From IMG/VR virus record IMGVR_UViG_2877948078_000003: a stretch of DNA of 64,000 bases. The stretch is one strand, 5' to 3'. Below, piece after piece: positions 1 to 64,000 of this stretch; position 1 is the stretch's first letter; the number at the start of each line of letters is the position of its first letter. The position numbers were made by a program, and so were the translations under genes. The notes beneath the pieces are model-generated. The model saw nothing but the letters and a program-made list of their open reading frames with translations, was not told the DNA's origin and did no database searches. Origin of the DNA: a virus (lineage: Duplodnaviria > Heunggongvirae > Uroviricota > Caudoviricetes).

Positions 1-588
1 ATGAATACAGCTATAACTTTTTCTAACGAGTCACCAAAAGTCTTTTTCAAAGATGGTCGCTTGGTAACCACCTCTCAAGCTGTTGCCGACTACTTCGACA
101 AACAACATAAACACGTTTTAGCTAAGATTGACGCACTCGACTGCTCTCCTGAATTTACATCAGCCAACTTTTCGGCTGATGTTCAAACTGTCGAAATTGG
201 CAACTGCGCAGAACGTGAATCACGATGCTACCTGATCACAAAAGACGGCTTCATGTTCCTCGTGATGGGATTTACTGGCAAAAAAGCAGCCAGACTAAAA
301 GAAGCTTACATTGCAAAATTTAACGCAATGGAAGAAGTACTCCACAAACAACCACAAACAACCACAAACAACCACAAACAACCACCAACAGCACAAAACT
401 CCCCACCCCCAAATGATGGGTGCGCATTATTGATCCACTTCGATAAACACGGGCAGGTCGAATTCACGGAAAAAGTACCCGCCTATGCGATGGTATGCAC
501 TCTGGAACGGTTTAAATTTTATCTGGAGCAACACGGCTGGATCGTTGCCCGTAAAGAACAACTGGTAGAACGGTTGATGCGGTTGTAA
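1..588 (+). CDS. Rha-family phage regulatory protein (antirepressor-like)
   Basis: 195-aa ORF; N-terminal segment VTTSQAVADYFDKQHKHVLAKI fits the Rha-domain pattern as I remember it; C-terminal part unassigned. Confidence 0.6.
   Translation: MNTAITFSNESPKVFFKDGRLVTTSQAVADYFDKQHKHVLAKIDALDCSPEFTSANFSADVQTVEIGNCAERESRCYLITKDGFMFLVMGFTGKKAARLKEAYIAKFNAMEEVLHKQPQTTTNNHKQPPTAQNSPPPNDGCALLIHFDKHGQVEFTEKVPAYAMVCTLERFKFYLEQHGWIVARKEQLVERLMRL
342..391. repeat. 10-bp tandem repeat CCACAAACAA, four perfect copies plus one degenerate, inside the Rha-like CDS
   Basis: Read directly at 342-391; encodes the HKQPQTTTNNHKQPP linker. Confidence 0.9.
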
Positions 589-1367
589 TGATTGCAAAAC
601 CCCGGATGATCACCAGGGTTAATTTTATCGAGCGTGATTGCCGCTAATCGCCATCTCTCTGATTGAGCGTAAATCATCCTGGTTATGCTGTTCTTCCTTC
701 ATCTCACGCTGGCGTTGACAAACCTCGTCATTGCGATCGACCTGCGCCTGAACCATTGCAGTAAGCAGCTCATCCAGTTGTTGTCTTGGCAGATTGCAAA
801 ACATGTGATAACAATATGTTTACAAAAGAAAAGCATACTTTTGTGATGCTTTTTTATACCGTTTCATACATTTTTAACTGCCTGATTTTGTTAAAGTCTT
901 TTTTATTTTGCAGTGTCTTATCCCTTCCTTTATAGATCACTTCATCAAAAACAGAGAGGTCAATGTTGACGTAATTGTCACAGGCGCCAGCAATGATAGG
1001 CTCTCAATTTTAAGAGCCGTAGATAAAGAGCCAGCACGTACGTTCATTAAGGAAACGCTTCAAAATGTCTGGGAAAAAATACGGACTTCCGGAAATCTGA
1101 AAAATCATCCATATCAACAGGATGCACGAAAAATGAGAGTTCCGTCACTTCCGGAATTAACTTTTCCGTGGCACTATTTACCCGGCATAGTGTATATCTT
1201 CACAATAATGACATAATCAACGCAGTTCATGGGGGAAGTGATGGTCCCCCATCTTTTTGTCTGTTATTTCTCCCCCCTGTATGCCTGTATCTCATCTGCA
1301 CTGCTCAGCGTTTCCAGCCCCTTACCGTGCTACACTGGCGGTTCTCACCTGACTGCCGTCGTTCTCT

Positions 1368-3290
1368 TCACGATATACGCTGAAACAGCCCCACACAGTA
1401 AGGGTATATTGAACTGACCTGAAGTGGACTACAGACCCGCCATGTTCCTGGCAATGTATTACCGGTTAATGTGGCTGCTTTCTGAGAGCCCAGTTGAATG
1501 CTACATTCTCTCAGTTTACTTCCCGCAAGCACGGCACCTGCGGCATATTTTTCACTGTTACTTATACTGGCCTGAGCAAAGACAAATGCCCCAACAGCAT
1601 GCAAACCACCTGCCGGTGAGCCAGCTGGTCCCTGTGGGCCTGTTGCCCCCCGGGGACCGGGATCACCTTTATCCCCTTTAGCTCCCTGTGGCCCGGTTGC
1701 GCCGGTGGCACCTTTCTCACCCTTTGCCCCGGGAGCGCCAGTATCCCCTTTTGGTCCCTGTGGCCCGGTTGCGCCGGTGGCTCCTTTCTCACCCTTTGCC
1801 CCGGGAGCGCCAGTATCCCCCTTTGGTCCCTGAGGGCCGGGATCACCTTTATCCCCTTTTGCTCCCTGTGGCCCGGTTGCGCCGGTGGCTCCTTTCTCAC
1901 CTTTTGCCCCGGGAGCGCCAGTATCCCCCTTTGGTCCCTGAACGCCCCCCGGCCCAGCCGGACCTGCTGGCCCCGTGTCCCCTTTATCTCCTTTCGGACC
2001 GGGAACACCACCTCCTGCAGCAGCCTCTTCTGCCTTTGTTTTCGCTTCATTTGCCACATCCATTGCCGCCTTCACGGCCTTCGGCGTGGCTGCCTTTGTT
2101 TCGTCATTACTGTTAGTATCACTGCTTAACTGCACCACGCCTTTCTGCGTCGTGCTGGCATCCCGCTGGCTGACCGTATCCGGTTTGTTCTTTGTGCTGT
2201 AATCCACCCGCCAGTGGAAATACTGTGTGTCGCCGTAAACCGTACAGGTACAGACCGTGCCATTAATAAACCCCGTTGCACCGTATTCGCCAATGGTGAC
2301 CCGGACTATGGCTGCCTCATACTTCCCCATCACCTCAATGACACAGCCACCCAGATTAAGTTTTCCCGGTCCGACATCCGTGATGACCTTATTGAATCCC
2401 GCATGCAGTGATGCCTTCATCATCCAGTAAGGCTGGTCAAATGCCCCTTTGGCTTTCAGCCAGGCGACAAACTCGGTCGTGGTCCATTCACCGGCCCCCG
2501 TATGAATGTCCCGCCCGTATACTCTGGCTGCTCCCACAGTGTTCAGAAACTGCACCTTATCCGGGATATCGTCACCGTTTTTCGCTTTCTCCAGGCATCC
2601 GTCCGCTTTGCCCATTGCCGCTTTCACCGCTTTCGGGGTGGCTGCCTTCGTTTCATCATCACTGTCCGTTGCGCTGCTTAACTGCACAATTCCCTTCTGT
2701 GCCGTCGTCGCATCCGGTCCTCCCGGCTCGCCTTTTTCGCCCTTCTCTCCCCGTTCACCTTTCACACCCTGAAGCCCCTGCGGCCCCCTCTCACCACGCT
2801 CACCCTTTGGCCCCCGCTCGCCGGTATCGCCTTTTGGCCCGGGAATACCCTGTGGCCCCGTGTCTCCCTTATCCCCCTTCGGTCCCCTCGCATTCTCTGC
2901 CCGTTTCTTCGCTTCCTCTGCACTCGCCGCTGACGCTTCCGCACGTTTCAGGATTTCCGCGGCCACCGCTTCCAGCTCTGCAAGGGCTTTCGGGTAATAC
3001 TGTGCGTCCTCCAGGTCCATCAGAAATTTATTCAGCGTTCCCGGTGCAGAGTCCGCCTTCACCAGAATGTCACCCACATATGACGGCGCGTACCCTTCCG
3101 TGTTCAGCGTCACCCGGTACAGACCCGGCTCAACATCCATACTGTAACTGCCGGTTTCCCCCGGCTGACCATACGCCACCGTGGTGACAATCACCGTCTC
3201 CGTTGTGCGTCGCGCTTTCAGCTCTATCGTGCATCCCGGTACCGGCTTACCGGCCCCGTCCTTCAGCACACCAGAAATTTTAACCGTCAT
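1368..3290 (-). CDS. stf: Side tail fibre protein with collagen-like Gly-X-Y repeats, probably 3'-truncated or recombined
   Basis: N-terminus [16 protein letters not shown] and the [24 protein letters not shown] motif resemble lambda Stf; long [11 protein letters not shown] repeats; last ~70 aa look non-fibre-like and no tail fibre assembly gene follows. Confidence 0.7.
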
Positions 3291-3302
3291 ACCTTTCCAC
3301 CA

Positions 3303-3336
3303 ATAAAAAAGCCCGCAGCAGTAATGCCACGGGCTT
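3303..3336 (-). terminator. Intrinsic terminator between lom and stf
   Basis: Minus-strand hairpin AGCCCG..CGGGCT followed by TTTTTTATTGG. Confidence 0.45.
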
Positions 3337-3440
3337 CAGGACAGTGTAACTTTACGTTTCCTCAGACGCAGTTCACCCCATAAGGTGGATGAACATGCTC
3401 ATTATACCAATATTTACAGAAGATAAAGCTGTATCTGCCG

Positions 3441-4064
3441 TCAGAAACGGTATCCAATCCCAACAATAAACGCATCCGTTCGCCAGTCACCATGACCGGC
3501 CACTTCGTACGCAAGATCAACCGCCACCGTATCCGCCAGATTAAACTGAAGTCCTGCCCCCCATGCCAGCGTCAGATGACGTGCAGAATGACCATCACTG
3601 GCAGTGGTGGTCACCCTGACATCCCCCGGTGTCACTTCATCACGCCGGTAATCCTGAACACTGTCAGACCAGCGGGTGTGCGCCATCCCGGCCATGCCAT
3701 AAAGGCTGAGCTGCTCACTGACCTGCCAGACCGGCCCCGCCATCAGGCTCACATAACGGCCACGCAGACTTTCATAATGAAATGCCTTATCCCCGGTCAT
3801 CGTGGTTCTGCTCTTTTTCGCAGAGGCGTAACTCAGCGAGGCTATGCCGCCCAGATGGTCCGTGAATTCATAACGGTATTTCACGTTGATCCCTTTTAAA
3901 TCACCTGTACGGGCACCGGTACCGGACAATACCGGCACGCCGCCCGGGTGAACCTGAGCATATCCCACGGAAAATGCACCGTGTCCGCCTGCAGCCTGTG
4001 CAGGAAAAGTCATTACTGCCGGCAGGGTGGTAAAAAATAAAATGGCTCCGTATAAATACCGCAT
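3441..4064 (-). CDS. lom: Lom outer membrane protein (Ail/Lom family)
   Basis: Strong similarity to lambda Lom over the whole length (NVKYRYEF, AWGAGLQFN, GDWRTD, FIVGIGYRF); signal peptide; start at internal ATG 4064 with AAGAGG SD. Confidence 0.9.
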   Translation of the reverse strand: MRYLYGAILFFTTLPAVMTFPAQAAGGHGAFSVGYAQVHPGGVPVLSGTGARTGDLKGINVKYRYEFTDHLGGIASLSYASAKKSRTTMTGDKAFHYESLRGRYVSLMAGPVWQVSEQLSLYGMAGMAHTRWSDSVQDYRRDEVTPGDVRVTTTASDGHSARHLTLAWGAGLQFNLADTVAVDLAYEVAGHGDWRTDAFIVGIGYRF

Positions 4065-4132
4065 GATTACCTCTTTGTTTTCAGTCAATAAAAAAGGCAC
4101 CACTTCGGGTGCCCGTCCGGGTTAATAAACCG

Positions 4133-7100
4133 TCAGCTGATACTGATACCTGATGCCCCCTTTTTCATCACAAGAACCTGTACATCACTGGCAAACGTAT
4201 CCGGCGGAATATTTCCCGAATGCCGTGTGGACGTGACAGTGAATGTCAGGGTTACGTGTCCACCTCCCGCACGCATATCCACAATTCGGGCGAAAACCTG
4301 AGGTGCATCATTCGCCACGCCGTCATAAATCACTGCACCGTTCATCAGCACCTTCAGATAACACATCGAATATGTTGTTCTGCCGCTGTCGGTACGCCTG
4401 CTTCCGCGAAATGTCAGCGGAAGTACCACTATCTGGCGGTCAAACGGGTGATCATCATACACAGTGAACGTGCGCGTTCCGGAAGGCCAGTTCACACTGC
4501 CCTCATTCTGACGCGGGAAAGCGCCACTCCCGCCCTTGATAAGATCCCCGATGATGTTTCCCGCTTTCAGTGTGCCATTTATCGTGCAGTTCTCCGCTAT
4601 CACGACATTATTCAGCGTGCCCGAGTTAGCACTGATATGTCCGCTGATATCCGCATTGCGGGCCGTCAGCCTGCCCTCCGGCGTCAGGGAGAACGTCGGG
4701 GGATTGCCGGATGACGTGATACTCACCGCAAACAGTCGCTTCAGGAACACGTCGTTCATGAACAGCTGATTCCCCTGTGCCACAAACAGCGGCGTGGTGT
4801 TGCCGTTCTCCGGGGTAATCATCGCGATACGGTCCGCCTGCAGCAGAATATTGCTCAGCGTCTGGCCATCAGCATCCTCAATCCCCGCACCAATACCGGC
4901 AACATACGGAATGCCGTTTTTCGTTTTCTGCACCTTCAGCATGTACAGCGCTGCCAGCTCATCATTCGTGTCTGACTGGACCTGCTGTATCTGCTGTATG
5001 GTGGCGCTCTGGTCTTCCAGCTTTTTATCCGTGGTCGAGGTGATTTCACTCCCTTTGTCATCCACGTACTGGCGGACCTGCGCTATCTGCCTGGCATTTT
5101 CCTCCGTGCTCTGGCTGACTGTCTGTGTGATTTCACTGCTCACCCGGTCCACCTGCTGACTCACCTGCGCGATGGCCAGCGTCTGGTCCTCATTCTTTTT
5201 CGCAACCAGCTGCGTGAGGCTGTTTTCTGCCTCCCCGATTTTTCGGGTCACTTCCGCAACATCCGTCTCCAGCCGCTGGCGGATGTCTTCTTCCAGTTGC
5301 GTGACCTCAGTACGCAGGGCTGACGCATCAATACGCTCTTTCAGTGCCTTCCCCAGCAGCGCCTCATCTATCAGCCCACGGAAAATTTCCAGATACCCTT
5401 CACCATCATTGCTGGCCTGCCCGCTGGCCTCCACAAACGCAGATTTCCCCACCAGGTTGACGCTGCGCACATAAAACCAGAAATCCGTCCCCGGCCTGAT
5501 GTGCGGGCCGGAGACGCTCCACTGGCTGCCGGTACCCAGATAACGGGCTGAGGTTTCCACCTGTGCCGTGTCCGTGATGCGTTTTTCTGAGAACCAGAAT
5601 TCATACTGTACCGTCGGGTCATACACCGCAGGATGCGGGACCACCGTTATCTGAAAATAGCCCGGCGTCAGTTCAATGCTGGCCGGTGCCGCCGGTGCAT
5701 TAATCCGGAATGTGGTGGTGGCAGGTTCGCCCTGCTGGCCGTAGCTGTTTATCGCCCTGACCGTCAGGGTGTATTCCCCGAGCGGCAGGCCACTGAAACG
5801 GTGCTCCGTGTCCGCCGTGATGGCGCTGGTCACCAGGCGGCTGTTCTCACCACTGCCACTGGTCAGGCGCAGACTGAAGCGCACGCCCTTCACCACCCGC
5901 GGCGTGTCCCATTTCGCCAGCGCCAGATACTGGCCGTCTGAGGCGCTCACCTCCACCGTGAGGTGCTGCACCGCCGGCGGGATGACGCTGTTCAGTGAAC
6001 CGGAGAGCGGCTCAAAGGTGGCCCCGTTATCCACGATGGCTTCTTTTTCCGGTACGTGCTGCACTGCCGTGATGGCAAAGGTGCCGTCCGTGTTTTCCCG
6101 GATGGAAACACAGCGGAACAGGCGACGACGCAGTGACGGCAGGGAGAGTCCCCACACACCGTATGTCGCCACGCCATCCGGCAGGGCGCTGACCTGTATC
6201 CGGTCCGGGGCCAGTTGTGCAGTGATGTCCACGCGCACCGGCTTACCGCTGCCGTTAATCAGGTTCACCGTCGATGTCCCTGTCTCCGGCATGGTCACCT
6301 CACGGTCCAGCGTCAGTGTGCGGCTGGCGGCATCAATGGACAGGATGCGTCCGCCGGTCAGGGTCCCGGCGTAGTCGTTATCACAGATTTCAATGATGTC
6401 ACCGGGCGTATGCCGCAGCCCCTGTGACCCGAGCGTGAAATCCACCGTCTGCGTTTCCAGCAGTTCTGTCTTTATCACCCACAGTCCGGCACGGTGGGCC
6501 TGACCGCGGCTGGTACAGCCAAACGCGTCCATCTTCAGCAGGTTGCGCCCGTAGCGCAGGATGGCGTCCGGGTCTTCCACCAGTTCCGTGGAAGTCTGCC
6601 AGCCGTTCTGCGGGTCGGTGTAATTCACCTCCACCGCCGTGTGCCGGTCCTTCAGGGCACTGAAGCTGTAGCGGAACCCCACGCCGTTATCATCCACCAC
6701 CACATCGCTGTTGGTGTACGGCCACACCACATCCGACGGGCGGTCCTGAACGAACGTCAGCGTCTGGCCGTTCCATACCGGCATACAGCGCATCGCCGAG
6801 CAGAAATCCCCCAGGACATCCCAGACCTTACGCTGCTGTGACAGGTACGCATTGAAAGTCATCCGCGGCTCTGTGCCCCCGAAACCATCCGGGACCGTCT
6901 GGTCACAGTACTGCCCGATGGCATACAGTGCCCACTTGTCCACATCCGCCGCCCCCAGGCGTTTTCCCATCCCGTAGCGCGGGTGGGTCAGCATGTCCCA
7001 CAGGCACCAGGCCGGGTTATTGCTGTATGCCGGTTTCAGACTCCCGTCCCAGATACCGCTGTAGGTGCGTTTTTCCGGGTCATAGTTTGACGGCACCTGA

Positions 7101-7828
7101 ATGATGCGGCCGCGGATATGGTAGTTCACCACCATCTGCTGGCCACCGAACTGCTCCGCATCCACCTGCAGCCCCACAATGGCCGTGTTCGGGTAGCACT
7201 GTTTCACATCGATGATTTCGGTGTATGACGACCACAGCGTTCTGTTCTGCAGCTGGTCCGTGGTACTGTCCGCCGTCACCCTGACCACCCGGATGTTAAA
7301 GGGGCGCTCAGGGAGATTATTCAGAATCACCGACGTCAGGTACTGCGAGGTGGTCTTGCCGTTAATGGTGACATCCTTCTCCGTCACCCAGTTACCGTTA
7401 CGCTCAAGCTGAATCAGCAGGCGGACAGAAGAGGGATTACGGTCACCCTTTGAGGTGGTCTCCACCAGTGACTGCACCCCGAAGGTGACCCGCAGACGGT
7501 CAATGTTCGCTGACGTGATGGTGCGCGTCACCGGCTTTGCCTTCGTCACCTCCACACCCAGTGCGGTTTCCGCCCCGGAGGACTCAAAGCCTTCCGGCGG
7601 TGTCTGCTCCTGCTCCCCGGCACGCCAGACGGCGGTCACACCGTGTATCACGGGATTACCGTCCGTGTCCGTCAGCGGGGTTTTGTTCACCAGAATACTC
7701 TGCAGTCCCTTCACCGGGCCTTCCACCGGTCCCTCACCGATGGCATCAATCACGCTCATCATCTGCGTGGATTTGAGATTGTCCTTCGCCTCACGCGGTG
7801 TGTGCCCCTTGCCGCCCCCTTTACCCAC
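4133..7828 (-). CDS. J: Host specificity protein J (central tail fibre)
   Basis: Near-colinear with lambda gpJ from [20 protein letters not shown] to the C-terminus; start reassigned to GTG 7828 behind a GGAGAGGGGG SD; the track start at 7879 is a TTG extension. Confidence 0.95.
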
Positions 7829-7870
7829 TCTGTCCCCCTCTCCTGTCTGATGTCTGAATCTGTTTATGCC

Positions 7871-7900
7871 CAAAAACAACAGGCACCCCGGAGGGTGCCT
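7871..7900 (-). terminator. Terminator-like hairpin just upstream of J on the coding strand
   Basis: Perfect 8-bp stem AGGCACCC/GGGTGCCT with 4-nt loop, followed on the minus strand by GTTGTTTTTGGG. Confidence 0.4.
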
Positions 7901-8031
7901 GTGTCATGACGGAATAAAATTTCTGAAATTCTTCACATTTCCGGCAATTGCCTGTAGCCGTAATAATGACGCTGCGTTACATTTTTGATGCCTGAAAAAT
8001 AACTCCATAACGTTAATCTTCATCGTTCTCT

Positions 8032-8065
8032 CCCGCAGCTCCGCTGATTCTGCGGGATTTTTTTA
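8032..8065 (+). terminator. Plus-strand intrinsic terminator hairpin, repeat unit 1
   Basis: CCCGCAG-CTCCGCTGATT-CTGCGGG followed by ATTTTTTT. Confidence 0.45.
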
Positions 8066-8273
8066 TCCCTTAAACCCGGCACGATGTTATCTGTCTTCTT
8101 CCACAGATACCCGCCTGGCTTCCGCTCCCCCGCTACCGGATAAAAAGTCTGAATTTATTCACATTTCTGCAAATTACCTGTAGCCACAATAATGACGCTG
8201 CGTTACATTTTTTGCGGGTAAATAAAAATAAAACGCCAACAGGTTAGTCAACATCGTTCTCTTCCCGCAGCAC

Positions 8274-8305
8274 GGAGTACTGCGGGATTTTTTTATCCCC
8301 TGAAC
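8274..8305 (+). terminator. Plus-strand intrinsic terminator hairpin, repeat unit 2
   Basis: CCCGCAG-CACGGAGTA-CTGCGGG followed by ATTTTTTT. Confidence 0.45.
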
Positions 8306-8482
8306 CCGGCATGATGCCTTCTGTCCTCTGCCACCGATATCCGGCCCCTCCCTTCCCGTGAATAAAAATTCTGAGTTTATTCACATTTCCGCACACTGAC
8401 TGTAGTGCTCATAATCACGCTGCGTTACAGTTCATCTGCCAGAATAATGAAAAATTCCTTAAAGTTAATCTTCGTATCTCTT

Positions 8483-8515
8483 CCCGCAGGCGCCGAACAC
8501 TGCGGGATTTTTTTT
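8483..8515 (+). terminator. Plus-strand intrinsic terminator hairpin, repeat unit 3, abutting the I stop codon
   Basis: CCCGCAG-GCGCCGAACA-CTGCGGG followed by T8; the I stop (TGA, minus) overlaps the last T. Confidence 0.45.
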
Positions 8516-9195
8516 CATCCCCGCCCGATAACCACCACTTTCCCGTCACCGCCCTCATCACGGGTGCTGATGTCCTGGGATATCCGTCGTGAACCAACCA
8601 GCATTTCACCGTAAGGCACCGGCATCGGATTCCCCTGAGCAATCATGTTGTCCAGTGACGAAAAATACGTGTTCTGTTTACCGTTATCCGTACTTTTGTA
8701 TTCCGGCGTCTTTGCCTTCGGGGCCAGCATCTGGGCCACACCACCCAGTATCATGCTGGCACCCAGTGAGAACAGCATCGTGGTGGCAGTCAGCCCTCCG
8801 GCACTCAGGGCTGCGCCCCACAACGCCATCGTTGCACCGGCGGTGAAGAAAGAGCCCACGATGGCTGCAGCCCCCAGCACCACCTGAAAAACACCATTTC
8901 CCCCGGCCCCTGCCAGCCTCGGTACAATATGAATCACGGCCCTCCCGCTCAGCGGTTCATGAAGACGGGCATACACCGCCTCCGGCGCGGTATCCTCACC
9001 GGCAATACGTATCTGATACCAGCCTTCGTTCATCTGACAGCGGAATCCCGGCACCTGCAGCGACAGGGCACGGATGGCCTCCGCTGCCGTGTTCACATAC
9101 AGACTGATGCGGCGACCAAATCGTTGTAAATCCCCGTGAAGGCAGATGCGGACCAGTGGCGGTGACGCCAGACAGAATGCGTTCGTCGTTGCCAT
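8515..9195 (-). CDS. I: Tail assembly protein I
   Basis: Similar to lambda gpI (ICLHGDLQRFGRRI, NGKQNTYFSSLDNM). Confidence 0.9.
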   Translation of the reverse strand: MATTNAFCLASPPLVRICLHGDLQRFGRRISLYVNTAAEAIRALSLQVPGFRCQMNEGWYQIRIAGEDTAPEAVYARLHEPLSGRAVIHIVPRLAGAGGNGVFQVVLGAAAIVGSFFTAGATMALWGAALSAGGLTATTMLFSLGASMILGGVAQMLAPKAKTPEYKSTDNGKQNTYFSSLDNMIAQGNPMPVPYGEMLVGSRRISQDISTRDEGGDGKVVVIGRG

Positions 9196-9836
9196 TTTTC
9201 AGAATACCTCTCCCGTTTACTCAGTTGTTCAGGTATATGGTGAAGCAGGTCACCGTTGCCACAGTAAATGGCGGCATGATTCGGCACCGATGCGCCAAAG
9301 CAGCACAGCAGGATATCGCCTGCCTGTGCAGAGGACAGGGACACCCGGCAAAAGCCAGTGGCCTCCATATTGTCCAGGTACAGGTTCTGGCCGTTGCGCC
9401 ACCAGTCATCCTCGCGGTGAAAATCCGGCATCTCAATCCCCGCCAGATGGTATGCATCCCGGAACAGGGTGTAACAGTCCGTCACACCGTGTTCAAAGCG
9501 CCGTCCGGTCAGGTGCGGCACACAGCGGAACCGGTGAATTTCACCCCGGCAGACCAGCCACCAGGGCAGGGCACTCTTTATCTGCAGCCGCCGGTCCGCC
9601 TCGCTCAGCCAGGGCAGACCAGCGGGATGACTGTGGACCAGCGCCACAATCTCCCCCTGTATCTGTGCCTGCAGCCAGTCTTCCGGCGCAATACGAAAAT
9701 ACGCCTCCGGCTCTGCGGAGATATTCACGCAGGACTGGTACCGTTCGCCCTCCGGGGTGCTTATCACGAAGCCGCACGACTCCGCAGGCGCACACCGCCG
9801 GGCATGCGCCAGAATCACTGATTCAGTCTGTGTCAT
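9093..9836 (-). CDS. K: Tail assembly protein K
   Basis: MTQTESVILAHARRCAPAESCGF onward matches lambda gpK; start moved to ATG 9836; overlaps I as in lambda. Confidence 0.9.
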   Translation of the reverse strand: MTQTESVILAHARRCAPAESCGFVISTPEGERYQSCVNISAEPEAYFRIAPEDWLQAQIQGEIVALVHSHPAGLPWLSEADRRLQIKSALPWWLVCRGEIHRFRCVPHLTGRRFEHGVTDCYTLFRDAYHLAGIEMPDFHREDDWWRNGQNLYLDNMEATGFCRVSLSSAQAGDILLCCFGASVPNHAAIYCGNGDLLHHIPEQLSKRERYSEKWQRRTHSVWRHRHWSASAFTGIYNDLVAASVCM

Positions 9837-9846
9837 AAAACGGGAT

Positions 9847-10545
9847 TTACTGCGAAAGTTTATTAATGGAAAGGAAACCGCCGAAATTAGCCACCATGCC
9901 GCGCATCTCACACCCGCGCATGCATTTACTGCATCTGTCCTTCCGGATATCCGTGGTGGGGTTGTCGAACTCATCCGCCACTGCCGGACCGTTATACCCG
10001 CATTCATCGCCCCGGTAATCCCACATACAGGTGTTCGCCAGCATGATGCGACCGGGAAACAGCGCACCGTCCGTCTCCGTCGGTGTCGCCAGCACAAACG
10101 AGGCCGTCATGGTCGTCAGCGCTGACATCTGCTCCACCACCCACCGGTCCGTCAGCTCCTGCTCCGGGTCGGCCTCAGGATTGCCTGCCACAAAATTCAC
10201 CGCATCCAGAAAACGCGCATACACCCGGCGACGGACCACCGTGGCACCCACCAGGCTCTGCAAATCCTCCGCCATCCCGGTGACAAGGCCGAAAAGATTG
10301 GACACCGTCAGCGACGGGCGGGCACTGCTGCCCTTTCCGTTCATCTCAAAGCCGCTGCCCTCAATCGGGTACGCCTCATACTTCCGCCCCTGCCAGGTCA
10401 CCGGCTCCCCTTTTTCATTCAGCTCATTGCAGAAAAAATACCGCTCACCGCCCTGCACCGTCAGGTCGATTTCCCAGAGCACCACCCGCGGTGACTGCTC
10501 TGACTTAACCGACTCGTTCAGGCTTGCTTCGTGAATATCCTGCAT
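9847..10545 (-). CDS. L: Minor tail protein L
   Basis: Matches lambda gpL (VVLWEIDLT, GGERYFFCNE, FGGFLSINKLSQ). Confidence 0.9.
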   Translation of the reverse strand: MQDIHEASLNESVKSEQSPRVVLWEIDLTVQGGERYFFCNELNEKGEPVTWQGRKYEAYPIEGSGFEMNGKGSSARPSLTVSNLFGLVTGMAEDLQSLVGATVVRRRVYARFLDAVNFVAGNPEADPEQELTDRWVVEQMSALTTMTASFVLATPTETDGALFPGRIMLANTCMWDYRGDECGYNGPAVADEFDNPTTDIRKDRCSKCMRGCEMRGMVANFGGFLSINKLSQ

Positions 10546-10874
10546 CAGTTCACCACCTGCTTAAACTCCGCGCTGAACTCAACGCGCAACATCCCGACCC
10601 GCGCAGACCACCCGGCACAGGTCACCTTTATCTGCCGGTATGCATAGGGTGGCTTCCACAAAAATGCCTTCCAGCCCCCGTGCTCTGCCAGGAACGCTTC
10701 CAGATGCCGGGCCTCCTCCCGGGTCACGGAAAGCATCACCCGGTATGTTTTCAGGTCAGCATTCAGCCCTGCCGCCATACGCTGTGAGTACCCGTCACCA
10801 AAACGCACTTCACGCACCGATGGCTGCGAGTTCACCTCCATATCCGGCTTCACTTTCCAGCGAAAGGTTTTCAT
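10545..10874 (-). CDS. M: Minor tail protein M
   Basis: Matches lambda gpM (MKTFRWKVKP..RVEFSAEF). Confidence 0.9.
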   Translation of the reverse strand: MKTFRWKVKPDMEVNSQPSVREVRFGDGYSQRMAAGLNADLKTYRVMLSVTREEARHLEAFLAEHGGWKAFLWKPPYAYRQIKVTCAGWSARVGMLRVEFSAEFKQVVN

Positions 10875-13450
10875 CGCCCGCTCCCTGATAACATACCGCC
10901 ATCACGCAACTGCAACCGGAGCTCATCCTGCGCCCCCTTGCGGGCCATGTCATACACCGCCTTCATCAGCTGCGGCCCCGCCTGTCCGTTGATACCGTCG
11001 TTCTGAATCACCACGTGATTGTTCTGATTAAAATTAATACCTTCCGCCCGCCGCATCTGCGCCGGACTTCCGGCACCACCCACATAACCCCCTTCCGCAT
11101 ATCCGCGCATCAGACGGTAAAGATTCCCCACGCCTATCCGGCTGGTTGCCTCCTTCGTGAAAACAAACTCCCCGCGGTGAACTATCCCCGCAGGCTCATA
11201 TTTGCCGCCCGTCCCCGTAAATCCGCCGGTCGCAAAATGAAAGTTCGCCGCCGCAGCCTCAATGGCCGTTCCCGTGGAAGCGGATGCGCCACCACCGAAA
11301 GCACCACCAATGGCGCTGCCGATACGCCCGACAATGCCCACCATGGCCTGTTTAAGCAGGATTTCTGTCATCATGGACAGCACCGAACGGGTGAATCCCC
11401 GCCAGTCTGCCTCTGCACCGGTCAGCATCGCCGCCATATTCTGTGCAATACCGTCAAAGGTCTGCGTGGCAGCACTTTTAACCTGCGAAAAACTGTCCGT
11501 CGCACTTTCCGCCCACTCCCCCCAGCCGGACTTCAGCCCGGCCAGCCAGTCACCGCGCAGCATGTCTTCATCCGCCCATGTCTGTTTCAGTGCCCCGGTG
11601 ACCTGTGCCAGCGCCTGCGGATTATCGCCGTACACGTCACGAAGACGCTGCGCTTCAGACTCCCGCTGTGCCTGACGGTCAGTGAGACCACGGGCTTTTG
11701 CGCTGATGGCGGCCTGCTTCGCGCTCTGCTGCTCTTCAAACCGCACCGCCTGCTGTGCCAGCTCATTCAGCCGTTTCTGGTATTCAACCTTGTCGCCCAG
11801 CTCAGCCAGCTGGCGTTTGTACTCCAGCGTCTCTTTCTCATGGGCCAGCAGGGATTTTTCCTGCCCGGATAACTGTCGTTTCGTGGCGGCCTCTTTCAGG
11901 ACTGCATACTGACTTTCCGCCTTCCATAAATCACGGCGCTGCTGGCTGATTTTCTCATTCGCACCGCTGTGCTTCTCCAGCGTCCGGAGCTCGGTTTCAA
12001 GCGCCAGCAGGGCAGCATGTGCCCGGTCTTCCTGGCGCTCACCGGCAGACACCTTCGCACCTGACGACTTCGGTTTTTTCAGCGTCGATTCATAATCCTT
12101 TTTCGCCGACGCCATCAGCGTGTTGTAATCCGCCTGCAGGATTTTCCCGTCTCTCAGGGCCCTGTTCAGTTCTTCCTGACGGGCGGTATATTTCTCCAGC
12201 GGCGACAGCAGGCGTTCATACGCTTTCTGCGCCTCTCCGGTATACTTCAGCTGTGACGCCTCACGCTCAGCCCTGTCCCTTGCCGCCAGTTCACCGGCTT
12301 TTTCCATATCCGACTGCAGCGTTGCCGCCGCCAGCCCCAGACGGGCATTTTCCCGGTCATCCCATGCACCCTGAAGGTTGGCCCGGAAAGAGGAGGTTTT
12401 ACCGCGGCGCTGGCTCCGGCTCTGGTACCACTGCCATTTTTTATCCGCCTCATCAAATGCCTTCTGCGCACTGGCGAGCATATCCGCTGAGGATTCAGGA
12501 CGACCGATATCCAGAATGGCATCCCACATCGATTTGAACGCCTTTCCTGTTTTATCCGCCCAGGTTTCCAGCGTCCCCATGTTCTCTTTCAGGCGGCGGG
12601 TCTGCTCATCAAAGCCTTTCGTGGCAGCATCGTTCGCCGCCTGTAAGGCACCGGCCTCGTCTCCGGAACGCTGCAGCTGTGCAACATACGCAATCTGCTC
12701 CGCCGTCACGTTGCGGAACTGGCGTGCCATCGCAGTCAGCCCCGACGTCGGGTCGGTGGTCAGTTTTCCGAAAGCCTCTGCAACCTTGTCCACCTCCACA
12801 CCGGAGGCAGACGCAAAACGCGCCACACTCTGGTTAATGGCATCAAACTGTTCACCACCACGCACACCGGCACTGACCAGGGCTGCCAGTGACTCTCCCG
12901 CCTGGTTAAACGTCAGCCCTGCCGCCTGCCCGGCTCTGGAGAGCGTCAGCATGCGCTCTGCCGTCAGTCCTGACTGATTACCGGAAAGAACCAGGGTTTT
13001 ATTAAACGCTGAAAGCGTGGAATCCCCCTGGTACCAGGCGTACGCCAGCGCACCGGTCGCCACCGCCAGCGAGGTGACCCCGACCATCGGCAGGCTGATC
13101 GCACCGGCAAGCCCCCGGAACATGGGGATCATCCCGCCGAATGAGTCCTTCACCTGACCGCCCTGTTGCAGCAGGATGAGCCAGGGATTCTGACCACCGG
13201 CAAGCTGCGTGGCCACGTCGGTGAACTGCATGGGTAGCATACGCATGGCGGCTTTATACTGCCCGACGGACATCCCGGCTTTTTGTGCAGCCAGCGCCTG
13301 GCGGCTCAGCCCCTGCTCAACAGCAGTGGCGGTTTTTCTGGCGTCAGTCTCCAGTCCTGAAAAATGACGCCTTACGCGGGTCATCTGCTCATCGAAACGG
13401 ACCGCATCCAGACTCAGGTCAATAACAAGATCACCAACCGGCTGGGACAT
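10871..13450 (-). CDS. H: Tail tape measure protein H
   Basis: 859 aa, colinear with lambda gpH. Confidence 0.9.
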   Translation of the reverse strand: MSQPVGDLVIDLSLDAVRFDEQMTRVRRHFSGLETDARKTATAVEQGLSRQALAAQKAGMSVGQYKAAMRMLPMQFTDVATQLAGGQNPWLILLQQGGQVKDSFGGMIPMFRGLAGAISLPMVGVTSLAVATGALAYAWYQGDSTLSAFNKTLVLSGNQSGLTAERMLTLSRAGQAAGLTFNQAGESLAALVSAGVRGGEQFDAINQSVARFASASGVEVDKVAEAFGKLTTDPTSGLTAMARQFRNVTAEQIAYVAQLQRSGDEAGALQAANDAATKGFDEQTRRLKENMGTLETWADKTGKAFKSMWDAILDIGRPESSADMLASAQKAFDEADKKWQWYQSRSQRRGKTSSFRANLQGAWDDRENARLGLAAATLQSDMEKAGELAARDRAEREASQLKYTGEAQKAYERLLSPLEKYTARQEELNRALRDGKILQADYNTLMASAKKDYESTLKKPKSSGAKVSAGERQEDRAHAALLALETELRTLEKHSGANEKISQQRRDLWKAESQYAVLKEAATKRQLSGQEKSLLAHEKETLEYKRQLAELGDKVEYQKRLNELAQQAVRFEEQQSAKQAAISAKARGLTDRQAQRESEAQRLRDVYGDNPQALAQVTGALKQTWADEDMLRGDWLAGLKSGWGEWAESATDSFSQVKSAATQTFDGIAQNMAAMLTGAEADWRGFTRSVLSMMTEILLKQAMVGIVGRIGSAIGGAFGGGASASTGTAIEAAAANFHFATGGFTGTGGKYEPAGIVHRGEFVFTKEATSRIGVGNLYRLMRGYAEGGYVGGAGSPAQMRRAEGINFNQNNHVVIQNDGINGQAGPQLMKAVYDMARKGAQDELRLQLRDGGMLSGSGR

Positions 13451-13895
13451 ATCTCACACCTCCGGAAATCCCCGCTGAAGCCATCATTAATGCAACATCA
13501 TCCTCGCTGACATCCACCACATCCGCAGAAGGTGAAATATCGCCCCCTCCCTCCCCACCGAACCGGACGCCTCCGGCAAGTCCTGCCGCTTTCTGCATCA
13601 GCATGTCTTCCTCATCCGGCCTCTCCGTCTGCGCTTCCTCACGCCGGGGGACAAGCAGACTGAAATCCGAGGGATGCATATCCGGATCGCAAAAAAACAG
13701 GCTGAGTACGGCGTACGTCAGCCCGGAAAAATGCATATCCAGCTGGGTATCGTGAAAATAATGCGTGCGGTAAAAACGTCGCCAGTCGGCATATTCGGTG
13801 GATGTCATCCCGGCAAGCATGGCGCGCCAGTCGGGTCTCCCCATCTCACGCGCCAGTCTGAGGGCAAAGTTCAGCTCGCCGTCGAAGACTTTCCC
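13431..13895 (-). CDS. T: gpT segment of the G-T tail assembly chaperone, made by -1 frameshift from G
   Basis: ORF in the -1 frame downstream of G; slippery heptamer GGGAAAG conserved as in lambda. Confidence 0.75.
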   Translation of the reverse strand, partial: GKVFDGELNFALRLAREMGRPDWRAMLAGMTSTEYADWRRFYRTHYFHDTQLDMHFSGLTYAVLSLFFCDPDMHPSDFSLLVPRREEAQTERPDEEDMLMQKAAGLAGGVRFGGEGGGDISPSADVVDVSEDDVALMMASAGISGGVRYVPAGW

Positions 13896-14302
13896 GCAGA
13901 AAAATCATCATCAGTCAGCGTGTTATTTTTCGCCACTTCAGTAATATCAGTATCCGGACGAACAGCTTCGATCATCCCGGACAGGCACAACACAACGTCT
14001 TCCGCCCGGGCAATGGCATCGGCAGGCCAGGTGGTGAGCACTTCCTGCTCTATCTTCATCACGGCCTCATTCATTGACGGTGACTGCGTTTTCTGTGGAT
14101 GGTTATGCCACAGGGACATCGCCACCAGAAACGCCCCGGTTCTGACAAGGTCTTCCACGCTCACCTGCAGGTTGCCGCTGGCTTCAGCCTCTTCTGCCCG
14201 CCGTTTCAGGAGGGCAAGATGCTCAATACGCTGCAGCGCAGACAGCTCAGAAAGCGTGACAGACACACCGTTATATTCAAATTGTTCTGTTTTCAGAAAC
14301 AT
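13871..14302 (-). CDS. G: Tail assembly chaperone G
   Basis: Matches lambda gpG (MFLKTEQFEYNGVSVTLSELSALQRIEHLAL). Confidence 0.9.
   Translation of the reverse strand: MFLKTEQFEYNGVSVTLSELSALQRIEHLALLKRRAEEAEASGNLQVSVEDLVRTGAFLVAMSLWHNHPQKTQSPSMNEAVMKIEQEVLTTWPADAIARAEDVVLCLSGMIEAVRPDTDITEVAKNNTLTDDDFSAGKSSTAS
13889..13895 (-). other. Programmed -1 ribosomal frameshift site (GGGAAAG) for G-T
   Basis: Heptamer read on the minus strand near the 3' end of G, same motif and position as lambda. Confidence 0.7.
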
Positions 14303-14317
14303 GCTTTATCTCCCCTC

Positions 14318-15067
14318 TCAGCCTGCAGCGCCATCCGTGACGGTGATCTCCGCCACCGCCGCAAACTCACCATTGCCAGTGACAACAGGGATCTGCGCTT
14401 TACCGGCCGCAACACCTTTCACCGTGATCGTGTTCCCTTTCACGGTAATGGTCGCAAAATTCTGATTCGCCGACGTGGCGCGGAAGGTTTTATCCGTCGC
14501 CCCTTCCGGCTGAACAGCCACGGTCAGGGTGATATTCTGACCTTTTGCCACATTGCCCGTTGGTGGCGTCACGGTAATACCGGTGACCGGTGTGATGTCC
14601 CCCTGATCTTCCGCCAGCGACGGACGACCGATATTGGTGATTTTTACCGTACGGGTGATCACCTCTTTGGCGGTCACCGCTTTACCAATGGCGCTCACCC
14701 AGCCACGAAACACATCCACCGTGCCATTCGGGAAACGGATTTTGTAGGCCCGGCTCTCACTGCTGTCAAACCAGGCAATCAAATCGCGCTGCCCTTTCTC
14801 GCCCGGCTTCCAGGCCAGCGTAAAACTGGTGTCACCGGCAGATTTCTGCCCCTGCCCGGTGGATACCCAGTCAGCATCCTCATCATCCAGATAGTTATCA
14901 TCGTAGGATTCTGCCGTCATCTCGCCGGGGGTCAGATCTTTTATTTTTGCCAGGCGCGTCCACTCATCGTCTGACAACGGGTTTGCATAAGCATCACCCT
15001 TGCCGGTGTAAACCCACAGTGTGGTACCGGCACCTTTTACCGGCTCCAGGGGATTTGGTGTTGCCAT
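14318..15067 (-). CDS. V: Major tail protein V with C-terminal Ig-like domain
   Basis: Matches lambda gpV; C-terminal Big_2-like segment. Confidence 0.9.
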
Positions 15068-15074
15068 ATCGTCC

Positions 15075-15470
15075 TCACATCTCGTATGTAATGGAATAAG
15101 TCAGATCTGCAGAACTCCACAATGCCATATCGTCATCACGACGATACTCATAGCCCTGCGTAACCATCGTGGTAATCATGCCCGCCAGTGCCGGGATCGC
15201 AGTTATCGCCGGGTAAATCCGGCTTTCCATCCACAGATCAAGCTCTGAATCCGGTACCTGTGCCGGTAAAAACACCTCAATATGCAGTGTGGCCCGCCAG
15301 GTATCTGCATCCAGCTCTTCACCGGTATACTCTGCATCCGTCAGATAAACCGCGATCGCGGGAAAATCCTCTTCGTCAAAAACAACGGGGCGACCATCAA
15401 ACAGCGTCGCCCCGTGTTCATGCTGCTCGAGTGCATCCAGCACTGCGGCACGAATATCAGTATGTTTCAT
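15075..15470 (-). CDS. U: Tail terminator protein U
   Basis: Matches lambda gpU. Confidence 0.9.
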
Positions 15471-16042
15471 CGTTTTATCGCAATCCTCAGTTGTTGTTTC
15501 AGCGCATATGCCAGTTCTTTGGGCAGGCGTTCTCGACGGATACGGTCAACGTTTTCATCAAACGCCTGTTTCAGTGGGGCCGCCATCGGGATTTTCACCA
15601 CCTGAATGGGAAGGCGATTACGCTTTTTCCTGCCCTTGTCATCATTGCCCTCCTCATATCTGGCCTGGGGAAGACGTTGCATAACATGCCAGCGCCCATT
15701 ATTTAATCGCTGGATAAATGCCCGCTGATAACGATGCTGACCGGCTTTGAGTATGCTGTCCGGACGACGCCCCAGCATTCTGATCCCCAGCTTAATCACA
15801 GGGAGATCACCGCGGTTAACGATAATTTTTGCATTCGGATTTCTGACCGTGGCCCGTTTCAGTCTGGACCGTTCCTTAACCAGTTTCCGGCGTACCTTTG
15901 TCTCACGGGCAACCTGTGATGAAGACTGATTAATCGCCGTTGTGGCCACGCGGTTAATCGTCATTGCTGAAGCCGCCGGAATGGCGTTTTTACGAACCCG
16001 GCTCAGATTGTCAATCGCCTGATCAAGCCCTTTTATCGCCAT
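15467..16042 (-). CDS. Z: Tail completion protein Z
   Basis: Position and similarity to lambda gpZ. Confidence 0.85.
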   Translation of the reverse strand: MAIKGLDQAIDNLSRVRKNAIPAASAMTINRVATTAINQSSSQVARETKVRRKLVKERSRLKRATVRNPNAKIIVNRGDLPVIKLGIRMLGRRPDSILKAGQHRYQRAFIQRLNNGRWHVMQRLPQARYEEGNDDKGRKKRNRLPIQVVKIPMAAPLKQAFDENVDRIRRERLPKELAYALKQQLRIAIKR

Positions 16043-16057
16043 AATTTCACCCTGCGT

Positions 16058-16411
16058 TTATCGTCGCCGGTTAACAGCGGGTGGTTGCCCACGGTTGAGC
16101 CAGAGATAACAGCTGCCCCCGTCATCCGGAGAAACACGATCCACCCAGAACATCCCGCCGTTAATGGTCAGCGTGTCACCACGCCGCACGGCACGCACCG
16201 TATCCGTCCGCACAAATAATGACGGGCTGCTTCCTTCAATACGGACCCCGCCACCGGCAAAACCCAGCGACTCCGGATCGTCAAAAACCCCCTGAACTTC
16301 ACCGCCACGTTGTGCTCCGGAGGTGAACTGCGCACGGATCCCCATCACTTCAACAATCGTGCTGTCCACCCCCGCAAGGGCGGCATCAAAGGCATTCTTA
16401 AAATCACGCAT
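16058..16411 (-). CDS. FII: Head-tail joining protein FII
   Basis: Position and similarity to lambda gpFII. Confidence 0.85.
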   Translation of the reverse strand: MRDFKNAFDAALAGVDSTIVEVMGIRAQFTSGAQRGGEVQGVFDDPESLGFAGGGVRIEGSSPSLFVRTDTVRAVRRGDTLTINGGMFWVDRVSPDDGGSCYLWLNRGQPPAVNRRR

Positions 16412-16787
16412 ACTCAGCCGTTCCGTGCTGTATCATGGCCATTGCCAGTGATGATGGCACCAGAACACGCATCCCCCGGAACGTAAGCTCAACAGGACGG
16501 CCTGTCTCCGGGCAATACCCCATCACATGCAGGCACTTGCGCACACGGACGGCTTTAACATCATCCGGAGCATCCGTGTTGTTCAACGGCTCACCATCGT
16601 CTGTGTCATTTTGATCAGACCAGCTCTCATCAGAGTGCATAATGCCCTCCCGGGAAGCTGCAAGCTCCTCTTCCCACTCAGACACACGCTGAGCAATATC
16701 CGCAGCACTCCCCGACATATCCGCCTCGCGCCCCAGCAGACCAGCCAGTTGACGAAGACGATTCAGATTTTCTTCTTTTGTTGCCAT
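16404..16787 (-). CDS. FI: DNA packaging protein FI
   Basis: Position between E and FII; acidic linker; start set at internal ATG (MATKEENLNRL). Confidence 0.65.
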   Translation of the reverse strand: MATKEENLNRLRQLAGLLGREADMSGSAADIAQRVSEWEEELAASREGIMHSDESWSDQNDTDDGEPLNNTDAPDDVKAVRVRKCLHVMGYCPETGRPVELTFRGMRVLVPSSLAMAMIQHGTAEYA

Positions 16788-16838
16788 CTCAGCCCCCTGT
16801 GAAAAAAGACACGGGGGCATTTCGCCCCCGCTCCCGGA

Positions 16839-17867
16839 TTATTTCACCTGTACCACCACAAACTCATCCGGATCCGGCAGCACCATCAGCGGTGCAGACT
16901 GCGTCATGGTGAATTCACGGGCCGGATCGCCCACGGTCAGCCAGTGTTTCGGGTAACGGGAAGAAGCCACCACACCTTCGGACAACGCCTGTGCATCCTG
17001 AATGGCACCGTAACAACGGATCCCCTCTGCTGACGTATTTCCCAGGACCAGCGTGCCCTCTGGCAGATAACGTTTTTCGGTACCGTCCTCTGCCACATAA
17101 GACGTTTTCGCCACCACAATAGCCAGATCGCCGTAATACCCTTTGAAAGACACCACCGCTCCCAGGTCTTTCACTGCCGTTTCGAGTTGTGAATTTGAGC
17201 CGCGACGGGTATCCAGTTTTTCGCGGAACAGCTTAAAGCCATTCAGCAGACGCCAGACCGTACCGTCCATAATGGCGATATTCACAAGACCGCTGGCCTG
17301 ATCGCAGTAGAGGTCAATATCATGCGTCGGATCAAACGTATCACGGTCCTGCTCAGACCATTTTTTACCATCAGCCTGCTCAATGTTATTTCCTTCAGAG
17401 CGCCCGAAATCAACCTCGACAGTATCAAACTGCTCCCCTTCCATGGTGTATTTGCCATACAGCACGGCATTCACCGCCTGCATTTCTTCCACCTGGACAA
17501 TGGCATGCTCTTCCTGTTTGAGGTTATCGGTGATGATACGCAGACGACGGTAGGCCGGGTCGTTCAGCTGCGCCGGATCTTCACCGGGAAGGCGCTCCAC
17601 CGCCTGCTGGTAATTAAATTCGTGTTTCGGCTTGACGTAGCCCGGACGTAACACGCGGGTTTCACCACCACGATGACGCAGCACTTTTCCTTCAACAACC
17701 GGGGAGACATAGGCTGCCACCGGCGTTTTTCCGGTAATTTTGTCCAGCATCACCTCTTCGGTGTGGAAATTCACCGTACGGCGGAAAAACAGTTCCAGAA
17801 ACAGCGCACGAAATTTCACTTTTTGTTCGGTATAACCGAGTAACTGGCGGGTCGTAAACAATCCCAT
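16839..17867 (-). CDS. E: Major capsid protein E
   Basis: 342 aa, colinear with lambda gpE. Confidence 0.95.
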   Translation of the reverse strand: MGLFTTRQLLGYTEQKVKFRALFLELFFRRTVNFHTEEVMLDKITGKTPVAAYVSPVVEGKVLRHRGGETRVLRPGYVKPKHEFNYQQAVERLPGEDPAQLNDPAYRRLRIITDNLKQEEHAIVQVEEMQAVNAVLYGKYTMEGEQFDTVEVDFGRSEGNNIEQADGKKWSEQDRDTFDPTHDIDLYCDQASGLVNIAIMDGTVWRLLNGFKLFREKLDTRRGSNSQLETAVKDLGAVVSFKGYYGDLAIVVAKTSYVAEDGTEKRYLPEGTLVLGNTSAEGIRCYGAIQDAQALSEGVVASSRYPKHWLTVGDPAREFTMTQSAPLMVLPDPDEFVVVQVK

Positions 17868-17924
17868 AAATCAGTTCCTTTCATTCAGAAATCAGTCAGG
17901 CCAACGCGGTGGCCTGATAACGTG

Positions 17925-18272
17925 TTACGGCAGCGCCGCGTGACTCAGGGCTGTGCCGACAAAGGCGTTGGCCTTTTTGTGTTCATCCACACGTTCAGGC
18001 CAGCGGATTGCCTCCGTCGCAAAGGTCCCCGACTTGTAATAGGTCAGCACCGTCTCTGTGCCTTCAAGCGGCAGTACCAGTATGCCAGCCGCACTACCGG
18101 CTTTCTGTCCGTCCCAGACCACCAGTTTCCCGGTGGACTCATCCAGCATCAGGGGTGTCAGTGCCGGTGTTGCCTGAGAAATCCCGCTGCTGCCTGTGGC
18201 GGTATGAGCCGGATCATTACCGGCAAAAATACGTACTTCCGCACGCTGTTCAGTGATGGTTTTCGTCACCAT
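17925..18272 (-). CDS. D: Head decoration protein D
   Basis: Matches lambda gpD (NDPAHTATG, TPLMLD, YKSGTF). Confidence 0.85.
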   Translation of the reverse strand: MVTKTITEQRAEVRIFAGNDPAHTATGSSGISQATPALTPLMLDESTGKLVVWDGQKAGSAAGILVLPLEGTETVLTYYKSGTFATEAIRWPERVDEHKKANAFVGTALSHAALP

Positions 18273-18307
18273 TTTGTTAAAACCTCATATTGATGTCAGC
18301 ACTGACT

Positions 18308-19813
18308 TCATGGCATGGCCATGAGCATTTTCACGTCCGCATCACCGTCTGCTGACGTCTGTGGCACGCCACCCTGCACCGCTGCCGGTGAATGGTTCGC
18401 CATGAAATGTTCAAACAGGGCGGTTGTGGATGCAGAAACCGGTTCTGCCTTACCTGATCCCGCAGCCAGCACAGCCCGGGCGTTCTCCACGGTCATTCCC
18501 GGGCAGGCCGCCAGTTTTTCAGCCTGCGCCTCAGCCCCTTTTGCCTCATCCAGGGCCATGATCTGATCACGGAGTGAGGGCCCGACACCCGCCTGTGGTG
18601 CAGCCGCCAGGACAGGGCGGGCTTTTTCCACCGTCATATCCGGCATCGCCGCCAGCGTTGCCGCCAGTTGTTCACGACCTTTCGCTTCTTCACACGCCAT
18701 AATGCGATCGGCTTCACTCAGCGTGGATGCCACCGGCTGCTGTGGTGCTGCCGCGGCCAGAATCGCCCGGGCCTGTTCAACGCTCATGCCCTGTTGTCCT
18801 GCCAGCATCGTGGCAAGGTGTTCACGTCCTTTCGCTTCCTGACACGTCAGGATCCCCATCACTCGCTGGTTCTCCTGCGCGGCAGCTTCCGTTGCAGTTA
18901 ATTGCGGCATAGTGCCTCCTGTATCATGTGTGTTCAGCGCCGCAGCCATCACGCTGATGGCATCCGACGCATTGATTAATTCATCCGCCAGTCCGGCCTT
19001 AATACCGGACTGACCTTCAAAAACGGCAGCCTCTGTCCCCGTGACAGCTTCCACAGACAGCCCCGTATACATCGCCACTTTTTCGGCAAACATCCGGTGC
19101 GCCGCATCAATGCGCTGCTGCATGTCCTGACGCACCTCTGACGGTAACGCTTCAAACTGATTGCCATCCACCTTATGCGCCCCGGCATAAATCAGCGTGA
19201 TATCCACTCCGGCCTGCGCCAGATGACCGGCATAGCTGACATGGCTCATCATCACGCCAATGGAGCCGATACGGGATGTCTGGGTAACCAGCCGTCGGGA
19301 GCAGGCCGACGCCAGCAGCATGGCTGCAGAACAGGCCGTGTCATTGCACAGTGCCCAGACCGGCTTCTGCTGCCGGAGGCGGTAAATCATGTCAGCGCAG
19401 TCAAACGCGCCTGCGGCCTGCCCGCCCGGACTGTCAATGTCCAGCAGTACGCCCCGCACCTGGCTATCCGCCATTGCCTGCTGAAGACAGGCGACAATGC
19501 CGTCATAGCCTGTCATTCCGGAAAATGGCCGCATGCCACCCAGCCGGTGCACCAGCGTGCCGGTCACCGGCAGTACAGCAATACCGTTCACCACCCGGTA
19601 AACACGGGCCGGTCGTTTACCTCCGGCCATGTACTCGTCCGTTTCAGCCAGCATTCCGGGAGCATCAAGCTGCACCTGCTGTTGTGGAACCGAAAGACTT
19701 GCTGCCCCCATCTCGCGCCCCAGCGCGCAAAAGAAAACCCGCGCATAGGCGGGCTCCAGAAGCAGCGGTTCATTGAACGCTGCGGCAATAATGTGTGAAA
19801 GATTACGTCTCAC
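18308..19813 (-). CDS. C: Head protease/scaffold C with nested Nu3-type scaffold region carrying a triplicated ~45-aa repeat
   Basis: N-terminal S49/ClpP-like region similar to lambda gpC; C-terminal EAKGRE..MTVE.AR.VLAAA motif present three times. Confidence 0.85.
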   Translation of the reverse strand: MRRNLSHIIAAAFNEPLLLEPAYARVFFCALGREMGAASLSVPQQQVQLDAPGMLAETDEYMAGGKRPARVYRVVNGIAVLPVTGTLVHRLGGMRPFSGMTGYDGIVACLQQAMADSQVRGVLLDIDSPGGQAAGAFDCADMIYRLRQQKPVWALCNDTACSAAMLLASACSRRLVTQTSRIGSIGVMMSHVSYAGHLAQAGVDITLIYAGAHKVDGNQFEALPSEVRQDMQQRIDAAHRMFAEKVAMYTGLSVEAVTGTEAAVFEGQSGIKAGLADELINASDAISVMAAALNTHDTGGTMPQLTATEAAAQENQRVMGILTCQEAKGREHLATMLAGQQGMSVEQARAILAAAAPQQPVASTLSEADRIMACEEAKGREQLAATLAAMPDMTVEKARPVLAAAPQAGVGPSLRDQIMALDEAKGAEAQAEKLAACPGMTVENARAVLAAGSGKAEPVSASTTALFEHFMANHSPAAVQGGVPQTSADGDADVKMLMAMP

Positions 19814-29362: not shown

Positions 29363-29477
29363 AAAATAGCCAAAACACCAAAAATACCTTGATTTGGTAT
29401 TTTTAGTGATGCATTATTTACCCGTGCAGATATCCGCACGAATATCCGCGCGGGTAACTTTTTAGAATAGAGGAAGT
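29363..29477. promoter_or_regulatory. Early control region between c and ner (divergent promoters and operators)
   Basis: Inverted repeat AAAAATACC-N7-GGTATTTTT and direct repeat ATATCCGC x2 in a 115-bp divergent intergenic region. Confidence 0.5.
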
Positions 29478-29726
29478 ATGAGTAGAAGAGAAGTTTCAGA
29501 TCACGATTGGCCGCCTGAAATCATCAAGGCGCGCTTACACATGGCTGGCTTATCACTGCGCTCTTTATCTTTAAAGGCTGGTTACAGCAGGGATTCGCTG
29601 AAAAGCGTATTACGTACTCCTTGCCGACCGTATCAGCAAATAATTGCTGATGCTCTTGGGGTATCGCCTGAAGAAATCTGGCCCAGTAGATACCAGGTTA
29701 AGAGCTATATGAGAAAGGCGTCATGA
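29478..29726 (+). CDS. ner: Ner-like DNA-binding regulator
   Basis: 82 aa; conserved QQIIADALGV..PEEIWPSRY C-terminal motif of the Ner/Nlp family. Confidence 0.8.
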   Translation: MSRREVSDHDWPPEIIKARLHMAGLSLRSLSLKAGYSRDSLKSVLRTPCRPYQQIIADALGVSPEEIWPSRYQVKSYMRKAS

Positions 29727-29727
29727 T

Positions 29728-31818
29728 ATGTATGTCATTGCAAAAGAACTGATTGGCGCGCCCGGAATGCCTGCTACAACAAAAGGTATTCGCCAGGCAT
29801 TACAACGTTACGTACAAGGGAAAAGCTGTTGTTCCCGTCGTCGCTCAGGCTCTAAAGCAACTGAATACAGCATCGACTGTTTACCTGAAGTGACGCAGCA
29901 GGCATTACGTGAACGTTATGCCCTGCAACTGATGACGCAAAAAGCCGATGAATCACCGGCTCCGGTGGTGACAAAGGCCAGACGCTCATCTGACGTGGTT
30001 GATGCGGTGGAGGCATATCGCGGATCACCACAACTGATGGTCGAACGCCTCAATGCCCTGACTGAAAACCAGCGCCAGGTGGCTGATGCACGAATCGCGA
30101 TCGTCAGCGAAGTGATGAAAGTCGCGCAACAACCCGGTTTCAGCTGCGCGAAGGCTATCCGGTTTATCGTTGACAACCTGGCACGTTCACAGCTGGACGA
30201 GCGCATTGTGGCAATGGTTGAGACGGCGAACGCCAAAAAGGGAAACAGCCGTGCGTTGAGTGAAATCACGCTGAAGCGATGGATTGCGGCCTTTAACAAG
30301 GCACAGAACGCCGCTGAACGCCTGCTTTTACTGGCACCGGGTAAACGCCAGGAAATAAAAGCCGAAGATATTAACTGGCTGCCCGAATTTCTGGCGCAGT
30401 ATCGCCAGTCAAACGGCCGACCAATGACCGAGGCTTACGAGGATTTTGTTGCTGAATGGCAGCACCGGCACGCTGATGAGCCTTATATGCTCGATATCAT
30501 GCCCTCTTATGACACCATTCGCCGCGCAATGAAGAAACTGCCGGAAGTGGTGAAACAAAAAGGCCGGGTGACAGGCAGTGAATACCGTCAGCTTGAGGGA
30601 TTCACGCGCCGCGACTGGTCCAGAATGCCGGTGAATTATGTCTGGATTGGTGACGGTCACGGCATGAAGATGAAATGCAGGCACCCGGTTCACGGGCGGC
30701 CATTTGCACCGGAAGTGACCTTTGTTATCGACGGTGGCACGCGCTTTGTGGTGGGCTGGAGCCTTGACCTGGCTGAAAATGTTTTCGCCGTAGCCGGTGC
30801 CATACAGCACGGTATTCGCCATCACGGCAAACCGTTTCTGTATTACTCGGATAACGGTTCGGGGGAAACCGCCGACATCCTGGATAAGGAGGTTGTGGGG
30901 ATCCTGCCGCGCCTGGGGATTAATCACCCGACAGGGATTGCCGGTAATCCGCAGGGGCGAGGCATTATCGAACGGCTTAACCGCACATTACCGATGCGCA
31001 TAGCCCGTAAATACCGCACCTATTTCGGGAAAGGTGCAGATCGCGAGACGTTACGCAAAACCAACCGCGATTTACGCTCGGCATTCACTGCCCTGCAACA
31101 GGACAAACGGCTGAACGCCCGGCAGCAGTCAGCGATGCGTGATTTACCGTCCTGGCCTGAACTGATTGATGCCATCCGTGATGGTGTCGAGTGGTACAAC
31201 AACCGGCCGCACAGCGGATTGCCGGTGAAACCGAACGGTAAGCATTACAGCCCGGCGGAATACAGGAAAAAACGCCTGGCAGAAGAGGACACGGAAATTG
31301 AATGGCTGTCCGATGTTGAGCTGCGGGATATGTTCCGGCCGATGGTGGAACGCCCGGTAAGACGCTGTGAAATACGCTGGCTGAATAATATTTACTACGC
31401 GCCCGAGCTGCGTGATGAGCATGGCCGTAAGGTGCTTATCAGCTATGACATTCATGATGCCGAACGAATTACCGTGCGTCGCCTGGATGGCAGCGTGATT
31501 TGCGAGGCGGTATGGGACGGCAATAAACGCGAAGCCTTCCCGGTCAGCGCGGAATACTACAAACAGCAGCAACGCCTTAAAGGCATGCGTAAACGCGCAG
31601 AGGAAAAAATCCGTGATGCCGAGGATGAGGTGGTCAACGTGCTGGAGCACAAGCCGCAAGAGCCCTGGCTGGAAAACATCTATCGCCCGGTAGGTAATAC
31701 GGTGGCCGTTCAGCAACCTGCCGTTGATGATGAGCCTGATGAAGAATACGAGCGTAATTTCCAGCGGGGATTGCAGTTGCTCGAAGCGAAATTAAAAGAA
31801 AATGACCCGCTGGCCTGA
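29728..31818 (+). CDS. A: Mu-type DDE transposase A
   Basis: 696 aa; position after ner; overall resemblance to MuA. Confidence 0.85.
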   Translation: MYVIAKELIGAPGMPATTKGIRQALQRYVQGKSCCSRRRSGSKATEYSIDCLPEVTQQALRERYALQLMTQKADESPAPVVTKARRSSDVVDAVEAYRGSPQLMVERLNALTENQRQVADARIAIVSEVMKVAQQPGFSCAKAIRFIVDNLARSQLDERIVAMVETANAKKGNSRALSEITLKRWIAAFNKAQNAAERLLLLAPGKRQEIKAEDINWLPEFLAQYRQSNGRPMTEAYEDFVAEWQHRHADEPYMLDIMPSYDTIRRAMKKLPEVVKQKGRVTGSEYRQLEGFTRRDWSRMPVNYVWIGDGHGMKMKCRHPVHGRPFAPEVTFVIDGGTRFVVGWSLDLAENVFAVAGAIQHGIRHHGKPFLYYSDNGSGETADILDKEVVGILPRLGINHPTGIAGNPQGRGIIERLNRTLPMRIARKYRTYFGKGADRETLRKTNRDLRSAFTALQQDKRLNARQQSAMRDLPSWPELIDAIRDGVEWYNNRPHSGLPVKPNGKHYSPAEYRKKRLAEEDTEIEWLSDVELRDMFRPMVERPVRRCEIRWLNNIYYAPELRDEHGRKVLISYDIHDAERITVRRLDGSVICEAVWDGNKREAFPVSAEYYKQQQRLKGMRKRAEEKIRDAEDEVVNVLEHKPQEPWLENIYRPVGNTVAVQQPAVDDEPDEEYERNFQRGLQLLEAKLKENDPLA

Positions 31819-31889
31819 AATAAAAAAATAACCCGAGCGGCGACTCAGGTTATTTGATTAAACAAGGTATCAAATGAGAGGTTAATAAT

Positions 31890-32822
31890 ATGACTGATAT
31901 TAACGATGTAATCAAGACCATTGATGAACTTATTGATGGCGGCGTACTGACGCAGTATGCCATCGCCAGAGAGGCGGGAATTTCCGACGGCACATTATCG
32001 GCTTTCCGTAAGGGAAAATATAAAGGCGATAACGCTGCTGTGGCTGCTTCCCTGCGCTCCTGGTATGAGAACTGGAATAAACAAAGCGCACTGCCGGAAC
32101 CGCCGCAGTTTGTGGAAACGCAGACAGTCCAGGAGCTGCGCGCACTGTTTCAGGCGGTTCGTCTGATGGGCTGTATTAACGTTATTGTGGGCGTACCGGG
32201 TGTGGGTAAAACGGCCACCGCCCGTAATTACTGCCAGGAGCAACCAAACACCTGGATGATCACCCTGTCTCCCGCGCATTCCAGCGTCACGGAGTGTCTG
32301 CTGGAGCTGGCCGATGCGCTGGGGATTGATTACACCCGCGCGAACAAAGGGGCATTATCCCGCGCCATCCGCCGTCGCCTGATGGGAACGCGCGGACTGG
32401 TGATTGTGGATGAGGCGGATCATCTTGGTATTGACGGTCTGGAGCAACTCCGGGCAATTCAGGACGCCACGGGGATCGGGATGGTGCTTATTGGTAACCC
32501 GCGCGGACTGTTTAAAGGTGGACGCCGCGCCTTTGATGATTTATCGCGCCTGTTCAGCCGTCTTGCCCGTACAAAACAACTTCGCAGGGCTAAAAAGGCG
32601 GATGTGCTGGCTATTGCCAGGGCATGGGGTATCAGTGGTGAGGCCGAGCTGGCTGTCATGCAGGCTATTGCTGAAAAACCGGGAGCATTACGTGTTCTGA
32701 CACATACGCTTAACCAGGCGTGGCTCACAGCCAGCGGTGAAGGCGCGGCGCTGACAGAAAAACATATTAATGCGGCCTTTAAAGAGGTTTACACCAACCC
32801 TGAATTACTCTCGCAGGTGTGA
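31890..32822 (+). CDS. B: Mu B-like AAA+ ATPase (transposition target DNA activator)
   Basis: Walker A GVPGVGKT, Walker B VIVDEADH; directly after the transposase. Confidence 0.85.
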   Translation: MTDINDVIKTIDELIDGGVLTQYAIAREAGISDGTLSAFRKGKYKGDNAAVAASLRSWYENWNKQSALPEPPQFVETQTVQELRALFQAVRLMGCINVIVGVPGVGKTATARNYCQEQPNTWMITLSPAHSSVTECLLELADALGIDYTRANKGALSRAIRRRLMGTRGLVIVDEADHLGIDGLEQLRAIQDATGIGMVLIGNPRGLFKGGRRAFDDLSRLFSRLARTKQLRRAKKADVLAIARAWGISGEAELAVMQAIAEKPGALRVLTHTLNQAWLTASGEGAALTEKHINAAFKEVYTNPELLSQV

Positions 32823-32824
32823 TT

Positions 32825-33046
32825 ATGGCTGTATTTAATATTCCTGATATTTACGGACGCTTTTACCTGGTGAATTTCGATAACGTCAAAGCAGTCTCCA
32901 TGTCTGACAGTGAAGAATGTGGCGATTTACTCTTTGAATTTAATGATCGCACCCGAATGGCAATATCGGCAGGACTTGATCGTGAAGGTGCGAAAGAAGC
33001 TTACAGCAATATTTGTCGCTTTATCGGTGCAAGACGGGTTAGTTAA
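32825..33046 (+). CDS. Hypothetical small protein in the Mu kil position
   Basis: ATG overlaps the B stop; no recognisable motif. Confidence 0.45.
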   Translation: MAVFNIPDIYGRFYLVNFDNVKAVSMSDSEECGDLLFEFNDRTRMAISAGLDREGAKEAYSNICRFIGARRVS

Positions 33047-33058
33047 ACGAGAGGTTAT

Positions 33059-33478
33059 ATGAAAATGCAGATACAGCAGGAAATCAATGTTCTCCACAGC
33101 TTTCGAGAGTTTAACGTCGATGACGGGGAGGTTTGTGATTATATCTATGAATTGATGGACGGTGATGGTGTGTGTTTTCTGTATATAGACCTGTATCAGT
33201 GGTATGCAGACATGCAACTTGATTCCATCAGACGCCGTTTTAATCATGAATGCTTTGATGTGGATGTATGGGAAAGCCTGTGCTTTGGTTTTCTGATTAT
33301 GGATGATTATCGCCAGGGGTGGCGACACGGTTACTCCATTCTTCGTGCAATCATGCGTGGCGAAACCCGAAAAATGCCGGGGATGGGTAAAGTTAATCGA
33401 GGCTTCCTGTCAGAGCTGGCTGCATTGCGCATGAATCCATTACTGATACAACCGGAGTTCACTTATGAATTTGTTTGA
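33059..33478 (+). CDS. Hypothetical acidic protein
   Basis: 139-aa ORF, tight spacing within the early operon. Confidence 0.5.
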   Translation: MKMQIQQEINVLHSFREFNVDDGEVCDYIYELMDGDGVCFLYIDLYQWYADMQLDSIRRRFNHECFDVDVWESLCFGFLIMDDYRQGWRHGYSILRAIMRGETRKMPGMGKVNRGFLSELAALRMNPLLIQPEFTYEFV

Positions 33479-33695
33479 TTCACTGAATAACGCCCGTCGC
33501 CTGACCGAGCTTGCCGGTGCGGTACTGGAACGCAGTAAGCGCTATCCGCAACGCTTTGCACTGAAAACCACGCCGCCGGTAGGTGAGGTTCAGGGGAGTG
33601 GTGAGGAAATTGAAATCACCGTTAAGACCAACGGCCTGCGCCGCCGTGTGAAAGCCACCCGCATAAGCGGATGCACGGTTTACTGGGAAGTATGA
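33465..33695 (+). CDS. Hypothetical protein
   Basis: 76-aa ORF overlapping neighbours. Confidence 0.45.
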   Translation: MNLFDSLNNARRLTELAGAVLERSKRYPQRFALKTTPPVGEVQGSGEEIEITVKTNGLRRRVKATRISGCTVYWEV

Positions 33696-33769
33696 AGTTG
33701 CTTCATGGTTCGGCTCTGTCATCAGGTCAGATGCCGGGTCAGTTATCCGAACAAAACGAGAGCCAGAGG

Positions 33770-34042
33770 ATGAGTAAAGTCGTACGCATTATTTTCGAAT
33801 ACAAGGAAGATGTTATCTGCAAAAACTCTGATGGCAGCACGCACAGAGGGGTAAGTCTGGATATACGTTCAACCGGAATAAAGAAGAAAGATAATGGACC
33901 CGCCATGATTTTTGGGGTGGTTATGCTGGCAGAAAGCAGAAACTTCGCAGAGCTTGTGGCAATGAAAGCCAGTGCATTCATGAAAGACAGGGGTATGGCT
34001 TCCGGGGTTATTAACGGTAATGAATTTAATCAGCAGGGGTAA
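33770..34042 (+). CDS. Hypothetical protein, paralog 1 (MSKVVRIIFEY..)
   Basis: AGAGGA SD; paralogous to the next gene. Confidence 0.5.
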   Translation: MSKVVRIIFEYKEDVICKNSDGSTHRGVSLDIRSTGIKKKDNGPAMIFGVVMLAESRNFAELVAMKASAFMKDRGMASGVINGNEFNQQG

Positions 34043-34046
34043 TTCC

Positions 34047-34340
34047 ATGAGCAAAGTACGCGTTATTTTTGAATTTGAGCATGTTTCGCATGACGAAAAG
34101 CTGGCAGGCAATGACTGTGTTGAAGTGCATGAAAAGATTGGAGTGAATGTGAAAACAGAACGTGATACGGAGAACAGCCCGACGTCACTCTGTGATGTTT
34201 ATGCAAGTATTCTCCAGTATCACAGTCCTGCAATTATTCAGCTTCTCTCAGCGGAATTTCAGGCATCTGTACAGGCTTTTGGGGCGGATGCCATCATTAA
34301 ACGCCACCGTGTGCATAAAGCATCAGGCACGCTGCAATAA
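34047..34340 (+). CDS. Hypothetical protein, paralog 2 (MSKVRVIFEF..)
   Basis: AGGGG SD; tandem paralog of the previous gene. Confidence 0.5.
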   Translation: MSKVRVIFEFEHVSHDEKLAGNDCVEVHEKIGVNVKTERDTENSPTSLCDVYASILQYHSPAIIQLLSAEFQASVQAFGADAIIKRHRVHKASGTLQ

Positions 34341-34350
34341 GGAAAACAAA

Positions 34351-34881
34351 ATGGTTAAACGTGTTACAAAATTAAAGGCCGCAGCCGAGGCCGCACCACA
34401 GACCCGCGAAGAAGTCAGCCGCGATATCCGCACTCTGGGCGATATTCAGCGAGAGGCGCTGCGCCTGGAAACGGCAATGAATGATGAAGTGGCAGAAATC
34501 ACCGCCCGTTATACGCCGCAGATTGAAAACCTTAAAAAAGAAATCAAAGTGCTTTTTAAAGGGATTCATGACTGGTGTAAAACCAACCGCAATGAGCTGA
34601 CGAACGGCGGCGAAACCAAAACTGCCAATCTGACCACCGGAACGGTGTCATGGCGGCTGGGAAATCCATCATGCAGCGTCAGTCGTGATGTGGAAGGTGT
34701 GATTGAAATGCTGCGTCGTATGGGGCTTGAGCGCTTCATCCGCACGAAAGAGGAAGTGAATAAGCAAGCTGTCCTGGCGGAGCCGGATGCGGTGAAAGGG
34801 ATTGCTGGTATTAAGGTGAATAAAGGCGCTGAAAGTTTTCATGTCGAGCCTTTTGAACAGGACGCCGGACTGAATAAATAA
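34351..34881 (+). CDS. gam: Host-nuclease inhibitor Gam (Ku-like DNA end-binding)
   Basis: Strong similarity to Mu Gam (GDIQREALRLETAMNDEVAEIT, ELTNGG..KTANLTTGTVSWR, ERFIRTKEEVNK). Confidence 0.85.
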   Translation: MVKRVTKLKAAAEAAPQTREEVSRDIRTLGDIQREALRLETAMNDEVAEITARYTPQIENLKKEIKVLFKGIHDWCKTNRNELTNGGETKTANLTTGTVSWRLGNPSCSVSRDVEGVIEMLRRMGLERFIRTKEEVNKQAVLAEPDAVKGIAGIKVNKGAESFHVEPFEQDAGLNK

Positions 34882-34965
34882 CACCGCATTAAATCTTTAA
34901 ATATCACATCGTTTTAATTATGGCGCTTGCGTCAGGGGACTGCTCGCGCCTGAATGAGGCATATC

Positions 34966-35544
34966 ATGAGTATAAAATATCGTTATTTTAAAATGAATGA
35001 GCGCGATTCCCGTCATTATCACAGGGAATGGCTTGATTGCGCTGGCAGGGAGCGCAAGAAATTGATTGATGATTTTCTCAGTAATCATAGAGCTAAAGGA
35101 TACCTTTACTTCTGGTGTTATGGGCATATTTTTGTCACATCAATACTGGTTCATGAGGATGTTGATGTCGGAAGAAATAAGCGGGTGCTGTCTGATAAAT
35201 TTGATGAAGATGGCCGCGTTTTATTTTCAGTTAAGCCCGACCGCAGATTCCGAGAGGGAAAAAAACTGAACAAAGCACTGAATATCTTAAACGAGAAGTT
35301 AAAACAGCTTCCGTCATTCAGTACCTGGATGGTTAATAAACTGGACTGCTATTTTGAGGTTTTTGGTGTCAGCAACGGCCGCACAGTTATGGCGTGCTCT
35401 TCTGCCGGGTTCTATGGCGACAAAGGGGCTGTTGTGGTTCGTATTCCTGTCGGTGAATCAGATAATGCCTTTTCCCCTGAAAAGCTGCATCCGTCATTGA
35501 TGGCAATCAAGCATTCCGAATTCATCGCAATAACGGAGGAATAA
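34966..35544 (+). CDS. Hypothetical protein
   Basis: ORF with GAGG SD at second ATG; first gene of a tightly coupled four-gene block. Confidence 0.5.
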   Translation: MSIKYRYFKMNERDSRHYHREWLDCAGRERKKLIDDFLSNHRAKGYLYFWCYGHIFVTSILVHEDVDVGRNKRVLSDKFDEDGRVLFSVKPDRRFREGKKLNKALNILNEKLKQLPSFSTWMVNKLDCYFEVFGVSNGRTVMACSSAGFYGDKGAVVVRIPVGESDNAFSPEKLHPSLMAIKHSEFIAITEE

Positions 35545-35547
35545 TTC

Positions 35548-36081
35548 ATGATTGATGCAAAAGTGCTTGAAGGGGTTAAAAACTGGCTGAGTATTTACGG
35601 GCGTCTGACTTGCGGTGTTCTGGCTGAAAAAATGAATATGCCGCCATCCTCGATGGTTTATTTTCTGCGTGATGCGGTTGATGCAGGCGTGCTGACGGAA
35701 CGTAACGGTTTTTATGATATTCCGCGTCCCCGCCCGGTGCAGCCGGTTCGTCGCAAATGCAGCCAGGAATGTGCGGCTGATGATGTTCAGTGGTGCAGCT
35801 TCAGAAAGTCCCTGCCGTGGATTGAGGGGCATGATATTCCGTCGATGGCGTGGGAATTTGCTCAGGGCGTTCTGACCTGTGAAACCGTTTATGTGGTGGC
35901 TGAAGTTGATGAGCAGGCCATGAAAGAAGGCGTGCCCCAGTTTGTGATGGCGTATATCGACATTCGCCTGGGTGTCATCATCTGCGGTTTAAGCGGCTGG
36001 AATATCACCGCGCGTGTTCTGCGCTACCTGATTGTTGACCGGACAGCAGCGCCTGCCGGGATATCTGCGGAGGTGGCGTAA
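35548..36081 (+). CDS. Hypothetical protein with N-terminal winged-helix-like segment
   Basis: 177-aa ORF, 3-nt gap to the upstream gene. Confidence 0.5.
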   Translation: MIDAKVLEGVKNWLSIYGRLTCGVLAEKMNMPPSSMVYFLRDAVDAGVLTERNGFYDIPRPRPVQPVRRKCSQECAADDVQWCSFRKSLPWIEGHDIPSMAWEFAQGVLTCETVYVVAEVDEQAMKEGVPQFVMAYIDIRLGVIICGLSGWNITARVLRYLIVDRTAAPAGISAEVA

Positions 36082-36596
36082 TGTTCTTTAAAACATCAAA
36101 CCCTTCCGCGCTGGCTGCGTGGCAAAAATACCAGCAGGACTGCCAGAAAGTTAAGGATGAGGCAAAGCGCCTTGAGGCTGTGCTGAATGTTGCGTGCCGG
36201 TCGGTATTTGAATTCAGTATCAGTGGCTTTTGTTTTAAGGGGCTGCGTTTTACGGATGACAAATATCCTTTTCATCGTGATTTATGGCGAAAACCAACTG
36301 CGTCGAATGGCTGGAGCTGCACACCGCGCACATCACGTATTCCCAAAGCCCTGCGCGTTGCCTCTGACGAACTTAACAGTCTGTGGCGTGAATATTCGCC
36401 CGTCACGTATGCCAGAACCGATGCCCTGTTGTTCTGGCTGGGCATTGATTTCTCGGCAATCCTGTTTGGCCCTGTGGAGTGGTTCTGCGTTGACGATGTG
36501 ATTTACCTTCAGTGCGGCGTAAAACCCGCAAAACAGAAAATGACCGAAATTCTGTCTGATGAGTTTTATGCTGCTGAAAAGCGAGTCAGGGGGTGA
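36081..36596 (+). CDS. Hypothetical protein
   Basis: 171-aa ORF; TAATG stop-start overlap with the upstream gene. Confidence 0.5.
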   Translation: MFFKTSNPSALAAWQKYQQDCQKVKDEAKRLEAVLNVACRSVFEFSISGFCFKGLRFTDDKYPFHRDLWRKPTASNGWSCTPRTSRIPKALRVASDELNSLWREYSPVTYARTDALLFWLGIDFSAILFGPVEWFCVDDVIYLQCGVKPAKQKMTEILSDEFYAAEKRVRG

Positions 36597-36599
36597 TGC

Positions 36600-37151
36600 A
36601 TGATGATATTACAACCCATGGGGCGAAAAGGCCGTGCACCCGCTCATGTTCGCGCATGGACACCTGAAGAAGATGCGCTGCTGATTGCGCTTTATCCATC
36701 CACCCCGGTTAAGGATATTGCTGTCAGGATAAAAAGAAGTTTCTGGGGTGTACATAACCGGATTGTTTTATTACGCGGTACTTACCCGGAGTTGCTCAAA
36801 TGCAAACGTCCAAGATTTAAACATGATGAAGATAAATTTATCCGAAAAAATGCCAGAACGATGACCGGTAAGCAAATAGGAGAATATCTGGGGCGAGACC
36901 GGGATTCTGTCCACAATCGGGCGCGATATATTGGCGTAAGCATGAAAAAATACGGAGAATTGCTGCCCTTCACCCGTATACCTGACGATGATGTTCATCT
37001 TATTCGTGAATTACGGGATGCTGAATCACCACGACGTCTTACCTTCCGGGAAATAGGCGAGAAATTTGAATTATCCGAGAGTACGGTGAATTTTATTTAT
37101 CACCATCGCCGGACTGCCGAGGACGCTGTATTACGGGAGTTAACGCCATGA
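36600..37151 (+). CDS. Hypothetical protein with three HTH-like repeats
   Basis: 183-aa ORF; repeated HTH-like segments. Confidence 0.5.
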   Translation: MMILQPMGRKGRAPAHVRAWTPEEDALLIALYPSTPVKDIAVRIKRSFWGVHNRIVLLRGTYPELLKCKRPRFKHDEDKFIRKNARTMTGKQIGEYLGRDRDSVHNRARYIGVSMKKYGELLPFTRIPDDDVHLIRELRDAESPRRLTFREIGEKFELSESTVNFIYHHRRTAEDAVLRELTP

Positions 37152-37333
37152 TAAAGAGACTTGTATTTTTCGCAATTTTCGTTCCGGTGTTGGGGGTTGG
37201 TTTTATATTTGCGATTACAGGAAACCTGTCCATGATGCCAGATATTTGGTTCTTTATCAGGATGTCGCTCTTCCTGTTTATTATGAATCTTCTTATCGAC
37301 ATATATATCCGTATTACTGGAAAACATAAATGA
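37148..37333 (+). CDS. Small hydrophobic (membrane) protein
   Basis: 61-aa ORF, two hydrophobic segments, overlapping stop-start. Confidence 0.35.
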   Translation: MIKRLVFFAIFVPVLGVGFIFAITGNLSMMPDIWFFIRMSLFLFIMNLLIDIYIRITGKHK

Positions 37334-37704
37334 GAAAAATCACGTCCTTGTCAGAGTTACAGGAGATGAATATGAGTATTGAATTAAGATCGTCTTATGA
37401 GTATCGCAAATTTCTTATCGCCGGAGGCATGAAACCGGAAGATGTGGAAAAAATCGTTTCTTTTATGGATAAGGAATGTGACAAGCGGGATGTGTCAGAA
37501 ATTATTATGGATGACATGATTCTGGATTCAGTCGTGGCGTTAAGTCCGTTATGGATTGTGCATTCTCTTGCGGAAATTGCCAAAGGCACCGATAAACAGG
37601 CAGCTGTTGCTGCCCTTCAGACGCTTAATGAAATGCGTATATCTCCACGCCCGACATTAATACAGATGATTTTGTCCAGTATGGAGGATAAAGCAAATGA
37701 ATAG
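37330..37704 (+). CDS. Hypothetical protein
   Basis: 124-aa ORF in operon context. Confidence 0.45.
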   Translation: MRKITSLSELQEMNMSIELRSSYEYRKFLIAGGMKPEDVEKIVSFMDKECDKRDVSEIIMDDMILDSVVALSPLWIVHSLAEIAKGTDKQAAVAALQTLNEMRISPRPTLIQMILSSMEDKANE

Positions 37705-37894
37705 TCTACCCGCTGGATGGGCGCGCCCTCTGATGGCTAAGAAGTATCATTTTTTTAAAACTGGCGATAATATCAGTATATGTAGGCGGTGGTTATATCT
37801 GGCTCATAATCGCGAGCCGGATACATTTGAAAGCCCTGATGACTGTGCCGAATGTCGCAGAAGACTGAATAAGGAGAAAGATAATGGACAGTAG
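37697..37894 (+). CDS. Hypothetical small protein with Cys pair (CAECRRR)
   Basis: 65-aa ORF. Confidence 0.35.
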   Translation: MNSLPAGWARPLMAKKYHFFKTGDNISICRRWLYLAHNREPDTFESPDDCAECRRRLNKEKDNGQ

Positions 37895-38180
37895 TTCGCA
37901 GTTGTTCTGGTGTTTATATATCACATCGTTTTTCGGTGCATTCGTCATTACACGATGGCTGTGCCGGAAAGTTATCAGTATTTTTCATAAAAAATACCTG
38001 ATTGGGCTGGCGGCGACTTCTCTGATTAATGCACTTGCCAGATATCATAAGGGGGAATACTACTCAAGAATAAAAACTGATGATGGTTTTAATATTTTTG
38101 TGATTCCTCCGGAGTATCGGGTTCAGCTCGATCGGGAAAGTAATATCTATCATATCAGCAGGAGTGTTGATACAGCATGA
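37884..38180 (+). CDS. Hypothetical membrane protein
   Basis: 98-aa ORF with N-terminal TM segment. Confidence 0.4.
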   Translation: MDSSSQLFWCLYITSFFGAFVITRWLCRKVISIFHKKYLIGLAATSLINALARYHKGEYYSRIKTDDGFNIFVIPPEYRVQLDRESNIYHISRSVDTA

Positions 38181-38686
38181 GAGGGAAACTGATATCCGCT
38201 ATTCATGTGGCAAAGCGCGAGCTTGCCCTGGATGATGAGACCTACACATTCGTACTACTGGCAGCCACCGGCAAAACCAGTTGCCGGGATATGTCACCCG
38301 GTGAGTTATCCCGCGTGCTGGATGTTTTCAAAAAACGCGGTTTTAAAGTGCGTCAGAAACCGGTTAACCGGGCCTTAAAACCGGGTACGGTGACCGCCAA
38401 AATTCGCGCCATCTGGAAAGTGATGCACCGGCAGGGCTTTATCTCTGATGGTGCGGAAACCGCTCTTAACCGCTGGGTGAAATCGCAGACGGCCGCGCAG
38501 AACGGCGGCGAAGGTGTGGCAAACTGGCAGTGGCTGGAGCAACACCCCGCCCTGGCCTCAGATGTGCTGGAGCGTCTCAAGCGATGGCACCGCCGCAAAA
38601 TGCTGGCCGCGATGGGAATGCCCGAACGCACGCTGATGGGGTATGACGCCGTTTGCAGGCAGTATGAAAAATCACTTCCCCGTTAA
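38177..38686 (+). CDS. gemA: GemA-like regulatory protein
   Basis: Position before Mor/C; N-terminal ISAIHVAKRELALDDETY resembles Mu gp16. Confidence 0.7.
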   Translation: MRGKLISAIHVAKRELALDDETYTFVLLAATGKTSCRDMSPGELSRVLDVFKKRGFKVRQKPVNRALKPGTVTAKIRAIWKVMHRQGFISDGAETALNRWVKSQTAAQNGGEGVANWQWLEQHPALASDVLERLKRWHRRKMLAAMGMPERTLMGYDAVCRQYEKSLPR

Positions 38687-38755
38687 CCCCAAATCCCGCC
38701 ACAACGCGGGATTTTTATTTTAAACTTACCGGGAACGCGAGAACCGGAGGCTGAT

Positions 38756-39181
38756 ATGGCAGAAACTCAGATGAGCATGTTTGGTGGTGACAGTGAGCAA
38801 CTGCACGCCCTTATCGACCGCCTTGATGACATCCCTGATGATGTTCTCAAAAAGAACTGGCCGCGGACCCTGTCAGAACTGGTTGAAGTCACCGGCGCAG
38901 AACTTCAGCGTCAGGGGATTGAGCCGGTACTGGCCGGTAAACTGGCACGCAAGGTGGCTGCGGCTCAGGCAGCCTATATGGGCGGACGGGGTTATTACCT
39001 GCCGGTCGGGGAATCTCTCTTTGCCGAGCTGCGAAACAATGAGATATTTTCGCGCTGGGACCGGGGCGAGAAGATTGAATCCCTTCGCCGCCATTACCGG
39101 ATGTCAGAAACCCAGATTTATACCGTCATACGTGAACAGCGCCGTCTGCATCTGGCAAGAACGCAACCGCCACTTTTCTGA
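38756..39181 (+). CDS. mor: Mor/C-family transcription activator
   Basis: 141 aa; position between gemA and lys; C-terminal HTH. Confidence 0.7.
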   Translation: MAETQMSMFGGDSEQLHALIDRLDDIPDDVLKKNWPRTLSELVEVTGAELQRQGIEPVLAGKLARKVAAAQAAYMGGRGYYLPVGESLFAELRNNEIFSRWDRGEKIESLRRHYRMSETQIYTVIREQRRLHLARTQPPLF

Positions 39182-39252
39182 TATTCCGCAAAGCCTGCCG
39201 CCTCTCCTTCACCGTTACGCTGACTCAGAGAACATCATGAGACAGCGTAACA

Positions 39253-39753
39253 ATGCCAAAACTCCCCGCACCACTGCGTAAAAAGCTGATTGCCCTTGTT
39301 CTGGCCGGTGCCGGGACGTTCACGATTGCCACGCATTACACCGGTTACTGGGAAGGGAAAGAAAACTCCACGTATATCGATCCCACCGGTACACCCACCA
39401 TCTGTTACGGCCATACCGGCCCGGATGTGAAACCGGGTATGACCCTGACAGATGAAGAATGCCTGGAACTACTGGAAAAGGACATGAAATGGGCCTTTGC
39501 GGCCATTGATCGGCGTGTTCAGGTGCCGCTTACCCGTGGTCAGACGGTGGCGCTGGCTTCGTGGATCTTCTGGGCCGGTGAAACGAACTTTCGCAACTCC
39601 ACGCTTCTGCGCCTGATCAATGCCGGGCAGATGCCCGCGTCCTGTAAGCAGTATATCCGCTGGATTTATTCAAAGGGGGTGAAACTTCCCGGCCTTGAGG
39701 CCCGCCGTTCGGCGGATGAATGGTTATGTCGCTACGACTTGCCGAAAGTCTGA
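39253..39753 (+). CDS. lys: SAR endolysin (lysozyme)
   Basis: SAR-like N-terminus LIALVLAGAGTFTIA and E..D..T lysozyme pattern. Confidence 0.8.
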   Translation: MPKLPAPLRKKLIALVLAGAGTFTIATHYTGYWEGKENSTYIDPTGTPTICYGHTGPDVKPGMTLTDEECLELLEKDMKWAFAAIDRRVQVPLTRGQTVALASWIFWAGETNFRNSTLLRLINAGQMPASCKQYIRWIYSKGVKLPGLEARRSADEWLCRYDLPKV

Positions 39754-39817
39754 ACCGCTTCTGGCGACCGCTCATGATAGCGCTGCTGTGTGCGGTACTG
39801 CTGTTACGGGGTGTCCT

Positions 39818-40216
39818 GTGGCTGCGGTGAATAACGCCTTACCGGCCCTGATTGCCGGGGCGTGCATGGCGGCGCTGGGGACTATCGCTGTACTGGTTGC
39901 CGCGATATGGGGAATGCACCAGAAGACGCAGCGCCTTGAAGACAATAATCAGGTGCTTGTGCGTGAGCGGGATGAGGCGCGTCAGGTGCTGGCAAATCAG
40001 CAGCACACCCTGCAACTCATTTCACAAATCAGTGAGGCGGCCACGAATGAAAAGCAACAGAACATTCAGCACAGCGAGGAGCAGCAGAGCGTTGTCCGCC
40101 GGTCGCTGGCAGCAGTGCCTGCGGCCTCTGTCCCTGTTCCTGATGATGTGGCTGACCGGGTGCGCCGGGCCGTCTGTGAAATACGTGCCTGTGAAGCCGG
40201 TGCCGATCCCCGCTGA
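39818..40216 (+). CDS. Spanin inner-membrane subunit (start uncertain, GTG)
   Basis: TM segment followed by coiled-coil; overlaps the lipoprotein gene. Confidence 0.55.
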   Translation: MAAVNNALPALIAGACMAALGTIAVLVAAIWGMHQKTQRLEDNNQVLVRERDEARQVLANQQHTLQLISQISEAATNEKQQNIQHSEEQQSVVRRSLAAVPAASVPVPDDVADRVRRAVCEIRACEAGADPR

Positions 40217-40418
40217 ATGGCTGGCTGACTGCCTGGTCCCTCCTGCGCCGGAGCCGTTCACGTTTGGGGCATCGGTCACTTACAACCTGCAACTGCTGGC
40301 GGTGATCAAGAACTGCAACGTGGATAAGGCCAGTATTCGTCGTCTGGAGGCGCGGCGACAACATGAATTTACTGATATGGCCGGAACGCCTGCTGTTCCG
40401 GCAGGAAAGACGAAGTAA
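40047..40418 (+). CDS. Spanin outer-membrane lipoprotein
   Basis: Signal peptide with lipobox LTGC; out-of-frame overlap with the i-spanin. Confidence 0.6.
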   Translation: MKSNRTFSTARSSRALSAGRWQQCLRPLSLFLMMWLTGCAGPSVKYVPVKPVPIPAEWLADCLVPPAPEPFTFGASVTYNLQLLAVIKNCNVDKASIRRLEARRQHEFTDMAGTPAVPAGKTK

Positions 40419-40428
40419 GGAAAAAGGT

Positions 40429-40656
40429 ATGGATGATTCAGATCGTGCTCAGGCTGTGATGGAGCGGGGATCAGAACGCGCCCTTTGTAACCGGCTGACA
40501 CGTAAGCGCCAGGCAGTGGATACGCCGGGCAGACGTGTCTGCGCGGACTGTGGCGGAGAGATCCCCGCCGCACGTCTTGTTGCTGTGCCGGATGCCATCC
40601 GTTGTGTGAACTGCCAGAACATCATGGAGGCCCGTCATGTGGGTCAGCATCGTTAA
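40429..40656 (+). CDS. TraR/DksA-family C4 zinc-finger protein
   Basis: CADCGGEIP..CVNCQ motif; AAGGAAAAAGG SD. Confidence 0.65.
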   Translation: MDDSDRAQAVMERGSERALCNRLTRKRQAVDTPGRRVCADCGGEIPAARLVAVPDAIRCVNCQNIMEARHVGQHR

Positions 40657-40945
40657 AGATTATGTTGTGCCGATCCTTTCGGCGACGGCAACCGCTGGCG
40701 GGATATTCATGGCGCTGATGCGCAAAACGTTTGTCCCCCGCGAGGCCTTTGAAAAACTCTCCGACCGCGTTGAGAAGGTGGAAACCCGTCTGTCGTCACT
40801 GCCGACAGAAGCCGAGGTCAACCGTCTGAATGTGGAAATCGTGACCCTGCGGGGTGAACTGAAAACCACGAACGCCACGCTCCGCTCTGTCTCCTATCAG
40901 AACGAACTGCTGCTGGAGCAGGCTGTAAGGAAAAAAACGCAATGA
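40637..40945 (+). CDS. Membrane protein with coiled-coil (Mu gp25-like)
   Basis: N-terminal TM segment then coiled-coil. Confidence 0.5.
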   Translation: MWVSIVKDYVVPILSATATAGGIFMALMRKTFVPREAFEKLSDRVEKVETRLSSLPTEAEVNRLNVEIVTLRGELKTTNATLRSVSYQNELLLEQAVRKKTQ

Positions 40946-41232
40946 GTGATTTCATTACTGAAGATCAGCGTCTGGTCATTCTGCGGTCGCTGGCAGATTA
41001 CAACGGTGAACTGGGTGAATCCGTGCTCCAGGACTGTCTGGATGATTACGGCCACCGCGTGTCCCGCGACACCGTTCACACCCACATTGCCTGGCTTGCC
41101 GAGCAGGGACTGGTGCGCAAACGTGTTCTGATTAACGGTTATTTCATCGCAGAGCTGACCGGCCGGGGGCAGGATGTGGCGGAAGGCCGCGCCAGTGTTC
41201 CGGGTGTGAAGAAACCACGCGCAAGGGGGTAA
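40942..41232 (+). CDS. Hypothetical protein (Mu gp26 position)
   Basis: 96-aa ORF between lysis genes and terminase. Confidence 0.5.
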   Translation: MSDFITEDQRLVILRSLADYNGELGESVLQDCLDDYGHRVSRDTVHTHIAWLAEQGLVRKRVLINGYFIAELTGRGQDVAEGRASVPGVKKPRARG

Positions 41233-41234
41233 CG

Positions 41235-41816
41235 ATGGACAAGCCGACGCGTGGTCGTGTACGCAAGGTGGATTTGCTCCCCGACAGTATCCGTAAGCCG
41301 CTGCTGGAAATGCTGCGTGAAAAACGTCTGACGCAGGTCCAGATCCGCGAGGAAATCAACCGTCTGATCCGTGAGGCGGGCCTGCCGGAAGAGCAGCAGC
41401 TTTCACCGGCGGCCATCAGCCGGGAAGCCTCCCGTAATGAGCTGATTGCCCGTAACCTGCGTGATTTACGCGAGCAGACAAAAGCCATGATGGCCGAACT
41501 GGGGGACAAGCCGACCGGTGAAACCACTGCACTGATTCTGGAGATGTCCCGCGCCCTGATGTACCGCCGTCTGCGTGCCGCCACCGAATCCCTGAACAGC
41601 GACAGCGACGTGGATATGCGTCTTATTAAGGACATCCTCCTGTCAGCACAGCGTGCGGAAAGTGCCGCCGAGCGCAGCATTAAGCGTGAAAAAGAAATCC
41701 GGGCTGCATTTGCTGAAGAGATGGCAAACGCCGTCACCGACGAGCTGCGCGGCGTGGACGGGATGAGTGAACAGCTTGAGTCCCGTATTAAGGGGATTCT
41801 GTTGGGTAAAGCCTGA
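41235..41816 (+). CDS. Mu gp27-like protein (candidate terminase small subunit)
   Basis: Immediately upstream of the large terminase; N-terminal HTH-like region. Confidence 0.55.
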   Translation: MDKPTRGRVRKVDLLPDSIRKPLLEMLREKRLTQVQIREEINRLIREAGLPEEQQLSPAAISREASRNELIARNLRDLREQTKAMMAELGDKPTGETTALILEMSRALMYRRLRAATESLNSDSDVDMRLIKDILLSAQRAESAAERSIKREKEIRAAFAEEMANAVTDELRGVDGMSEQLESRIKGILLGKA

Positions 41817-43480
41817 TGAATAACGCCGAAGAACGCTCACCCTTACTGACGAATACCGTCTCCACCCGCAAAATTGATCTGGCCGGTGAAAAAGCCCTGC
41901 TGGGCGTGGATGTGCCGGACAGCCTTGATTTGCCCGGTGATATGCCGGTGTTTCTGGATTATCAGGCCCGCTGGTTTGAGGATGAAAGCGAGGTCTGCAT
42001 CGCGGAAAAATCCCGCCGCACCGGGCTTACCTGGGCGGAAGCCGGGCGTAACGTCATTACCGCTGCAAAACCGAAGCGGCGTGGTGGCCGCAATGTGTTT
42101 TATGTGGGGTCAAAGCAGGAGATGGCGCTGGAATATATTTCTGCCTGTGCATTGTTCTCCCGTGCCTTTAACCAGCTGGCCGATGCTGATGTGTATGAGC
42201 AGACCTTCTGGGATCGGGATAAAAAAGAAGAAATTCTGACCTACATGATCCGCTTTCCGAACAGTGGATTCAAAATTCAGGCGCTGTCTTCCCGTCCGTC
42301 AAACCTGCGCGGCCTTCAGGGGGATGTGGTGATTGATGAAGCCGCGTTCCACGAGTCGCTGGATGAACTTCTCAAGGCGGCAATGGCGCTTACCATGTGG
42401 GGCGCGCGCGTGCGTATTATCTCCACGCATAACGGCGTCGATAATCTGTTTAATCAGTACATTCAGGAAGCCCGCGAGGGGCGCAAGGATTACAGCGTCC
42501 ACCGCATTACCCTGGATGATGCCATTACGGACGGGTTGTACCGTCGTATCTGTTATGTCACCGGCCGCGAATGGTCACCGGAAAGCGAGCAGAAGTGGCG
42601 TGATGATCTCTACAAAAACGCCCCGACCCGTGAGGATGCCGACGAGGAATACGGCTGTATCCCGAAAAAATCCGGCGGTGCCTATATTCCTCACGCACTT
42701 ATTGAAATGGCGATGATCCGCGACATCCCGATTCTGACGTTTGAAGCCCCGGACGACTTCATCAGCCGTGCCGCATGGCTGCGTGAATCGGAAGTTTTAA
42801 CCTGGTGTGAAGAACATTTAAAACCGCTTTTAGAGGCGTTAAATCCCCGTTCCCGCTTCAGCTTCGGGGAAGACTTTGCCCGCACCGGTGACCTGTCCTG
42901 CTTTGTGCTGCTGGAAATCACTGAATCCCTGGCAAAACGCGAGGTGTTTCGCGTGGAGCTGCGCAACCTGCCGTATGCCCAGCAGGAGCAGGTGATGATG
43001 TACATCCTGACCCGCGTTCCGGCGCTGGTCGGTGCGGCGTTCGACGCCACCGGTAACGGCGACTATCTGGCCGAAGCCGCGCTGCTGGCCTTTGGCCCGG
43101 ACATCATCGACTGCGTGATGTTATCGCCGAAGTGGTACGGCGAGTGGATGCCAAAACTGAAGGCCGAGTTTGAAGATCAGAATATCCTCGTCGCCCGCCA
43201 TCAGACCACGCTTGATGATTTGCGCCATGTGAAGATGGTGAACGGTATCCCGCAAATCGACAAGGGGCGCACGAAGGACCAGAACGCAACGGCTGTGAAC
43301 GCCCGCCGCCATGGCGATTTTGCCGTGGCGCTCTGTATGGCAAACCGGGCGTCATACATGGAGGGCTTCATCCTGGATGAATCAGCCTGTCAGGCGCTGC
43401 CGGAGCGGTCGCGGGCAATGGAGGGCGGTTATCGTGATGACGATGAGGCATATCATGAATTTGATCGGGGGTGCTGGTAG
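41816..43480 (+). CDS. Terminase large subunit (Mu gp28-like)
   Basis: 554 aa; ATPase motif VVIDEAAF; position. Confidence 0.85.
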   Translation: MNNAEERSPLLTNTVSTRKIDLAGEKALLGVDVPDSLDLPGDMPVFLDYQARWFEDESEVCIAEKSRRTGLTWAEAGRNVITAAKPKRRGGRNVFYVGSKQEMALEYISACALFSRAFNQLADADVYEQTFWDRDKKEEILTYMIRFPNSGFKIQALSSRPSNLRGLQGDVVIDEAAFHESLDELLKAAMALTMWGARVRIISTHNGVDNLFNQYIQEAREGRKDYSVHRITLDDAITDGLYRRICYVTGREWSPESEQKWRDDLYKNAPTREDADEEYGCIPKKSGGAYIPHALIEMAMIRDIPILTFEAPDDFISRAAWLRESEVLTWCEEHLKPLLEALNPRSRFSFGEDFARTGDLSCFVLLEITESLAKREVFRVELRNLPYAQQEQVMMYILTRVPALVGAAFDATGNGDYLAEAALLAFGPDIIDCVMLSPKWYGEWMPKLKAEFEDQNILVARHQTTLDDLRHVKMVNGIPQIDKGRTKDQNATAVNARRHGDFAVALCMANRASYMEGFILDESACQALPERSRAMEGGYRDDDEAYHEFDRGCW

Positions 43481-45069
43481 TGGGACGCATAATTGATCTT
43501 GACGGAAAACCTTTCTCCTTTGACCCGGAGATGCAGAGTGCCGTGCTGGATATTCCGCAGATTGCCAGCCGTTATATTGAGCATCCGGCCTCGGGTATCA
43601 CCCCGAACCGGGCGGCACAGTGCCTTCGCGGGGCTGAACGTGGCGATCTGATTGCCCAGTCCGATCTGGCCGCTGACATTGAAGAAAAGGATACCCATCT
43701 TTTTGCAGAGCTGGGCAAGCGACGTCTTGCCATTCAGGGGGTGCCCTGGAGTATTGAGCCGCCCCCGAACGCCAGCGCGAATGAGAAAAAGGACGCGGAA
43801 ATGCTCGACGAATACCTGCATTCCGCCGACTGGTTTGATGCCATGCTGTTTGATGCCACCGATGCCATCCTGAAAGGCTATTCCTGCATGGAGATTGAGC
43901 ACGGGATGCTCGGTAAAATGCACATCATCCGCGCCATCCGCTGGCGTGACAGCGGGCATTTCTGCCTTAACCCGGATGATTTGAGCGAACTGCGGCTGCG
44001 TGACGGCAGCCATGCCGGGGTGGCGTTTCAGCCCTTTGGCTGGATAGTGCATCAGTCACGTTCACGCACCGGTTACGGCGGCGCAACAGGGCTTGTCAGA
44101 ACGCTTATCTGGCCGTTCATTTTCAAAAACTATTCCGTGCGCGATCTGGCTGAATTTCTGGAGGTGTACGGCCTGCCGATGAAGGTCGGTAAATACCCGT
44201 CCGGGGCAACACCGGAGCAGAAAAGCGCCCTGATGCGGGCGGTGATGGATATCGGGCGACGTACAGGCGGGATCATCCCGGCCGGGATGTCGCTGGAGTT
44301 TCAGGCAGCCGCGAACGGTCAGGCCGATCCGTTTGAAACCATGATTTCGTGGGGGGAGCGTTCCATCTCCAAAGCAATACTCGGCGGCACGCTGACCACG
44401 GAAGCCGGAGACAAAGGCGCGCGCTCGCTGGGTGAAGTGCATAACGAGGTGCGCCGGGAAATCAGGGATTCTGATTTACGCCAGCTGGCCGCCACGCTGA
44501 ACCGCGATCTGGTGTATCCGCTGTATGCCCTGAACACCGCCCACGCCATTGATATCCGTCGCCTGCCGCGTATCTGTTTCCAGACAAAAGAGCCGGGGGA
44601 TATCACCAAAATCACCAGTGCGGTGATGCAGCTCAGTACGGGGATGGATATTTCTGATCCCTGGATAAGGGAGCAGACCGGTATTCCGCAGCCCACGCCC
44701 GGTGAAGCCATCTTCCGTGTCCGTCAGAGTGGCAATGAACCTGCTCAGACAGACAAAGAGATGCCACCGGAAAAACAGGAGAAGACAGAGCAGACAGCGC
44801 TGGCTGCCAGACTGCCGGAAGCGAAAAGCAGCCCCCGTGATGAACTGGACGACATGGGGGATGCGGTGCCTGCCCGCCGGTTACAGGAGGCCATCGACCC
44901 GGTACTGGAGCCGGTCATTGATGCCATCAGAACGCGGGGGCTGGCGGAGGCACTGGCAGACCTGCCCGCCCTTTACCGTGAAATGGATGATTCCCGCCTG
45001 ATGACGCTGCTCAGTGATGCCATGTTTGCTGCGGAAATGAAGGGGATGCTGGATGGCACAGGGGATTGA
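43471..45069 (+). CDS. Portal protein (Mu gp29-like); start uncertain (GTG)
   Basis: 532 aa directly after the terminase. Confidence 0.8.
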   Translation: MLVVGRIIDLDGKPFSFDPEMQSAVLDIPQIASRYIEHPASGITPNRAAQCLRGAERGDLIAQSDLAADIEEKDTHLFAELGKRRLAIQGVPWSIEPPPNASANEKKDAEMLDEYLHSADWFDAMLFDATDAILKGYSCMEIEHGMLGKMHIIRAIRWRDSGHFCLNPDDLSELRLRDGSHAGVAFQPFGWIVHQSRSRTGYGGATGLVRTLIWPFIFKNYSVRDLAEFLEVYGLPMKVGKYPSGATPEQKSALMRAVMDIGRRTGGIIPAGMSLEFQAAANGQADPFETMISWGERSISKAILGGTLTTEAGDKGARSLGEVHNEVRREIRDSDLRQLAATLNRDLVYPLYALNTAHAIDIRRLPRICFQTKEPGDITKITSAVMQLSTGMDISDPWIREQTGIPQPTPGEAIFRVRQSGNEPAQTDKEMPPEKQEKTEQTALAARLPEAKSSPRDELDDMGDAVPARRLQEAIDPVLEPVIDAIRTRGLAEALADLPALYREMDDSRLMTLLSDAMFAAEMKGMLDGTGD

Positions 45070-46384
45070 TTTAGGTTATGCCGCCACCCTTCCCTCAAAA
45101 GAGGCGGTGGCATACTTCCGCGCCAAAGGGGAGCATATCAGCTGGAACTGGTTCGAAACAGACGCGGATGTTCATGCCCGTTCATTCACGGCGGCAAGAG
45201 TGGCACGCCTGGACGTACTGACCACACTACAGGCGGAAGTGCAGCGTGCTGTTGATGAGGGGATTTCACAGAAAGCATTTATCAGCACGCTGACACCCCG
45301 CCTGCAAAAGCTGGGATGGTGGGGAAAACAGATTGTGGTGGACAGCGCCGGTAACGCAGAAGAAGTGCAGCTGGGCAGTCCCCGCCGTCTGGCGCTGATT
45401 TACAACGTGAACACCCGTGTGGCTTACAATGCCGGGCGTTACACGCAGATGATGAACAACACGGACACGCATCCGTTCTGGCAGTATGTGGCGGTGATGG
45501 ACAGCCGCACCCGCCCGGCGCATTCCGCTCTTAACGGTCTGGTATTCCGCTATGACGATCCGTTCTGGAATACACACTACCCACCCAATGGCTGGAACTG
45601 TCGCTGCCGTGTCCGGCCATTGTCTCAGGCCCGTCTGGATGCAATGGGGTTATCCGTTTCATCCGGTCAGGATCATCTCTCCACCCGCAATGTTGAGGCT
45701 GGCGTGGATAAGCAGACCGGGGAAGTCAGAGAAATGCCGGTGACCACATATTCAGATGGCACCAGAACCATGACACCGGATGTGGGCTGGTCATATAACC
45801 CCGGTTCGGCGGCGTTCGGCACAGACCAGGCGCTGATCCGTAAACTGATCGAGGTGAAAAGCCCGGCGCTGCGGGAAATGGTGGTTCAGGAGATGAACAA
45901 CAGCCCGGAGCGGCAACTGGCGTTCCGCATCTGGGCAAAAAACATCATGAAAACCCGGCGAGGCGGTAACGATATCCGCACGCTGGGCTTTATGACCGAA
46001 AGCATTGCGCAGGCGGTGGAAAGCCGGACGGGAACGCCACCAGCCCGCCTGCTGGCGATGAGCGGTAAAAATGTGCTCCATGCGGACAGCATGAAACATC
46101 AGAATGACGGTATCGCCCTGACGCCGGAGGATTTCGGGCGCTTACCGGCAATGCTGGCAAGGCCAAAAGCGGTACTGTGGGACAAACGGCACAACAATCT
46201 GATGTATATCGTGGAAAATCAGGATGGCAGTGTGCAGATTGCCGTTAATGCACCGTACAGCCTGAAGCGTCAGCCGGATAAACTGGATGTGATTGTTAAT
46301 GCTTACCGGGTTATCAATATGGATAAGCTGAAATCGGATGTCCGGGGCGGAATGCTTGAGGTACTGGAAGGAGATATTGATTAA
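45053..46384 (+). CDS. Head morphogenesis protein (Mu F-like)
   Basis: 443 aa; TRPAHSALNG..YPPNGWNCRCR motif typical of the Mu F family. Confidence 0.8.
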   Translation: MAQGIDLGYAATLPSKEAVAYFRAKGEHISWNWFETDADVHARSFTAARVARLDVLTTLQAEVQRAVDEGISQKAFISTLTPRLQKLGWWGKQIVVDSAGNAEEVQLGSPRRLALIYNVNTRVAYNAGRYTQMMNNTDTHPFWQYVAVMDSRTRPAHSALNGLVFRYDDPFWNTHYPPNGWNCRCRVRPLSQARLDAMGLSVSSGQDHLSTRNVEAGVDKQTGEVREMPVTTYSDGTRTMTPDVGWSYNPGSAAFGTDQALIRKLIEVKSPALREMVVQEMNNSPERQLAFRIWAKNIMKTRRGGNDIRTLGFMTESIAQAVESRTGTPPARLLAMSGKNVLHADSMKHQNDGIALTPEDFGRLPAMLARPKAVLWDKRHNNLMYIVENQDGSVQIAVNAPYSLKRQPDKLDVIVNAYRVINMDKLKSDVRGGMLEVLEGDID

Positions 46385-46505
46385 CGGTCAGTGGCGGGGG
46401 TCGAACCCGCATACATGATCCACCCGGAGGCAGGCACCGACTTTACCAGTTAAGCGTACACTGACCGCCTGTTTATTTTATATTCATCCTTTATGCGGAG
46501 GCAAT

Positions 46506-46979
46506 ATGTCATCCATTGATGCCGCTGTCGTTGTTGACGTTACGCGTCTCCAGCGGGTCTTTGCCCGGCTTCAGTTTGTGGGTGGTGGAAAAGACCTGAC
46601 CCGCAGTGTGGCGTCCAGCCTTCTGTCATCGTCAGAAATGGCGTTTGAACAGGAAAAAGAGCCGGACGGCGAACGCTGGCATGACTGGTCAGATCCTTAC
46701 CGCAAGTGGCGTACCCGTAAGGGATACATGCCCGGCAAAATCCTGACGCTGAACGGCGATCTGGCCCGACGCCTGACCACGGATTATGGCGATACCTGGG
46801 CGCTGATTGGATCAAATGAGCCTTATGCGGCCATTCATCAGTGGGGGGGCCTGCCAGGTATGCCGCCTGGACCGGCGGCCATTGGTGCACGTCCGTATAT
46901 GGGCTTTGATCAGGTGGCAGAGCAGGAGATCATGGACGAAATCAGAAAACGCTTTAAAAAGGCCACAGAAACGCCTTAA
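46506..46979 (+). CDS. Virion morphogenesis protein (Mu G-like)
   Basis: 157 aa; position between F and the protease. Confidence 0.65.
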   Translation: MSSIDAAVVVDVTRLQRVFARLQFVGGGKDLTRSVASSLLSSSEMAFEQEKEPDGERWHDWSDPYRKWRTRKGYMPGKILTLNGDLARRLTTDYGDTWALIGSNEPYAAIHQWGGLPGMPPGPAAIGARPYMGFDQVAEQEIMDEIRKRFKKATETP

Positions 46980-47154
46980 TTGTTTAAGGTATGCAAATGC
47001 ATTACCTTACCCCCTTCAGGCGCGTGTCGTGATTTTCTAACCTGTATTTAACGGGCTTTAAAATCTGCGTGAAGCGCCTTTGCATTTTTTCCTGAAAGCA
47101 CTTCCTGAAATCCCGCAAAACCCGCCCTGAAAATTCCCGGCCTATGCTGCCGGA

Positions 47155-48279
47155 ATGAAGACGAAAAACACGCCCAAACTTGCTTATGCCATTCTGAATG
47201 CCATCAGCCTGTCCGCAGACGGGGACGGTGACTGGTGTCAGATCATGCCAGCCGGTCGGGTAAAGGCCCGTGACGGTCGCCCGGAAAAACCGGCCGAGGG
47301 CTGGCTGATCAACCATGCAGCCGTTGAGCGCATGGTCTCCCGTGTTGTGGCGCTCAATCAGCCGGTGAAAATTGACTACAACCACCAGACCCTGATTGAG
47401 GGACATCCGGCACCGGCTGCCGGTTTTGTGATGGCCTCACCGGAGAATTTTCGCTTCAGTGAAGAGCGAGGTTTCGAGGTGCGCCCGAAGTGGAACCCTC
47501 CGGCCCTTGAACATCTGCGTAATAACGAATTCCCCTGGTTTTCACCGGTGATTGGCTATGACGAGAGCACCGGCGAACCTGTCGAACTTCGGATGCTGGC
47601 TATTACCGGTGACCCCGGTCTGACCGGCATGAATCCTGTCGCCGCACTGTCGGCGGATGACCTTTATAACGCCTTAAACCCTCCTTTAAAGGATACCTCC
47701 ATGAATGAGCAATTACGCCAGTTGCTGACGGCGCTCGGTCTGACCGTGGCTGACGGTGACGAATTTACGCCGGAGCTGGGCACGGCAGCGCTGTCTGCCC
47801 TCACCGGGATCAAAACCCGTGCGGATGCACACGACAACCTGAAAACACAGGTCGCCAGTCTGTCGGCAGAGCTGGAAACTGCAAAAGGCACACCGGCTGG
47901 CGGCAGTATTGACCTGACGAAATACGTGCCCGTTGAAACGTATAACGCCCTGCGTACCGAATACGTTGCGCTGTCGGCGCAGCACGGCAGCACCACGCTG
48001 GAGCAGTTGCTGGACAAGGCCGAGTCCGAAGGACGCATCTTCAAAAGTGAACGCGGCTATCTGGAACAACTGGGCGGGCAGATTGGCGTGGCGGCACTTT
48101 CTGCACAGCTTGACGCCCGCCAGCCGGTTGCGGCCCTGACCGGCCTTCAGACCGACACCGTGACCGTGCCGGATAAAAAGACTGCCACCGCTGTGCTGTC
48201 GGCTGAAGATATCGCGGCCGCCAAACTGCTGGGTAAAACCGAAGCCGAGTTCCTGAAAATGAAAGAGGAAATGCAATAA
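47155..48279 (+). CDS. Head maturation protease / scaffold (Mu I-like)
   Basis: 374 aa immediately upstream of the major head gene. Confidence 0.7.
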   Translation: MKTKNTPKLAYAILNAISLSADGDGDWCQIMPAGRVKARDGRPEKPAEGWLINHAAVERMVSRVVALNQPVKIDYNHQTLIEGHPAPAAGFVMASPENFRFSEERGFEVRPKWNPPALEHLRNNEFPWFSPVIGYDESTGEPVELRMLAITGDPGLTGMNPVAALSADDLYNALNPPLKDTSMNEQLRQLLTALGLTVADGDEFTPELGTAALSALTGIKTRADAHDNLKTQVASLSAELETAKGTPAGGSIDLTKYVPVETYNALRTEYVALSAQHGSTTLEQLLDKAESEGRIFKSERGYLEQLGGQIGVAALSAQLDARQPVAALTGLQTDTVTVPDKKTATAVLSAEDIAAAKLLGKTEAEFLKMKEEMQ

Positions 48280-49226
48280 TGCCTACCCCGATTACACCGG
48301 CGATGATCACCGCCCTGATGACGGGCTACCGTTCTGATTTTCAGGCCGGGATGTCCATGGCCCCGTCGCAGTACAAAAAAATTGCGATGACCGTGCCCTC
48401 CACATCGAAATCCAACACCTACGGCTGGCTGGGGCAGTTCCCGCAGTTCCGTGAGTGGATCGGCTCCCGCGTCATCGAGAAGATGAAGGCCTATGGCTAT
48501 GCCATCGTGAACAAAACCTTTGAAGGCACCGTCGCCATTAACCGCGATGACTTCGAAGACGATAACCTCGGTATTTATTCCCCGTTGTTCCAGGAGATGG
48601 GGCGCGCTGCGGCGGTACAACCGGATGAGCTGGTCTTTGCTGCCCTGCGTGACGGGATCAGTGCGGCCTGCTATGACGGTCAGAACTTCTTTGATACCGA
48701 ACATCCGGTTTACCCCAAAGTGGATGGCTCCGGGGATGCGCAGATGGTCAGCAATATGTTTGTGGCAAAAACCGGCTCTGTCGGCGCACAGGCTGATTAC
48801 AGCGGTCCGGCCTGGTATCTGCTTGACTGCTCCCGCGCGGTAAAACCGCTGATTTATCAGGATCGCCGTAAGGCTGAACTGGTTGCCCAGACCAAAGTCG
48901 ATGAAGGTCGCGCATTCACCGATAACGAATTTGTGTTTGGTGCATCCGCCCGTCGCAATGTGGGCTACGGCTTCTGGCAGATGGCCTACATGATGCAGTC
49001 ACCGCTGACGCTGGATGCACTGTGGCACGGCTGGTCAGCCATGCGCGAATTTACCGCTGACGGTGGCCGCAAACTCGGCATTAAACCCACCCATATTGTT
49101 GTCCCCACCTCGCTGGAAAAACAGGCGGTGCAGCTGCTGGAGCGTGAACTGTTCGCAGACGGAAACGCAACCGTCTCTAACGAGATGAAGGGCAAGCTGG
49201 AGCTGGTTGTCGCGGATTATCTGTAA
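48279..49226 (+). CDS. Major head subunit (Mu T-like)
   Basis: 315 aa; position and composition. Confidence 0.85.
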   Translation: MPTPITPAMITALMTGYRSDFQAGMSMAPSQYKKIAMTVPSTSKSNTYGWLGQFPQFREWIGSRVIEKMKAYGYAIVNKTFEGTVAINRDDFEDDNLGIYSPLFQEMGRAAAVQPDELVFAALRDGISAACYDGQNFFDTEHPVYPKVDGSGDAQMVSNMFVAKTGSVGAQADYSGPAWYLLDCSRAVKPLIYQDRRKAELVAQTKVDEGRAFTDNEFVFGASARRNVGYGFWQMAYMMQSPLTLDALWHGWSAMREFTADGGRKLGIKPTHIVVPTSLEKQAVQLLERELFADGNATVSNEMKGKLELVVADYL

Positions 49227-49269
49227 ACGGTGAGCCGGGCTTACGGCCCGGCCCCTGCGGAGGGCAAAT

Positions 49270-49623
49270 ATGAATGAACATCACACTGTGGCAGCAACAG
49301 ATGATTCAGGTCTTCAGGTCAGTGGTGACAATTCTGTCACGGTGCTGGCAGAAGTGCGTTGCAGTCGTTCGGCGTTTCGTCGTGCGGGGTTCCTGTTCAC
49401 GCGTGGACGTCAGCAGGTTGAGGTCACCCCGGAGCAGCTTGCCCGACTGGAGGCGGAGCCATGCCTCACTGTGCGAATACTACAGACGCCTGCTGATGAT
49501 GCGGGGAGCGTGGCGGGTGTGGTTCATGCAGTGGCCGGTACAGATTTAGCCGAAGCCGGACAGGATACTCCCCGGAAAAAGACCGGTAACAAAGCGAAAC
49601 AGGCGAAAAAGGCCCGCGCATGA
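49270..49623 (+). CDS. Hypothetical head-associated protein
   Basis: 117-aa ORF. Confidence 0.45.
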   Translation: MNEHHTVAATDDSGLQVSGDNSVTVLAEVRCSRSAFRRAGFLFTRGRQQVEVTPEQLARLEAEPCLTVRILQTPADDAGSVAGVVHAVAGTDLAEAGQDTPRKKTGNKAKQAKKARA

Positions 49624-50039
49624 ATTACGCCACTGAAACCGATATGCGGGCGCGTTACCGCGAGGATTTGCTCAGGCCGTTACTGGCTGTGCCCCGTTCG
49701 GATGAGCCGGACACGCGCAAGCTGAACCGGGCGCTGACAGATGCGTCGGCGCTTATCGACAGCTATCTGTCCGCCCGTTACACGCTGCCGCTGGAGGTTA
49801 TCCCGGCAGTTCTTGTTCAGCACTGTTGCGCGATTGCCTTTTATTACCTGTGCGATCAGCGAGCCTCCGATCAGGCGCGTGACCGTTACCGTGAAGCGCT
49901 GGCCTGGCTGAAAGATGTCATGAACGGCAATGTGCCGGTAGGTGTGGATACGAACGGTGCGGCCCCTGAATCCGGGGATTTACCGCAGGTTCAGTCTGAT
50001 GCAGCGGTATTCGGGCGCAACCAGAAGGGCTTCATATGA
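49620..50039 (+). CDS. Hypothetical head-tail region protein (Mu gp36 position)
   Basis: 139-aa ORF. Confidence 0.5.
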   Translation: MNYATETDMRARYREDLLRPLLAVPRSDEPDTRKLNRALTDASALIDSYLSARYTLPLEVIPAVLVQHCCAIAFYYLCDQRASDQARDRYREALAWLKDVMNGNVPVGVDTNGAAPESGDLPQVQSDAAVFGRNQKGFI

Positions 50040-50599
50040 TTACGGAAACCGAACAGGCATACATCGCCCGTATCCGTGAGTATTTCGGGAATGAACTGGT
50101 GTCTGTTGACACGCATCCCGGCGACTGGAGCGACAGCGTACTGCGCACCATGCTGATTAACGCCCCGGCGATCTACGTTGCCTGGCTGGGTGCCGGTGAA
50201 GGCCGTACCCGTGGTCGCCTGGTCAGTCACTGGGTGTTCTACGTCATCGGCGACATGCTCAACGGGCGTGAGGCCAGCCGTCCCGGACTGTATCAGATTG
50301 TGGCCCGGCTGATTGCCGTGCTTAACGGCTTCAGAACCGAAAAAACTTCACCGCTTTACTTTGAAAAGGCGGTCAACGGTTACACCGAAACCCAGGCGGA
50401 CAGTGGTGCGGTGATGTATGCGCTTTATTTCTCCTGCGAGGAAATGATCGCACCGCTGACCGATATCAGCTCGCTGGACGACTTCCTGCGTCATTACGAA
50501 ACCTTCACCGAACCGGAAGGTACACCGGCATTTGAGGCACACATCAGCCTGCCTGGTGCAACCGCCGCCGGTGAAAAAGCCGGACCGTCAGAGGAATAA
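50036..50599 (+). CDS. Hypothetical head-tail region protein (Mu gp37 position)
   Basis: 187-aa ORF. Confidence 0.5.
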   Translation: MITETEQAYIARIREYFGNELVSVDTHPGDWSDSVLRTMLINAPAIYVAWLGAGEGRTRGRLVSHWVFYVIGDMLNGREASRPGLYQIVARLIAVLNGFRTEKTSPLYFEKAVNGYTETQADSGAVMYALYFSCEEMIAPLTDISSLDDFLRHYETFTEPEGTPAFEAHISLPGATAAGEKAGPSEE

Positions 50600-50602
50600 C
50601 AG

Positions 50603-50833
50603 ATGACAACCATTTTTATCAAACCCGCGCCGGGATGCCTGATTCGTGATCCCGACACAATGCGCCCGCTGGCACAGGAGGGGGAAGAAAAACCCTTCAC
50701 ACCGTTCTGGTGTCGGCGTCTTGATGACGGCGATGTGATTGAGATTGAAAAAACAGCCGGTTCTGCGGATGCACCGGCAGAAAAACCCGCAGCGACTGTA
50801 AAACCCGTGGCATCTGACAAGGAGGCTTCCTGA
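50603..50833 (+). CDS. Hypothetical small protein
   Basis: 76-aa ORF. Confidence 0.45.
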   Translation: MTTIFIKPAPGCLIRDPDTMRPLAQEGEEKPFTPFWCRRLDDGDVIEIEKTAGSADAPAEKPAATVKPVASDKEAS

Positions 50834-52314
50834 TGATCAACTTTGATTCCATCAGTAATACAAACCGTATTCCGCTTTTTCAGGCGGAATTCAATAACTC
50901 CATGGCGGTAACCGGTACTCCGCCGCAGCGTCAGTGTGTCCTGTTGTTCGGACAGAGAAGTTCTTCTGTTGGTGGTGTTATTAACGTTCCGTACCGTATC
51001 ACAAGGGCAGAACAGGCCGCCGAGCGCTGGGGAAGAGGCTCCATGATTGCCCGCATGGTGGCTGAATTTATTGCCATCAATCCTGATACAGAACTGTATG
51101 CCATCGCACAGGATAACGGGACAGGCAAAAACGACGCCGGAACGATTACGATGAGCGGAACATCCGTTGTTGACGGTGTGCTCAGTATTTATATCGCCGG
51201 TAAGGGGTATCCGGTGGCTGTCAGCAAAGGAGAAAAAGCGGCGGATGTTGCCGGAAAACTGGCTCTGCTCATAAATCAGGATCTGGATGCGCCTGTTGCT
51301 GCTGTGGCAAACGCCCCGTCAGACAATAGTGATGCCACAAAAAAAGTCATCGCACTGTCAGCAAAGTTCGTCAGCGAGTGTGACCATGATGTCCGGCTGA
51401 ATTACTACCCGGAGGATGTTGCTCCGCTGGGGATTACCGTGATCATCTCCGGTCGCTCAGCCGTCCCCAAAAACCCGGATATCACCCGCAGCGTGGCTGC
51501 GATGGGGGATCGGCAGTACAACTATATCGTCATGCCGTATAAAGATGCAGCCAATCTGAAGATTCTGGCGAACGAACTGCTGACGCGCTGGGGACCGGAA
51601 AAAATGAATGATGGTATGGTCTGGATGGCGCATACCGGTACGTTTGGTAATGTGTCCAGCTTCGGGGAGTCCAGAAATGATTTTCTGTTTACCTGTACCG
51701 CGATCCCAAAAGCACCGGAGCCGGATTATATCTGGGCAGCCACCCTGTGCGCCACCTGTGCGCCGTCTTTATCAGTCGATCCGGCGCGACCTCTGCAATC
51801 TCTGGCATTGCCTTCCCGACTGGCTCCGGCATTGTCTGCCCGCCTTACAAATGAGGAACGAAACAGTCTGTTGTATACGGGGATTTCCACAGTAACGGTG
51901 GGAGCCGGTGATGTGATGCAGATTGAGCGTCAGGTGACCATGTATCGCCAGAACGCATACGGCGAAAGCGATCCCAGCTATCTGGATGTGGAAACCATCT
52001 ACACCCTGTCATATCTGCGTTACTCCCTGCGGGTATTCATTACACAGCGTTTCCCCCGCCATAAGCTGGCAGATGACGGAACGCCTGTTGGTCCCGGACA
52101 GTTCATTGTGACACCGCAGATCATGAAGCTCCAGTTGATTGCTCTGGGTGAAGAGTGGATTGAACAGGGGCTGGTCGAGAATATGGAGGTATTTAAAAAC
52201 AATCTGCTTGTGGAGCGTAACGCAACCGATCGTAACCGTCTGGATGTGATGTGTACACCGGACCTGGTTAACCAGTTCCGCTTCATGGCAGCGCAGATCC
52301 GTTTCATTTTGTGA
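50833..52314 (+). CDS. Contractile tail sheath protein
   Basis: 493 aa, followed by tube gene. Confidence 0.85.
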   Translation: MINFDSISNTNRIPLFQAEFNNSMAVTGTPPQRQCVLLFGQRSSSVGGVINVPYRITRAEQAAERWGRGSMIARMVAEFIAINPDTELYAIAQDNGTGKNDAGTITMSGTSVVDGVLSIYIAGKGYPVAVSKGEKAADVAGKLALLINQDLDAPVAAVANAPSDNSDATKKVIALSAKFVSECDHDVRLNYYPEDVAPLGITVIISGRSAVPKNPDITRSVAAMGDRQYNYIVMPYKDAANLKILANELLTRWGPEKMNDGMVWMAHTGTFGNVSSFGESRNDFLFTCTAIPKAPEPDYIWAATLCATCAPSLSVDPARPLQSLALPSRLAPALSARLTNEERNSLLYTGISTVTVGAGDVMQIERQVTMYRQNAYGESDPSYLDVETIYTLSYLRYSLRVFITQRFPRHKLADDGTPVGPGQFIVTPQIMKLQLIALGEEWIEQGLVENMEVFKNNLLVERNATDRNRLDVMCTPDLVNQFRFMAAQIRFIL

Positions 52315-52322
52315 GGTAAGGC

Positions 52323-52688
52323 ATGAGCGGAAAACAGTATCAGGGCACGGCCACTATCCGTGTGAACGGTCAGGAATACTCCACCCTTGAGGGGGCCACG
52401 TTCTCCCCGTCCGGCTTTGAGCGTGAAGTGGTGAAAGGCGCAAAAGTCTATGGCTATCGCGAGAAACCACGTGAAGCGACGCTGGACTGCAAATTTCCGG
52501 CAGGCGGAGACGGTTCACCGGCTGCTGATGAAATCAACACCTGGACTGCGGTCACCATCGAGTTTGTGGCGGACACCGGCGAAGTCCACATGATGACGAA
52601 GGCCTGGAGCAGTGAACCGGCCTCACTTGACGGTGGCGGGGAGATCTCCGCGAAGTTCGCCAGTGCCACCAGTACCCGTGTCCAGTAA
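52323..52688 (+). CDS. Tail tube protein
   Basis: 121 aa directly after the sheath gene. Confidence 0.8.
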   Translation: MSGKQYQGTATIRVNGQEYSTLEGATFSPSGFEREVVKGAKVYGYREKPREATLDCKFPAGGDGSPAADEINTWTAVTIEFVADTGEVHMMTKAWSSEPASLDGGGEISAKFASATSTRVQ

Positions 52689-52702
52689 TCAGGAAAAATA
52701 AA

Positions 52703-53179
52703 ATGACCACACGTAAGAAAAAAACAGCGGTTTCTGACGAAGCCGTTATTGAGGCTATCCGTGATGCACTTGAGGACGGCGATCCACGCACCGCCGGTCT
52801 GGCTGAACAACTGGCGAAAGGCTATGTGGATCTGCTTGATGGTCTGCCATTCGGTGAGTCCCGTGAATACCGCGTCACCTTCCGTGAACTGACGGCGAAA
52901 GACAGCATTGATGCGGAAACCGATGCTGAACGTCTTATGGAAACCCGAAATGGCCCGGTTCTGGTGGCATCACCGGCCCTGCGCGGTATTGCGCTGCTGC
53001 GTCGCCAGATTGCCGCTGTCGGTGACATTCAGGGGCCGTTGTCACAACGCCAGATTGGACAGTTAAGCGAGCGCGATCTCTCCCGTCTGATGGCAGCGGT
53101 CAGCCTGCTGGATACAGCGCTTGCCGGAAAGCTGGCGGCTGATCGGGGGCGAGCAGGCGCAGTGTCGGGCGCAGATTGA
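52703..53179 (+). CDS. Tail assembly chaperone candidate
   Basis: 158-aa ORF between tube and tape measure; overlapping downstream ORF 53121-53303 in another frame. Confidence 0.55.
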   Translation: MTTRKKKTAVSDEAVIEAIRDALEDGDPRTAGLAEQLAKGYVDLLDGLPFGESREYRVTFRELTAKDSIDAETDAERLMETRNGPVLVASPALRGIALLRRQIAAVGDIQGPLSQRQIGQLSERDLSRLMAAVSLLDTALAGKLAADRGRAGAVSGAD

Positions 53180-53306
53180 AGAAGCGGCAATAGTGCTGGG
53201 GATGGTGACCAGAAGCGGCCCGGAATGGGCACTTAACCTCCCCTTATCGCAACTTTACCGGCACTGCCAACAAACGGAAAAAATTCTCAGAACGAAGCAG
53301 TAATCC

Positions 53307-55361
53307 ATGGCAAAAAACCTGAAAGCCTCCCTGATTGTCGATTTACTCGGCAATGTTTCCGCCAAATCCCGCCAGTGGTCACAGGAGCTGGGAGCGTTCT
53401 CCCGCGTCGGCAGGACGGGGCTGGGTGGTATTGGAAATGCAGCCCGCCGTGCCGGTCAGGAGACAGAGCTTGTCGGCTCCCGTATGCAGCGTACGCTTGC
53501 CGGTGTCCGTGGCAGTATCCGCACGGTAACGTCGGATTTTGACCGTCTTCAGGGCAGTATTACCGGCACACTGGGACGTCTCAGCAACCTTTACGGGATG
53601 CTGGCAGGAGGGGCTGCGGTCTACGGTTTTAATAAAGCCTTTATCCGCCCGGCCGCAGAGATGGAGAACTATATTCTGCGTCTCAATGCCATTAATCATG
53701 GCGATACGGCAAAAACGGAAGCAGTGAAAGCCTGGGCGGTACAGAACGCAAAGGAAACCACCTGGGGGCTGGCGGGGGTTATGCAGGAATACGCCTCCAG
53801 TCGCGGGTTCGGTATGAGTGACAGGGAAGCCCGCCGCTTTATTACCATGCTTCAGGATCAGGGCGGCTATCACGGCTGGTCACTGTCAGATGCACAGGGT
53901 GCGTCCCTGCAACTCAAACAGATGTTTGCCCGCCAGAGTATCCAGGCCGCGGACGCCAGTATCCTGACCGGATACGGGATAAACGTTTACCAGTTGCTGG
54001 CCGATAAACTGGGTGTAAACCAGAAGACCATCCGTGAGAAAGGCGAGAAAGGAAAACTGGGACCGGACAGCATTCGGCTGTTATTTCAGGTGATGGCCGA
54101 ACAGGCAAAAGGTGCCCAGAAAAACGCCATGAACTCATGGACAGGGATGACATCCATGATGGGCGACGTCTGGGACGGATTTGCCCGTGAAGTAATGGCA
54201 AAAGGGCCATTTGACAGCCTGAAAAAGAGCCTGAAAGGCTTCCTGGATTATGCCGATGCGGCACAGAAAAGCGGCTTACAGGACAAGCTGGCCACACAAA
54301 CAGCCTCAGCCCTGAATCAGGGGTTTGAGTATGCCAGAGACGCAGCGACGGGTTTTTACCGGGCCATTCAGAAAGTCAGGGAAACGCTTCAGGCATTGCG
54401 TGACGCTGGTTATGGCGATGCGCTGAATCGCATTGGTCAGGGCGCACAGACCGCCGCGAAATATCTCCTGTATATGTATCTCGCCACCCGTGCGCTGAAG
54501 GCTGTCCGCGCCATAGGTCTTGGGGCACTGCGACCGGGGGCGGCATTGTTGGGGTACGGGTTATCCACGGCCGCTGTGCTGACCTCGCCTTTTCGTAAAC
54601 CGCAGACCACCGTTCCGGGCACGCAGCCAGGACGTGGCCAGCGTTTTATGAACTTTCTTACCGGGGTAAATCCTGCTGCCGTTCAGCCCGTACTGGTCAC
54701 CAACTGGCCTGCGGGTGGTCTGGCATCAGGTGGCGGGGATGTGGTGGTCAGCGGTGACGGCAAAACCGTGCGCGGTCGTAAAAAACGCGGCCCCGGACGT
54801 GGGCGGGGTGTTTCGACCGTTGTGACCGCAGGCGAACAACTGGCAGAGAGTGCCGGTAAACAGGGCTTCTTCGGTCGAATGATGAGCCGTGCCGGTGGTC
54901 TGCTTTCGGCTGCCGGAAACCGCATGGGACTGGGGCGTTTTGCCGGGCTTTTCCGTGGTGCTGGTCGGCTGGGTGGTGGTGCCCTGTGGGCCGGTGCCAT
55001 GGCGGCTCCTGTACTGCTGGACAGCAGTGCCAGTGCCGTTGATAAAGCCGGTGCCGTGGGTTCCCTTGCCGGAAGTATCGCCGGTGGTGCGCTGGGGGCT
55101 GCCGCCGGTCCGGTCGGGGTTGCCATTGGTTCCACGGTGGGCAGTTATCTCGGTGATTATCTGGGGGGATGGCTGACCGAAGCCTGGCAGAAATTACGGG
55201 GCAGTGATGAAAATGGCGGACAGGCCACCGCGAAAACCGCCGCACGGGTGGAGCTTGTGGCCCCTGAAGGCTGGCGGGCACGCAGTATTGATGTGGATGA
55301 TACCGTACAGCATGGCCTGGATGTGAACGTCTGGAACGGAGGGAACTATGGCCTCTACTGA
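53307..55361 (+). CDS. Tail tape measure protein
   Basis: 684 aa, Gly/Ala-rich, position. Confidence 0.8.
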   Translation: MAKNLKASLIVDLLGNVSAKSRQWSQELGAFSRVGRTGLGGIGNAARRAGQETELVGSRMQRTLAGVRGSIRTVTSDFDRLQGSITGTLGRLSNLYGMLAGGAAVYGFNKAFIRPAAEMENYILRLNAINHGDTAKTEAVKAWAVQNAKETTWGLAGVMQEYASSRGFGMSDREARRFITMLQDQGGYHGWSLSDAQGASLQLKQMFARQSIQAADASILTGYGINVYQLLADKLGVNQKTIREKGEKGKLGPDSIRLLFQVMAEQAKGAQKNAMNSWTGMTSMMGDVWDGFAREVMAKGPFDSLKKSLKGFLDYADAAQKSGLQDKLATQTASALNQGFEYARDAATGFYRAIQKVRETLQALRDAGYGDALNRIGQGAQTAAKYLLYMYLATRALKAVRAIGLGALRPGAALLGYGLSTAAVLTSPFRKPQTTVPGTQPGRGQRFMNFLTGVNPAAVQPVLVTNWPAGGLASGGGDVVVSGDGKTVRGRKKRGPGRGRGVSTVVTAGEQLAESAGKQGFFGRMMSRAGGLLSAAGNRMGLGRFAGLFRGAGRLGGGALWAGAMAAPVLLDSSASAVDKAGAVGSLAGSIAGGALGAAAGPVGVAIGSTVGSYLGDYLGGWLTEAWQKLRGSDENGGQATAKTAARVELVAPEGWRARSIDVDDTVQHGLDVNVWNGGNYGLY

Positions 55362-56706
55362 CACGCCGGGGCGTGGCTCCTTTCGTGGTGTACCGTTTCT
55401 GGTTTATCAGGAACAACGGGAACGGGGCGGACGTAACATTGTACGCCGTGAATATCCTCTGCGGGAAAGCGGCGGCGCGGATGATTTGGGGCCAAAACTC
55501 CCGGAGTTTACATTCACGGCTCTTGTGATCGGCGATGATCTTCAGACGCAGCGAAGCCGCCTGCGGGATGCGCTGCGGGCACCCGGTGCCGGTGAACTGA
55601 TGCACCCGGATTACGGCACCTTAAACGTGCTGATAAACAGCTTTGAAAGCCGTTATAACGCCAGCGAACAGGGAACGGTTGAGTTCACAATCAACGTGAT
55701 CCCCGCCTGTGATGATACCGCACCGGCGGTGGCTGAAGACACGGCTGCCGTTCTGGAGCAGAAAAGCGGTTCAGCAATGAATCAGTTGTTTAACACGCTT
55801 TCAGACGGCTGGACAGTGATTTCAGACGGCCTGCATGATGTGCAGGCCATGACCGACACCATCAGCGATAAAATTGATGCGCTGGAGAATGCCGTTTCGG
55901 GAATGGGGATTGTGCAGGATATCAGTGCCTTTACGGCCAGTTTCACTGCCCTGAAAGGGAATGCTGCCGCCCTGATTAATTCGCCCCGTCGCATGGCTGA
56001 ATCTCTGGCCGGAATGTTTGCGGTGCTGACGGGACTGCCCGGCGATCCTTCCCTGTCACTGACCGGGAAGGCCGCAACGCCGTCCGGCAGCCTGACCACA
56101 AACCGTGACAGCATGACAGAGCAGGCAATGCCGCAACTGTACCGCACACTTTCTTCCCTGCGTTATACCCTCAGCGGGCAGGATGATCCGCAGATCCTGA
56201 TTGGTCTGACGCCTGCGGCACAGAAAAATATCTGTCTTCTGCGGACAGTCATGCAGAGCGCAACCCTGGTGTCACAGGCGCAGACGGTAGGAAAACTGCT
56301 GGATCAGGTCGTCCGGCAGAGTGCGACGCACGTTCAGGATACTGACCGGGAGGGCGGACTGGCCTGGCTGGAAAGTTCTGCCGATGTGCAGCGGCTCAAC
56401 CGGGATTTGAGTGATGCCCTGGAACAACAGGTGCTGGATTTGTCCGCACAGGGCCATACCGGAACCGCCCTTGCATTACGTGATGCCAGGCTTGCGCTGA
56501 CAGAGGATTTAACAACGCGTAGCGTGCATCTTCCCGGCGCTTCTCAGGTCATGGTGCGAACCACCGAACCGGCACTGGTCACGCTGTACCGTGCCACCGG
56601 CAACAGCCGTCGCTGGCAGTATTTTGTCCGCAGGAACAACATCCCTGATCCGGTTTTTGTTCCTGGTGGTCGCAGTGTGGAGGTGATCAGTGAGCAGCAT
56701 GATTGA
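55348..56706 (+). CDS. DNA circularization protein (Mu N-like)
   Basis: 452 aa after the tape measure. Confidence 0.7.
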   Translation: MASTDTPGRGSFRGVPFLVYQEQRERGGRNIVRREYPLRESGGADDLGPKLPEFTFTALVIGDDLQTQRSRLRDALRAPGAGELMHPDYGTLNVLINSFESRYNASEQGTVEFTINVIPACDDTAPAVAEDTAAVLEQKSGSAMNQLFNTLSDGWTVISDGLHDVQAMTDTISDKIDALENAVSGMGIVQDISAFTASFTALKGNAAALINSPRRMAESLAGMFAVLTGLPGDPSLSLTGKAATPSGSLTTNRDSMTEQAMPQLYRTLSSLRYTLSGQDDPQILIGLTPAAQKNICLLRTVMQSATLVSQAQTVGKLLDQVVRQSATHVQDTDREGGLAWLESSADVQRLNRDLSDALEQQVLDLSAQGHTGTALALRDARLALTEDLTTRSVHLPGASQVMVRTTEPALVTLYRATGNSRRWQYFVRRNNIPDPVFVPGGRSVEVISEQHD

Positions 56707-57817
56707 GCTGTATATTGGTGGCAGTATTTTTTCCGGCTGGCTGACAGTAAGCGTCCGTCGTTCTCTGGAGCATCTGGCCGGGTCGTTTGAACTGGGGCTG
56801 ATGCTGCCCGGTGAGCGCATCCCCTCAGCCCTGCGGACCGGTCAGTCCCTGACGCTCAGAATTAACGGGCAGACGGTCATCAGTGGCTGGCTGGATCAGG
56901 TCAGTCAGCGGATCAGTGCAACCCGTCATCAGATCAGCATCAGCGGTCGGGATAAAACCGGCGACCTGGTGGACTGTGCCGCCATCCATCCCGGCAGTCA
57001 GTGGCGAAACCGGACGCTGGCACAGATTGCCGCAGATTTATGTGCGCCCTTCGGAATAGCCGTGCGCTGGCAGGTTAACGACGACACGGCTGCACGCCCC
57101 TTCAGCTCTTTTACCCTGGAAAACTCAGAAACCGTGGCGGATGCGCTGACCCGTGCGGCCCGGCATCGTGGGGTGCTGGTGACCAGTAATGCTGACGGCG
57201 ATCTGGTGTTCACCCAGGCAGGAAATCAGCAGACGGACAGACTGGTGCTGGGGGAAAACCTGCTTGATGCCGATTACAACACGGACTGGCGCGGACGATA
57301 CAGCGAATACCGTGTCCGGGGGCATGGACGCGGTGGTGGCAAACGGGGAGACAGCGAATCCGCCGCCCGGCTGGCGGCCCCTGTGGGTGTCATCAGTGAT
57401 GATCAGATCGGTCGCTACCGGCCGAAAATCATCCTCGCCGATCAGCAGACAGACACCACCGGTGCACGGCAGCGCGCCCTGCGGGAGATGCGCCGTGCGG
57501 TTGCCCGTTCAGAGCGGTTTTCCGCCACCGTGCGTGGCTGGTTCCGGGATGATGGCCGGTTATGGGATGTCAATCTGCTGACCGGTGTTTCGGCCCTGCG
57601 TTTCGGTATCGAACAGACTGAGCTGCTGGTCTGCCAGGTGGAGTTTTTACTGGATGAACAGAACGGGGAAGTCACCCGGCTGGTCCTGGCACCGCGTGAC
57701 GGCTTTATCGTTCCGGCAGAGCCGGACAGCAAAGGCCGTGGCGGTGGTTACGGTGACGATGTTGATGCCTTTATTCGCCAGCAGATGAAAAAACAGGGGA
57801 TCAGCTTTGATGAATGA
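56690..57817 (+). CDS. Baseplate hub protein (Mu gp44 / gpD-like)
   Basis: 375 aa; position. Confidence 0.7.
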   Translation: MSSMIELYIGGSIFSGWLTVSVRRSLEHLAGSFELGLMLPGERIPSALRTGQSLTLRINGQTVISGWLDQVSQRISATRHQISISGRDKTGDLVDCAAIHPGSQWRNRTLAQIAADLCAPFGIAVRWQVNDDTAARPFSSFTLENSETVADALTRAARHRGVLVTSNADGDLVFTQAGNQQTDRLVLGENLLDADYNTDWRGRYSEYRVRGHGRGGGKRGDSESAARLAAPVGVISDDQIGRYRPKIILADQQTDTTGARQRALREMRRAVARSERFSATVRGWFRDDGRLWDVNLLTGVSALRFGIEQTELLVCQVEFLLDEQNGEVTRLVLAPRDGFIVPAEPDSKGRGGGYGDDVDAFIRQQMKKQGISFDE

Positions 57818-58421
57818 TGAAGTGTTCAGCCGCCTGATTGCCCCGGTAACGCGCGGCATTCGCCTGTTGTTTGGCCGGGGCGTTCTGACCGGCACACATG
57901 ACGAACTGAAAATGCAGAATGTGCAGCTCACCGGCATGGACGGCGAAACCTTTGATGATGTGGAGCGTCCCCAGCAGTACGGGCAGATCAGCGTTCCCCT
58001 GCCGGGTGCGGAAACCTTTTTTGCCTGTCTGGGCGGGCAGCGTGATCAGACCGTGGTGCTTGTGGTGGAAGACCGCCGCAGTCGCCCGACCGGACTCACT
58101 GCCGGAGATACCGGCGTGTATCACCATGAGGGACACCGTATACGTCTTACCCGCGACGGGAGGATCATCGTGACCTGTAAGACGCTGGAGATTTACGCCG
58201 ATGAAGGTGTTCAGGTGGATACACCGGAAGCCACTTTTACGGGCAATGTCACGGTGGATAAAAACCTGCATATCAAAGGTAATCTGACCATTGACGGCAC
58301 AGGAAAATCACAGGGTACGTTCACGATGTCCGAGGCTGTTATTGCCGGAATCACCTATTCCGGCCATGTACATCATGATAACGGTGAAGGCAGTAAGACA
58401 GGAGCGCCGGAGAATGGCTGA
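57807..58421 (+). CDS. Baseplate assembly/spike protein (Mu gp45-like)
   Basis: 204 aa; position. Confidence 0.7.
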   Translation: MMNDEVFSRLIAPVTRGIRLLFGRGVLTGTHDELKMQNVQLTGMDGETFDDVERPQQYGQISVPLPGAETFFACLGGQRDQTVVLVVEDRRSRPTGLTAGDTGVYHHEGHRIRLTRDGRIIVTCKTLEIYADEGVQVDTPEATFTGNVTVDKNLHIKGNLTIDGTGKSQGTFTMSEAVIAGITYSGHVHHDNGEGSKTGAPENG

Positions 58422-58851
58422 TATTGCAATTGTGTGGGATAAGGGATGCGGTTCGCTGCAACTGAACGGTGCAGACCTGCTGACAGATGACAGCCTGATG
58501 ACAGCGGTTCTGATTTCACTGTTCACTGACCGCCGGGCACTGACGTCGGATGAAATCCCTGATGGCACTCGTGACCGCCGGGGATGGTGGGGAGACAGCT
58601 TTCGCCAGCGTCCCATTGGCTCCCGTCTGTGGCTTCTCAGCCGGGAAAAAACGCTGGCCTCTGTGATAAGCCGTGCCCGTGCCTACGCGGATGAGGCGCT
58701 GGGCTGGCTCAGTCAGGATGGCGTGGCGTCATCCGTGGTCTGTCATGCAGAACGTGTGGGGCACGCGCGGCTGGCGCTTTCGGTGCGCATAACCCTGCCT
58801 GATGGTTCGGTAAGACCCATGATTTTTTATGCTGATCTTAAGGGGGAGTAA
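58414..58851 (+). CDS. Baseplate protein (Mu gp46-like)
   Basis: Start at internal ATG 58414 with AGGAG SD; position. Confidence 0.7.
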   Translation: MADIAIVWDKGCGSLQLNGADLLTDDSLMTAVLISLFTDRRALTSDEIPDGTRDRRGWWGDSFRQRPIGSRLWLLSREKTLASVISRARAYADEALGWLSQDGVASSVVCHAERVGHARLALSVRITLPDGSVRPMIFYADLKGE

Positions 58852-59933
58852 TGCCTTATCAGCCTTTACCGCTGGCACAGTTAATCACGCAGACACAGCA
58901 GGATATCAGCCAGCGTCTTCCCGGTTCGCAGCCGGGCGTGAATGAAACCACCCTGAATGCCATTGCGTATGCTCAGGCAGGATTGTCTGCACAGGAGCAT
59001 GAACATCTGGCCTGGATTGCACGTCAGATCATCCCGACAGAAGCCGATGAAGCCGAGTTGCTGAAGCACTGCGCTTTCTGGGGTGTCATGCGTAAACCCG
59101 CCTCACGGGGTGACGGGCCGGTTCAGCTGATGCTGACCACGGATGCGGGGATCACGGAAGGTGTGCTTCTCCAGCGCAGTGACGGCGTGGTTTACCGCAT
59201 CACCTCCTCACTGACCGGTAAAGCCGGTACGCTGAATGTCAGTGTGGAGGCCGAAAGTGCCGGTCGTGCGGGAAATGCCCCGGCAGGGACGAAACTGACG
59301 TTTGTCACTCCGCAGGCGGGGATCAACCAGACGGCCACGGTGACCGGAACAGGGATCACCGGTGGTGCGGATGTGGAAACGGTGCCGGAGCTGCTTTCCC
59401 GTCTGGTTTTCCGGGTGCAGAATCCGCCGTCCGGCGGTACACAGTACGATTTTGAACGCTGGGCGCGTGAAGTGCCGGGGGTGACGCGGGCATGGTGCCG
59501 CCCGGAATGGCCGCAGGCGGGCTGCGTGGGGGTGACGTTCGTTCAGGACAACAACCCGGACATTTTTCCCGGTGAAGGTGATGTGAAACGTGTGGCGGAT
59601 TATATCCGCAGTCATGATGATCCGGCGACCGGTCAGCCTGTCGGTCAGCCGCTGGGGCCGACGGTGACCGTGTTTAAACTGACCAATAAGCCAGTGCCCT
59701 TCAGTATCAGGATCATCCCGAAAACACCGGAGAATCAGGCGGCAGTAAAACAGGCACTGACCGACCTGTTATACAACGAATCCCGCCCCGGCGGTCTGGT
59801 TCTGGCGTCGTCTTTCTGGCGTGCCGTGGCGGGGGTGAAAAATCTGGAGGATTTTGAAGTGCGCAGCCCGCTGACGTCGGTTCAGGCGGGAGACAGCGAG
59901 CTGCTGACAGTGGGGGAAATCACATGGCTGTAA
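58851..59933 (+). CDS. Baseplate J-like protein (Mu gp47-like)
   Basis: 360 aa; position. Confidence 0.8.
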   Translation: MPYQPLPLAQLITQTQQDISQRLPGSQPGVNETTLNAIAYAQAGLSAQEHEHLAWIARQIIPTEADEAELLKHCAFWGVMRKPASRGDGPVQLMLTTDAGITEGVLLQRSDGVVYRITSSLTGKAGTLNVSVEAESAGRAGNAPAGTKLTFVTPQAGINQTATVTGTGITGGADVETVPELLSRLVFRVQNPPSGGTQYDFERWAREVPGVTRAWCRPEWPQAGCVGVTFVQDNNPDIFPGEGDVKRVADYIRSHDDPATGQPVGQPLGPTVTVFKLTNKPVPFSIRIIPKTPENQAAVKQALTDLLYNESRPGGLVLASSFWRAVAGVKNLEDFEVRSPLTSVQAGDSELLTVGEITWL

Positions 59934-60484
59934 CCCTCACTCCGCATCAGCGCGCCCTGTTGCAGTTGCTGCCTGACGGACTGGCCTGGGACAAGCGGCC
60001 GTCATCCGTACTGGCTGCGTTATGCCTTGGCCTCAGCCATTCCACCGAACGTGTTGCATGGACGGGAAAACAACTGCTGGCAGAACGTTTCCCTGACAGT
60101 TCCCGTCTGCTTCTGGAAGACTGGGAGCGTTATCTCGGCCTTCCCGAGTGTGATATGGCCGGAGCCACCATCACAGAACGACAGCGTTATGCCGGGAATA
60201 AATACCGGATGAAACCTTCGCTGAACCGTGAATTTTATATCCGGTTTGCGGCAGAGTTTGGTTATGAAATAGATATTCAGCCATCACCGTATTCACAGTG
60301 GGTCAGTATTGTCACGATAAACAGTGAAACCGGCTACCGGAATATGAATGTGCTGGATGATATTCTCACCCCGCTGCGTATTTATGAGGGCGGTGCGCTG
60401 GAATGTATTCTGAACCGTTATAAGCCTGCATGGCAGACGTTTATTTACGTGTATGCAAACAGTCACGAGGAGGAGAATATTTAA
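59924..60484 (+). CDS. Tail protein (Mu gp48-like)
   Basis: 186 aa; position. Confidence 0.7.

Positions 60485-64000: not shown

Follow-up and report, generated by a model that had tools for sequence, protein, structure and literature searches.

The locus described here raises the question of what occupies the spacer between the head gene F and the morphogenesis gene G of a Mu-like phage. In phage Mu, whose F/gp30 head protein has been under study since the 1970s, F and G overlap, and both the spacer and the element described below are absent. In the window, which is the whole stretch of viral DNA analysed (64,000 nucleotides), the first-pass annotation had noted, between the two genes, a structured element that resembles a tRNA when the minus strand is read; as its other reading it had offered a complex plus-strand terminator following F. 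Here we present the features of this element, its fold and its distribution among related phages, together with a proposed role and the alternatives to it.

Genes F and G

The F protein of the window is 59% identical to Mu gp30 and consists of an N-terminal MuF domain and a variable C-terminal domain, the variable block being the last ~85 codons. It is a head protein, presumably ejected along with the DNA. The C-terminal domain, MuF-C, is predicted to fall into the Barnase/EndoU/colicin-D/E5/RelE fold of RNases. Iyer et al. (2017, PMC5512222) assigned it to the PBECR class and predicted that it binds RNA; according to these authors the copy of Mu itself is inactive and the orthologues are predicted to be active RNases. 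RNases of the colicin D/PBECR type have an alpha-plus-four/five-strand architecture whose first helix bears a catalytic His with a Lys before it. This Lys-His pair is described as the active-site signature of colicin D and PBECR3 (bioRxiv 10.64898/2026.08.28.747851). F of the window carries the motif H343-A-D-S-M-K-H349 at positions 46079-46099. A sequence search of the PDB with a profile of the F tail returned nothing meaningful, and the structure model of the tail is shallow because the homologue search gave only 15 partial and close proteins. The features of the region are summarized in Table 1.

Table 1. Features of the F-G region of the window
Feature	Coordinates	Strand	Remarks
Gene F, MuF/gp30-type minor head protein	45053..46384	+	443 aa; Pfam Phage_Mu_F 100.7 bits, MuF_C 29.1 bits
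MuF-C, C-terminal domain of F	46079..46381	+	Predicted BECR/colicin-D-type RNase fold; Pfam MuF_C at residues 347-420
Exchange cassette (last ~85 codons of F, RNA gene and promoter)	46130..46510		Window compared with relative L007
Predicted tRNA-shaped RNA gene	46386..46466	-	81 nt, positions -1 to 73; anticodon loop and encoded CCA both missing
Acceptor-type stem, 5' strand GGUCAGUG	46459..46466	-	Pairs with 46386-46393 (CACUGACC); 8 bp including -1:73
D arm	46440..46455	-	Stem GCUU/AAGU, loop AACUGGUA with A14, A15, G18, G19 and A21; from the Rfam alignment
Anticodon-arm replacement and variable loop	46411..46439	-	Hypervariable part of the family
T arm GCGGG-UUCGACC-CCCGC	46394..46410	-	Paired cells: 99.6%; covarying pairs: 3 of 5
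Predicted sigma-70-type promoter of the RNA gene	46475..46504	-	-35 TTGCCT (46499-46504), 18-nt spacer, -10 TAAAAT (46475-46480)
Gene G, virion morphogenesis, Phage_tail_S	46506..46979	+	Pfam 116 bits; divergent from the RNA gene

The RNA element and its detection

Read on the minus strand from 46466 to 46386, the 5' part of the element is GGTCAGTG-TAC-GCTT-AACTGGTA-AAGT-CGGTGC-CTGCC-TCCG-GGTGG and the 3' part, which continues after GGTGG, is ATCATGTAT-GCGGG-TTCGACC-CCCGC-CACTGACC. The stop codon of F (46382-46384) lies 1 nt from its 3' end. The bases that follow the element are GTTAATC, in which TTA is the complement of this stop codon, and not CCA, as had been observed at first pass; the tRNA genes of E. 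coli do encode CCA.

In a search of 501 nt the element matched the Rfam tRNA model (RF00005) with 31.0 bits, above the gathering score of 29 (E=1.3e-4), and a family-specific covariance model gave a single match in the 64-kb window, namely the element itself, with 92.9 bits (E~1e-19). Both results bear out the tRNA-like element that had been annotated on the minus strand. A scan of the whole window against Rfam (64 kb, default filters, gathering threshold) gave no match at this place because the speed filters applied at 64 kb missed the element, which the scan of 501 nt recovers; the Infernal/Rfam check that had been suggested for this element was successful in the shorter search. ARAGORN found no tRNA in the window, and in relatives it reported either nothing or one 'tRNA-???'. 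No open reading frame of at least 40 aa is present within 46385-46505, where the conserved feature is the RNA fold.

The label 'tRNA-OTHER' is placed by PGAP on the same bases in many complete E. coli genomes. This annotation occurs in ~3% of the complete E. coli genomes, O157 and other Shiga-toxin strains among them. Searches of the literature on tRNA-like elements of Mu-like phages and prophages, on tRNA-OTHER and on small RNAs of O157 turned up no description of the element. The comparative sequence data described below make it highly probable that the element is a real, transcribed tRNA-shaped RNA gene. Its family is well supported as a class of tRNA-shaped RNAs that do not decode, have a fixed address in the genome and had so far not been described, and this would hold even if the antidote role proposed below were wrong.

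Fold, covariation and strand

Across 48 distinct relatives 96.3% of the 816 stem cells are paired, and compensatory two-sided changes were found in 14 of the 17 pairs. Slid alignments reached at most 54% pairing, and none of 500 shuffles matched the observed values. The bases of the tRNA tertiary structure (U8, A14, A15, G18, G19, A21 and U54-U55-C56) are invariant in all 48 relatives. Among the stem cells 52 are G·U on the minus strand and 2 are A·C there, which the plus strand would read as G·U, and these counts place the RNA on the minus strand. Folding of both strands, which had been named as a check, gave z-scores of -2.2 (minus strand) and -1.2 (plus strand); since folding energy on its own is weak evidence, the case rests on the comparative data.

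The T-arm-like stem-loop and the 8-bp acceptor-like pairing of the first-pass annotation are both present, with a 5-bp T stem, a TTCGACC loop and an 8-bp closing stem. Two-sided changes occur in all eight pairs of the acceptor stem. Positions -1 and 73 are paired in 41 of the 48 relatives (G:C in 21, A:U in 15, U:A in 3, G·U in 2), giving a stem of 8 bp in place of the 7-bp acceptor with an unpaired discriminator of a canonical tRNA, and they are unpaired in the Photorhabdus clade. Because of this covariation and the unpaired state in the Photorhabdus clade, -1:73 is a helix extension and not an identity mark. The T loop has an invariant UUC and a purine at position 57, and 47 of the 48 relatives have A58.

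The D and anticodon arms had both been considered aberrant. For the D arm this has to be corrected, as it is canonical, with GCUU/AAGU, G18 and G19 aligned by Rfam; three of its four pairs covary and the loop bases are invariant. For the anticodon arm the view was right. Its place is taken by the hairpin CUGCC-UCCG-GGUGG (46420-46433), flanked by CGGUGC and AUCAUGUAU, and the Rfam tRNA model skips this region, which has 24 nt instead of 18. A canonical anticodon stem of 5 bp with a 7-nt loop holding an anticodon was not found here; the 5-bp hairpin bears a 4-nt loop, and relatives have other shapes. In constrained folds of 34 relatives the arm starts with a basal stem, continues through an internal loop and ends in an apical hairpin, whose cap is often UUCG or another tetraloop. 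GNRA caps (GAAA, GUAA) occur in further aligned relatives, and the arm varies in both length and sequence. Decoding is impossible, because a closed and hypervariable hairpin stands where the anticodon loop would be. The element is neither a decoding tRNA nor a terminator.

Several tRNA identities were considered and rejected. A histidine identity (G-1:C73, present in the window) was dropped because -1:73 covaries to A:U, U:A and G·U. For an alanine identity G3:U70 is absent from the element, and a tmRNA-like or YrlA-like identity is without Rfam support. In a BLAST comparison with host tRNAs the sole 'tRNA-Tyr' match was another member of the family, located in a small integrated island.

Predicted promoter and transcription unit

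The element looks like a transcription unit in its own right. The TTGCCT/TAAAAT pair is the only promoter-like site within 46000-47200. The end of its -10 box lies 8 nt from the stem of the element, and its -35 box overlaps the complement of the Shine-Dalgarno sequence of G. In 37 of the 48 distinct relatives a -10 hexamer with at least five of six matches precedes the stem by 5-12 nt. Terminators occur in some clades only, with a clean intrinsic terminator directly 3' of the RNA gene in the Photorhabdus clade and in L105. The enterobacterial copies have neither a terminator nor CCA, so that some 3' processing is needed.

The RNA gene and the strong late operon run towards each other, an arrangement that could lower expression of the RNA just when F is made.

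Distribution and co-occurrence with the MuF-C motif

The element fills the F-G spacer in many gammaproteobacterial Mu-like phages and is located at the same place in Enterobacterales, Pasteurellaceae, Shewanella, Alishewanella, Marinomonas and others. In a comparison of more than 100 related phages it tracks an intact H-x-x-S-x-K/R-H in MuF-C almost exactly, among the relatives in which the motif could be scored. Three samples were used: viral contigs picked via protein G, genomes, and metagenome loci picked via the N-terminal part of F only. All 23 viral contigs with the element have H-x-D-S-x-K-H together with conserved VNAP and INAYR stretches, and all 11 close relatives without it, Mu included, lack these residues, the substitutions being lineage-specific. 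Among the genomes the element was accompanied by the motif in 19 of 19 cases. The metagenome loci with the motif carry the element in 30 of 31 cases; it was found in none of the 19 loci with a degenerate tail and in none of the 9 in which the tail is missing and F and G are adjacent. In L180 the motif is present, but the spacer holds a different structured RNA. Lineages without the element occupy at least five separate places in a tree of the N-terminal 300 residues of F. The O157:H7 lineage has a T-loop A58C beside an intact F, a change that would weaken the fold.

As the RNA is present almost exactly when the F tail keeps its catalytic residues, it is probably an antidote or partner of a virus-delivered nuclease. 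The RNA gene lies directly beside the F tail, and linkage and block exchange alone would therefore give some association. Taken with this reservation, the comparison of sequences makes a functional coupling of the RNA to an active MuF-C likely.

Cassette exchange and orphan copies

Between the window and L007 the exchange cassette is the only block at 60-80% identity; the rest of the compared stretch, which begins with the portal gene and ends with the major head gene, is ~97% identical. The joint swap of F tail and RNA follows the same pattern as toxin-tip/immunity cassettes.

Copies without F were also found. In E. coli STEC17-183 an 8-kb island with integrase, Ash, Icd, helicase and Mor genes ends in three tandem orphan copies, each of which matches one enterobacterial arm type. 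Prophage remnants beside CRISPR arrays have kept the RNA gene and its promoter and nothing else.

Proposed role and alternatives

We propose that the element constitutes a small-RNA gene of its own, which was inserted in tail-to-tail orientation at the end of F and is read against the direction of the late genes, and that its product is a tRNA mimic which the nuclease domain of F would bind and be unable to cut. The RNA would act as an antidote, or 'immunity' factor, that keeps F harmless inside the producing cell. Expressed from a constitutive promoter it would shield lysogens against F injected by related phages, and orphan copies would shield the cells that carry them; the variable arm would set which variant of F is recognised. 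The description of the RNA as a tRNA mimic of the MuF-C substrate is drawn by analogy with colicins D and E5. We estimate the probability that the RNA is a non-cleavable tRNA mimic acting as antidote, rather than as substrate or cofactor, at roughly 0.45.

The co-occurrence and cassette data fit equally well with an RNA that serves the nuclease domain of F as substrate, cofactor or cargo and does not inhibit it: its 3' end might be processed by MuF-C, it might be an adaptor, or it might be co-injected from the capsid. The RNA binding predicted for MuF-C by Iyer et al. and the 3' processing required by enterobacterial copies without terminator or CCA agree with such a role. F-less orphans, such as the satellite-like island with three arm types and the remnants beside CRISPR arrays, are expected of an antidote or decoy and are hard to reconcile with a dedicated substrate, and the closed, tetraloop-capped arm looks resistant to cleavage; we consider these roles unlikely. 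It is only the orphan copies that favour the antidote over a substrate or cofactor.

Another candidate role is that of an anti-defence decoy that is independent of F, made early from a constitutive promoter and soaking up a host tRNA-targeting defence enzyme, for example an anticodon nuclease or an acceptor-end-modifying enzyme. The element sits in the accessory-gene zone of the Mu-like head operon and has a predicted promoter of its own, another Mu-like contig (L183) has a solitary CRISPR repeat directly after G, and phage tRNAs are known as a counter to tRNA-cleaving defences (PMC11555353, PMC10802454). A decoy leaves unexplained why the element is lost with the decay of the catalytic residues of F in at least five lineages and why F tail and RNA are swapped jointly. 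A non-decoding mimic is no replacement for a cut tRNA, and as a plain competitor one gene would probably face the whole tRNA pool of the cell. Such a decoy appears quite unlikely.

Complementarity to the late mRNA suggests a further function, that of a cis-antisense or transcription-interference device in which the tRNA shape serves stability only, and which would damp leaky late transcription or lead to RNase III cutting of the F-G mRNA. The RNA and the F-G junction of the late mRNA are complementary throughout, the -35 box overlaps the ribosome-binding site of G on the other strand, and in the window the stretch UGCCUCCG of the hairpin is complementary to CGGAGGCA (46496-46503) at the Shine-Dalgarno sequence of G. 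This 8-nt match is not conserved: in L048 the loop is UUCG and the Shine-Dalgarno sequence differs, and in L043 it is the arm that differs. Neither the invariant tRNA tertiary bases nor the covarying D and T arms are required of an antisense RNA, and the orphan copies have no cognate mRNA. We regard this function as improbable.

The complex intrinsic terminator proposed at first pass, or an mRNA-processing structure after F, on the plus strand was based on the T-rich tract after the long-range stem, and the plus strand does fold (-29.9 kcal/mol). The ratio of 52:2 favours the minus strand, the plus-strand z-score is weak (-1.2), and the central hairpin would hold A·C mismatches on the plus strand. 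The invariant tRNA bases count against it too, since a terminator needs none of them. The T tract is the complement of the minus-strand -10 box TAAAAT, and other clades have no conserved U-run. A terminator scan found no plus-strand intrinsic terminator at the site, and the stem encloses a multi-branch fold of 81 nt. G appears to have no promoter of its own between F and G, so that termination at this place would separate it from its promoter. The proposal was therefore abandoned as very improbable. A functionless, decaying tRNA pseudogene or attachment-site remnant, as might be supposed from the rejection by ARAGORN, the missing anticodon and CCA and the PGAP label 'OTHER', is scarcely credible, since it conflicts with the covariation data (14 of the 17 pairs have compensatory changes) and with retention at the same place across several groups, and Mu-type phages transpose and use no tRNA attachment sites.

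If the antidote reading is extended, the F-G spacer might be a general slot for RNA 'immunity' genes, in which each type of nuclease tail has its own structured RNA on the opposite strand. Other multi-branch folds are present in the spacer where the F tail is of another type (L190/L192, L186/L189 and L203); an Rfam scan of these other spacer RNAs found no family. The extension is tentative and on balance doubtful. It would make the tRNA-shaped RNA the partner of the HxxSxKH class, with hosts and satellites capturing orphans as shields, and would be the first case of RNA-based immunity to a polymorphic, virion-delivered toxin. Orphans beside CRISPR arrays could then save cells from the injected nuclease, for such cells never receive the antidote gene, the incoming phage DNA being destroyed.

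Comparison with known systems

Directly after a MuF toxin gene there is usually a gene for immunity (Jamet et al. 2017, PMC5576092). Like the locus described here, MuF polymorphic toxins (PMC5576092; Apk2, PMC12226406) combine an N-terminal MuF domain and a variable C-terminal effector with a protective gene directly downstream; their cassettes are swapped and orphan immunity copies exist. In the F-G locus, too, the partner lies downstream, occurs only with an intact effector motif and is exchanged jointly with the effector. The described MuF toxins differ in having long C-terminal extensions and small immunity proteins, whereas F of the window is a 'short' MuF protein of 443 aa, its spacer contains no open reading frame, and the downstream position is taken by a gene on the opposite strand for a non-coding RNA.

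In type III toxin-antitoxin systems, as is proposed here, an RNA acts against an adjacent endoribonuclease, and these systems are likewise found on mobile elements. ToxI of ToxIN is a tandem array of short repeats that lies upstream of the toxin gene, is co-transcribed with it and is cut by the toxin. In contrast, the element consists of one tRNA-shaped RNA whose gene is convergent with that of the nuclease, and it has no repeats, the three-copy island being the exception.

Non-decoding tRNA-like RNAs include the bacterial YrlA/Y RNAs, mammalian mascRNA, the vtRNAs of gammaherpesvirus 68 and the 'tRNA-Other' of B. cereus. They share with the element the tRNA elbow, the T arm and an acceptor-type stem without a working anticodon, and probably the use of host tRNA-processing enzymes. 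To our knowledge none of them is linked to a nuclease domain or a phage head gene. YrlA is circularly different, its two ends forming a Ro-binding stem that encloses the tRNA-like module, whereas the ends of the element form the acceptor stem; no match of the element to YrlA or Y RNA was found in Rfam at E<=10.

RNA anti-CRISPRs are solitary repeats and, like the element, phage small RNAs that resemble a host RNA. The same likeness to a host RNA in a conflict is seen in defence-evading phage tRNAs (PMC11555353, PMC10802454). Such phage tRNAs decode and take the place of the cut host tRNA; the element cannot decode.

If the antidote reading is true, the Mu F/gp30-type head protein of most lineages, Mu itself excepted, would bear an RNase that is injected, and the 'tRNA-OTHER' annotation of E. 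coli would gain a function. The roles of MuF-C and of the orphan tRNA-like genes in satellites and defence islands would then become directly testable.

A further close comparison is with the colicin D tRNase and its inhibitor ImmD and with colicin E5 and ImmE5, in which the inhibitor protein mimics the tRNA substrate. In the colicins a BECR-fold RNase with a Lys-His active-site helix is encoded next to its inhibitor, the inhibitor gene adjoining the nuclease-coding end, and the inhibitor imitates the tRNA substrate; such a fold is predicted for the F tail, and such a role is proposed for the adjoining element. In the colicins the mimic is a protein and the nuclease a bacteriocin; in the phage the mimic would be an RNA with a true tRNA body and the nuclease the tail of a head protein. 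If the antidote reading holds, phages would have found an RNA solution to the problem of self-protection that bacteriocins solve by tRNA-mimicking proteins.

Element features and classification

The first-pass annotation had described a tRNA-like element on the minus strand between gene F, which encodes a MuF/gp30-type minor head protein of 443 residues, and the downstream virion morphogenesis gene G. The described sequence is present in the spacer between the two genes, so this observation was correct (Table). On the minus strand it reads GGUCAGUG-UAC-GCUU-AACUGGUA-AAGU-CGGUGC-CUGCC-UCCG-GGUGG and continues after GGUGG with AUCAUGUAU-GCGGG-UUCGACC-CCCGC-CACUGACC.

ARAGORN called no tRNA on the element. 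It reaches 31.0 bits with the Rfam tRNA model (gathering score 29; E=1.3e-4), which aligns the acceptor arm and both the D and T arms but skips the anticodon arm, with 24 nt there against 18. An Rfam scan of the whole window did not recover the element, because of the speed filters only. It is already recorded in RefSeq: the NCBI annotation pipeline (PGAP) labels precisely the same bases 'tRNA-OTHER' in many complete E. coli genomes, and the sequence is carried by about 173 of 5,426 E. coli genomes. O157:H7 genomes carry a one-base variant without this label, probably the A58C change. Single-sequence folding gives modest scores (z=-2.2 on the minus strand, z=-1.2 on the plus strand), so the case for the element must be comparative. 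A covariance model built from 34 sequences finds one copy within the window (92.9 bits) and none in phage Mu.

The Mu-like prophage in the window encodes, among others, a repressor and transposase A/B, followed by the head genes. The F stop and the G start are 121 nt apart; in phage Mu there is no such spacer and the two genes overlap. The region is 98% identical to an 'inserted Mu-like phage' annotated within two Stx-converting phage records, and the window itself (1-28000 versus 28700-64000) apparently has a Mu-like prophage inside or beside a lambdoid one, in agreement with these GenBank records. Long minus-strand tail genes occur in the lambdoid part. Just after G, at the equivalent of the G-I spacer, phage Mu has an annotated strong gyrase cut site (NC_000929 17879-17880).

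Table. Positions of the RNA gene, its neighbors and copies outside the standard context
Feature	Sequence	Position	Strand	Remark
Lambdoid tail genes	window	4133-7879; 10871-13450	-	
Portal	window	43471-45069		
Gene F	window	45053-46384		stop codon 46382-46384
tRNA-shaped RNA gene	window	46386-46466	-	81 nt
Gene G	window	46506-46979		start at 46506
G-I spacer	window	46980-47154		175 nt
Gene I	window	47155-48279		
Gene T	window	48279-49226		
STEC17-183 island	L129	23646-31640		
Three tandem copies	L002	3996-4297	-	equals L129:31330-31640
CRISPR-adjacent orphan	L112	4456-4527	+	
CRISPR-adjacent orphan	L127	5375-5451	+	
CRISPR-adjacent orphan	L116	3251-3327	-	
CRISPR-adjacent orphans	L105	2910-2976; 4456-4535	+; -	
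Marinobacterium copy	L107	6648-6731	-	outside F-G context
Marinobacterium copy	L117	2524-2606	-	outside F-G context

Relatives and genomic location

Relatives were collected by four routes: a DNA pattern search of viral contigs, a search of viral contigs with protein G, the DNA pattern applied to one genome per species, and a metagenome search with the N-terminal part of F. The second and fourth routes are blind to the RNA. In the G-based set, where G shares 41-100% identity with that of the window, most loci have an F-G spacer of 110-170 nt, and within it an element of this kind is encoded in the direction opposite to the two genes. In Mu-type phages F and G overlap. The genome scan gives as hosts Photorhabdus, Edwardsiella, Erwinia, Citrobacter, several Pasteurellaceae, Shewanella, Alishewanella, Alkalimonas, Marinomonas, Marinobacterium and Rheinheimera. 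The canonical order F-element-G is found in 19 of the 26 genome-scan loci, and L105 is a twentieth for its second, weaker copy only.

Structure and strand

When 48 distinct sequences were aligned to the covariance model, standard pairs filled 96.3% of 816 cells and two-sided changes occurred in 14 of 17 pairs, including all eight acceptor pairs. None of 500 shuffled controls matched the observed percentage paired, two-sided pairs and cells or covariation score; pairing fell to 33-54% when the 3' partner was shifted by 1-3 columns, and an alignment made with MAFFT only left the picture unchanged. The stem cells contain 52 G·U against two A·C or C·A combinations, the latter being cells that would read as G·U if the opposite strand were the RNA, which identifies the minus strand of the window as the functional one.

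The unpaired bases that hold a tRNA in its L shape are invariant in the 48 sequences at U8, A14, A15, G18, G19, A21 and U54-U55-C56, several of them fixed by the genome-scan DNA pattern itself; the G-based set, which is free of bases fixed in this way, has the same invariance. A58 is kept in 47 of 48, and the final base of the variable loop, the would-be partner of A15, is nearly always U. The closing stem has 8 bp in most members, and its additional -1:73 pair covaries (G:C 21, A:U 15, U:A 3, G·U 2). The missing CCA reported for the window holds for the whole family, no member of which encodes one. In the T-loop (window 46399-46405) the near-identical viral-contig relatives L034, L036, L039, L042, L044 and L046 carry A58C (TTCGCCC) next to an intact F, and a separate lineage (L027, L028) carries G57A (TTCAACC).

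In place of the anticodon arm, constrained folds of 34 members have a common plan of short basal stem, internal loop and apical hairpin, often capped by a stable tetraloop such as UUCG or UCCG, with a longer loop in some; GAAA and GUAA caps occur in further relatives. This replacement is highly variable in sequence and length and the remainder of the RNA is nearly fixed. The RNA cannot decode, and the tRNA body is the part preserved. The plus-strand sequence CGGAGGCA occurs twice, at 46425-46432 within the element, where it is the complement of the hairpin's UGCCUCCG, and at 46496-46503, the Shine-Dalgarno sequence of G, so the hairpin could pair with the ribosome-binding site of G. This complementarity is not conserved among relatives.

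The sole promoter-like site in 46000-47200 lies on the minus strand (TTGCCT, 18 nt, TAAAAT), its -10 ending 8 nt ahead of the stem. In 37 of 48 distinct members a -10 hexamer with at least five of six matches precedes the stem by 5-12 nt; the hexamers vary (TAAAAT, TATACT, TATAAT, TATAGT and others) and the surrounding sequence differs. A clean hairpin-plus-U-run terminator directly follows the stem in the Photorhabdus clade and one Bisgaardia copy. From these promoter-like signals the element appears to be its own transcription unit. The T-rich tract previously suggested to belong to a possible plus-strand terminator after F is the complement of the minus-strand -10 box.

Association with the F tail

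Pfam places Phage_Mu_F at residues 58-187 of F and MuF_C at 347-420 (29.1 bits, cut-off 27.6). The C-terminal domain, or F tail, has a predicted BECR/colicin-D-type RNase fold; its AlphaFold model is mediocre (pLDDT 71) and a PDB sequence search with the tail gave no match. Iyer et al. 2017 (PMC5512222) assign MuF-C to the PBECR domains, regard the copy of Mu as inactive and predict active RNases among its orthologues. A 2026 preprint presents a Lys-His pair in the first helix as the signature common to colicin D, PBECR3 and CdiA-CT EC869 (bioRxiv 10.64898/2026.08.28.747851).

Tails of element-bearing phages were compared with those of element-less phages. In the viral set the motif L-H-x-D-S-x-K-H (window H343-A-D-S-M-K-H349, with K348-H349) and the conserved stretches VNAP and INAYR are present in all 23 element-bearing F proteins and absent from all 11 intact F proteins without the element (Mu, L054, L058/60, L066/68/76/78, L087/88, L099), which have lineage-specific in-place substitutions (LATTAD, LFNEANSADDDT, LSDAVSAADTK, VSQAN, TTLKSG). 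The genome set has the motif in 19 of 19. Among metagenome loci picked solely via the N-terminal half of F, 31 carry the motif (variants HASSDKH and HAHSEKH counted), 30 of them with the element. The element is found in none of 19 loci with degenerate tails, where F and G overlap or are at most 11 nt apart, and in none of nine where F stops before the tail domain and G follows directly. The element is thus tied strictly to an intact catalytic-type motif in the adjoining tail, with L180 as the one exception.

In a neighbor-joining tree of the N-terminal 300 residues of F, element-less lineages occupy at least five separate positions, some nested in element-bearing clades (L087/88 beside L083/84, L054 among the enterobacterial types, L099 beside the Photorhabdus clade), which indicates repeated joint loss of motif and element. 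Since the F tail and the RNA gene are adjacent, linkage contributes to the association.

Metagenomic relatives whose F has other kinds of tail (L183, L186/189, L187, L190/192, L203) have F-G spacers of 95-170 nt with a minus-strand TATAAT-like hexamer and a different multi-branch RNA with a long-range closing stem; L180, whose F bears the motif, is also among the loci with another structured spacer RNA. In all these loci the RNA lies on the minus strand, about 100-170 nt past the F stop. The consensus fold of L190/L192 has 35 pairs, nine of them compensatory, from two sequences only, and the fold of the L180/183/187 group is less clear. An Rfam scan of these RNAs matched no family. The link between a kind of F tail and its own spacer RNA possibly extends beyond the tRNA-shaped family. 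At or just after the end of G, the metagenomic Mu-like contig L183 has a solitary type I-F CRISPR repeat (3668-3695, plus strand; Rfam CRISPR-DR4, 47 bits, E=3e-8), a position occupied by anti-CRISPR genes in Pseudomonas Mu-like phages; the repeat may act as an RNA anti-CRISPR.

Cassette exchange and orphan copies

Over the stretch running from the portal gene through the major head gene, the window and the related locus L007 match at about 97% identity outside a single block (about 46130-46510) of 60-80% identity, which comprises the last approximately 85 codons of F, the RNA gene and its promoter. The tail and the RNA are thus exchanged jointly, and copies without F also exist.

In E. coli STEC17-183 three tandem family members stand at the end of an 8-kb island that is integrated in mdtP and resembles a satellite of Mu-like phages. 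Its genes are for an integrase, Ash, Icd-like proteins, DUF4222, a RepA-type helicase, SSB, PerC and Mor. Upstream of the three copies are Mor and a stretch of GTGAAA repeats; PGAP labels one copy 'tRNA-Tyr' and one 'tRNA-OTHER' and leaves the third unannotated. Their variable arms represent the three main enterobacterial types (window, L032/L047 and L052/L053).

Other orphans lie 130-300 nt from the ends of CRISPR arrays of three types. In Alishewanella aestuarii the copy and the trailer end of a type I-F array are about 130 nt apart; in Rheinheimera soli and a related MAG the distance to the trailer end of an I-E-type array is about 190 nt; Bisgaardia hudsonensis has two copies, together with a solitary full-length F (motif HANSLKH), next to a 36-nt-repeat array. 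In L112, L127 and L116 the 3' end of the RNA gene points toward the trailer end. One flank retains the start codon of G and the promoter, and the opposite flank, in Bisgaardia, retains fragments of the end of F; these orphans are therefore remnants of a canonical F-G junction. What outlasts prophage decay is the RNA gene together with its promoter, and three independent remnants adjoin CRISPR arrays. The Marinobacterium copies share an upstream TTTGGACGTAGGG...GGGG motif that replaces the sigma-70 -10; that of L107 lies between genes for a TnpB (IS605 OrfB) and a CsrA-like protein, in the neighborhood of DUF4236 and a resolvase.

Proposed function and comparison with known systems

The element is a conserved, tRNA-shaped, non-decoding RNA gene on the minus strand with promoter-like signals. 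The adjoining F tail would be an active colicin-D-type RNase, and we infer that the RNA mimics its tRNA substrate, lacks the cleavable loop and hence may block the enzyme. Such a blockade would shield the producing cell and lysogens, as well as any cell or satellite with an orphan copy, with the variable arm as putative specificity determinant. The main rival, that the RNA is a substrate or cargo of the F nuclease, fits the co-occurrence equally well and is disfavored by the orphan copies, the only point against it. Identification as YrlA, tmRNA, a terminator or a ToxI-type repeat RNA was rejected.

No paper or Rfam family describing the element or its link to the F tail was found. A working tRNA has an anticodon loop and a free discriminator with CCA; the element fails both, though it scores above the Rfam tRNA threshold. 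The closest analogy to an RNA inhibitor is ImmD, a tRNA-mimicking protein that inhibits colicin D, and among RNAs the type III antitoxin comes closest. Polymorphic toxin systems swap toxin tips together with immunity genes, as the F tail and RNA gene are swapped here. A small putative immunity ORF directly follows 89% of MuF toxin genes (Jamet et al., PMC5576092), whereas the F-G spacer of the window holds an RNA gene and no ORF. Judged from sequence, the element would combine two known kinds, tRNA mimics and nuclease/immunity pairs; its position, co-occurrence, exchange and orphan copies all resemble those of the immunity half of such a MuF cassette, from which it differs in being an RNA.

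Follow-up and report, generated by a model that had tools for sequence, protein, structure and literature searches.

The DNA considered here is a stretch of 64,000 nucleotides, referred to below as the window, which contains an Sp18-type Mu-like prophage: between 46900 and 47300 its identity to Sp18 of E. coli O157:H7 Sakai is 98.3%, and of 5426 complete E. coli genomes 228 contain relatives of the element. The prophage genes include those for transposase A and B, GemA, a single Mor-family protein, a lysozyme, a MuF-like protein, the major head protein T and the tail genes. The limits of the prophage were taken from the Sp18 annotation; a search for its ends via inverted 11-mers found none. 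The region of interest is a 175-bp gap between a homologue of Mu gene G (46506-46979; Pfam Phage_tail_S, 1.7e-33) and a homologue of the head protease/scaffold gene I on the plus strand (47155-48279; Mu-like_Pro, 1.4e-76). The initial annotation had placed the feature discussed here between G and I, where Mu has a C-activated promoter, and this placement is borne out by the two Pfam assignments and by the gene order around the gap, which is the same as in Mu. Its position in Sp18, at 18.3 kb of a 38.8-kb prophage, is central. In the F-G intergenic region the minus strand of 46386-46465 is tRNA-like (31 bits against Rfam tRNA, gathering score 29) and its counterpart in related prophages carries the RefSeq label 'tRNA-OTHER'; ARAGORN found no tRNA in the whole window.

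The activator gene proposed by the initial annotation, at 38756-39181 on the plus strand between gemA and the lysozyme gene, belongs to the Mor/C family as claimed (Pfam Mor, 2.8e-32), and its product is 39% identical to Mu C. It is the one Mor-family gene found in the element; Mu has Mor plus C. When the residues reported to contact DNA (10.1101/2025.05.02.651988) are compared in an alignment with Mu C, R72, Y75, P77, S110, Q113 and Y115 are kept and three are changed (R98E, Q116T and R120E), a pattern that fits a putatively different box bound in the same geometry. Between gemA and the activator gene, positions 38693-38721 form a hairpin resembling an intrinsic terminator (ATCCCGC-cacaac-GCGGGAT, with a T run behind it). 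An ORF for a DksA/TraR-type zinc-finger protein (40363-40656) is found in the late region, past the genes for lysis; its Sp18 homologue is annotated as RNA polymerase-binding transcription factor.

Within the G-I gap, past the stop of the G homologue and before the ATG of the I homologue, the heptamer CCTGAAA occurs three times on the plus strand, at 47091-47097, 47104-47110 and 47126-47132, with start-to-start distances of 13 bp and then 22 bp. The three copies are hence present as the initial annotation had described them, in 47085-47135 upstream of the Mu-like protease gene. How unusual is such a cluster? In dinucleotide-shuffled windows 0.095 triples of any 7-mer within 45 bp are expected per window, and the real window holds five such loci, two of them in coding DNA. 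The CCTGAAA triple is above the shuffle expectation, and real sequence yields comparable triples without regulatory meaning. The heptamer itself is found 32 times in the window as compared to 8.7 expected, scattered over host and prophage DNA, an excess that fits the common CTG-AAA codon pair. A further pair 12 bp apart (starts at 54218 and 54230; 54218-54236) was considered as a promoter and rejected, as it encodes the repeat SLKKSLKG inside the tape-measure gene. Two other short repeats were noted along the way. On the early-gene side, AAAAATA occurs three times within 45 bp (29343-29386), at the start of a repressor-like ORF (28757-29362, minus strand) and just upstream of it, and may be promoter DNA rich in A/T or an operator. 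Positions 342-379, which belong to the host and not to the prophage, consist of about four copies of the tandem 10-bp unit CCACAAACAA.

What is known of the corresponding promoters in Mu? Mu C binds a 16-bp imperfect dyad centred at -43.5, which overlaps the -35 region (PMC2582627) and has the consensus TTAT-N5-6-ATAA (PMC12867686), and the proteins of the Mor/C family are reported to use one bipartite, imperfectly dyad-symmetric site with its centre at -43.5 (PMC2582627, PMC12867686). According to a preprint, Mu C forms a tetramer that occupies about 26 bp immediately upstream of -35 (10.1101/2025.05.02.651988). Published work further describes the C promoters of Mu as having a -10 element and no -35 element. 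In Mu itself 24-25 nt separate ATAA from TAGACT in Plys, CAAACT in PI and TAAGAT in Pmom.

A comparable arrangement is predicted in the window. The best non-self match to 47099-47125, on both strands of the whole window, is directly upstream of the lysozyme gene. The upstream regions of I and lys share the sequence CACTTyCTGAwATyCCGCAAArCCyGCC and, 24 nt after GCAA in both, TAYGCT; their ungapped similarity of 20/30, reached by 3 of 300 shuffles, is modestly above that of shuffled sequence. The pattern C[CT]GCAAA-N21-25-TAnnnT matches the I and lys sites and nothing else in the window. At gene I the predicted activator box CTGA-N6-GCAA is at 47105-47118 and is followed after 24 nt by the predicted -10 hexamer TATGCT (47143-47148), both on the plus strand. 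Hexamer and start were placed by spacing; with an assumed start 7 nt past the hexamer, at 47155, the box spans -50 to -37 and is centred at -43.5. On this numbering the first CCTGAAA would lie upstream of the box, at about -64 to -58, the second at -51 to -45, with its CTGA predicted to serve as the promoter-distal half of the box, and the third at -29 to -23, within the variable spacer from the box to the -10 hexamer.

Box and hexamer recur at other genes of the element. When the pattern CTGA-N6-GCAA with TAnnnT 22-25 nt downstream, which had been fixed from the I and lys sites before the third site was found, is searched for in the 64-kb window, exactly three instances are obtained, all of them on the plus strand, intergenic and upstream of a gene. 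Besides the site at gene I these are the equivalent of Plys at 39178-39221 (CTGATATTCCGCAA, 24 nt, TACGCT), which overlaps the stop of the activator gene and precedes the lysozyme gene (39253), and a copy at 63021-63063 (CTGAATTAACGCAA, 23 nt, TATGAT). The latter is upstream of an ORF starting at 63096, a cargo gene with a SASA domain (sialate O-acetylesterase-like) between the invertase and the end of the window, and is also found in Sp18, upstream of ECs_4993; the late regulon may include this esterase-like gene. Without regard to the hexamer, the box is found 10 times on both strands of the window, so that its specificity would come from the combination with the -10 hexamer and the location. 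No convincing match was obtained for a box of the tail operon (P-type, PP-like) when the window was searched with up to 3 mismatches and with two-block regular expressions; minus-strand matches of this search at 55908, 60770 and 25480 are in coding DNA and were taken as chance. The com/mom upstream region of Sp18, which lies past the end of the window, contains no clear box. A scan of 46900-47250 for consensus sigma-70 promoters and terminators yielded no complete one, as is expected for an activator-dependent promoter, and this result by itself is uninformative. The hexamer 17 nt upstream of TATGCT reads AACCCG, which is not a usable -35.

The predicted promoter resembles the late promoters of Mu (Plys, PI, PP and Pmom) in several respects. 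It is found at the position of PI in an element in which a Mor/C gene comes just before lys, it has a -10 element without a -35, 24 nt lie between its bipartite 4-N6-4 box, centred at about -43.5, and the -10 hexamer, and the box recurs at several late operons. It differs from them in the box itself, as CTGA-N6-GCAA has little dyad symmetry and Mu uses TTAT-N5-6-ATAA: CTGA and TTGC, the reverse complement of GCAA, match in 2 of 4 positions, whereas TTAT/ATAA of Mu is perfect. A weak outer dyad, CTTT-N13-AAAG, is present at the lys site only. A similar arrangement with yet other boxes is seen in more distant relatives. Contigs of an Aeromonas-type clade each carry two exact copies of the box GTAACCCACCATAAACCC at a distance of about 8 kb: one is upstream of an endolysin gene and precedes TACGCT by 24 nt, the other is upstream of gene I and precedes GACACT by 24 nt. 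On one of these contigs the box is also found in front of a third gene. E. coli relatives whose proteases are 62-71% identical have TTAATGTAGCGTAA, 24 nt and CACACT, and Pseudoalteromonas phages have TTCCCGAAACACCGCAC, 24 nt and CATACT, the latter box resembling TTCCTGAAATCCCGCAA of the window. Promoters of the Aeromonas/Tolumonas type and of the Pseudoalteromonas type thus share with the window the 24 nt from the right half of the box to the -10 hexamer and an inverted repeat by the start of gene I, but their boxes are clade-specific and they have no CCTGAAA triple. From these alignments, the predicted spacing from box to -10 is a trait of the family and the sequence of the box is specific to the clade.

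The predicted -10 hexamer is close to the gene: with 6 nt between hexamer and ATG, transcription is predicted to start at the A of the ATG or next to it and to yield a leaderless mRNA. In Mu the -10 element, also placed by spacing, would leave about 30 nt of leader. The distances of 24 nt from box to -10 hexamer and of 6 nt from hexamer to ATG are found again in Aeromonas, Tolumonas and L035-type E. coli phages. The hexamer is in the loop of an inverted repeat (CCGGC-ctatgct-GCCGG, 47137-47153, plus strand) that ends 1 nt before the ATG of gene I. Among 33 distinct loci, 76% have a perfect stem of 5 bp or more whose end is no further than 8 nt from the ATG of gene I, as compared to 15% of random positions, and the stem sequences differ between clades, several of which have the predicted -10 in the loop, 6 nt from the ATG. 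RNA folding of 47120-47180 indicates that the hairpin is not unusually stable (z = -0.83), so that its support comes from recurrence across clades. A search of the literature on late promoters or leaderless transcripts in Mu-like prophages found nothing specific.

Which parts of the gap are conserved? The sample comprised 25 IMG/VR relatives, three divergent E. coli genomes and Sp18, and the variability of alignment columns was computed over 18 distinct family sequences. The -10 hexamer does not vary at all (0 of 6 columns) and the box varies in 1 of 14 columns, as compared to 8 of 24 in the spacer between them, 8 of 84 in the block right after G (47001-47083), 63 of 155 at the 5' end of gene I and 2 of 7 in each of the heptamers. 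At the lys-side promoter of the relatives, box and TACGCT are likewise invariant and the spacer is variable. GAAAAT, which overlaps the third heptamer, was considered as an alternative -10 hexamer and rejected, as its T is lost in relatives (GAAAAA), whereas TATGCT is invariant. This distribution suggests that selection acts on the box, which includes part of the middle heptamer only, on the -10-like hexamer and on the upstream block, and not on the heptamer as such.

Taken together, the gap probably contains a PI-type late promoter of the Sp18-like prophage, which would be served by the Mor/C protein encoded at 38756-39181 through one bipartite box. The promoter would drive the operon for head protease and scaffold, with gene I as the first gene behind it, and the interval 47085-47135 would be its upstream half. 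The single Mor/C-family protein would bind CTGA-N6-GCAA, centred at about -43.5, and recruit the sigma-70 RNA polymerase to a promoter that has the -10 hexamer TATGCT and no usable -35, and Mu C is reported to act likewise at Plys, PI, PP and Pmom. Of the heptamers, the middle one alone would matter as a sequence because it holds the distal half-site CTGA. The first and the third copy are probably not recognition units; they would be lineage-specific look-alikes that arose in an A-tract-rich stretch from a heptamer common in the genome. An upstream contact of the activator near the first copy may nevertheless exist, given the invariant CCTG of this copy and the tetramer reported for Mu C.

The gap has a second probable function. 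In Mu the centre of the prophage is occupied by the strong gyrase site (SGS), the cut site of which is annotated 20 bp past the G stop. According to a review, no foreign site other than the SGS of the Sakai Mu-like prophage supported Mu replication in place of the SGS of Mu, and the right arm of the SGS is essential and carries repeat motifs that induce long-range bending (PMC10052514). In the window the conserved non-coding block directly after G (46980-47083) is a candidate for the SGS core and the proximal right arm. A palindrome, AAGGTATGCAAATGCATTACCTT (46986-47008), begins 7 bp past the G stop and has its centre about 20 bp past it, and GTATTTAACGG, equally far from the G stop in both, is shared by the window and Mu. 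By alignment with Mu the centre of the SGS is therefore predicted near 47000, inside the palindrome, and relative to this point the heptamers lie at about +91 to +132 and the right half of the activator box at +115 (Mu +111). Like the SGS of Mu, the predicted site has a central G-I location, a centre about 20 bp past the G stop, a conserved block with TTTAAAC-like motifs and a late promoter nested in the right arm (PMC10052514, PMC3820752). The motifs in question, three A/T-rich sequences within 47032-47064, resemble the TTTAAAC repeats of other Mu-like phages. Two or three such motifs (TTTTAAACGCG, TTTGAACGCG, TTTAATAG), presumably part of the SGS, are kept at a spacing of about 11-21 bp just past gene G in Mu-like phages of several genera, namely in the window, in Mu (L001, 8890-8935) and at the loci L002, L003, L006, L007, L010, L035, L039 and L045. 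As judged from these alignments, the DNA of the G-I gap is probably the right arm of an SGS as well.

It is conceivable that the heptamers belong to this second function, their GAAA and A-tracts acting within the SGS right arm as phased signals for bending that aid wrapping of DNA around gyrase. Such a role is compatible with the promoter. The layout of the gap matches that of Mu, with GTATTTAACGG fixing the centre, and the review cited above describes the right arm as essential and as carrying bending repeats. In addition, A/T dinucleotides in 47020-47154 have a periodicity of about 12 bp (power 2.95) that was reached in 0 of 1000 shuffles and ranks in the top 0.4% of 135-nt windows; it is kept in relatives without exact CCTGAAA and is absent at the lys promoter. 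The A-tract is also the sole invariant part of the third copy, the CCTG of which varies (CCCGAAA, CCCAAAA). On the other hand, about 12 bp is not the helical repeat of 10.5 bp; the periodicity of Mu, which does peak at 10.5-10.75 bp, is of weak significance, and more distant Mu-like phages have no significant A/T periodicity. Moreover, the A-tract of the first copy is lost in many relatives (CCTGTCA), and the cleavage position is derived from alignment alone. As an account of the heptamers this is possible but on balance doubtful; the first and third copies may contribute A-tracts to the pattern of about 12 bp that fits the right arm. A more far-reaching proposal, which we regard as unlikely, combines both functions: the promoter would be built into the distal right arm of the SGS, the A-tracts at about 12 bp, including the GAAA of the heptamers, would be used twice, and the mRNA of gene I would be leaderless. 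If this were true, wrapping by gyrase and binding of activator and polymerase would compete or cooperate on about 60 bp, supercoiling in the replication phase would be tied to the onset of head-gene expression, and transcripts reading through from the lys operon would have the conserved hairpin folded over the start of gene I instead.

The proposal of the initial annotation was that the heptamers could be binding sites for the Mor/C-family protein, and in its full form each CCTGAAA would be a separate site and the three would act together. The location at the position of Mu PI, the rarity of the triple in shuffled sequence and the overlap of the middle copy with the conserved box agree with this proposal, as do the invariant CCTG of the first copy across the family (18 distinct sequences) and a C tetramer covering about 26 bp (10.1101/2025.05.02.651988). 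The number of copies does not: among the 25 IMG/VR loci, whose activators are near-identical or 84% identical, 5 have three exact copies, 8 have two, 2 have one and 10 have none, and Sp18 has two because its first copy reads CCTGGAA. The conservation of the triple that was looked for in related phages is thus not found. The varying positions are moreover unlike in each copy, being 5 and 6 in the first, 1 and 7 in the second, which is TCTGAAG in some relatives, and 3 and 4 in the third, and this speaks against recognition of the same heptamer by a single protein in all three places. When the other late promoters were searched, the place homologous to the middle copy was found to read TCTGATA at lys and ACTGAAT at the esterase gene, as compared to CCTGAAA at gene I, and no CCTGAAA-like sequence is present in either at the positions of the first and third copies. 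The third copy lies between -35 and -10, in the territory of polymerase rather than of the activator, the distances of 13 and 22 bp set the first and second copies on different faces of the helix, and the family's known sites have a bipartite, dyad-like form (PMC2582627, PMC12867686). Three cooperating sites are for these reasons very unlikely. What stands of the original proposal is a late promoter in which the middle copy overlaps the predicted box; a function of the first and third copies as activator sites is unsupported. Binding of some other protein, such as a host response regulator that uses direct repeats or a nucleoid protein, is hardly credible, as nothing beyond the direct-repeat arrangement speaks for it, the repeat unit is not conserved, its spacing is irregular, and inspection by eye of the variant sequences of relatives revealed no match to the spacing of Pho boxes.

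The feature is best described as an ordinary PI-type late promoter, predicted to be Mor/C-dependent, with a clade-specific box and nested in the probable right arm of an SGS. Its significance extends little beyond annotation. Given that this DNA probably also serves as SGS right arm, short direct repeats in this region should be read as protein sites with caution. Sp18-type prophages are common in Shiga-toxin-producing E. coli, and CTGA-N6-GCAA followed after 23-24 nt by TAnnnT would provide a usable signature of their late promoters. For promoters of the Mor/C type more generally, the comparison suggests that the geometry is kept while the box drifts between clades.

Follow-up and report, generated by a model that had tools for sequence, protein, structure and literature searches.

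A short gene between the tail tube and tape measure genes of a Mu-like contractile-tail phage is overlapped near its end by a second open frame, which raises the question of whether some ribosomes cross from the one frame into the other and, if they do, in which direction they move. We analysed this locus in a stretch of 64,000 nucleotides (hereafter the window), in which Pfam assigns a tail sheath gene (50833-52314) and a tail tube gene (52323-52688, plus strand; PF10618 Tail_tube, E 8e-31; RefSeq 'phage tail tube protein' in a 99.4%-identical prophage) upstream of the short gene. Downstream of it lies the tape measure gene (53307-55361, plus strand; PF20155 TMP_3, E 4e-18; RefSeq 'tape measure protein'), an ORF of 684 aa that opens with an ATG at 53307. 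The initial annotation had placed a 158-aa ORF at 52703-53179 between tube and tape measure, and both the ORF itself (plus strand, ATG start, TGA stop) and the Pfam assignments uphold this. Its product matches the Pfam family Gp41_Mu (PF23746, 'Tail assembly protein gp41'; E 1e-31, 109.6 bits at a cut-off of 27) and PHROG 508 'tail assembly chaperone' (E 1e-43), and its match to Phage_TAC_7, the P2 E type, falls below the cut-off (23.3 vs 25 bits). Taken together with its match to Mu, described below, the short gene is the zero-frame tail assembly chaperone, the 'G' analogue and homologue of Mu gp41.

The overlapping frame is offset by +1, or equivalently -2, from the chaperone frame (class 0 vs class 2 mod 3), just as had been claimed. 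Of the open span first given for it, 53121-53303, the end is correct, whereas the frame is already open from 53091, and 53121 is merely its first TTG; from stop to stop (53091-53303), it measures 71 codons. Its TAA at 53301-53303 is followed by the three bases TCC and then by the tape measure ATG at 53307. The -1 frame is closed 4 codons beyond the chaperone stop, so it never reaches the tape measure gene, and an in-phase scan for X_XXY_YYZ found no such heptamer anywhere in the chaperone ORF, in agreement with the earlier remark that a canonical slippery heptamer is missing. What the two frames do share is a run of five Gs (53145-53149), read as GAT CGG GGG CGA GCA in the zero frame and as ATC GGG GGC GAG CAG in the second frame. 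The anatomy alone offers little proof: among neighbouring phage genes, off-frame stretches of at least 71 codons amount to 2% of stretches and 10% of off-frame codons, and a 71-codon open frame is by itself only mildly unusual in GC-rich phage DNA.

A programmed -2 frameshift in the tail assembly chaperone of phage Mu was reportedly described by Xu, Hendrix and Duda in 2004 (Mol Cell 16:11). The GenBank record of Mu (AF083977.1) contains two coding sequences that share one ATG, namely Mu_41, the 144-aa chaperone, and Mu_56, a two-piece join that carries the note 'verified -2 translational frameshift in PMID 15469818; tail assembly chaperone frameshift product'. Where we call the Mu shift verified, we do so on the basis of this GenBank note, of UniProt P0DJY4 and of secondary citations. 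Natural -2 frameshifting makes the Mu analogue of gpGT at a level of ~2.2% (PMC3498833, PMC5009743). The Mu zero frame reads GAA CGG GGG CGA GTG, and its ten bases CGGGGGCGAG are those of the window in the same codon phase; they also stand in this phase in D108 and SfMu. The G run that the initial annotation had singled out as a candidate thus lies within a nonamer, CGG GGG CGA (53144-53152, plus strand), that is identical to that of Mu in sequence and phase. Upon modelling a -2 slip on GGG for Mu, we obtained a protein of 188 aa in which every residue agrees with UniProt P0DJY4 ('Probable tail assembly protein FS-gp41') and with GenBank UIW09302.1; the junction in P0DJY4 is Gly-Gly. Hence the position and manner of the shift modelled here are the accepted ones.

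Homology to Mu extends to both parts of the protein. The chaperone is 48% identical to Mu gp41 (tblastn, E 1e-26) and the window extension GGEQAQCRAQIEEAAIVLGMVTRSGPEWALNLPLSQLYRHCQQTEKILRTKQ is 55% identical to that of Mu (26/47, E 5e-22), so that conservation is higher in the extension than in the chaperone, and the extension has a further match in PHROG 12783 (E 6e-35). The two loci further agree in the position of the gene between tube and tape measure, in the Pfam family of the zero-frame product, in the target frame, in the shift site (C GGG GGC GAG in the same phase), in an extension of 51 residues after the slip and in the lack of an obvious RNA or Shine-Dalgarno (SD) stimulator. They differ in ~14 extra N-terminal residues of the window chaperone, in how far the zero frame extends past the GGG codon (30 nt in the window vs 24 nt in Mu) and in the gap between the stop of the extension and the tape measure ATG (3 nt vs 14 nt). 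Moreover, the fusion was shown experimentally for Mu, whereas the window lineage is known from sequence and no database annotates a fusion there. The comparison with the annotated Mu chaperone frameshift that had been proposed at the outset therefore yields the same site and a homologous extension (AF083977 Mu_56, P0DJY4), and the suspected conserved chaperone frameshift arrangement is substantiated by the Mu homology of both parts and by 94 relatives.

These relatives were gathered from GenBank phages, E. coli genomes, IMG/VR and GTDB genomes (profile search, 14 loci), and 79 distinct segments were aligned with MAFFT and thinned to 28 representatives with pairwise identities below 85%, compared over 316 columns. 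Among these representatives, GGGGCGA is the sole invariant run longer than one column in the entire alignment. The core G GGG CGA (53146-53152 in the window, plus strand) occurs in phase in 94 of the 95 distinct relatives, and the one exception has lost a G, by which the two frames are directly fused. A run of five Gs is present in 70 sequences, where GGG is preceded by CGG (67) or AGG (3), and a run of four in 24 of the 95, where it is preceded by GAG (15), AAG (8) or TCG (1); one MAG has a run of seven. The codon before GGG stands for R, K, S, E or G depending on the lineage, yet its last base is always G, and its middle base is G in 70 of 94. Since the spelling of Arg-Gly-Arg as [C/A]GG GGG CGA has a probability of P = 0.0022 under the phage's own codon usage, the invariant protein motif 'RGR' is best read as the shadow of a nucleotide signal. 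The second frame, which the initial annotation had allowed might prove unconserved in related phages, is conserved from Escherichia to Vibrio. A tblastn search towards the boundary of the family, made with a distant seed, gave the same 31 phage records. Chaperones of the BcepMu/KS10 type have been reported without a slip site (PMC2628397), and a candidate in a Burkholderia phage paper, GGGGGCGA, turned out to be part of a ribosome-binding site and not a shift site.

We then asked the sequences themselves whether the second frame is coding, using ten distinct E. coli-clade sequences that align without gaps over the 40 codons beyond the chaperone stop. Variable columns are distributed 4/4/17 over second-frame codon positions 1/2/3 (chi-square p = 0.001), and codon differences from the window amount to 59 synonymous and 21 non-synonymous ones in the second frame, compared to 3:76 and 6:66 in the other frames, while none of the ten copies contains an internal stop. 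This substitution pattern indicates that the second frame is under purifying selection. In all 94 relatives, the +1/-2 frame remains open for 31-47 codons (median 41) past the chaperone stop, as opposed to a median of 12 for the -1 frame, and in every case its end coincides with the tape measure start or lies just inside it. It is this conservation across relatives, and not the open length, that places the second frame far above chance.

The same set of relatives reveals where the frame is entered. There is no conserved initiator: Mu, the relative L060 and several lineages have no ATG, GTG or TTG from the upstream stop to 20 codons past the site, and the start candidates of the window (TTG 53121, GTG 53193 and ATG 53202) lack a convincing Shine-Dalgarno sequence and are not shared among relatives. 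Relatives from Shewanella and Vibrio have their zero-frame stop two codons beyond CGA, and the second frame runs ~45 codons further; in Photorhabdus/Xenorhabdus the zero-frame stop follows directly upon CGA, with the second frame continuing for ~45 codons to the tape measure start. Protein-level conservation of the second frame begins exactly at the shift site (GG[E/D]...C-R...IE). Given the absence of a conserved start and the early zero-frame stops, the second frame must be entered at the site, from the chaperone frame.

By analogy with Mu, we consider it very probable that the window site is the orthologue of the programmed -2 ribosomal frameshift of Mu gp41/FS-gp41, carried by an Sp18-like prophage. 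Most ribosomes would translate 52703-53179 and release the 158-aa chaperone, and a small fraction would pause while tRNA-Gly occupies the P site on the GGG at 53147-53149 and the rare zero-frame codon CGA (53150-53152) stands in the A site. The tRNA-Gly would then slip two bases back onto the GGG at 53145-53147, upon which GGC (53148-53150), a codon read by an abundant tRNA, would enter the A site and reading would continue to the TAA at 53301-53303. In the genes of this phage, CGA makes up 5% of the Arg codons and GGG 19% of the Gly codons. The predicted product is a fusion of 200 aa, join(52703..53149,53148..53303) on the plus strand (...AADRG-GEQAQCRAQIEE...TKQ), with the same N-terminal 149 residues as the chaperone and a different C-terminus of 51 residues. 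This C-terminus would be encoded by the second-frame extension at 53148-53303 (plus strand; 51 codons, of which GGC is the first one read after the slip, plus TAA), the 'T' analogue that corresponds to Mu gene 41.5 or the C-terminal part of FS-gp41. The fusion may account for a few percent of the product, judging by the ~2% reported for Mu. If the analogy with lambda gpG/gpGT holds, the part common to both forms would bind or coat the tape measure protein and the extension would recruit the tail tube subunit; frameshift efficiency would fix the proportion in which the two forms are made, and both would be expected to be missing from the mature virion. The structure of the Mu virion did not resolve gp41 (PMC11915804), as would be the case for a chaperone that does not stay in the particle.

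Other explanations for the overlapping frame have to be weighed against this. An open frame that arose by chance in GC-rich DNA and is not expressed would draw on the fact that off-frame stretches of this length are not very rare, but the comparative data effectively refute it, as the frame is open in all 94 relatives, its product is homologous to that of Mu and its differences are synonymous at a ratio of 59:21; we give this reading almost no credence. A separate small gene, started at TTG 53121, GTG 53193 or ATG 53202, or else translated by ribosomes that reinitiate beyond the chaperone stop, would accord with the 60-aa ORF from TTG 53121 being listed as a 'hypothetical protein' in several E. 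coli records and with the separate annotation of 41.5 in D108. It seems highly improbable, however, given start candidates that are poorly equipped and not conserved, the lack of any candidate in Mu, L060 and others, and second-frame conservation that sets in at the shift site. Slippage could also take place during transcription, with RNA polymerase adding two Gs to the run of five or dropping one, so that a minority of mRNAs would encode the fusion directly. The run is a homopolymer, losses of one G that fuse the frames do occur in databases (L074; P0032, P0038), and an insertion of two Gs would result in the same protein as the -2 ribosomal slip. The known transcriptional slippage sites of bacteria are A or T tracts with a length of ~7 or above (reviewed in PMC5009743). 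Compared to known sites, five Gs are short, a quarter of the relatives have only four, and neither the invariant CGA nor the strict codon phase would have a role, all of which renders transcriptional slippage very unlikely in our view.

The remaining alternative keeps the ribosome and the site and changes the direction: tRNA-Gly on the GGG at 53147-53149 could slip forward onto GGC while the slow CGA occupies the A site, yielding a protein of 199 aa with a single Gly at the junction. Such a +1 slip would reach the same target frame, and a CGA that invariably follows GGG is in line with the 'hungry A-site codon' logic of sites such as prfB; at the four-G variants, moreover, re-pairing is equally good at +1 (GGC, with a wobble mismatch) and at -2 (AGG/CGG, with a first-position mismatch). 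Yet the identical site of Mu is annotated as a verified -2 shift and P0DJY4 has Gly-Gly at the junction. The argument for backward movement is that the base before GGG is constrained as G, on which a +1 slip would put no constraint; a forward slip likewise gives no reason for the G before that one (70/94). We therefore regard a +1 slip as improbable. The statement of the initial annotation that the shift would have to be +1 accordingly stands as regards the target frame but not as regards the movement, since by homology with Mu this frame would almost certainly be reached by a -2 slip. The two movements predict different junction peptides, ...LAADRGGEQAQCR for -2 and ...LAADRGEQAQCR for +1.

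A point against the frameshift is that the window site appears bare. Upstream, the best anti-SD duplex has -4.8 kcal vs a background mean of -4.6, which does not amount to an SD-like stimulator, and none is found in Mu either. The fold of the 60 nt downstream is not significant in the window (z = -1.4) or in Mu (z = -0.2), and a consensus fold of five sequences over the downstream region gained a negligible covariation term of -0.76 kcal; the rows for L087 and L100 were left out of the downstream-fold comparison, because they represented the wrong occurrence of the motif. A site without stimulators does agree with the low efficiency that has been reported for Mu.

Several other lineages of the family are equipped differently. 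The Photorhabdus/Xenorhabdus sequences (L100-L109, L153-L177), which read GAG GGG CGA TAG, contain a stem of ~13 bp located 5-6 nt downstream, with z down to -4.2, and the Pasteurellaceae-like relatives L009, L083, L085 and L086 have a stem of 10-12 bp 6 nt after CGA, with apparently compensatory changes between AACAAG/CTTGTT and AGCAGA/TCTGCT; no comparable hairpin was seen in the window or in Mu. Upstream, many lineages have either AGGTGG or CAGGTGG with its end exactly 8 nt before GGG or, in Vibrio and Shewanella phages, AGGAG or GGAGG 11-13 nt before GGG; sequences with one or the other are L009, L011, L083, L085, L086, L092, L093, L100, L109 and L012-L014. These SD-like elements, which are absent from the window and Mu, form anti-SD duplexes of -6 to -14 kcal. 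They may be stimulators of backward slippage, or they may merely reflect conserved Q/K/E-V codons.

The length of the G run varies as well. Sites with four Gs occur in L038-L043, L045, L046 and L096 (Citrobacter braakii), in L051, in L100-L109 and in L153-L189 (Photorhabdus/Xenorhabdus). At these sites, the landing codon of a -2 slip is AGG or CGG, mismatched at its first position, and the second frame is nevertheless open and conserved. The AAG lineage, from Citrobacter and other enterobacteria, is nearer to the window chaperone (75-81% aa identity) than Mu is. As four Gs are found in 24 of 95 relatives, perfect re-pairing at -2 is not universally required in the family. A tentative reading, which we hold to be possible but rather doubtful, is that the true signal is the heptamer G GGG CGA and not the G5 run of Mu, to which individual clades have added different helpers. 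At least three four-G lineages (AAG, GAG and TCG) would then tolerate a first-position mismatch at -2, or use +1 instead; the helpers would be a zero-frame stop after CGA together with a 13-bp hairpin in some clades and AGGTGG 8 nt upstream in others, with none in the Mu and E. coli clades. If this were true, the family would offer a naturally occurring set of alleles with which bacterial -2 frameshifting could be dissected.

A few sequences depart from the general arrangement altogether. L074/L190 (IMG/VR 2758568005_000002) and the copies behind the proteins P0032 and P0038 from Logan assemblies have one G fewer and hence a direct in-frame fusion, which amounts to 187 aa in the Mu-like assemblies, while L074 shifts frame again ~30 codons later; these copies reflect sequencing errors in the homopolymer, or else prophages that are decaying or mutated. 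In L099 (Apirhabdus apintestini CP138906.1), the chaperone gene is split over two frames upstream of the shift site, reflecting either a pseudogene or an assembly error.

How does the predicted -2 shift compare with recoding in other systems? With lambda gpG/gpGT and P2 E/E+E', the locus shares a common N-terminus for two forms that are encoded just upstream of the tape measure gene. The forms of lambda-type chaperones are made in a fixed low ratio and neither is present in the virion (PMC5009743, also for the functional roles of gpG/gpGT). This likeness is a functional analogy and not family membership, and no sequence similarity to lambda G/T was detectable. Mechanistically, a -2 slip of a single P-site tRNA on a G run, as predicted for the window, differs from the -1 tandem slip of lambda on X XXY YYZ; the chaperone ORF has no in-phase heptamer and its -1 frame is closed. 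Unlike stimulated sites of the dnaX type, the window site has neither an SD-like element ~10 nt upstream nor a stable structure 5-8 nt downstream. At the +1 site of prfB (RF2) and at 'hungry A-site codon' sites, a single P-site tRNA slips while the A-site codon is slowly decoded. The window would resemble prfB in this respect, with the rare CGA as the slowly decoded codon, but the predicted movement is two bases back instead of one forward, an upstream SD at the prfB spacing is lacking, and the purpose would be a fixed ratio of products, as opposed to autoregulation in prfB.

The element that carries this site is an Sp18-like Mu-type prophage of E. coli; transposable phages of this kind have been described at genome level for STEC (PMC10132054). 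The chaperone gene of the prophage is present in about 230 of 5,426 complete E. coli genomes, and the chaperone region shares 99% identity with the 'inserted Mu-like phage' of two records of Stx-converting phages (LC727881, LC727895). The prophage of E. coli 2012EL-2448, which is 97%-99.4% identical, is a complete Mu-type element with genes for Gam, Mor, portal, a gpT-type head subunit, sheath, tube, chaperone and tape measure, as well as a gpN-like protein, baseplate, a Gin-like invertase and Com. In the window, the Mu-like element starts near 28.5 kb, and to its left (about 22000-28500) lie the lambdoid lysozyme R, Rz, Nu1 and terminase A genes, ~92% identical to lambdoid coliphages. A transposable phage thus appears to have inserted inside another prophage, as in LC727881 and LC727895; the same nested arrangement was reported for STEC CC119 (PMC10132054).

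Copies of the prophage differ in two other regions. The segment 61431-62373 of the window (~0.94 kb) is inverted relative to the 2012EL-2448 prophage, is flanked by inverted repeats of 200 nt (61009-61208 and 62174-62373, 73% complementary) and adjoins tail-fibre, tail-fibre-assembly and recombinase genes; the region 61009-62373 looks like an invertible host-range cassette of the Mu G-segment type in the opposite orientation. In the early region, ~1.1 kb of the window (37154-38237) has no alignment to the reference prophage, which has ~1.9 kb there, including a copy of IS1A; here the two copies are not alike. It is possible that the prophage has become defective or is silent in its host, and the shift signal would then be conserved yet idle at present.

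In the databases, the fusion is missing. Neither the 200-aa fusion nor the 199-aa product of the +1 alternative is present in a collection of 15 billion proteins, and in every copy that we inspected the RefSeq (PGAP) annotation is confined to the short 'phage tail assembly protein', although the same pipeline does annotate the programmed frameshift of IS1 inside the same prophage. Some records contain the extension as a 'hypothetical protein' of its own (for instance EFI8345155.1, 60 aa counted from the TTG), and the others lack it. PHROG 12783, of 'unknown function', is evidently the C-terminal part of the frameshift product, collected where it has been called separately, as gene 41.5 was in D108. 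NCBIfam has no model for the chaperone part or for the extension, and the PDB contains no chain related to them by sequence.

The window site thus represents an orthologue, as yet unannotated, of a type of recoding that has been known since 2004, and in mechanism it adds nothing new beyond Mu; what might be new is found only family-wide, in the four-G variants and in the clade-specific hairpins and SD-like elements. Its practical value lies in annotation, as the fusion could be recovered in prophages of E. coli and in many of those of Citrobacter, Photorhabdus, Pasteurellaceae and Vibrio by a simple rule, namely a Gp41_Mu domain and an in-phase G GGG CGA, followed by a join at the -2 offset. 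To our knowledge, -2 frameshifting remains rare in bacteria, and the comparative series of four-G and seven-G runs, hairpins and SD-like elements in this family could help studies of how it works.
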